A program made the translations under genes and the position numbers. Below the pieces are notes generated by a model. It saw only the letters and a program-made list of their open reading frames with translations. It was not told where the DNA came from and made no database searches. Positions 1 to 36,212 of a DNA stretch of 36,212 bases are shown one piece after another; position 1 is the stretch's first letter; every line of letters starts with the position of its first letter. Origin of the DNA: Octopus sinensis (lineage: Eukaryota); contig NW_021826221.1 of the NCBI RefSeq assembly GCF_006345805.1, positions 1 through 36,212 of the forward strand, read 5' to 3'.

Positions 1-144
1 TCCTTCCTTCCTTCCTTCCTTCCTTCCTTCCTTCCTTCCTTCCTTCCTTCCTTCCATCCATCCATCCATCCATCCATCCATCCATCCATCCATCCATCCA
101 TCCATCCATCCATCCATCCATCCATCCATCCATCCATCCATCCA
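1..144. repeat. Compound tetranucleotide microsatellite (TCCT)13-(TCCA)23, truncated by the window start
   Basis: Read directly: TCCT units 1-52, TCCA units 53-144; ends 28 nt before the exon at 173. Confidence 0.97.
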
Positions 145-172
145 GTTTGATGTTTACCTTTCTCATCTGCAG

Positions 173-341
173 GTGCTGGTTCATTTGGTCGTGTTGTTTT
201 AGTGCGTCACAAAGACACCAAAGAATATTATGCACTGAAAATGATGTCTATTGCTGCCGTTGTGCGGTTGAAACAAACTGAACACGTTAAAAGCGAACGT
301 GAAATCCTAGAATCCATTCACCATCCATTCATTGTGAACAT
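173..341 (+). CDS. PRKX: PRKX/Pka-C3-like protein kinase, internal coding exon (169 bp; Gly-rich loop, VAIK-type lysine, alphaC helix)
   Basis: CAG acceptor ending at 172, GTAAGT donor at 342. Phase-1 translation (G)[55 protein letters not shown](M) contains the GxGxFG, ALK and alphaC Glu motifs of AGC kinases. The frame joins the exon at 23206. Not in the ORF track because it has no upstream start. Confidence 0.95.
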
Positions 342-898
342 GTAAGTTTTCCTTCAATTTTTGTTTTCTTTCAAAATTTTGTGCCTTTGTTTCTCTTCTA
401 AAACAATTTTAGCATCCATTTGGATGGTTTGGATTTTCTTTTTTTTTTTTGCAGATGTGTAAATCTGTTTCCCATTCCTTGATCTACTTTTGAAGGTTAC
501 TGCTTACTTCTGGCTTTGTGGTGTAGATAGTAACACACAATTTTCTTCTTTTCTTCCCCTCTTCCACAAGTTTCAGTTCCACATTGACCCAATACCTGTT
601 ACCAATAGTTGGCTAATCTGTGGAATTAAATGAATCTGCTGAGACATTCATTGCAATATGATTCGAACTCAGGATTTATTAACTGGCTTTTATGTTTTAC
701 ATATTCAAACATCTCAATGTGGATATTTGCATATTGTTGGAGTAATTACTTATTTGGTCTTGAATTGGCAAAATTCTTAGATGGGTAGAATACCTCATAG
801 AATTTGTTCTAAATCTGTATTCTGAGTTCAAACCCTACTTAGGTCATCTTTATCTTTCATCCTTTTCACTCAATAAAAAAAAAAAATACGAATCCATA

Positions 899-1319
899 GG
901 CGCAGGAGTGGCTGTGTGGTAAGTAGCTTGCTAACCAAGCACATGGTTCCGGGTTCAGTCCCACTGCGTGGCATCTTGGGCAAGTGTCTTCTGCTATAGC
1001 CCCGCTGGACCAATGCCTTGTGAGTGGATTTGGTAGACGGAAACTGAAAGAAGCCTGTCGTATATTGTATGTATATATGTATGTGTGTGTGTGTGTGTGT
1101 TTGTGTATCTGTTTTGTCCCCCTAGCATGCTTGACAACCGATGCTGGTGTGTTTTACGTCCCCGTCACTTAGTGGTTCGGCAAAAGAGACCGATAGAATA
1201 GTACTGGGCTTACAAAGAATAAGTCCCGGGGTCGATTTGCTCGACTAAAGCCGGTGCTCCAGCATGGCCGCAGTCAAATGACTGAAACAAGTAAAAGAGT
1301 AAAAAAAGAGTAAGAGTAA
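899..1319 (+). mobile_element. tRNA-derived SINE, young full-length copy with an internal TA/TG microsatellite
   Basis: A-box-like TGGCTGTGTGG (909-919), B-box-like GGTTCAGTCCC (952-962), CORE-like TCTTGGGCAAGTG (974-986), (GAGTAAAA)-type tail, CpG-rich. Possible short TSD AATCCA (891-896 / 1318-1323). Homologous older copies lie at 6160-6317, 18140-18502 and 21800-21900. Confidence 0.85.
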
Positions 1320-2160
1320 TCCAGAGTGGTAATTGGCAGAATTGTTGGTGCTGGGCATGATGCCTCATGTTCCAGTTCTTAGCATTTTGTTCCAGCTTTT
1401 TGTACTCTGAAAGCAATGCCTGTACCAATACTTATGTCAAGTTGTGGTGGTTCTGAGGCAGTGGTCTTTTTCTTGGATGTTAAGTGGGGAGGCTTGCATG
1501 CATGAACAAATGCCAGTCTTCTAAAACCCTTGTCCAGGCTTGTACATACAGGTACAGCTACGTAGTCAACCCTGGCTGGTGAAGGCCATAGGTACTTATA
1601 CAGCTGAATATTTAACCCTTGTAATACCATCAATTCATCAACTCTGAAATTGAGTGACACCTTCTGATAATAGGACTAGGATAAGTAGTAATTGTGCATG
1701 CCTTGTAGGAATATGACTGCTGTAATAAGGTTCAAAATTAATTTCAGTAATCTAGATAACTTCATATCTTAACTCCTGTACTCTCTAAACAAACCATATT
1801 CATTGATGAAATAAATGAATTACTTCTTATGTATTGAATAAAATTAAATATATAACAATAAAACTCGCTTTGTGAGAAACGTACAGCTGCAACTTGAAGA
1901 GTTTTCACCTAACCTGGGTAAATTCTCCATTCTCCATCTATCAACACTGCACTCACAGACACTGTCTTCTTTATGTCGTCACAATTAAATAAACTTACTT
2001 CTCCAACTCTGAAATTTCCCCATCTAATTCATTTTTTTGTTTACAAATTTACTCCACTCCTTTTTGCTAGAATATGAACTAAACTTTAATCATGATAAAC
2101 TCAAGCAGTTTCCACAGCTATTGCCACTTCATTCATATATATATAAACAAATATTCAAGC

Positions 2161-2193
<33 letters not shown>

Positions 2194-3056
2194 CATGATT
2201 ATGTTCATATAAATATATAAACTTAAATGTTCTTAGATATATACATGGCCAAACATACAAACTACTAAAAAACAAAAAAAAACTCACTAAGAAAACAACA
2301 TGAAATATCAGTACAACTACTTACACACTTAGACATAAATCTTCACAAATTAATACTGTTGTATGATATTAAAATAATGGTATAATATCGAGTATAAATT
2401 GTAAAGTAGAAGATAATTGAAGCTAATGGCAGAGATGAGAAATCATGTGACAAAAAGTTGAAATGAGACAGGTTGCATGTATAAAGATGTATAAGTTCAT
2501 ATGCACAAAAAAAGCACACACTCTTACATGAATGTACATATAAGGTCGTGTGTAAAGAAAAAAGAAACATGAAAATATATAGGTAGCAAGAGTTAGGATA
2601 TAACATAATTCTCAAAGAAATTGGAAAGTAACCAGAGCAAAAGAGTGAAAAGGTAGGAGAAATGTCCTAGGCTCAACCAAATTCTCACATTACCAGTTGT
2701 AGTAACATAGAAGAGTAATGTAGAATTCCAGAGTTTGATATAGTGGTTAATAAAATTGGGTGAAAAATATACCATGGAATATCATTATTACACTAATTTA
2801 TGTTAATCAGATAGAGTGTGGACCTAGAGACAAGGGGAGGTGAGATTCTTTATGAAATGTCTGTAACTAGAACTATAAATGAAGCGAGAGTGACAGGAAT
2901 TGTTTTATAGGAATTAGGATTTGTAATGGAGAAAAGTATTGCGTAATTTGTGTTTATATCTCATAATGAGTGATTTAGCAAGGAAAAGTGAAGTTCCTAA
3001 TGAAATTACTTGTAACTACATTTGAGGAGGGATTAACCAGCCTTGTTAAATGAGAA

Positions 3057-4768
3057 TTAAAGCTCATGAACTTTTGCCACACACAGATACACCTGGCACT
3101 TGAAACAGACAAATTTTCTTTGGCAGCTACAGCAGTTCATCTGGCACTGGTTGGTGGTGGATTGTATAGGCCAGTGACCAATATTGTCAAAACGACCTTG
3201 GAACTGCTCATACTTTCAGTGATTGTACTTTCTTGGCAAGAATGTTGTCTTCATATTCACTGTTAATATTGTTTTCTCCCTAGAACAAAATTCTGCAAGT
3301 ATCAGTGTGGAAATCAACCAAATAATTGGTACCTCTGAGTTGGCTATAGATGACAAATGTATTGACAATAGCTAACACGATCATATGAAAAGCCATCCTG
3401 TGATACCATTTCCTGGTATGCAGGAAATGGCATCACAGGATGAAGTGAGAAGAGCATATCAGCTTTATCTGCCCCACCTATGAAGTGGTTGTAGATTTTG
3501 ACACTTGTAGGACAGAGTACTTTCAGCTCCTTGTGATTCATAGCAGTTGGCCTCTGATACAGGATTCTCACAACAAAGTTGGAAATTGTTGGAAGGCAGC
3601 AATTGCCATACCATCCACAAATTACAATTTAGTTGTCATTAAAAACATAATATGGATATAATTTATTTGGAACGATTTTGAGTCAGGCTTGTGGAAATGA
3701 TAGGCGCAGCAATTTGATTGCTCCAATACATCTTTCAATTTGGTAGTTTACGAATATTCATGTAAAGTAAAATACCTATGGCTCACTTGATTTTGATGAC
3801 TGTGACTGATTTTAGCGGCTTGAATATTGTAAAAGTTTGGCTCCTGATAAATTTTTAAAGATCAAAGAAATCAAATGGTGCACTTTTTGTTTTCGACTTA
3901 CTATTCTCTGTTAATTTCAATGGATTGTCTAGTACATCACATTGAGGCAGTTGAAGCTTCTTTGATTACCAAGACAAATTAAATTTCTTTATTATTTTTG
4001 AAGCTGCAGTTGACATTTTTGGCAGTTTAGCTTTTGGAGTTGATTTAGGTGAATCACTTTCAGTTTCAGTTAAGCTGCTCTCCTCTAACACTTCATCTTC
4101 CATTTCACACTCATATTCACATTCTTCAAGGATCTCATTTTCTGAATCCCTTTCTGAATAATCATCAACATCACTTTCATTACCTTTGGGTGTGATAGTA
4201 GTTTGTAGTGTCATATTTTTGCTTTGGTTGTAAAAGGAACTGAAAGCTAAAAAATGTAACTTGTGGTAGAACATGATGATAAAATATCTGTGGAGACTCA
4301 GAAAAAACTTGTGTACCAAACTATGTCGTCATTCAGGCTCCATATATTCATTGAAACATCCTCCGCTAACAAACAAAAAATGTAAACATTGATGTCCTGT
4401 TTTCCTTATATTCCTGATGCACACTTATGTGTATAAAACCTTTACATGATGATCTTCACTTAGATATTGAATAAAACAAGAAACAAACGTACAAATTAGA
4501 AAAAATAATTAAAGTAAGCCTTGACTAGCCTATATTTTGAGGAAAAAACTGCTCAGGTGACCAGAAACTTCCCTCACAGCTATACCAGTTGTTGAGGTTG
4601 CTGTCTTGAAAGAACTTCATGAGAATCCCACAATGCATTTGATTATAAACATTAAACTTTGATACCTACTTAAAGTAAGTCAGCAAAAATTATGGCTGCT
4701 ATAGACTTGTTCAAAGTCAACAGGCAGTTTAATTTTGTACACTTATGTGTACATCAGGCCTTAATGGG
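3057..4768 (-). mobile_element. piggyBac-family DNA transposon remnant, internally deleted, pseudogenised transposase
   Basis: Minus-strand fragments in order: acidic N-terminus (ORF 3966-4319); IGILLYM..LP..YWS..QNR..F(N)DN; CPTSVKIYNHFIGGADKAD; RKWYHRMAFH..AIVN; C-terminal RFDNIGHWP..C..C..CFKCQVYLC with stop at 3057. The terminus reads CCCATTAAGGCCTGATG next to TTAA (4769-4772). The second terminus was not found. Confidence 0.85.
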
Positions 4769-5647
4769 TTAATGCAAAAACTGTCCTATGATAATCCTTT
4801 GTGGTTGAGCATGTTAATGCACTTGGAACACCTATTACAGGGCTCCAAACAACCATAATAGTGACATATGCATAGCAATTATAATATAAACTTGTGTTTA
4901 TATTTATTTCTCATATATGTATATCAGCTGATGATGATGATGGTGATGTAAATGAATAAAAGTTCCAGGAAGGTTGCAGTGAAATATTTTAATAATGATA
5001 GAAAAATTAAGTCAAAGGTAAAGGAAATGTGGTGTATTTTGCTTAAAGTCAGATTGAAAATGGCTGGGTTTTCCTAAGGAAATGAGAAAACACTGCTTAA
5101 ATCCTGGTTTTTTGTTTAGCACTAGAGAGTCAATCTTTGTCTCTGTTTAAGAAGGGAGTGACTGCATTCCTTTATCGTCTTTTATATATCAACTGTAAAA
5201 GAATGTGATTAAATCTTTTCTTGCTTGCTAGACAACATCACACAAAAAGACAAGATAAAAGGATTTAAGTGGTATTATATGTTACCTCGGGAAAATTCAA
5301 ACATTCTATGTCTGTACATAAAGAAAAAAATTCCTTCTAATTTTTCTTCTATTATTGATATATAATATAATATGTGTGCATTAGCTTGTATGTGTGTGTA
5401 TATTTATGTGAAGGTGAGGATATGGATGTACATCTATATATATATGTATATGTTAGTGTATATATGTGTGAATGGATTTACTTATGCAAGTAAGATAAAT
5501 ATCCCTAGAGAAAGAAATGTAGGGTCAAAAGTCAAAGTTCAGTAACCCTCCAAACATACAGTAACATTTGTTCCAACAAACAATTTCACATCCTACATAT
5601 ACATACATGTATGTATGCATACATATATGTGTGCGTTATGTGTGGTG

Positions 5648-5681
<34 letters not shown>

Positions 5682-5749
5682 TATATATGTGTTGTGTGTG
5701 TGTATGTATGTATATATATATATATTATATATATATATATATATAATAA

Positions 5750-5888
5750 TCATCATCAATCATCATCATTATAACGTCTGTTTTCCATGCTGGCATGGGT
5801 TTAGACTGTTTTACTGGGACTCTTAAGCCGGAGTGCTGCACCAGGCTCCAGTCTGAGTTGGCTGGGTGCCCTTCCTAATGCCAACCAA
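5750..5888 (-). mobile_element. Short 5'-truncated RTE LINE 3' tail
   Basis: (CAT)n followed by AACGTCTGTTTTCCATGCTGGCATGGG and GCACCAGGCTCCAGTCTG, homologous to the 3' end of the LINE at 11078-12590. Confidence 0.75.
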
Positions 5889-6159
5889 GTGGGTAGTGGG
5901 GGCCTTTTACTTGTCTCGCACATTCTCATTGTTTTTAATATTCTCTTTTCCATGTTTGCATTGGTCAGGTGGAAGTTATTGAGGCAGGTGTTCCATGGTC
6001 AGTCCTCAACTGTTTCTAAGCAGGTTTTCATTTCCCTCATGGGTGGGTATGTTTCAAAGGAAGACTGGAACCTAATTGCACTGCTTCTATTACAGTAACT
6101 GCCATGTGATGTCAGAGCAAGAAGACACACAAATACATGCTTGCTCAGGCATACATTCG

Positions 6160-6317
6160 TATTAGGCTTCCATCAGTTTCCATCTACCAAATCTACACAC
6201 AAAGCTTTGGTCAGCTTGTGACTGTAGTGAGAGATACTTGTCCAAAGTGACACGCACTGGAACTGAACTTGAAGCCAAATTCTTGGGAAGCAAGCTTTTT
6301 CACCACACACCCATACC
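6160..6317 (-). mobile_element. tRNA-SINE 5' half, decayed (same family as 899-1319)
   Basis: Reverse complement aligns by eye to 899-1060 (GGTAGATGGAAACTGATGGAAGCC, TTGGACAAGT). Confidence 0.7.
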
Positions 6318-6326
6318 TAAGCATAT

Positions 6327-6778
6327 ATCATCATCATCATCATTATCATCATCATCGTTGTCGTTTAATGTCTGCTTTCCATGCTAGCATGGGATGGATG
6401 ATTTGACTGAGGATTGGCGAACCAGATGGCTGCACCAGGCTCCAGTCCTGATCTGGCAGAGTTTCTACAGCTGGATGCCCTTCCTAACACCAACCACTCC
6501 GAGAGTGTAGTGGGTGTTTTTACGTGCCACCAGCATGAGAGCCAGTCAGGCGGTACTGGCAACAGCCATACTCAAATGGTGTTTTTTACATGTCACCTGC
6601 ATGGAAGCCAGTCCAGCGGCACTAGCAACGACCTCGCTCAAATGGATTTTCATGGGCCAGTAAGGTGATGTTGGTAACGATCACACTCGAATGGTGCCCT
6701 TTTACGTGCCATCGGCATGGAAGCCAGTTTGTTGCTCTGACAACGATCATGCTCGGATGGTGCTCTTAGCGCTCTACT
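6327..6778 (-). mobile_element. 5'-truncated RTE LINE 3' UTR copy with tandem hairpin units
   Basis: (CAT)n tail, CCATGCTAGCATGG palindrome, GGATGCCCTTCCTAACACCAACC block, then several ~65-bp units containing TTTTACGTGCCA; homologous to 11078-11600. Confidence 0.85.
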
Positions 6779-6844
6779 ATGTATATATAAATATGTATAT
6801 ATGTATGTGTGTGTGTGTGTGTATATGTGTATATATATGGCAAT

Positions 6845-7080
6845 CCATTGGTTATGAGGGTTCCAGTTGATCCGTTCAACTGATCAGCTTGCTCATGAAA
6901 TTAATGACACAGAACATGACTGGCCCAGTGAATAACAGGTACTACTCATTTATGTCAGCTGAGTAGACTGGAGCAATGTGAAATAAAGTGTCTTGTCCAA
7001 GGATACAGTGTGCCACTCGGAATTGGACTTGTGATCTTATCATGAGCCAAATACCCTAACTACTTAGCCATGTGCCTTCA
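6845..7080 (-). mobile_element. tRNA-head CORE-like SINE (second family), decayed; related copy at about 19540-19750 (-)
   Basis: Reverse complement begins GAAGGCACATGGCTAAGTAGTTAG (A-box-like) and contains TCCTTGGACAAGACACTTTATTTCACATTGCTCCAGTCTACTCAGCTG. GCTGAGTGGACTGGAGCAA recurs near 19645. Confidence 0.7.
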
Positions 7081-7127
7081 CATGTATGCGCATGTGTGTG
7101 TGTGTGTGTGTGTGTGTGCATTGGTAT

Positions 7128-7335
7128 TGTTGTTTAGCCCCAAGAGCTATGTCTGGATTGAGGTGACCTATGGTCAAATGTATTCCAACCATGACCATTC
7201 AATTCTTTTCTATGTTTAGGCCACCAAAAAACTAAATGTCTCCTTTCCTGAGATGATGGTGGTCTGTTTTGGGAGAGATTAGGTTTCTATTTCTTGCTAG
7301 TTGTGTAAACCATGTAGAATCTCACTTGTTGGCTC
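7128..7335. repeat. Unclassified interspersed repeat; inverted homologue at about 32410-32612 and a fragment near 20730-20770
   Basis: TTGTTTAGCCCCA...TCCAACCATGA and TATTTCTTGCTAGTTG correspond to reverse-complement motifs TGGGCTGAACAA and CTACTAGAAATAGCAGC at 32410-32612 and CTGCTAGAAATAGCAG at 20744. Confidence 0.5.
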
Positions 7336-7867
7336 ATATTCATGTGTGATATTATATACAGAATATATATAATGATGTGTATAACACATGCACAGTGTTT
7401 AATGTGTGTATCTATGTTATGTCTGTTCTTTCCCAGAAAATACTAAAAAAATTGTAAAAATGTCTAATTTTGGTAAAACTGTATTATTTGGTTGTCATTA
7501 GTGTATGACATGACATGATGTAGATTTGGTGAAAGATTCTCCAACATCTGGAATCTCAGATGTCTGTGAAGATAGAAAAAAGGTGGGTAGGTTAGAGTGA
7601 ATTCATTTATTTACTCAGTTTCTATTTGTAGAATAACTGAAATTACATCAGCGAATTTTCCTGAAATCACTCTGTCCTTTTTCACACATATAAGCTACAA
7701 TTTCACTGGCATAAAGCCATTTTACACATAATATTTTCATTGCATATGATGTGTATGTCTGTGTGTGTGGATAACTTGGTGTGTGTGTGTGTGTGTATGT
7801 GAACAATACTCTTTTTATGTCTCACCACATGTCAAGGAATGGTTTGCTCTTTGTATATGTTGTGTAT

Positions 7868-7926
<59 letters not shown>

Positions 7927-7929
7927 GTT

Positions 7930-8336
7930 CAAATTAATTAGTAAACAATAATATAAAATCCCTATGGCTATTTGCATGCAAAAAGCCTTTTGATTTTATA
8001 AAACCACTGCTCAGGTGCAGTTATCGATATTTTGTCAGTGCCATACACTGATATCGACTATCTGCCATCAGCCTCGTTCACTCATCAATTTTCATCAAAA
8101 TTGGACAAAAAGCTGCAGGAAGAATAACAATGTTATGGGAATTTCCATTCAAACGCCCGATTGAGCTCACAAAAATCGATGCCAACTGAGCATTATTGAG
8201 TTTTTGAAAAATTCCAGACTTATTTGAACTTCAGGGCATGTGATCTACCTATGTGCCAAAAATCATTAAAATCAGTTGGACAGTGTGAGAAACACAGACA
8301 GACAGACAGACACCATTACACATTTATGTATGTAGA
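7930..8336 (-). mobile_element. Helitron-like non-autonomous element (5' end at 8336; 3' end uncertain)
   Basis: Minus strand starts A|TCTACATACATAAA..., then (TCTG)n, then CCAACTGATTTTAATGATTTTTGGCACATAGGTAGAT. This architecture is typical of Helitron-derived HINE/Lep1/DINE-type repeats. Confidence 0.5.
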
Positions 8337-8384
8337 TATATACACATAGCTATACACACACACGCACACACACACACATGCACA

Positions 8385-8802
8385 TCTCTTATATAAAATC
8401 CGTTCTGTCTATCTGTCTGTGTGTGTCTTCTCATATCTCAGGCATCCTCCATCCGATTGCGCTCAAATTTGATATGTAGATACCGACGGTATCAGGGCTT
8501 GTACAAGTTTTGAAAAAATTACAAAAATCGATTCCAGGTGAGAATGTAATCGATAAAGCCGTTTTTGTCCTGCTTTTCTTCCGTCAACCTGTACATAACT
8601 GCGCCTTCCATTTTTAGTTGTTTTTGTAATGCTTAAAGGCACGTTTCTTTCCTGCCAAGCTTACTGTTTAAACCATGTTTTGTTCTCCCAGGCAACAACC
8701 TTATCATTACTGGTACTTTAACTCTTCGGTTGCATATTGTGTGAATAAAATGGTTTTTCTTTGGATAGAAAAAAAGTCTATCTTTATTTCTTCTTTTGCT
8801 AG
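8385..8802 (+). mobile_element. Helitron-like non-autonomous element (3' end uncertain: CTAG|T at 8799-8803 or CTTG|T at 8920-8924)
   Basis: A|TCTCTTATATAAAA start, TCTGTCTATCTGTCTG microsatellite, CCGATTGCGCTCAAATTTGATATGTAGAT core; CpG-rich. No convincing 3' hairpin seen. Confidence 0.5.
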
Positions 8803-8924
8803 TGTCTCAAATTTAGGTTAAATCAGTGTTTCTCAAAGGGAGGCCTATGGGACGGTCGGACAAGTTGTTTTGAGAAAATTTGGTTTAAATGTTTGTTGAC
8901 AGGGGTGGGGTGCGTTTTGCTTGT

Positions 8925-8994
<70 letters not shown>

Positions 8995-9017
8995 TTAGTT
9001 AACTATATACATATCTA

Positions 9018-9087
<70 letters not shown>

Positions 9088-9140
9088 TATATATATACCT
9101 ATATATATACACACATATACATACACACATATACATATAC

Positions 9141-9208
<68 letters not shown>

Positions 9209-9246
9209 TTAGTTAGCTATATACATATCTATCTATCTATATATAT
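8925..9246. repeat. Compound TA/CA/TATC microsatellite block with a duplicated unique core
   Basis: Read directly; core TTTAGTTA(A/G)CTATATACATATCTAT at about 8994 and 9208. Confidence 0.9.
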
Positions 9247-9610
9247 TATGGAGATGTACTCGCATAGCAAGTGATTTGATCTGAGATCGTGTGCTGGAAC
9301 GAAATACAGCACGGATTTTTGTCAGTGAACAGGTCGCGGATTTTAGCGATGAAAATATTTTAACAAATTAAACTTAAATGTTGAAGTGAATCGAACGGCT
9401 TTTGTGTGTTTCTTAAATGGCTTACAAACACCTTCCACGCTGCAATTGTTATCTATATATATATATATGTATATATAATAATATATTATAATAAATTAGA
9501 GACAAACCCACTATTATGCAAATCAAACAAAGAAAGACTTAAGCCAATACATAAAATATAAAATAATTTATATAAATTAAAATTTAACAAATGTTATATA
9601 TATATATAAC

Positions 9611-10182
9611 CGAGATCTCTGGAGATGTGCTGTGACTGCAAAGACCCGGGATGCTTCCGGCACCAGTTCCGCATACCCCCTGCCCATTCAAAGTACCTTG
9701 GATCCCGGAACATATCGCTGTGCTTGAGGAGACCTGTTGAGTCAAGTGCATGTACATGAACATCGAAACAAATATCAATGGAAATAGTAGTTGTGATACC
9801 TGTGCCGGTGGCACATAAAAGGCACCATCTGAACGTGGCCGATGCCAGCGCCGCCTTGTACGGCTTCTGTGCCGGTGGCACATAAAAAGCACCATCCGAA
9901 CGTGGCCGATGCCAGCACCGCCTTGGCTAGCTTCCGTGCCGGTGGCACGTTAAAAGCACCAACCGATTGTGGCCGATGCCAGACCCCCCCGTGGCACCTG
10001 TGCAGGTGGCATGTAAAAAGCACCCACTACACTCGCGGAGTGGTTGGCGTTATGAAGGGCATCCAGCTGTAGAAACACTGCCAGATCAGACTGGAGCCTG
10101 GTGCAGCCCCTGGCTTCCCAGACCCCAGTCGAACCGTCCAACCCGTGCTAGCATGGAGAACGGACGTTAAACGATGATGATG
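9611..10182 (+). mobile_element. 5'-truncated RTE LINE (last codons of the ORF, 3' UTR tandem array, (GAT)n tail) with 7-bp TSD
   Basis: Begins in RDLWRCAVTAKTR, homologous to RDLWKYAVLEKTR at the end of the ORF in the 11078-12590 copy. TSD ATATAAC at 9604-9610 and 10183-10189. Tandem units start at 9801, 9868, 9935 and 9999. Confidence 0.88.
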
Positions 10183-10267
10183 ATATAACATTTGGTATTC
10201 AAATAATGGTAACCATTAGTACCCTAACTGTGAAGCTACAACAATAAAAAGATTAGCATAACACTCC

Positions 10268-10685
10268 ATTCAGCCTATCCTTATATTTCTGCTGAAATAC
10301 GCTGCCTTTGTTTCACTTAATTTTGAAAATTATGAAGAATTTTGTAAAATAACTGTAATTATTAAGGTGGTGTGTGGAACATAAATTAACATGAAATTGT
10401 GATGGAATGTTTTAAAGCTTTAGCATTCAAACTGGCCATATCTGGTCTAAATATTCTACCTCTTTCATGTTAAAACTGGCCAGATGTGACTGCTCACACT
10501 TATCCTACAATGTCATTCTAAAAATAAGCAAACGCACCTTGAATTAATTCAAAATAATGTGAGTAAATAGGTATTACATTTGAGAGAATTATCTGAATGC
10601 TAAAGGGTTAATTTAGGTCACTTTCAAACAAGAAGTTTTTATTACAGAACCAAGGGCAGTCTCAGGCAGGTTGGTATCAAAAGGG
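10268..10685. mobile_element. TTAA-type (piggyBac-like) MITE hosting a second MITE; left end degraded and approximate
   Basis: Right end GGTATCAAAAGGG|TTAA (10685 / 10686-10689). The left boundary is estimated. Confidence 0.55.
10416..10607. mobile_element. Inner piggyBac-like MITE (192 bp) with TTAA target-site duplication
   Basis: TTAA at 10412-10415 and 10608-10611. Left end AGCTTTAGCATTCAAAC versus reverse complement of the right end CCCTTTAGCATTCAGAT (13/17). Confidence 0.75.
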
Positions 10686-11077
10686 TTAAGGCTTTTTGGG
10701 TGTAGACAAAAGTATACATTCTCCCATATTCAGCAGCTGTACTGATGATTTAAAAGTAATATTGGAAAGCAAGACACTGAAGATATCTTTGCACCCAAAC
10801 AAGACATGGATGCTGTATAGAACTGAGAAAATAATAATGTCCTTCAACAACACCATATCTGTTTCTCACTGTTATGAACAGAAAGCCTTTAATAAAAGGA
10901 GTTATCTTATCTCAAACAGAGACACAAACAATTCAAAACACTGAATCTATTCATATTCTGGTCATAACTATGCCTGCAGTTATACCTTTCTTCAAACACA
11001 TACACAAGTTATCAACTACTTTAACCACTGTGTTTGTATATAAAGATCTTTCTACAAGAGACAATTCCTCTGGAAAA

Positions 11078-12590
11078 CATCATCATCATCATCATCATCG
11101 TTTAACGTCTGTTTTCCATGCTAGCATGGGTTGGACGATTTTGACTGAGGGCTGGCAAACCAGATGGCTGCACCAGGCTCCAGTCTTGATCTGGCAGAGT
11201 TTCTACAGCTGGATGCCCTTCCTAACACCAACCACTCCAAGAGTGTAGTGGGTGCTTTTACGTGCCACAGGCACAGGCGCCAGTCAGTCAGTACTGGCAA
11301 CGACCTTGCTCGAATCCTTTTACACATGCCACCAGCACAGGTGCCAGTGAAGCGACATTGGTAACGATCACGTTCAAATGGTGCCCTTTTACGTGCCACG
11401 GATACGGAAGCCAGTTGGCTGCTCTGGCAATGATCATGCTCGGATTAGCACCCTACTACCACATGCACAAGTGCCAGTAAGGCGACGCTGGTAACGATCA
11501 TACTCAAATGGTGCCCTTTTATGTTCCACTGGCACGGAAGCCGGTTAGCCACTCTGTCAATGATCACACTCGTATAGTGCTCTTTGCACCCTGCTAGCAT
11601 GGATGCCAGTCATCGAATTGATTTTGATTTGATTTTGATTTCACTTGCCTCAACAGGTGTTTGCAAGCAGAGTTTAGTGACCAAAGAAGGAAAAGGTACG
11701 CATAAGTGGGCTGGTTACGCTTCTGGCATAGGCCACAGGTTATGGTCTCATTTGGCTTGCCGGGTCTTCTCAAGCACAGCATATTTCCAAAGGTCTCGGT
11801 CACTAGTCATTTCCTTGGTGAGGCCTAATGTTTGAAGGTCGTGCTTCACCACTTCATCCCAGGTCTTCCTGGGTCTACCTCTTCCACAGGGTGTGGCACT
11901 TTTTCACACAACTCTCCTCATCTATTCTCACCACATGACCATACCAGCGCAGTCATCTCTCTTGCACACCACAACTAATGCTTCTTAGGTCCAACTTTTC
12001 TCTCAAGGTACTTACACTCTGTCAAGTTTGCACACTGACATTACACATCCATCGGATCATACTGGCTTCATTCCTTACGAGCTTATGCATGTCCTCAGCA
12101 GTCACAGCCCATGTTTCACTGCCCTGTAGCATGGCTGTTCATACACATGCGTCATACAGTCTACCTTTTACTCTAAGCAAGAGGCCCTTTGTCACCAGCA
12201 GAGGTAAGAGCTCTCTGAATTTTGCCCTGGTTATTCTCATTGTAGCAGCTACACTCTCAGAGCATCCACCCCTGCTACTGACTTGGTCACCTAGGTAACG
12301 GAAGCTGTCAACTACTTCTAGTTTTTCTCCCTGGAATGTGGCAAAAGTTGGTCTCTGCATATTTTCAATGTTTATTGCTCCCGAGCATCTGCCACATACA
12401 AAAACTATCTTCCTAGTTAGCCTTCCTTTGATATTGCTGCACATCTTATGTGTCCATAGTTTACACTGGGTACATCTTATAGTTTCTACCTATGCCTCTA
12501 CTACAGATTGAGCAGGGCCATCTACCTGAAGGGACTTGTGGTTTGCCTACCGCTAACTACTTGTCTCTAAGTAACCCAAATTTGACTTTC
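11078..12590 (-). mobile_element. RTE-clade LINE, 5'-truncated: RT C-terminal part with inserted PHD finger, 3' UTR tandem array, (GAT)n tail
   Basis: Minus strand: ...LEVVDSFRYLGD..GGCSES...KFRELLPLL..GRLYDACV...RGRPRKTWDEVVKHDL..DRDLWKYAVLEKTRQAK* (stop at 11748-11750). Frameshifted. Candidate TSD TCTGGAA at 11069-11075 and 12593-12599. Confidence 0.9.
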
Positions 12591-12699
12591 TTTCTGGAAG
12601 TTTTGATTAATGTTAAAAAGAAGAAAAAAAATAATAATAAAAGCTTGTTGAGTATTCCAGAGGGTTAAATTTCTGGGTTTCTGGGGAAATGTGACTTCA

Positions 12700-13460
12700 C
12701 AAAATCTTTGGTAGGGATATTTGTCAGGTGAAACACCACAGAGAACATGGGGGCAGGAAGTGGGGATTAGGTAGAGATATATGCAGTTTTACAGAGGGAG
12801 GGTTTGAAACTGATGAGGGCTGATGTATTTTCTGCTTCTGAGGACGAAGTGTACCTTTTTGGATGTAATTTTGGCAATGTGAAGTTACTTAGAGAAATTA
12901 TGAGAAATTGTGAAGCCAAGAATTTGTTGCAATTTTGAGGGTTTTACTTGTGAGTGGTTAATGAATAAATTGTATGCTGTGTTTAGAGTGTTTTCCTTTG
13001 ATATTTATAGTGATGCAAACTTTGTCTTGTTGATGGAGGTTAGGTTGTCGTGTTCCCGATGAAGAATGCTCTCAAGGTCTCTGTTTATGTCTTGTGTAAA
13101 GTATCTTGACTGCATATCATCAGCAACTGTGGCAACAAGAGTTGTTGTTTGCTGAAATTAGACTTAATATTGCACAGGAGTGAACATTCTGTCTACACAG
13201 GAGTTTCATTGCAATTTATAGCAAGTGGGTTAATGTGCAGCATGAAGAATGTAAATGATATAACTCAACCTTTCGGGGTACACCAGTGTTGGGAAATGTG
13301 GGATGAAGAAATGTGGTGTTTGTGTGGATCTGTTAGAAAACTTCAGATCAAACAAGTTGTTGATAACCTGAGTACATCTGTAGGTGGGCAACTTAGCTTG
13401 GATATGCCAAATATAGACAAAAGCTCTGCTGTTGTCAAAGGCAACATTCATTAGGTTTTT
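12700..13460 (-). mobile_element. Old CR1/L2/Jockey-group LINE reverse-transcriptase relic
   Basis: Degenerate RT motifs in order on the minus strand: VAFDNSRAF..IWH..KLPTY (cf. VALDISKAFDRVWH), NTGVP, FMLHINPL, VADD (YADD), NKTK, ILGFTIS..HIAKITSKK..LRSRKY. Many stops and frameshifts. Confidence 0.7.
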
Positions 13461-13489
13461 AAGGTTTTTAAAAGGATCGTCTTCCACCA

Positions 13490-13524
<35 letters not shown>

Positions 13525-14452
13525 ATACAATAACACAAACGTTCTCTTCTTTCAGTGCCCAGCCACATTGCCTAAAGTTAATCACCTTGCCAAACAGGTT
13601 TACTTAATGCAGTGGATATTTGTAGACACACAATCATACTGGGAATGTGGTTGTTGGGGATGACAAGTATTTAAATGCAAGTATTTACCAAATGCTTGCT
13701 CTGCTACCACTGACTACTACTGACACCAACATGTCAACGAAAACCAGGACCATCAAATGACACAAGAGGTTTCCATTGGGGTGGTTGGCAACTATTGTCA
13801 TGTAAGACAGACAGTCTATCGTTGCACAGGTGGCAGGCTAGAAGAGGGGACAACAACCCCCCACAATCTGCCATTAAAATCAATTTCTTTTTGTTGTTCA
13901 TTTTAAAAAATTGTTCCTATTATTATTATTATTATTATTATTATAGAATTATTATTATAAAATTGTATATATTTTTATGGCTTTCCTGTATTCTATTCAT
14001 ACAATGTTCCTGATCTTATAGTATAGAGAGCTCAGCAGTCGGAAGTCCAATAACCTCTTTCTGCTTTGTTAGCTTATTGAATCTGCTTTGCTTGGATTCA
14101 GGCTGTCTTTTTTCTGTTTATGCCCAGATGTCTATCTTTCTGTCTGTCTGTTTTTTTTTTTGTTTGCTTCCAGGGACAGCTGTTTATCTGCCAAAACCCC
14201 AGTTTATATATTCGTCTGCTTGCCTGTCTGTCAGTCTATATGTCTGTCTCTCTGACTGTGTGTTTGCCTTTCAGCTTATCAATTTATCCGTCTTTCCTAC
14301 CCTGTTCTCTCCTCTCAATCAGTATTAAAAAATGTGAAAGTTTAATTACATTGAACAACAACAGCTCCTAGCTTCTTGTTAATTATCTTCAGGTGTTACT
14401 GCAAAACATTGCTACCTGCTATTGACTGAAATAGTCGGTGACCGACATCATC

Positions 14453-15107
14453 CTATCATCAACATCATCATCATCATTGCACCAACTTTCTCCATTTACT
14501 TGCTCCTCCTACTCCTCTTGTACTTTAAAACTAATTTTTGCCACTCACTGCACAGACTATTCCCACTCTGATAATCAAATAAATGAATTTCAAGAACTAT
14601 TCTGGGATTCAACATAAATCGTTTCTTGTGTTTCTAAACGGAAATACGAAGGACATAACTGAAAGATAATGAATAAGAAGTGATCAGTTGATGATATTGA
14701 ACTCCCAAACCTATGTCTTTTGCAGTTGTTCAAACTAAATGTTGACTATTAAATAAACCACCAAGGAAATTTACTTAGAAAGGCCATTTTCATGAAAACC
14801 AGTTGTCAAGTTATTGTTAACATATTCATTTAATGCTAACATATTTGAAAATAAGGATGCTGGTATATGGATGAGTACAGCTCCTTAAAGTGTGTACGGT
14901 CAAGGACAGCTGCTTAAAGAAGTGCTGAGCTCTAATTGTGGAAGGAACCTGTGGAAAGGGTGTACTCAGGATGACACAGGACAAAGTGGTGAGAAAGGAT
15001 CTTCAAGTGAGTGATAAAATTAGTTTTAAAGTACAAGAGGAGTAGGAGGAGCAAGTAAATAGAGAAAGTTGGTGCAATGATGATGCTGATGTTGATGATG
15101 ATGATAG
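14453..15107. repeat. Spaced inverted repeat, arms about 95-100 bp (14453-14549 and 15006-15107), spacer about 455 bp
   Basis: CATCATTGCACCAACTTTCTC(C/T)ATTTACTTGCTCCTCCTACTCCTCTTGTACTTTAAAACTAATTTT matches the reverse complement of 15014-15085 with one mismatch. Confidence 0.92.
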
Positions 15108-15264
15108 AAGATGACAAGGGACTGGGACTTGTGGTGATTTGCTGCATTTGAGATGACATGTCAAGCTAAATGAAATCATGGCTATCCAAACATTCATACA
15201 AACATGTCCTTTATGGCTCTGCCCCCCCCCCACCACTTCCTCTCCCAGCTGAAAGGTCTTTGTC

Positions 15265-15560
15265 TTGCAGGTGCTGGTGCTGCATAAAATGCACTTGTGC
15301 TGGTGCCATGTAGAACGCACTTGTGCTAGTACCACATAAAATGTACCTGTGCCAATGGAATGTAAAAAAACACACAGTACACTTTGTAAGGTAGTTGGGT
15401 GTTAGGAAGGGCATCCAGCCATAGAAACCATGCCAAATCAGACATTTGGGGCCTAGTGTAGTCCTCTGGCTTGCCAGCATGGGCTGGAGAGTTTGACAGG
15501 GGCTTGCCTGTGCCTGTCAAACTGTCCAGCCCATGCCAGCATGGAAAATGATGATGATGA
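15265..15560 (+). mobile_element. Older RTE 3' UTR copy with 26-bp tandem units and an internal fold-back duplication
   Basis: Units start at 15271, 15297, 15323 and 15349; GTTAGGAAGGGCATCCAGCC block; CCATGCCAGCATGGAAAA(TGA)n tail. Confidence 0.8.
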
Positions 15561-15864
15561 CATGCAGTGAGGAAAGCCATTAGCTTAATAAATAACATTC
15601 TAATCATTTTGTTAAGCACAGAAGACAATTCCAGATGTATTTTGCTCTTAGATCTTTTCAGCAAAGCATAGACCTCACTGTACCTACTGAAGTTTTTATA
15701 AGAAAATGACTTAGTAGATAAGCTAACTTACATACTTATGTATAAATCTCAAACATCTATTGAGTGATTCTTTCATCATTACTTCAGCATGTACTGTGAG
15801 TCTGTAACTTTCTGAAGAAATCTTATATGACTAAAAAAATGGTCAGAGCTTTCTTACAAACTTC

Positions 15865-18068
15865 TGTTATGGTGAGAATCATGACAACCCCTGTGAGAAA
15901 GGACTAGCCAAACTCATATATAAGAAGTAGTATGTTTGACTGAAAGTGAGAGATGAGAAATTACAGGAAGTCAAAAGGTGTTTGTGAGTTCGTGGAGTTG
16001 CTGGATTGGTTACAGTTGTTGGCTGAGTATTTGGAAATGCCTCAAGTGGAGAGAGTTGGTGTCTACTCCGTTTCGTGGTATTCTATATTACACTGTTATT
16101 AGTGCACAACACTAAGGGGACCTATACAGAAACCATGTTATAAAAATGGCAATGAGTGATTCAAAACTTATGTTGGTCATTAACAATTTTTATGATAAAA
16201 AAAATTTGTTAATTATAGAAGATCAATTAGCTGACATATTACAGTTACAAAAGCAACAACAACAGTAACAAGAGTTTCACCAAAAGCTACAACACAATCA
16301 GTTGCTGGAACTGATGCTGAAGTTCGGAAATACTGCAAGTTCGTTTTTGCCAGATGGCATAGCAAATGCTATAACTGAATTTAGTTACTACCCAGAAGTG
16401 GGGATAACTTTTTTTGACATACTTCAGAAGATGTGAAGAAAGAAATCTTCAAGGAAGAATGCAAGTGTTGGACCAATGATATAAAAACTGAGACTAGGTC
16501 CTTAAGAACATGAAAAATACTGCTATTTTATTTTGCCTAAAAAAACAAGTGAATTTGCTTCGAAGAAATAATTGGATTGCTATCCAAAATGTTCAGTGAT
16601 AAGTGTTCCTTGTTCAGCACTAGCTGGGACTGTTTGAACTTAGTAAAAGAAGAGAATGAAGATTTGGTCAGTTATACTACAATCGCAAATAAAATGTGCA
16701 AAAAATTTAAACTGAAGGAATTATCTCCAGACATGTTTAAATGCCTTGTCTTTGTGCAAAGTTTGACAGCTAACAAAGATGCAGAAATACATGCACGGAT
16801 TCTTACATAACTAGAAGAAGAGGACCAGAGGAATGTCAAAGAATTATCAACTTGCAACAGGACGTAAAGAAAATTGAAGAATAATGTTTCTCTCAAGTAC
16901 AGATATGTCAACTGGGTATAAATAAAGGTAAAAGAATGTTATAACCAAATCCATGTTATGGGTGTGGAGGTCTGCAGTCATCCAACCTTGAAGGAACTTC
17001 TTGCATGATACAGTATCCCAGACGCCATAGTATTGGGTAACAGAAGGCAGTTTCCATGGTATGAATTTAAAATTTCTGTGAGTGGTATGCAATCAATCAC
17101 ATCCTACTCTGCTGTACTACCTGATATCAAATGGGCAAGCAGAAAGGTTCATAGACATACTTAAGTGAGCACCAAGAAAATCAGAAAAGGAATTAGGCAA
17201 TGATGCAACACAAACTCAATTTTTAAGGGTTTACAGGGTAACACCTACCCAAACACTTGTTCAGATAAGTCGCCCATCAGAACTAATGTTCGCTCAGGAG
17301 ATAAAATAAATTTTTGATAAATTGTTACCAACAAAAAACCCCAAGAAATACAACAAAGTATTTTAATGTGGGAGATAAAATTCATTTCAAAATATATAAG
17401 AGTAGAAGACAAGGTTGGGAGGATGGTATAGTGATGCAAAGAATAGGCAGCATGATGTACATAACAAAAGGTCAAATAGGAGAGCACAAACACCAGTTGA
17501 AGACTAGACATACCAGATAAAAAGAAGAAATACCAATGGAAGTTTGTTATGACTTGTTCAATGTTCCAATGCCAAAAGAGGTTGAATCTAGGTGGACCAG
17601 CAATAGAAAATGTAAACAAACTGAATGACTAGAAATAGTCCATAAGCGAATGAAGTATGAAAACTTCTGAAGAAATTAAAATCCAAAAAAAAGGCAGAGG
17701 TGATGATGAAGAAACAATAGAATAAAATTGAATAAACAAATTGCACTTCCTACAGAAGTCAAATCTCAAAAGGGGAGATTGTTATGTTATGGCAAGGATT
17801 GTATAAATAGCAGCATGTTTGACTGAGAGCAAGAGATGTGAAATCGCAGCAAGTGGAAAGGTGTCATTCATGAGTTCGTGGAGTCACAGAAAATTGTTGA
17901 GAAGTTGTTATAGTTCATTGAGAGTTGTTTTGGATTGGTAACAGTTGTTGGTATTTGGGAATACGTCAATTGGAGACAGTTGGTGTCTACCCCGTTCTGT
18001 GGTATTATATATCACATTGTATTAGTGCATGACACTAAGGGGACACATACAGAAATCCCATTATAAAA
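15865..18068 (+). mobile_element. Ty3/Gypsy (Mag/K02A2.6-like) LTR retrotransposon, internally deleted, both LTRs present
   Basis: LTRs 15865-16145 and 17780-18068 (TGTTAT...TTATAAAA; 3' halves about 80-85% identical by eye). PBS TGGCAATGAG at 16147-16156; PPT AAAAGGGGAGA at 17768-17778. Gag relic (FSYYPEVGITF; LSPDMFKCLVFVQSL..DAEIHARIL), zinc-knuckle start PCYGCGGLH, integrase relics (YSIPDAIV.GN; SNGQAERFID). Imperfect TSD ACTTC/ACTTT. Confidence 0.88.
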
Positions 18069-18139
18069 CTTTCTAAAATGATTAAAATAATGTTAGTTGT
18101 TTTCCTACTTGTTTTACTTGTTTTTTAAATTTTTTTTGT

Positions 18140-18502
18140 ATCTTTTATTTGTTTCAGTCCTTGTACTGCAGCCATGCTGGGAGTACCACCTTCTAGGGTT
18201 TAGTCAAACGAATTGACCCCAGTCCCTATTTCTTAAGTGAGCCTCTTTTGGCAAACAGCTAAGTTATGAAGGCATAAGCAAACCATCACCAAATATCAAG
18301 CAATGATGAGGGGCAGACACAAATGCACATGCATGGATAAATGGCAGGCTTCCACACAATTCCCCTCTATCAAATTCACTCACAAGGTATTGGTTGGCCC
18401 AGAGCTATAGCAGAAGTCATTTACCCAAAGTGCCATGCAGTGGGACTGAACCCAGAACTGCATGGTTGCAAAGTGAGCTTCTTAACCACACAGCCATGCC
18501 TC
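18140..18502 (-). mobile_element. tRNA-SINE, old full-length copy (family of 899-1319)
   Basis: Reverse complement starts GAGGCATGGCTGTGTGGTTAAGAAGCTCAC...GGGTTCAGTCCCACTGC and ends CAGCATGGCTGCAGTACAAGGACTGAAACAAATAAAAG; CpG-depleted relative to the 899 copy. Confidence 0.8.
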
Positions 18503-18925
18503 TACTCTTTTCTCAGTGGATAATCATTTTTAATTAAATACTTCACTCTCACTGCATTGAATGATTTTAGTACTTGACAATAATTATACTAATTTTCTAA
18601 TATGTTTAGCCAACAGCTGAACCAGAACAGCAACTGTCATGCTCCAGTCATTTCCTCTTTATCCTACTCCATTGCTGCCACCTACACTAACACCTACAGA
18701 CTGGACAATGTAGGAAATGCAAGATGCCCGTGAGACCAACCATGCAATATATATGTCCTAATTAATACATACAGCGTATTCCAGCTGTCATACTTTATAT
18801 ACATGCGCAGTCTATCATATTCTACTCTACACATATTCATGACATTCCACTACATCATACACAACCTAAACATACTGCTATGCTATCACACACACACACA
18901 TCCTTAACACCATGTTGCACTAAAT

Positions 18926-19296
18926 AAGGGCCTGATTTAGACTTAGTGGATCAGTATATTTTAGGGCCACTACAATTTTAGTAATTCAAAATTTAAGATA
19001 ATAAAGAGGCCCCTATTAAATCTATGAGACCCAAACAATTTAAAGAAGCCCCAAAACATAAAAGGGCCTTGGTAGATTTAGAAAGACAATTAAATTCAAT
19101 GGCCTTTTGAAATCTAAAAGGGTCTGGCAAATATCAAAAGAAATTTTAAGTTAGTAGAAAAAGATTAATTATTTATTTCATTGCTGAAAGTATATTTAAA
19201 ATTTTTAAACTCTAAGTGTTAGGCTTCTCTGAGTGAAAGAGGTTCCTAATGCTTGGTGCTATGGCCCATATTGGCCCGTACATAAATCTAGCCCTG
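18926..19296. mobile_element. Old MITE with 14-bp imperfect TIRs (CAGGGCNNGATTTA type); superfamily unresolved
   Basis: AAGGGCCTGATTTA (18926-18939) versus TAAATCTAGCCCTG (19283-19296): 11/14 complementary. No TSD recognisable. Confidence 0.5.
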
Positions 19297-20524
19297 GACC
19301 TACTCTTCTTATTTGTTTTAACATAGTATCACTGGTTTCTGGCTTTCAACAGGACAGTCATTAGTTCTCAGCATTAAATATGGTAAAAGAGCATTCAGGG
19401 TAAGCAGTGACTCATGGAATGAATGCAAGTTATTTTTGTTTGGATGTCCTGGTCTATTGGAATTTTTACGAATGTATACATCTTTTGCTGATATTAGTGA
19501 AAGATATGCACTCATACACACACGCATGCACAGTATTGATCAACCCAAGGTTTGGTTAGTCTACATTATTCCATAAGGAGCATAGGGACCCATTTCCTGG
19601 TTTCTCTGACATATATGTATTCCTCCCTGGTCAGGATTGCTCATTGCTGAGTGGACTGGAGCAACAAACATGACATGAAGTGTTTTGTTCAAGAACTTAT
19701 TACATCACCTGGTCCAGGAATCGAAACCATAATCTTATGATTGTGAGTCTTACCAGAACCGGTTATGGAAGGAGACAATTACCAAAGCTACAACACAACA
19801 ACTATACTTACTTTGAAATTAGTCTATTATTAGTCTATTATCAGTGAAGTTTGTTTACATTTGGAGTGGCCTTAGTGTGACACTTCACACGATGACCTGC
19901 AGTTGGGGTCTTCTTCTATGACTAACACCAGTGCCAAGTAGTCTAGTGTCTGTGTTGTTATTTAATTTAAGCCCTGGTCTACCACCACCACCACCACCGA
20001 ACTCTCCACTCCCCACTCCTGTTCAGGATGTAAAAGAAACATTGAGCGGGGGGGGGGATGACATGTCAGGTCAGCTTAATATTTTTTAGAGTCCAACCAT
20101 CTGTACACCTTCCATTATTGCCAAATAGTCTAAAGCCACGCTAATACATTCTCCTAATCCCTCATCTTTAAACAATCAACAGAGACTGAGTGACAGTTCA
20201 GCTTAGACAGCAACTGCAACAACATTCTCTCTTGAAGAATGGTTGCTGGTGGCAGTGGTGGTGGTGGTACAATTACAGGCTTCCTTATAAACACACACAC
20301 ACACACACTTATTACTGCCCAGCATAAGTCATTCACATATGGACACACATTATTATACACACACACGTGCACACAGACATGCACAAATGATGTTGCTATT
20401 ATTGTCGCTGCTGCTACTACTACTACTACTACTGCTACTGCACACACACAGAGCAAAACTTAATGGATTGTGAGCAGTTACAGACATGACATGACCTATG
20501 ACTCTAGTATGTGTAAATATATAT

Positions 20525-20573
<49 letters not shown>

Positions 20574-21243
20574 TATATAATAAATTGGAGAGTGGCTGCA
20601 GTAGTGATAAGGAGAGTGTTGATAGTGACGGTGGTGGTAATGCTAAGGGCATTGATGGTAATGGTGATAGTAGTGGTGGTAGTAGTGATTGGTGGTTGTA
20701 GTAGTAGTCATCTTTTTAATTGATCAATGTAACAAAATTAACCTGCTAGAAATAGCAGTGAAATTTCCTTCAAATCATGGAAGAAAAAAAAGAAGAAAAA
20801 AAAGAAAAAGAAAGAGTAAATTGAAAAATGTAATTCTGAATAAAAAATGGTCACTACTGGAACATATATTACTGATGTGGTAAACCAGAGCTGGCCTGGA
20901 GCTAGATAATTGGTATATTATTTTATCATTAATAGAGCAACAAATTTATCAATTTTGGTGTGATTTTAACACCCTCAAGCCCCTCATTTATCACCTGATG
21001 CACTCATTTCTCTCATGTTGTCATCCCAACTATCTCCCCCTGAAACAATTACTCTGAACGTATTGTCTTCCAGAACACTCTTCCTTTCTATCTCTATCTA
21101 CGTAGCAACCTACAGAACTTGAAACTGAATATTAACCGCATCAATCTCATTAATGCAAAAGGAGGACCTGCAAAGGCTAATTACTAAAACACACATTTGT
21201 ACATAGAAAATCTATAGTCCTACATGCACTGCCCTGCTCGTTG

Positions 21244-21538
21244 CCTTGAAGAAGCAAAACAAACCCACACACAAACACACAGACTTACAAACATTGTTTA
21301 TTGCTCTTTCATGAACTGAGCAATAAATTACATATGCATACACAGTTACACACACAAGGATACATATTTAAACATGCATACTGACCTCCTGAACAAAGCA
21401 GTGGAAATGCAAACAAACAAACACATACACACACTGCCCTTCTCTCATGAACAAAGCAATAGAATATAAACACATGCACAATGCTTGAACTAAGTAATAA
21501 AACACTAGTGCAAACATACAACTCCCTCTGTTGGATGA

Positions 21539-21591
<53 letters not shown>

Positions 21592-21636
21592 CTCTCTTAC
21601 TCTTCCCACTCCTAACTAAGTACAATGGAGTCATTA

Positions 21637-21667
<31 letters not shown>

Positions 21668-21790
21668 AATATACAAGCAATAAAGCACACACCTAGCTAC
21701 ACAGTCACTCTCTTGCTTGGACTAAAATATAAAATTCATAAGTAGACAAGCACACATACTGCACTTAGGCATTGAACTAAGCAATAAAAT
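21244..21790 (+). repeat. Degenerate tandem array with a TGAACWAAGCAATAAAA core and AC/CT-rich spacers; resumes at 23015-23125
   Basis: Cores at 21247, 21312, 21390, 21448, 21486, 21532, 21718, 21773, 23021 and 23108. Confidence 0.75.
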
Positions 21791-21923
21791 ATGCACATAT
21801 TTTGAGGGCCGATCAAAGCTTTGTGAGTGGTTTTGGTAGATGGAAACTGGAAAGAGCACATCGTGTGTGTGTGTGTGGTGTGTGTGAGTGTGTGTGTGTT
21901 GCTGTCTCTTTTCTCTTGACATA

Positions 21924-22798
21924 CGAAGTGATATCAAAAAGTTCCTGGGCTAATTATGTTTAATAAAAAATAACTTATTTACCTAAGTTTTAACCTCGTC
22001 TCCTTTGAAATAGTCACCTTGCACAGCAATACACCAGTCCCATCATTCCTGCCGCTTTTGGAATTTGTTCTGGAAGTTGTTTTCTGTAAGCGAGTAAAGG
22101 ACCTTCTGCAATTCACTCTTGATCTCAACAATGGTGTTAAAACGGCAACCTTTGAGCTGCATTTTCATTTTGGGGAAGAGATGGAAGCTCACAGGTGCTA
22201 AATCTAGCGAATGGGGCAGGTGCAAAAGTGATACCATGTTGCTTTTGGCAAGAAACTCGCAAGTGAGGAGAGCTCAGTAACTGGGTGCATTGTTATCGTG
22301 AAAAATCCAATTTTTCATGCTCCACAGATCAGTTGCTTTTGCCAAACATCATCACAGTAGAACTCTTGATTGATGCTCTGGCCCTGGGGGACAAATTCTT
22401 GATGCACATACCACAGATGTTGAAAGAAACAATGAGCATGCTTTTGATTGGGCTGCTGTTCTGTTGTGCCACTTTTGAAGCCCTCGTGCCACTCAAAATA
22501 TTGCATACAAACATTGCCTTGTCTCTATAAGCTTGCCAAAACATGCTCAATAACTCTGTGGCAGATGTCTCTAGTTTACCAAAAATTTCCTGTGGGCTCT
22601 TTGTTCCAAAATCCCAGTCTACAGCAGACCCGTGATCACATAAACACAAATTTCACCACTTGCAAAGTGAGCACAGCAATGTCACTCAGCACACTGCCTC
22701 ATGACAGTCACTGCTACCTCTCACTGCACATACAACCATGTGCTGCCATCTCTTGGTATGTTACTGAACTATTCTGGAAACTTTTTGATGCCACTTTA
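21924..22798 (-). mobile_element. mariner element, 875 bp, internally deleted
   Basis: TA TSDs at 21922-23 and 22799-800; TIRs CGAAGTGATATCAAAAAGTTCC / TAAAGTGGCATCAAAAAGTTTCC. Minus-strand relics of the HTH (KLETSATELLSM..AYRDKAM), KSMLIVSF, HDN and HSLDLAP..HLFPKMK..LKG.RF. Confidence 0.9.
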
Positions 22799-22889
22799 TA
22801 GTGTAATAGTTGAAAGTGAATGCCACTGTTCAGTTTCCTTGGTTTTCAATCTGCCAAGATATGTCTGGTCTACAAAAAAATATTACCTT

Positions 22890-23000
22890 AAATGGGAATA
22901 GATGGAGGTTGGAAACAGGAAGGGCATCTGGTCACAGAAAATCTGCCCAACACTTGTGGGCATGGAAAAGTGGAGATTAAAACAATGATGATGACGATGA
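22890..23000 (+). mobile_element. Short old RTE 3' tail
   Basis: GGTTGGAAACAGGAAGGGCATCTGG...GCATGGAAAAGTGGAGATTAAAACAATGATGATG. Confidence 0.65.
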
Positions 23001-23205
23001 TACATGTTACCATTCTTACTTGAACCAAACAATAAAACCTACATGCAAACAAAGGCACATACAGCTCCTCTCCTTTGAACATACACACACATCGGGCTCT
23101 TCTTCTTTGGACAAAAAATAAAATACACACATGCACAAACACACTCTCTCTTTCTCTCTCTCTCACACACACACACATTCATATATGTCACATTTTATTT
23201 TTCAG

Positions 23206-23469
23206 GTCATGGTCTTACCACGATCAGAATTTTCTTTATATGCTACTGGAATATGTACCTGGTGGTGAACTGTTCTCTTATCTGCGAAAGTCTGGGTTTT
23301 TCAGCAGTGCTTGGGCTAACTTTTTTGCCTGTGAACTGATCTCAGCCATAGACTATCTCCATAGTAAATTAATTGTCTACAGAGATTTGAAACCAGAAAA
23401 TCTCCTCTTAGATTATGAAGGCCATATGAAAATTACTGATTTTGGTTTTGCTAAGAGGCTTCGTGACAG
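23206..23469 (+). CDS. PRKX: PRKX/Pka-C3-like kinase, internal coding exon (264 bp; hinge, catalytic loop, DFG)
   Basis: TTTTCAG acceptor ending at 23205, GTAAGT donor at 23470. Encodes [30 protein letters not shown]...[30 protein letters not shown](R). Confidence 0.97.
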
Positions 23470-23699
23470 GTAAGTAAATTTTTTGTCCTCTGTGTATGTA
23501 TGTGTTTGTGTATGTATATGATTGATCTGTGTGCGAGTACTTCTTTTTTATAGTTCATTGTTTTGATATTGATAGAAAAAAAATGCAGTTGCACACAATT
23601 TTTGAAATTTACTTTGGTCTTACCAAACTGAGAAAAATTGAGTGTTAATTTAACACAGTTAATGTGGTTATATTCAGAGTTGTTTTAAAAACTAATCCT

Positions 23700-24190
23700 C
23701 ACAACATTTGATGCCATCCTCAGCTGAAAAGTTCATAGGCTGACCAAGACACTCTCATGGAGTGTTTGTTTTGTGTTAGGAAACTGACAATAGCCAGATA
23801 GGGCCAAAACAAGAAGATAGGGAGGTTCATCAACCAGTTCAATGGCACAGCAACCATTGAAACGTAAGGCTTGTGTACTGGAGCATTGTCCTGAGGAAAC
23901 AAGAACCATTTTGTCGGTTATCCTTTAGTCAGTTTGGTCTTCAGTTTCCCTGTAGATAAAACAATCTTGGCCTTCTTTGGAGCAGGTGAGGAGAGGCAGT
24001 TTCCATTGCATGGATTGTTTCTTTGTCTCTGGCTCAGGAAACATTCAAGGAAACCAGCTGGATCGACCTCAAACAATGTCAGATTTTCCTTTGATATGGT
24101 CAGCCTTGTATTGCCAAAATCTTAAAGACTAGATTCTTACATCAGAGCCTGGGCATATGATTTGGAAACTAATGACCTCTCTTAGCCCTG
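23700..24190 (-). mobile_element. mariner transposase relic, ends not resolved
   Basis: Minus strand: ENLTLFEVDPAGFLECFL, QSMQWK-like segment, SPAPKKAK, QDNAPVHK. Confidence 0.7.
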
Positions 24191-24963
24191 CGTGTCCAGT
24201 CAAAATTCTAATTAATCAGATATCCAAAATTGTTTGAATCATATCTGGTTTAATGCCTTGTTTAAATTCAAATCAATATTTCTGAAACTTTGTCAAACTA
24301 TTAATTTTTGTTTTTGTTTAAAATTCACAATATAAATTAGGAGCACATTAAGATTAGCATGGATTGGGGGTGGGTGGCTGGGGAGAACGTGTCTTTATTG
24401 TTCAGCTTGTAGTAAATGAAGAAAGAATGCTTGGTGTATATGATTTTAATTTTAGTGTTTCAATTTCTAATAGACTAGTCCTCTCTATTCTATATTGGCT
24501 GGAGACAATGTAGGGTAGAATTTTGTCAAGGTGATAACCTCTCTAGTGCTTGTGCCATGATAAAGTGTACGTAATTCACTCTGTAAAGTGCTTGGTGTTA
24601 AGAAGGGTATCAAGCCATAGTAACAATGCCAGAAATGGAATATATAAGCAAGATCTGGTTCTCCAGCTAACCTAGAAGTACAGTACTTCTGAATAGGAAC
24701 TGATTTGACTTATTAGTTACTGTCACATTTACAGTGCTTTATATCAGCATTATTATAGCAAGAGAAAAAGAAAAACTTAATTTTTCTAGTTGAAGTATAG
24801 AATTCACTGTACATCGGCTGATATGGCTTTTATAAAAAACAAACAAAACACAAAAAAAATTGGGGGATGTTCTGCAGTTGTGCATTTGGCATATGATATG
24901 TTCAGATGTCGGCTATTATTGCAGCTGCCATTAATATAGAGAAATGTATTTGAAATGTAAATA

Positions 24964-25074
24964 TTTTGTATATTTTCATAAACAAACTAATCTAACCTTA
25001 ACTGACCTAACCCAAAGTACCATTATGCTAGGTTAAGTTAGGTTAAATTAGTTTATTTATGAAGACATACATAA
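24964..25074. repeat. Imperfect AT-rich palindrome with TAACC/GGTTA units (arms about 45 bp, loop about 19 nt)
   Basis: TTCATAAACAAACTAATCTAACCTTAACTGACCTA versus reverse complement of TAGGTTAAGTTAGGTTAAATTAGTTTATTTATGAA. Confidence 0.75.
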
Positions 25075-27149
25075 CATGTGTTCTTGATAATGTATCTTGC
25101 TAGGATGTTTTCAATAGGTGCAAAAAATTTCATCATTTTCAAACATGGTTTTATTTAGAAGAAAATGCATATTCTTAGTTTGACACACATTGTCATGGTA
25201 TTCATGCTGCCATCTTCAATTTGCAATTAAATTGAGTGGAAAGCAAAAAAAAATATGTAAGAGGCTATTTTGTCAGGTTTATTATATCTATTTTGTTTCA
25301 TTTTTAAAGCCCTACCTGTTTGTATTCAGTAAATTCTGTGCTTTGTTTAGGTAAAAAAAAGAAAACAACAAGTTTCTTTAAGTGTAAAAGCAGCAGCTCC
25401 TTATGTAAGCCATTATGTAACCATATTAATACTTTTTCATAAAAGGAAAGCGAAAAACTAATGATGGCAAATCATTGGGAAATCAATTTAAGTGATTTAT
25501 GCAGAACAAGAATACTGCAATATGCAAGTTAAATAGGCATAAATCCACTCTAACTGTTTGTGAAAAATCTGTTAAAATACTGAATGAATGCTAATAGTTG
25601 TGCACAATTGTTTCTAGTTTCAAACATATAGTTTATGTAAGCTACGGACATGAACAAATTTAAAATTAAATAAAGTGTACAAAGTTTGTCATCAGTTGAT
25701 AGGTCACCAAACTGATCCAATAAGTTACAATAAAGCAAATGTATATGAAAAGGTGTTTAATCAAGTATGCTGTTGCTCTGGCTTGCTGTAAAAAAAATAG
25801 ATAACTTAAAAAAAAGGCAAAATAGTATCAATTATGAAGAAGAGCAATGACCATGATTTTTTACTTGGTTTCTAATATATGTGTCACAATGCTAAAGTAT
25901 TTGTGTTTCAGATATTTTTCTATAAGCATCAAAGAGTGCAAACATTTGGTTTTGGGATAATTCTTAAATTAAAAATTAGTAAAAGATTTTATAAAGGAAT
26001 TGAAAATTTTTCAGCAATAAATAACATTGTTATAAATGTAATTCTTGTAAACAATTCATCGCATTACATTACAATAGCAAAATGTACATGATGGAGTTTG
26101 TTTATATATCATTGCCAATTTAGTCTCATTATTCTGCTAAATGCCATTTTAAAGATTTTGGTCAAGGTGCTCACTGAAGTTGGAGCTTGTGATTATTTGT
26201 GTTCTCAGTAGAACAGAAGCAGGTGCAATTCTCTGCAGATTTATCCAGGATAACATCTATCTCATATGATACATTGTAGAAAGAGTTGGTAATAGTGTAG
26301 CTTTCTTAGGGCACTGAATAAGATCAGTCCTAAGTTTTTGACAGTTGTCCAAAGTGTTGCTAGTTTCAGTTTCCTTTTTAAAACATTGATCCCTACTATG
26401 TACTGCAGCATTTACTTGGTAGTCGAACTAAATGGTCACCTATTGGAATAGTTTCAAATCACATACTCTTCATCAAGATTGTGTCTGATTATCACTCCTG
26501 TATGTTTTCGTTCTCAAGTTTGCTGTGGAAGTTAGATACGCCATGGGGCATTCTGCTCGTATTGGAACACACCAGAATCATGTTTTCATCCACTGAATGT
26601 CATTGACATGCTGTTGGTTATCTCAGAAATGCCGATGGTTGATGTCATACAGAAGAAATACAAAGGGTAGCAGCAAGATGCATACTAACCAGGAAAAGTC
26701 AGTTGGTTTGCGACTTTGGGATTATTAACAATTTCCAAAATTCATTGGTCTGGAAGTGCTATTGGAGAGCAGGTTTTGCCAGTTTGGGATAAACCTCTGT
26801 AGGTACAACAATGCCACCAACTGGGTCTGTTTGAGATGTTTGAAGAATGACAAAACTGTTCTCCATGAACTTGTTCAGTGTCTGAAATGACTGACTTGTA
26901 AGTGCTGTTGCATGCAGGGTACTTCATGCCCTGGCTATATTGTAGCAACCTGTAAACATTGTCATTTGTAAACTTCAATAATAATGAATTTTGGGATTTT
27001 AGTGCTCCAATTGAACTGCAAAAGAGCTTACATGCAAATATAGTAAAAAAAAAACAACAACAAAAAACAAAACAAAAATACAATAAGGAGATTTAGCTAG
27101 AATATAGTTATGTTTTTAATATAACATTCTAAAGCAAAATCTCTTCCCC

Positions 27150-28050
27150 ATATATGCAAAAGGAGCGTAACATTTTTATTCATTCAAATTGCACATATGT
27201 GTTGGTTGAGTAACTCTTCTTCTATTGTAATTCTTCTTCCTGTTCTCTTTTGTGGATTCTAAGCAGAAGCAAATTGCCATTATTGAGTTTTTGACAAGGG
27301 AGGTGTGCGAGCTGTCCAATACCCACAGAAGACTACAGGTTGTGTGCACAGATGATGCCATTGACAAGAGCAATGTACACAGATGGGAAATCAGCATCGA
27401 AGACAGACCACACAACGGGAGACCATCAGTTGCGGCGGCCAATGATAAGCACTGCCAGCAAGGGGATGAGTTTCAATCCATGGGCTGGCCGTACAACTGA
27501 ACTGTGGTCACATGGTGTTGCAGAAAGGGGTGGAAAGACTGGGTCTTCAAAAGTGGGTACCTCTGCAGTTGACACACAATTTTTCATGAGCCAGCAATTG
27601 GCACTAAAAGTCATGGTGACTATTTTTTGGAATAATAAGAGTGTCATTGCTCTTGATTTTCTAGAATGTGGCTGTACTGTGAACAGTGAATGGTACATTG
27701 AGATTAAAAGGACCCACAGAAACTGTTAGGGGGAAGAAACTGAACAAGGATCTGAAAATGATTCACATTCACCATGATTTGGCAACAAATCATGCAATCA
27801 GCAATTTGGATTTGGGCCGGTCAGTGCTCCCCTGTCCACTGTACAGCCAGGATCTGTTGCTCTCCAATATCTGCCTTTAGTCCAATGAAGGACAGTCATA
27901 AGGGGCAACAAAGCTGAGGTGAAAGTGGTTGTGAAGAAATGAGTGCAAGAGGGTACACCTGATTTTTCTTAAAGCAGATTTCATGGTCGAGTTCAATAAT
28001 GGTGCAAATGCATTGCTTGTGGTGCAAAGAAGAGTTTTTCTACCAACATG
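27150..28050 (+). mobile_element. mariner relic, old and deleted, ends approximate
   Basis: MDSKQKQIAIIEFLTRE..RRLQVVC.DDAIDKSNVHRW..DRPHNGRP; KWVPLQLT; KVMVTIFW..DFLE.G.TVNSEWY; PCPLYSQDL (HPPYSPDL). Confidence 0.75.
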
Positions 28051-28205
28051 TGCAGTTTGAACAACCTGCATCAGTTAATATAAAAAAAGTTATGCTCAGT
28101 TTTGCATTACATTCAGGACAACTCTCCTACATGATCATGCATATACACACACAGACGCACACACACACACACACACACCACACACACACACACCACACAC
28201 ACATA

Positions 28206-29734
28206 TTGGTTTGGCAAGTAAGTAATTTCGTTTTTTGTAAATAGATAGAATTATGATTTTTTGAATGACTTTTGTCAATGTTATGATTTTTTTTCTTTTG
28301 ACATTTGATAGCCATTACTTTTAGCTTACTTTAGAAGCAAAATGCACGTAATTTCGTTTACAGCTGTTAGTTTTACAGCGTCAATTTTAACATGGAGTGC
28401 AAAAACGAACATTTTCACCATATTTTGCTTTTTTACTTCTGTAAAGGCAAGAAGGCTGCTGAGGCTCACAAAGAGATATGTGAAGTTTATGGTGTTGATT
28501 GCTTAACAGAACGTACATGGTCAGAAATGGTTTAAAAAATCCTGTTCTGGAGATTTTTCACTCAAAGATGACCAATGTTCTGGTCGACCTACGCAAGTTC
28601 ATGATGAGCGAATCAAAGCCATAATTGAATCTGATTGTCATGTGACTGTGCAAAAGATTGCAGAGAGGTTAAATGTTTCACACACAACAATTGAAAATCA
28701 CTTAAAATGTTGTTGTATTTCGGAATGGTCATTTTGCCAGTTTAGCCAATAAAAAGAAACTCACTATATATTTGGTGTTACTTTGCTTCAGTGTTATTTA
28801 TTTTTTACATTAAATTTAATCTTATTAAAAAATAAATAACACTGAAGCAAAGTAACACCAAATATATAGTGCGTGTGTTTTTATTGGCTAAACTGGCAAA
28901 ATGACCATTCCGAAATACAAAAATATCTGTTTCAACACACGACTTCACATAAAAAATCTTGCACAACAAATATATAAACGTAACACTTAAAATGTCTTTG
29001 ACTCATTAAGAAGCTTGATATTTGGGTTCCACATGAATTGAAAGAGGTTCCCTTGATACAATGAATTAATATTTGCAATATGCATCTCCAATGCAAGGAA
29101 ATCAACCTTCTTTTGAAACAAATCATCACTGGTGATAAAAAATGGATTGTCTACAATGTCAATCGAAAACAATCATGGTCCAAGCATAATGGACCAGCAG
29201 AAACCGCATCAAAAGCTGAATTGCATTAAAAAAAAAGGTCATACTATCAATTTGGTGGGATTACAAAGGTGCTGTGTATTTTGAGCTGCTTCCAAGGAAC
29301 CAAACTATCAAATCAGATGTTTACTGTCAAGCAATCAAAGAAAAACAGCCAGAATTGGCAAATCATAAAGGAATTGTGTTCCACCATGACAACGCTAGAC
29401 CACACATGTCTTTGCTAACTTGTAGAAAATTATTGGAACTTGGTTGGGAACAAGTAATGTCACATCCACCATATAGCCTGACCTCACACCATCAGTTTAC
29501 CATTTATTTCAAAGTTTGCAAAATTCTTTGGATGGTAAAACTTTCAATAATGATGATGACCTGAAATCACACTTGCTTCACTTTTTGGCTGATAAGGTCC
29601 AGAAGTTTTATGAGTGCGGCGTCAGGAAGTTTCCAGAAAGATGGCAAAAGGTCATTGAACAAAATGGAAAATATAGAATTTGTATGAAAAAAAAAAGAAT
29701 TATTTCACAAAACCGAAATTACTTACCAACCCAT
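28206..29734 (+). mobile_element. mariner (DD34D) element, near full length but decayed, interrupted by a palindromic insertion
   Basis: TA TSDs at 28204-05 and 29735-36; TIR core AAGTAATTTCG(G)TTTT. ATG at 28392 gives MECKNEHFHHILLFYF..; WVPHEL; ITGDKKWIVY; HHDNARPH; HPPYS. Length minus insertion is about 1244 bp. Confidence 0.92.
28711..28983. mobile_element. 273-bp insertion (208-bp near-perfect palindrome plus 63-bp tail) with 12-bp TSD; class unresolved, Penelope-like fold-back suspected
   Basis: TSD CACTTAAAATGT at 28699-28710 and 28984-28995. Arms 28713-28807 and 28826-28920 are 92/95 complementary. Removing the insert restores the mariner reading IENHLKC...KKLDIWVPHEL. Confidence 0.85.
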
Positions 29735-30108
29735 TATATGTCCGGTCATAGAGTGACCAATGGTTTCACATCCATAAAGCACTTAGCTTTAGAGACAACT
29801 CATCAGACTCCAATGGTCACAGGCATATAACCTCTCTTCAAACTGGAGGTAGAAAACCGTTATGGTCAATTAATTTGTAAATAAAAGAATAATAAACATG
29901 GTCTGAGCCTTAAACAGGACAAGTTATTACCCTTAGACCGGTCCGTTGGAAGAGTGTTTATATGCCGGCAACAATTGGAGTCTAAGCGCATTATGGAGGC
30001 ATTAGTCACTCTGTGATTGGACATTTATACATATTTAACTTCATGTTAGTACATTACTGCACTAACTTTTCGAGTGTCCTTTTTCGGATATCTGATCCTG
30101 TGATGATA

Positions 30109-31387
30109 CAAGGGGCGTTCAATAAGTAATGCCCCTGATCCACTTGCAGTTATTTGATCTAGCTGAAATTTTGCATGTGCAATATAGAATACGTGGCAAA
30201 TTACAGCTCTGGACTAATTGCGGTTTCTGATTTACAGGTGTTTGAACTGAGTCAAGTATGAAATGGAGCCTGTTGAGTGTCGAGCAGTGATCCGGTTTTT
30301 GTATTTGAAAGGACGCACACCATGGAAGACCTTTGATGAAATGAAAGTAACTTATGGTGATGATGCCCCATCATATGACCTTGTAAAACGCTGGCATCGT
30401 GAATTTAAACATGGTCGGAACTCTGTGGAAACAGCTCCCAGATCTGGTCGCCCCCCTTCTGCCATTGATGAGACATCTGTCCGTCAAGTTGAGGCTGCCA
30501 TTTTGGAAGATCAACGCATAACTATTCGCGAAATAGCCCATGAGGTCAAGATTAGTACCGGGTCTGTGGAAACTATCATTCATGACCATTTGCATATGCA
30601 AAAGGTGTCTGCCAGATGGATTCCCAAGTTGCTCACATCTTTCCAGAAGCAAGAACGTGCCGATTGCTCGAGGATGAATTTGGAGATGTGCCAAGAAGAT
30701 GAGTCAAAATTTTTCAAAAGACTGATTACACAGGATGAAACCTGGGTCCATCACTATGATCCAGAGACCAAAGCCCAGTCAATGCAGTGGAAGCACCGTG
30801 ACTCCCCTCCTCCAAAGAAGGCAAGGGTGCAGCCCTCCGCTGGCAAGGTCATGCTCACAGTCTTCTGGGACCAGGACGGAGTAGTGATGACAGATTTCCT
30901 GGCAAATGGTGTCACAATTACAGGAGTCTATTATGCTTCACTTTTGAGGAAATTAAGAGAAGCTATCAAAATCAAGGGCAGGGCAAGATCAGCAAAGGCA
31001 TCCTCCTCCTGCAGGACAACGCTCTGGTCCACAACTCGCGTGTCGCCAGATCAGAAGCACAGGCGTGCGGCTATGAACTCCTCCCCCATGCCCCCTACTC
31101 TTCTGACCTTGCACCCTCTGATTTTCACCTCTTCCCAGCCATGAAGTTGTTTTTGAAAGGAAATCGTTTCCCAGATGATGCAGCCTTTATTTCTGAAGTC
31201 ACATCGTGGTTGGAGGACCAAGCTGGGGTCTTCTACAGAAACGGTCTTCAGAGCTGCATCAAACAATGGGAGAAATGCGTAACTCTGGGTGGTTCCTATG
31301 TAGAAAAAGACTAATAACTGTTCCAAGTTTCGTTGCTCTACTGCTATGGGAAGTGGGTCAGGGGCATTACTTATTGAACGCCCCTCG
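30109..31387 (+). mobile_element. mariner (DD34D) element, full length 1279 bp, young
   Basis: TA TSDs at 30107-08 and 31388-89. TIRs C(A/G)AGGGGCGTTCAATAAGTAATGCCCCTGA match 29/30 and extend to 37 bp with 2 mismatches. Confidence 0.97.
30263..31314 (+). pseudogene. mariner transposase (350 aa if repaired) broken by one 1-bp deletion near 30977-30981
   Basis: Frame 1: MEPVECRAVIRFLYLKG...SARWIPKLL...TQDETWVHHYDPE...AIKIK. The shifted frame continues GKISKGILLLQDNALVH...HAPYSSDLAPSDFHLFP...EKD* (TAA 31312-31314), with 34 residues between the 2nd and 3rd Asp. Confidence 0.93.
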
Positions 31388-31763
31388 TATATGAATATGC
31401 TTCATCATGAAGTCAGTACAGTTTCTATTACTTTTTCTTTTACTTGTCTTTTTTTCCTCTTTAGTAAAATGTATAGCTTGAAACATTAGATCCTCTTGTA
31501 GTCCTTTCATCGGTGCATTTATTTTCATTGTCCATATTCTTTTAATCTTGTTTTGTTTCATATTTCTACCTTTCCCACCACTCTCTTTTTCTTATCCAAC
31601 TTCATATATTGTTTAGCTCCTCCTTACTTTATTTGTGTAGTTTTTGTCTACTCATGTCCTTATGCTTATATAGAACAAATAACTGCTACTTCATGGAGTG
31701 ACCAGGGTGACTACAAATATGTCTGTAAATTTATATGTGCTTTTCTATATATATATATATGAA

Positions 31764-31830
31764 TCATCATCAGCGTTTAATGTCCGCTTTCCGTGCTGGC
31801 ATGGGTTGGACGGTTTGACTGAGGACTGGT
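31764..31830 (-). mobile_element. Very short RTE 3' tail
   Basis: ATCATCATCAGCGTTTAATGTCCGCTTTCCGTGCTGGCATGGGTTGGACGGTTTGACTGAGG. Confidence 0.75.
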
Positions 31831-31877
31831 GGACATCATGTTGAAAGCACTAGTTCTCATTCGATGAATATATATAA

Positions 31878-31909
<32 letters not shown>

Positions 31910-33217
31910 ATATGTATATTTATATTTACACACACACAAACGTGTATGTATAAGTATATAGGAAAATTAATGAGTGTGATTCTCTGTGTATGTGTATTTA
32001 TGTATCTACTTACAGATGTACACTTGTAGACAGTGATTGTTTGCATCAGAATTGGCTTACTCTAGATAGGTGAAACGTTTTGCGAATGTGTTTTAAAGCA
32101 TTTTTGCTTTACTCTCTAATTTCACATATTCTGTATCTATTTCTCAGAAGTACTGATAAAAAAAAATGGTTTGAGTTTATTTTATTTTGTTAGAGATTTC
32201 AGTCATAAAAGGCTGCTAAATATTGAATTTGAAATTAGAATGTTACAGGAATAAAATGCTTCAGCTTAGTTTGCTCTGAATCTTGGCAGACAAAACTTGT
32301 CTTCAGAATATCCAGAAATTGATAAGAAATTCCCTGTCTGAGACTGTAGATATGCATTTTTCTCTTAAGATTTAACCTGCTTTTCTGTTAAATATCAGTA
32401 ACTCAAGTTAATGAGAGAGCAATAAGCCAACTAGAGGACTTTTACAAGAACAGTCAACCTACTAGAAATAGCAGCAAAATTTCATGGAATATACTATCTC
32501 AAAAGAAGGAAGGATGCATTGGACAGAAGTATTGGATAATTATGGTTGGATCACTGTTGATGTTGATTCTGCTCAGTTAAGATACACTATGGGCTGAACA
32601 ACACCAGTACCTGGTTGTTGAGTGCTTTTAATTTGGTTGGTAGGTTTGCATCTGAACACTGTTACCTGGTTGCAAATATTTGGGCTGAATGCTCATTAGT
32701 TCTCTTACTAACCACATTTTTCTTATGGATATTTGCCTGCAGATGTTGAGTTTGGGCATTAGGTGCATAGCTTTTACCATTTTGGAAGAGCTTGCCAAGA
32801 TTATAGTCATAGCCCCTTCACTATCTTATGAAGCAAAACCCCTAATTTTTTAGATATTACTATCTGATGGGTGTTTCAATAAATATTCATGCTTGTATTA
32901 CAGTGTGCAACAAATCCTCAGTTATACTAAATTAGACTATATGTTATTCAGGTAAAATTTGTTTGCCACTCACCAAGTTATTCTAACAAAAAAATCCATA
33001 ACAATTGAAGACTCTTTCATTAGTTTCTCAACAGTTTTTTTTTTTTGGTTTTATATTTTAAATTTCTGTGTTCTTTTCTTTGTTTACTTATTATTATCAC
33101 ATGGACCAATTTCTTTTTCTTCATGTGAAATCATGTACCACCTTTCCTCATTACTTTGTTTCTCAGTTTTTGTTTTCTTTTCCTGTGTGGTGTCATATAA
33201 ACTACATGCCACTAGAG

Positions 33218-33436
33218 CAGTGGTTTTCAACCAGGGTTCTGCCGTACCTTAGGGTTCTGCCAGTGCAGTCCAGGGATTCCGCAAGAAGTTACAAAACTGC
33301 TAAAATCGGCAGTAATTTTTAATTCTCCTGTGCAGATATGTGTGCATAAGACTATTAAATTATTGCACAGGGGTTCCTCGAGCCAGTGGAATGTTTCCTT
33401 GGGGTTCCACTCCAGCAAAAAGTTTGAAAAGCACTG
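33218..33436. mobile_element. hAT (Charlie/Buster-type) MITE, 219 bp
   Basis: Perfect 8-bp TSD CACTAGAG (33210-33217 and 33437-33444); TIRs CAGTGGTTTTCAAC / CAGTGCTTTTCAAA (12/14). Confidence 0.92.
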
Positions 33437-33644
33437 CACTAGAGGCTCACTTACTGACTTTAAACTGGTTGCATTTACACTATACCTGCATGTACACATG
33501 TATTAACAAATCCTAGTGACCCCATATGGCTTCTGCTTGTCTTTGGATATTACAGTTCAATACATTATAATTATATTAACTATAAGCTCACAAACATTAA
33601 TAATTCTAATTGCAGCACTTTCATAAAAATAATAATTTCTTATG

Positions 33645-33835
33645 AAGGCAAAAGATCAGAAATTTGCAGGAAGAGAACAGTTGATTATATCAACTGCAGT
33701 ACTTGAATAATACTTTATTTTTATCGACTCTGCAAGGATAGAAAGCAAAGTTTATCTCAGTGAGATGTGAATTTAGAATGTAAAAAGATGTATCAAATAA
33801 TGCAAAGCATTTTGTGCAATATTCCTCTGATTCTG
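33645..33835 (-). mobile_element. Decayed SINE-like repeat; possible related fragment at about 760-878 (+)
   Basis: Reverse complement has TTCTAAATTCAC..ACTTTGCTTTCTATCCTT..GTCGATAAAAATAAAGTA, loosely matching TTCTGAGTTCAAAC..TCTTTCATCCTTTT at about 822-866. Confidence 0.4.
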
Positions 33836-34530
33836 CTTAATAATTTATTTGCCTGTTGTCAACTTCTTTTAATTAGTTTTTGCTAGTTGGCTGTCTCTTT
33901 TCTGAAGTTTCAATACTCTTCAGTGATCTCCATTATCCAGTTTATTTCTACAATTTACTTCATATTTTACAATAGAAATAGATTTCAAATGATTAAAATA
34001 TATTTTCTGCTGACCTCATTTAGTAACCTTTACTTAACTATATGGTCTTCTGGCAGAAGAAACAATTGGGAAATTTTCCAATGTTATTATTTTAAATTGC
34101 TTGACCAGCAGCTTATCTTCTTTGTAAAACTAAATGCTTTTGAAATAATTTGTTGTTCAAATATCTTTTGTTGACTGTGTTTTGCTGAGGATATCCAATA
34201 AGATTGAAGCACGTTTGGTGTTGTCATCAAAGCTACCAAAAATCAGACTTATTCCTTATCCCTGCATATTGCCATCTAATATTTGGTCAATTGAAATTAT
34301 GGGAGTTCTCCTTGCTCCTCTTATGAGTAGTTTCTATTGTCAACAGGGAATTTTCTTCTCATTGTGGTTATAAATTCAAATTATTAATAGTTATTTTTGG
34401 TTCCACAACTTAAGTATGACAACCTGCTCTTAACACTATGTTTGCAATGCAGAAGGCACTCTAGGGAAATTTTCCAGCGTCAGGTTTGATTCTTTTATGC
34501 AGGTCGTGGTGGTGGTGGTGGTGCTGCTAG

Positions 34531-34728
<198 letters not shown>

Positions 34729-35188
34729 TAAGTCCATCTGGTTTTGTATTTGTGTCAATCCTCATAATGTATATTATAGAATTGGGGTCTGTAGACAACT
34801 GAGTCGTTACCAATCAAGGAAAAGGTTGATAATTCTTATCTTGCCACTGCATCATTAGATGTCTTTGACTAAGTCACTTAACATCCACTGGCTTAGTTCA
34901 GTTAGCTGCAAGTAGGTGCTACAGAGCAGATTGAATTTTAGGCAGGCATAAACAGTGGAAGCTATGTGAAACTGACTGGTGTTTTATGCTGTTCATGAAA
35001 CTACTTTACTGAATCCTGCTTCTTATAAAAAGAAGATATCATGAGATGGAATGACTCATAGGTGTAAGCAGCTGCGAGTCATTCTATTTTTGTTAAGGTG
35101 TAAAAATATGTAAAAATACTGTTTTCTTAGTTGATAATGCTGTGTTTGAATTCTGTGAGCTTGAGCACATGAGTGATGCAATAGGAGA

Positions 35189-35990
35189 ACATTACCCAAA
35201 AGTAAGCAGAAATGTTCTCTATGGGACAAGCCCATTGTAGTTCAGGCTCCCACCACCAGAATCCACTTGATGCAACCCTCAGACATCACTATGCTGACTG
35301 CAGTCATTGAGTGTAGTCCTAATGCCACGTGGTGCATCTGCTTTGCAGTGCTTCTTCCCTGTTCATTGAGTTTTGTGATGGTTGAAACAAAGGAACAGCA
35401 TACTTCCATGAAATTCTGTTTCCTGCTGGAGAAATCAGCAGCCAAAACAATTGTCATGCTTCTATCAGCTTACAAGGACACAGCCATGAGCAAAACACAA
35501 GTTTATGGGTGGTTTTCATGCTTTAGGAATGGTCACTTGTTCAGGGCATCTATCAACGTCCTGAACGAATGTTAACAACATGAAAACTAGTGAACTGATC
35601 TTAGAGGATCATTGCCAACCAATTGACATATTTGTTCACATTGGTTACTGCCAATGAATTTTGAGCGAGGAATTGCAAATGAAAAGAGTTGCATAAAAAG
35701 TTGTGCCGCGTTTGCTCACAGAAGATCAAAAGCAGTCACAACTGAATGCATGTTGTGAACTGAAAGAATAGACCTTTTTCTGAAGGTCATCAAAAGTGAT
35801 AAAAGCTGGTGAAGAAAAAACAATTGAGGTGTTAAAAGGCATCATTTTGCAAGAGTTTCAACACTGCTTTGGTCAGTGGAAAACTAATTTGGGCTGATGC
35901 TTTGCTTCAAATGGAAAATACTTTGAAGGCAATGAAAGTGTAAACATGTAAAATAATATTGCAAAATTCTGGTTTCTTTTGGGTACCCCC

Positions 35991-35991
<1 letters not shown>
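35189..35991 (+). mobile_element. mariner relic with the catalytic core deleted; right end abuts a (TA)n run
   Basis: MVETKEQHTSMKFCFLLEKSAAKTIVML..AYKDTAMSKTQVYGWF..FRNG; VVPRLLTEDQK; TIR remnants TACCCAAAAG.AA.CAGAA at both ends; (TA)n at 35992-36039. Confidence 0.8.
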
Positions 35992-36042
<51 letters not shown>

Positions 36043-36212
36043 GTTGTAATCATCTCCAGCTTGTACTTGAGCATTGGGTTTGTCATTTTCCATCCAGTCT
36101 CCTCGGCTGATATGTTTGAGCCAGAAGTGACTTTGGAGTCCAAGTCGGTGAAAGAGTCATGAGCAGAACTCACACAGGATGGTCGGTGCAGGTTGAGGAT
36201 GATGAAGACGCT

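What the first reader, a model, noticed from the sequence alone, without database searches (positions are those of the whole stretch)
28699..28995. Near-perfect 208-bp palindrome plus 63-bp tail inserted with a 12-bp TSD: an unusual mobile-DNA footprint
The empty site is provable because the insert interrupts a mariner ORF and CACTTAAAATGT is duplicated exactly. Arms are 95 bp (92/95; all three mismatches lie within one 6-nt patch) around an 18-nt loop that is itself palindromic (ATTAAATTTAAT). The inverted repeats are not terminal (63 bp lie outside on the right), there is no poly(A), and a 12-bp TSD fits none of the common MITE superfamilies. This argues for TPRT with fold-back duplication, as known for Penelope-like elements, or for an undescribed palindromic element. 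As RNA it is a 95-bp almost perfect hairpin (ADAR/Dicer substrate); as DNA, a cruciform.
Basis: partly seen in the sequence, partly recalled or inferred. Interest (0 to 1): 0.75.

Follow-up and report, generated by a model that had tools for sequence, protein, structure and literature searches.

The report
Head-to-head retroelement stub inside mariner
A 273-bp insert in a dead mariner transposon consists of two inverted copies of one ~175-nt sequence, one lacking its last ~61–63 nt; this matches the published insertion signature of Penelope-like retroelements, so it is probably an ordinary, tidy retroelement footprint and not a new kind of mobile DNA.

Summary
A 208-bp near-perfect palindrome (95-nt arms, 92/95 identical, 18-nt spacer) plus a 63-nt one-sided tail sits between two exact copies of CACTTAAAATGT. 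Removing 285 bp restores a mariner transposase reading that aligns without gaps to Mos1 across the junction. The insert is best read as two head-to-head copies of one ~175-nt unit:
- a direct copy (28809-28983);
- an inverted copy (28713-28807) lacking the unit's last ~61–63 nt and first 17 nt.

Six features match published descriptions of Penelope-like element (PLE) insertions:
- head-to-head inverted copies;
- a short palindrome at the inversion junction;
- an extension on one side only;
- no poly(A);
- no terminal inverted repeats;
- a short TSD.

For PLEs the protein nicks and extends both target strands, and reverse transcription starts at two alternative sites. L1-type twin priming fits poorly, because the inverted copy lies wholly within the region the direct copy covers.

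Not shown: any sequence link to a PLE. No other copy was found in the window or in any searchable collection, there is no hammerhead motif, and the tail is longer than the usual 30-40 bp. I give the PLE-type reading about 0.5 and any retroelement/TPRT origin about 0.7. Moderate-to-low interest; new member of a known kind.

The parts
28699..28710 (.). Left copy of the 12-bp target-site duplication CACTTAAAATGT
   Evidence: Exact 12-mer, present only at 28699 and 28984 in the window. It cannot be extended on either side.
28711..28807 (-). Inverted copy of the unit (strict arm 28713-28807). It lacks the unit's last ~61–63 nt and its first 17 nt. 28711-28712 (TG) are junction bases of uncertain origin.
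   Evidence: 92/95 identical to the reverse complement of 28826-28920.
28756..28761 (.). 6-nt patch holding all three arm-to-arm differences (partner patch 28872-28877)
   Evidence: Alignment. In the unit's sense the left copy reads GTGAGTTTC and the right copy GTGCGTGTG.
28808..28825 (.). 18-nt asymmetric spacer at the inversion junction. It contains the perfect palindrome ATTAAATTTAAT (28809-28820), read here as the 5' end of the direct unit.
   Evidence: Only 14 non-(TA)n 12-nt palindromes occur in 36 kb, so about 0.003 are expected in this spacer.
28809..28983 (+). Direct copy of the ~175-nt unit: 5' palindrome, right arm 28826-28920, then the tail
   Evidence: Inferred from the anatomy. 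The sense is inferred from the outward-facing 3' ends.
28921..28983 (+). One-sided 'tail' (63 nt; 61 nt if the weaker outer pairing is counted), present only on the direct copy
   Evidence: No partner on the left side. No poly(A) or simple repeat at its end.
28901..28983 (+). ATG-initiated frame (MTIPKYKNICFNTRLHIKNLAQQIYKRN) that starts inside the arm and stays open to the last base of the element. Possibly the start of the parent element's ORF.
   Evidence: Chance probability is 0.09-0.14, so this is weak, consistent evidence only.
28984..28995 (.). Right copy of the 12-bp target-site duplication
28206..29735 (+). Host element: a degenerate mariner (about 1245 bp without the insert) with TIR-like ends. 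The insert lies just after the second HTH of the transposase.
   Evidence: Pfam HTH_48 and Transposase_1. Gapless Mos1 alignment across the join. Ends (approximate).

Best explanation
The insert is a dead-on-arrival retroelement insertion made by target-primed reverse transcription on both strands of a staggered (12-nt) break.

Two cDNA copies of the same short 3'-terminal template of about 175 nt were made, one from each nicked target strand, and joined head to head. One reverse transcription started at the template's far 3' site, giving the direct copy 28809-28983 with the tail. The other started ~61–63 nt further in, giving the inverted copy 28713-28807 without the tail. The junction lies at the template's 5' end, which carries a 12-nt palindrome.

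This is the insertion signature described for endonuclease-containing Penelope-like elements: an inverted pseudo-LTR next to a direct pseudo-LTR, with an optional one-sided tail. The unit is therefore most likely a PLE pseudo-LTR or a non-autonomous PLE-dependent RNA.

**Shown:** the anatomy, the TSD and the empty site.
**Inferred:** the RNA intermediate, the two start sites and the PLE parentage.

The insert has no evident function of its own. Its consequence is a 95-bp hairpin in the intron RNA of a PRKX-like kinase gene.
For: 1. There is a clean 12-bp TSD, and the empty site restores colinearity with Mos1.
2. There is no poly(A) and there are no terminal inverted repeats (best 9/20). That excludes cut-and-paste families and L1-type tails.
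3. The two copies face head to head, and only one carries the extension. Craig et al. [quoted passage not shown] Arkhipova et al. 2013 (PMC3846280) describe a direct pLTR plus an inverted pLTR that is 37 bp shorter, a 31-bp tail on one of the inverted pLTRs, TSDs of 8-10 bp, pLTRs of 181-218 bp, palindromes at the inverted junction and at the 5' end of the pLTR, and solo pLTR structures flanked by TSDs.
4. Frangieh et al. 2024 (PMC11167929) showed that a PLE protein cleaves and extends both target strands, that RT starts at two internal sites, and that the tail is the sequence between them. This predicts exactly an inverted pair that differs by a one-sided tail.
5. A 12-nt perfect palindrome sits at the junction, with about 0.003 expected by chance.
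6. An ATG frame starts in the arm and stays open through the tail, as in PLE pLTRs that hold the first codons of the ORF. This is weak support, p about 0.1.
7. The host genome shares dispersed repeats with Octopus, and cephalopods are known to harbour PLEs.
Against: - No sequence-level link to any PLE was found.
- There is no second copy of the arm or tail in the 36-kb window.
- Metagenome, prokaryotic-genome and viral contig collections gave 0 hits for an arm 22-mer, and the metagenome and genome collections gave 0 for a tail 20-mer. These collections hold little animal DNA.
- The open frame across the unit gave 0 hits among 1.84 billion protein representatives.
- No RT or GIY-YIG remnant is evident in the window.
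- There is no hammerhead ribozyme, which canonical PLE pLTRs usually carry. Rfam found none at E<=10 and there is no CUGANGA...GAAA core in the insert. Naiad/Chlamys PLEs lack it too, but Naiads are reported as ancient remnants in cephalopods, whereas this insertion looks young.
- The tail is 61-63 nt, not the usual 30-40.
- The direct copy is only ~175 nt, so there is no ORF to classify.
- With a single copy, the two-start-site model cannot be separated from a snap-back of one cDNA.
Confidence: 0.5

Rival explanations
1. Retroposition by another TPRT machine (a LINE of the CR1/L2/RTE type, or a SINE-like partner). One cDNA was primed at the tail end, reached the 5' end of a short or broken template, and then snapped back or switched template and copied itself for 95 nt before joining the other target end.
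For: - A variable-length TSD of 12 bp is typical of LINE-mediated events, and many non-L1 LINEs lack poly(A).
- A LINE fragment is present in the window (12139-12480).
- A shared pivot for both copies follows automatically from a snap-back.
- Self-priming has been invoked for inverted junctions with palindromes (PMC3846280).
Against: - In L1 twin priming the two cDNAs cover adjacent parts of one RNA and overlap by a median of only 12 bp (PMC12016303). Here the inverted copy lies wholly (95/95 nt) within the region covered by the direct copy.
- No terminal base pairing that could prime a snap-back is visible in the 18-nt spacer.
- The unit has no similarity to the LINE fragment in the window.
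- One-sided tails are described as not seen with non-LTR elements (PMC8557442).
Confidence: 0.2
2. The whole 273-bp sequence is one copy of an undescribed non-autonomous element family whose body is a long hairpin with an asymmetric 3' extension. It would have moved as a unit, leaving a 12-bp TSD.
For: - The anatomy alone cannot exclude it.
- The hairpin is extremely stable.
- Sub-threshold Rfam matches are to hairpin miRNA precursor families (MIR7504, MIR5380; my recollection is that these derive from MITEs). They reflect shape only.
Against: - There are no terminal inverted repeats (9/20), and a 12-bp TSD fits no cut-and-paste superfamily (established knowledge).
- Nearly identical arms (92/95, differences confined to one patch) point to arms created at or shortly before this insertion, not inherited through a family.
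- No second copy was found anywhere that could be searched.
Confidence: 0.15
3. This is not a transposition. A staggered double-strand break in the mariner was repaired by capturing foreign DNA, with fold-back (template-switch) synthesis creating the inverted duplication. Alternatively, a simple 178-bp insertion was followed later by a local inverted duplication.
For: - Fold-back and template-switch synthesis at short palindromes is a known DNA-level route to inverted duplications (established knowledge).
- The 12-nt palindrome lies at the junction.
- The clustered 3-nt patch could be a template-switch scar.
Against: - No donor sequence lies within 36 kb.
- A later duplication would have to end exactly at the element/TSD boundary.
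- Templated repair insertions are usually tens of bases long and copied from nearby (established knowledge).
- The clean 12-bp duplication with an otherwise intact target is the hallmark of endonuclease-made staggered nicks.
Confidence: 0.1
4. Assembly or read artefact: a chimeric fold-back read.
For: Palindromic chimeras do occur in long-read data, and PLE-type inverted structures are known to trouble assemblies (PMC8557442).
Against: - The palindrome is short and internal.
- It is imperfect in a structured way: an asymmetric 18-nt spacer, a 3-nt patch and a one-sided tail.
- It is bounded by an exact TSD inside an otherwise colinear mariner. A fold-back artefact would not create a target-site duplication.
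Confidence: 0.03

Closest known systems
Penelope-like element insertions with an inverted pseudo-LTR and a one-sided 'tail' (for example Pen2a_Av of Adineta vaga, Penelope of Drosophila virilis, Poseidon PAc of Anolis)
   Same: - Head-to-head inverted copy directly next to the direct copy.
- Extension on one copy only.
- Palindrome at the inversion junction and at the 5' end of the pLTR.
- Unit length (~175 nt against 181-218 bp).
- Short TSD (12 against 8-10 bp).
- No poly(A).
- An ATG near the 3' end of the unit reads outward through the tail.
   Different: - No ORF (RT/GIY-YIG) lies between or next to the copies.
- The tail is 61-63 nt, not 30-40.
- No hammerhead motif.
- No detectable sequence similarity to any known PLE; none could be searched at the nucleotide level.
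L1 5'-inverted insertions (twin priming, Ostertag and Kazazian 2001)
   Same: Two cDNAs primed from the two target strands, an inverted 5' part, and a TSD in the 10-15 bp range.
   Different: - L1 events end in poly(A).
- In L1 events the inverted and direct cDNAs cover adjacent parts of one RNA, with a median 12-bp overlap. Here the inverted copy is wholly contained in the region covered by the direct copy, which gives a true palindrome.
MITEs and foldback (FB-type) DNA transposons
   Same: Short, non-coding, long inverted repeats, stable hairpin.
   Different: - Their inverted repeats are terminal. Here 63 nt lie outside on one side and the true termini do not match (9/20).
- Their TSDs are of fixed, family-specific length (2-11 bp), not 12.
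DNA-level fold-back or template-switch inverted duplications
   Same: An inverted duplication pivoting on a short palindrome, and clustered substitutions.
   Different: Those copy adjacent local sequence and make no target-site duplication. Here foreign DNA is inserted with a clean 12-bp TSD.

Membership tests
Penelope-like elements (EN+ PLE) | ORF with PLE-clade reverse transcriptase and GIY-YIG endonuclease, or sequence identity of the fragment to such an element | not testable with these tools
   The insert is non-coding. No YxDD or GIY-YIG segment was seen in the window's six frames. No eukaryotic genome or TE library was available. The arm and tail probes gave 0 hits, as did the peptide probe.
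Penelope-like elements (EN+ PLE) | Inverted 5'-truncated copy or pLTR directly adjacent, head to head, to the direct copy | tested here: met
   Arms 28713-28807 and 28826-28920 are 92/95 identical and 18 nt apart. Feature as described.
Penelope-like elements (EN+ PLE) | Optional short extension ('tail', usually 30-40 bp) on one end only | tested here: met
   A 61-63-nt extension at 28921-28983 is present only on the right copy. It is longer than the published range.
Penelope-like elements (EN+ PLE) | Palindrome at the inverted junction or at the 5' end of the pLTR | tested here: met
   ATTAAATTTAAT at 28809-28820. About 0.003 are expected by chance in the spacer. Feature as described.
Penelope-like elements (EN+ PLE) | Hammerhead ribozyme motif in the pLTR (canonical clades; absent from Naiad/Chlamys) | tested here: not met
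   No Rfam hammerhead match at E<=10 in 27500-30500, and no CUGANGA...GAAA core in the insert. The feature is not universal in PLEs, so this lowers membership but does not exclude it.
Penelope-like elements (EN+ PLE) | Short TSD of variable length and no poly(A) | tested here: met
   12-bp TSD. The 3' end reads ...ATATATAAACGTAA.
Penelope-like elements (EN+ PLE) | The 3' end of the pLTR and the tail encode the first residues of the element's ORF | tested here: inconclusive
   A frame from the ATG at 28901 stays open to 28983. Chance probability is 0.09-0.14. The peptide is too short for the homology tool.
L1-type twin-priming insertion | Poly(A) tail at the 3' end | tested here: not met
   No A-run lies next to the right TSD.
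L1-type twin-priming insertion | Inverted and direct cDNAs cover adjacent template segments with little overlap | tested here: not met
   The inverted copy overlaps the direct copy over all 95 nt, against a median 12-bp overlap in L1.
MITE / cut-and-paste DNA transposon | Terminal inverted repeats at the exact ends of the insert | tested here: not met
   Best match of the first 20 nt to the reverse complement of the last 20 nt is 9/20, allowing offsets up to 5.
MITE / cut-and-paste DNA transposon | TSD length characteristic of a superfamily (TA, TTAA, 3, 5, 8, 9-11 bp ...) | tested here: not met
   The TSD is exactly 12 bp and cannot be extended or shortened. Comparison with superfamily TSD lengths rests on established knowledge.
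Helitron | Insertion between A and T without a TSD, 5'-TC ... CTRR-3' ends, and a hairpin near the 3' end | tested here: not met
   A 12-bp TSD is present. The ends are TGTTG... and ...CGTAA, and the hairpin is 63 nt from the 3' end.

The most novel reading that the evidence does not exclude
The unit belongs to a recently active, hammerhead-less PLE lineage, or to a pLTR-only non-autonomous partner, in a cephalopod-like genome. Its double-strand priming would routinely deposit near-perfect ~100-bp hairpins in introns. That would make it a systematic source of long dsRNA substrates for ADAR editing or small-RNA pathways. Alternatively, it is the first copy of a truly new palindromic retroposon family with an asymmetric 3' extension.
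Probability: 0.12. Interest if true: 0.55.

Novelty: new member of a known kind. Interest (0 to 1): 0.3.

Why it matters
If the PLE reading is right, this is a compact natural example of the double-strand priming and two-start-site mechanism recently shown in vitro for a PLE. Both products, the tail and the TSD are preserved in 285 bp, and the empty site is provable. Such minimal insertions could help define RT start sites and endonuclease stagger for a poorly understood retroelement class. They could also improve TE annotation, since pipelines often miscall these structures. Locally, the insert places a 95-bp perfect-stem hairpin in an intron of a PRKX-like kinase gene. That might be a dsRNA substrate, but this was not tested. 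On present evidence it is an ordinary, non-functional TE footprint.

Tried and rejected
1. **Other copies in the window.** blastn of the insert against all 36 kb gave nothing significant. The best hit was 36 nt at 78%, E = 0.009, at 5556-5591.
2. **Exact-pattern scans.** The arm 22-mer gave 0 hits in the metagenome, prokaryotic-genome and viral contig collections. The tail 20-mer gave 0 hits in the metagenome and genome collections. Those two caps are now exhausted, and these collections hold little animal DNA.
3. **Spurious-ORF probe.** I used the 58-aa open frame across the unit to look for other copies among 1.84 billion protein representatives: 0 hits.
4. **Finding the locus in public assemblies.** The neighbouring 293-aa mariner ORF is not on record. 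The kinase exon has no hit above 74%, so the source species is not in the collection.
5. **Related genomic DNA.** L001 is an ENA contig that shares only the mariner. L002 is from Octopus bimaculoides and shares several dispersed repeats. Neither has a significant match to the insert.
6. **Rfam.** Only sub-threshold matches to long-hairpin miRNA precursor families, reflecting shape and not homology. Nothing in the whole window reaches a gathering score. No hammerhead was found.
7. **Putative N-terminal peptide.** I did not pad it to get round the limit.
8. **PLE supplement.** The supplement of Craig et al. 2021, which holds curated PLE sequences, is not held as text.
9. **Microhomology at the left junction.** 4 of 6 outer positions match, which is not significant in AT-rich DNA.
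10. **Readings rejected.** LTR or solo-LTR (no TG...CA ends, wrong TSD), Helitron, DIRS (these make no TSD) and FB elements.

Full report
**1. Observation.** The feature is present as described.
- The inverted repeat spans 28707-28807 and 28826-28926, 96/101 complementary, with an 18-nt spacer.
- The strict arms are 28713-28807 and 28826-28920, 92/95 identical. All three differences fall in one 6-nt patch (28756, 28758, 28761).
- The spacer CATTAAATTTAATCTTAT contains a perfect 12-nt palindrome (28809-28820). Its centre is 2 nt off the axis of the large palindrome.
- A 63-nt extension (28921-28983) follows the right arm only.
- CACTTAAAATGT flanks the whole insert and occurs nowhere else in the window.
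- Predicted hairpin energy is -141.6 kcal/mol as RNA and -101.3 kcal/mol as DNA, with z about -22 against dinucleotide shuffles.

**2. Empty site and host.**
- The flanks belong to a degenerate mariner at about 28206-29735 (Pfam HTH_48 and Transposase_1; TIR-like ends).
- Joining 28710 to 28996 gives ...TTIENHLKCL*LIKKLDIWVPHEL.... This aligns without a gap to Mos1 transposase across the junction (E = 1.8e-44), and 55 tblastn HSPs from other mariner proteins cross it.
- Isolated exact 12-mer pairs are not rare in this window (about 7). The argument therefore rests on the duplication coinciding with the exact interruption point of a colinear protein alignment. On that basis the insertion and its 12-bp TSD are secure.

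**3. Context.**
- The window is TE-rich animal DNA with 37% GC. It holds at least three further mariner copies or relics, SINE-like repeats with internal 66-67-nt tandem units, a LINE fragment and many microsatellites.
- Three exons of a PRKX-like protein kinase lie on the + strand at 151-342, about 23100-23470 and about 34590-34728. They match consecutive parts of the Pkinase profile. The mariner and its insert are therefore intronic.
- Several dispersed repeats are shared at 73-87% identity with an Octopus bimaculoides locus. This suggests a cephalopod-like host, but the species itself is not in the searchable collections.

**4. Re-reading the anatomy.**
- The insert is most economically described as two copies of one ~175-nt unit placed head to head, not as 'a palindrome plus a tail'.
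- The direct copy is 28809-28983. It begins with the 12-nt palindrome and ends with the tail.
- The inverted copy is 28713-28807. It lacks the unit's last ~61–63 nt and its first 17 nt.
- One base (C, 28808) at the inner junction and two bases (TG, 28711-28712) at the outer left junction are unassigned.
- The true termini of the insert are not inverted repeats (best 9/20). There is no poly(A) or simple-repeat tail.
- An ATG at 28901, inside the arm, opens a frame that runs through the whole tail to the last base of the element. This would happen by chance in 9-14% of simulated sequences, so it is only weakly informative.

**5. Search for relatives.** Every route available was negative.
- No second copy in the window.
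- No hit for the arm probe in the metagenome, prokaryotic-genome and viral contig collections. No hit for the tail probe in the metagenome and genome collections.
- No protein-level relative of the open frame across the unit among 1.84 billion representatives.
- No significant match in 56 kb of fetched related loci.
- No RT or GIY-YIG remnant is evident in the window.
- These collections contain little animal DNA, so the negatives say little about copy number in the source genome.

**6. Comparison with known systems.**
- *Penelope-like elements.* Published descriptions match the anatomy point by point.
  - Insertions are strongly 5'-truncated and often carry an inverted 5'-truncated copy immediately adjacent, forming inverted repeats. 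A 30-40-bp 'tail' is often present at one end only (PMC8557442).
  - In Adineta vaga, a direct pLTR of about 181-218 bp is preceded by an inverted pLTR that is 37 bp shorter. A 31-bp tail sits on one of the inverted pLTRs. TSDs are 8-10 bp. Palindromes occur at the inverted junction and at the 5' end of the pLTR. The pLTR holds the first codons of the ORF, and the tail extends them. Solo pLTR structures with TSDs also occur (PMC3846280).
  - In vitro, a PLE protein cleaves and extends both target strands, and RT starts at two internal sites. The tail is the sequence between those sites (PMC11167929). That mechanism predicts exactly two inverted copies that differ by a one-sided tail.
- *L1 twin priming.* It also primes from both strands. 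However, the two cDNAs cover adjacent parts of one RNA with a median overlap of 12 bp, and the insertion ends in poly(A) (PMC12016303). Here the inverted copy is wholly contained in the region covered by the direct copy, and there is no poly(A).
- *Other classes.* Cut-and-paste families, MITEs, foldback elements, Helitrons and LTR elements fail on termini and TSD.

**7. Mechanism proposed.**
- An endonuclease made nicks 12 nt apart on the two strands of the mariner target (shown indirectly by the TSD).
- Each 3'-OH primed reverse transcription of a copy of the same short RNA (inferred).
- One cDNA started at the distal site, the 3' end of the tail. The other started ~61–63 nt upstream (inferred from the one-sided tail).
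[quoted passage not shown] They were then joined there, either by a template jump of one RT onto the 3' end of the other cDNA or through the terminal palindrome (inferred; the spacer is asymmetric and one base is unassigned).
- A snap-back of a single cDNA would give the same product and cannot be excluded from one copy.
- The insertion looks young: the TSD copies are identical, and the arms are identical outside a single clustered patch.

**8. What argues against the PLE reading.**
- There is no sequence link to a PLE.
- There is no hammerhead motif, although canonical PLE pLTRs usually have one. The hammerhead-less Naiads are reported as ancient remnants in cephalopods.
- The tail is about twice the usual length.
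- The clustered 3-nt difference between the arms is unexplained.
- I therefore put PLE parentage at about 0.5 and a retroelement/TPRT origin of some kind at about 0.7.
- The remainder is divided between an undescribed palindromic element family (0.15), repair-mediated capture or later inverted duplication (0.1) and an artefact (0.03).

**9. Novelty and interest.**
- If PLE-derived, this is a new member of a known kind and a neat minimal specimen of a known signature, not a new class of mobile DNA.
- The hairpin's possible role as an intronic dsRNA substrate is speculation that the tools could not test.
- Interest is 0.3.
- The most novel reading not excluded is a recently active hammerhead-less PLE or pLTR-only partner that seeds introns with long perfect hairpins, or a truly new palindromic retroposon family. 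I give that about 0.12.

**10. Decisive test.** A BLAST of the arm and tail separately against the source genome would settle the matter. The discriminating observations are discrete 3' ends ~61–63 nt apart, variable 5' truncation and linkage to an RT/GIY-YIG ORF (PLE), against identical pivots in all copies (a palindromic family).

Noticed in passing
window 14447-14549 and 15006-15105: A second strong inverted repeat: 84 nt at 98% (103 nt at 93%), with arms 457-477 nt apart. The arms contain (ATC)n-like runs. No flanking direct repeat longer than 5 nt was found. It may be a foldback or MITE-like element, or two inverted SINE fragments.
   Followed up: partly
window 30106-31390: A near-complete mariner with 34-40-nt terminal inverted repeats (95% identical) and a 293-aa ORF that loses the frame before the end of the transposase. 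An ENA contig from an apparently unrelated organism (L001) carries a copy 91-95% identical at the DNA level and shares nothing else with the window, which suggests horizontal spread.
   Followed up: partly
window 151-342, ~23100-23470, ~34590-34728 (+): Three exons of a PRKX-like serine/threonine kinase separated by introns of about 23 kb and 11 kb. The best database identity for the middle exon is only about 74%, so neither this species nor a close relative is in the protein collection.
   Followed up: partly
window 5746-6659, 9800-10184, 11078-11596, 15345-15478, 31763-31829: A dispersed SINE-like repeat family (69-87% identity between copies) containing internal tandem units of 66-67 nt and 26 nt.
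   Followed up: no
window 896-1306; also short matches at 6165-6328, 18143-18179, 21817-21864, 33719-33813: Dispersed repeats shared at 69-87% identity with an Octopus bimaculoides chromosome locus (L002). This hints that the window comes from a cephalopod or another mollusc with related repeat families.
   Followed up: partly
window 12139-12480 (-): C-terminal fragment of a LINE-like ORF with a weak PHD-finger match (CTQCKLWTHKMC...). It has no similarity to the insert.
   Followed up: no
window 27340-27729 (+) and 35267-35575 (+): Two further mariner relics (Transposase_1 and HTH_48 fragments). The interrupted mariner is therefore one of at least four mariner-derived sequences in the 3' third of the window.
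   Followed up: no
window 28756-28761 vs 28872-28877: All three arm-to-arm differences are clustered: GTGAGTTTC in the left copy (unit sense) against GTGCGTGTG in the right copy. This looks like a single multi-nucleotide event or a template difference rather than independent point mutations.
   Followed up: partly
window 1-144 and 8924-9246: Long microsatellites: (TCCA)36 at the very start of the window and a ~320-bp imperfect (TA)n array. The (TA)n array accounts for most of the other 'long inverted repeats' reported.
   Followed up: no
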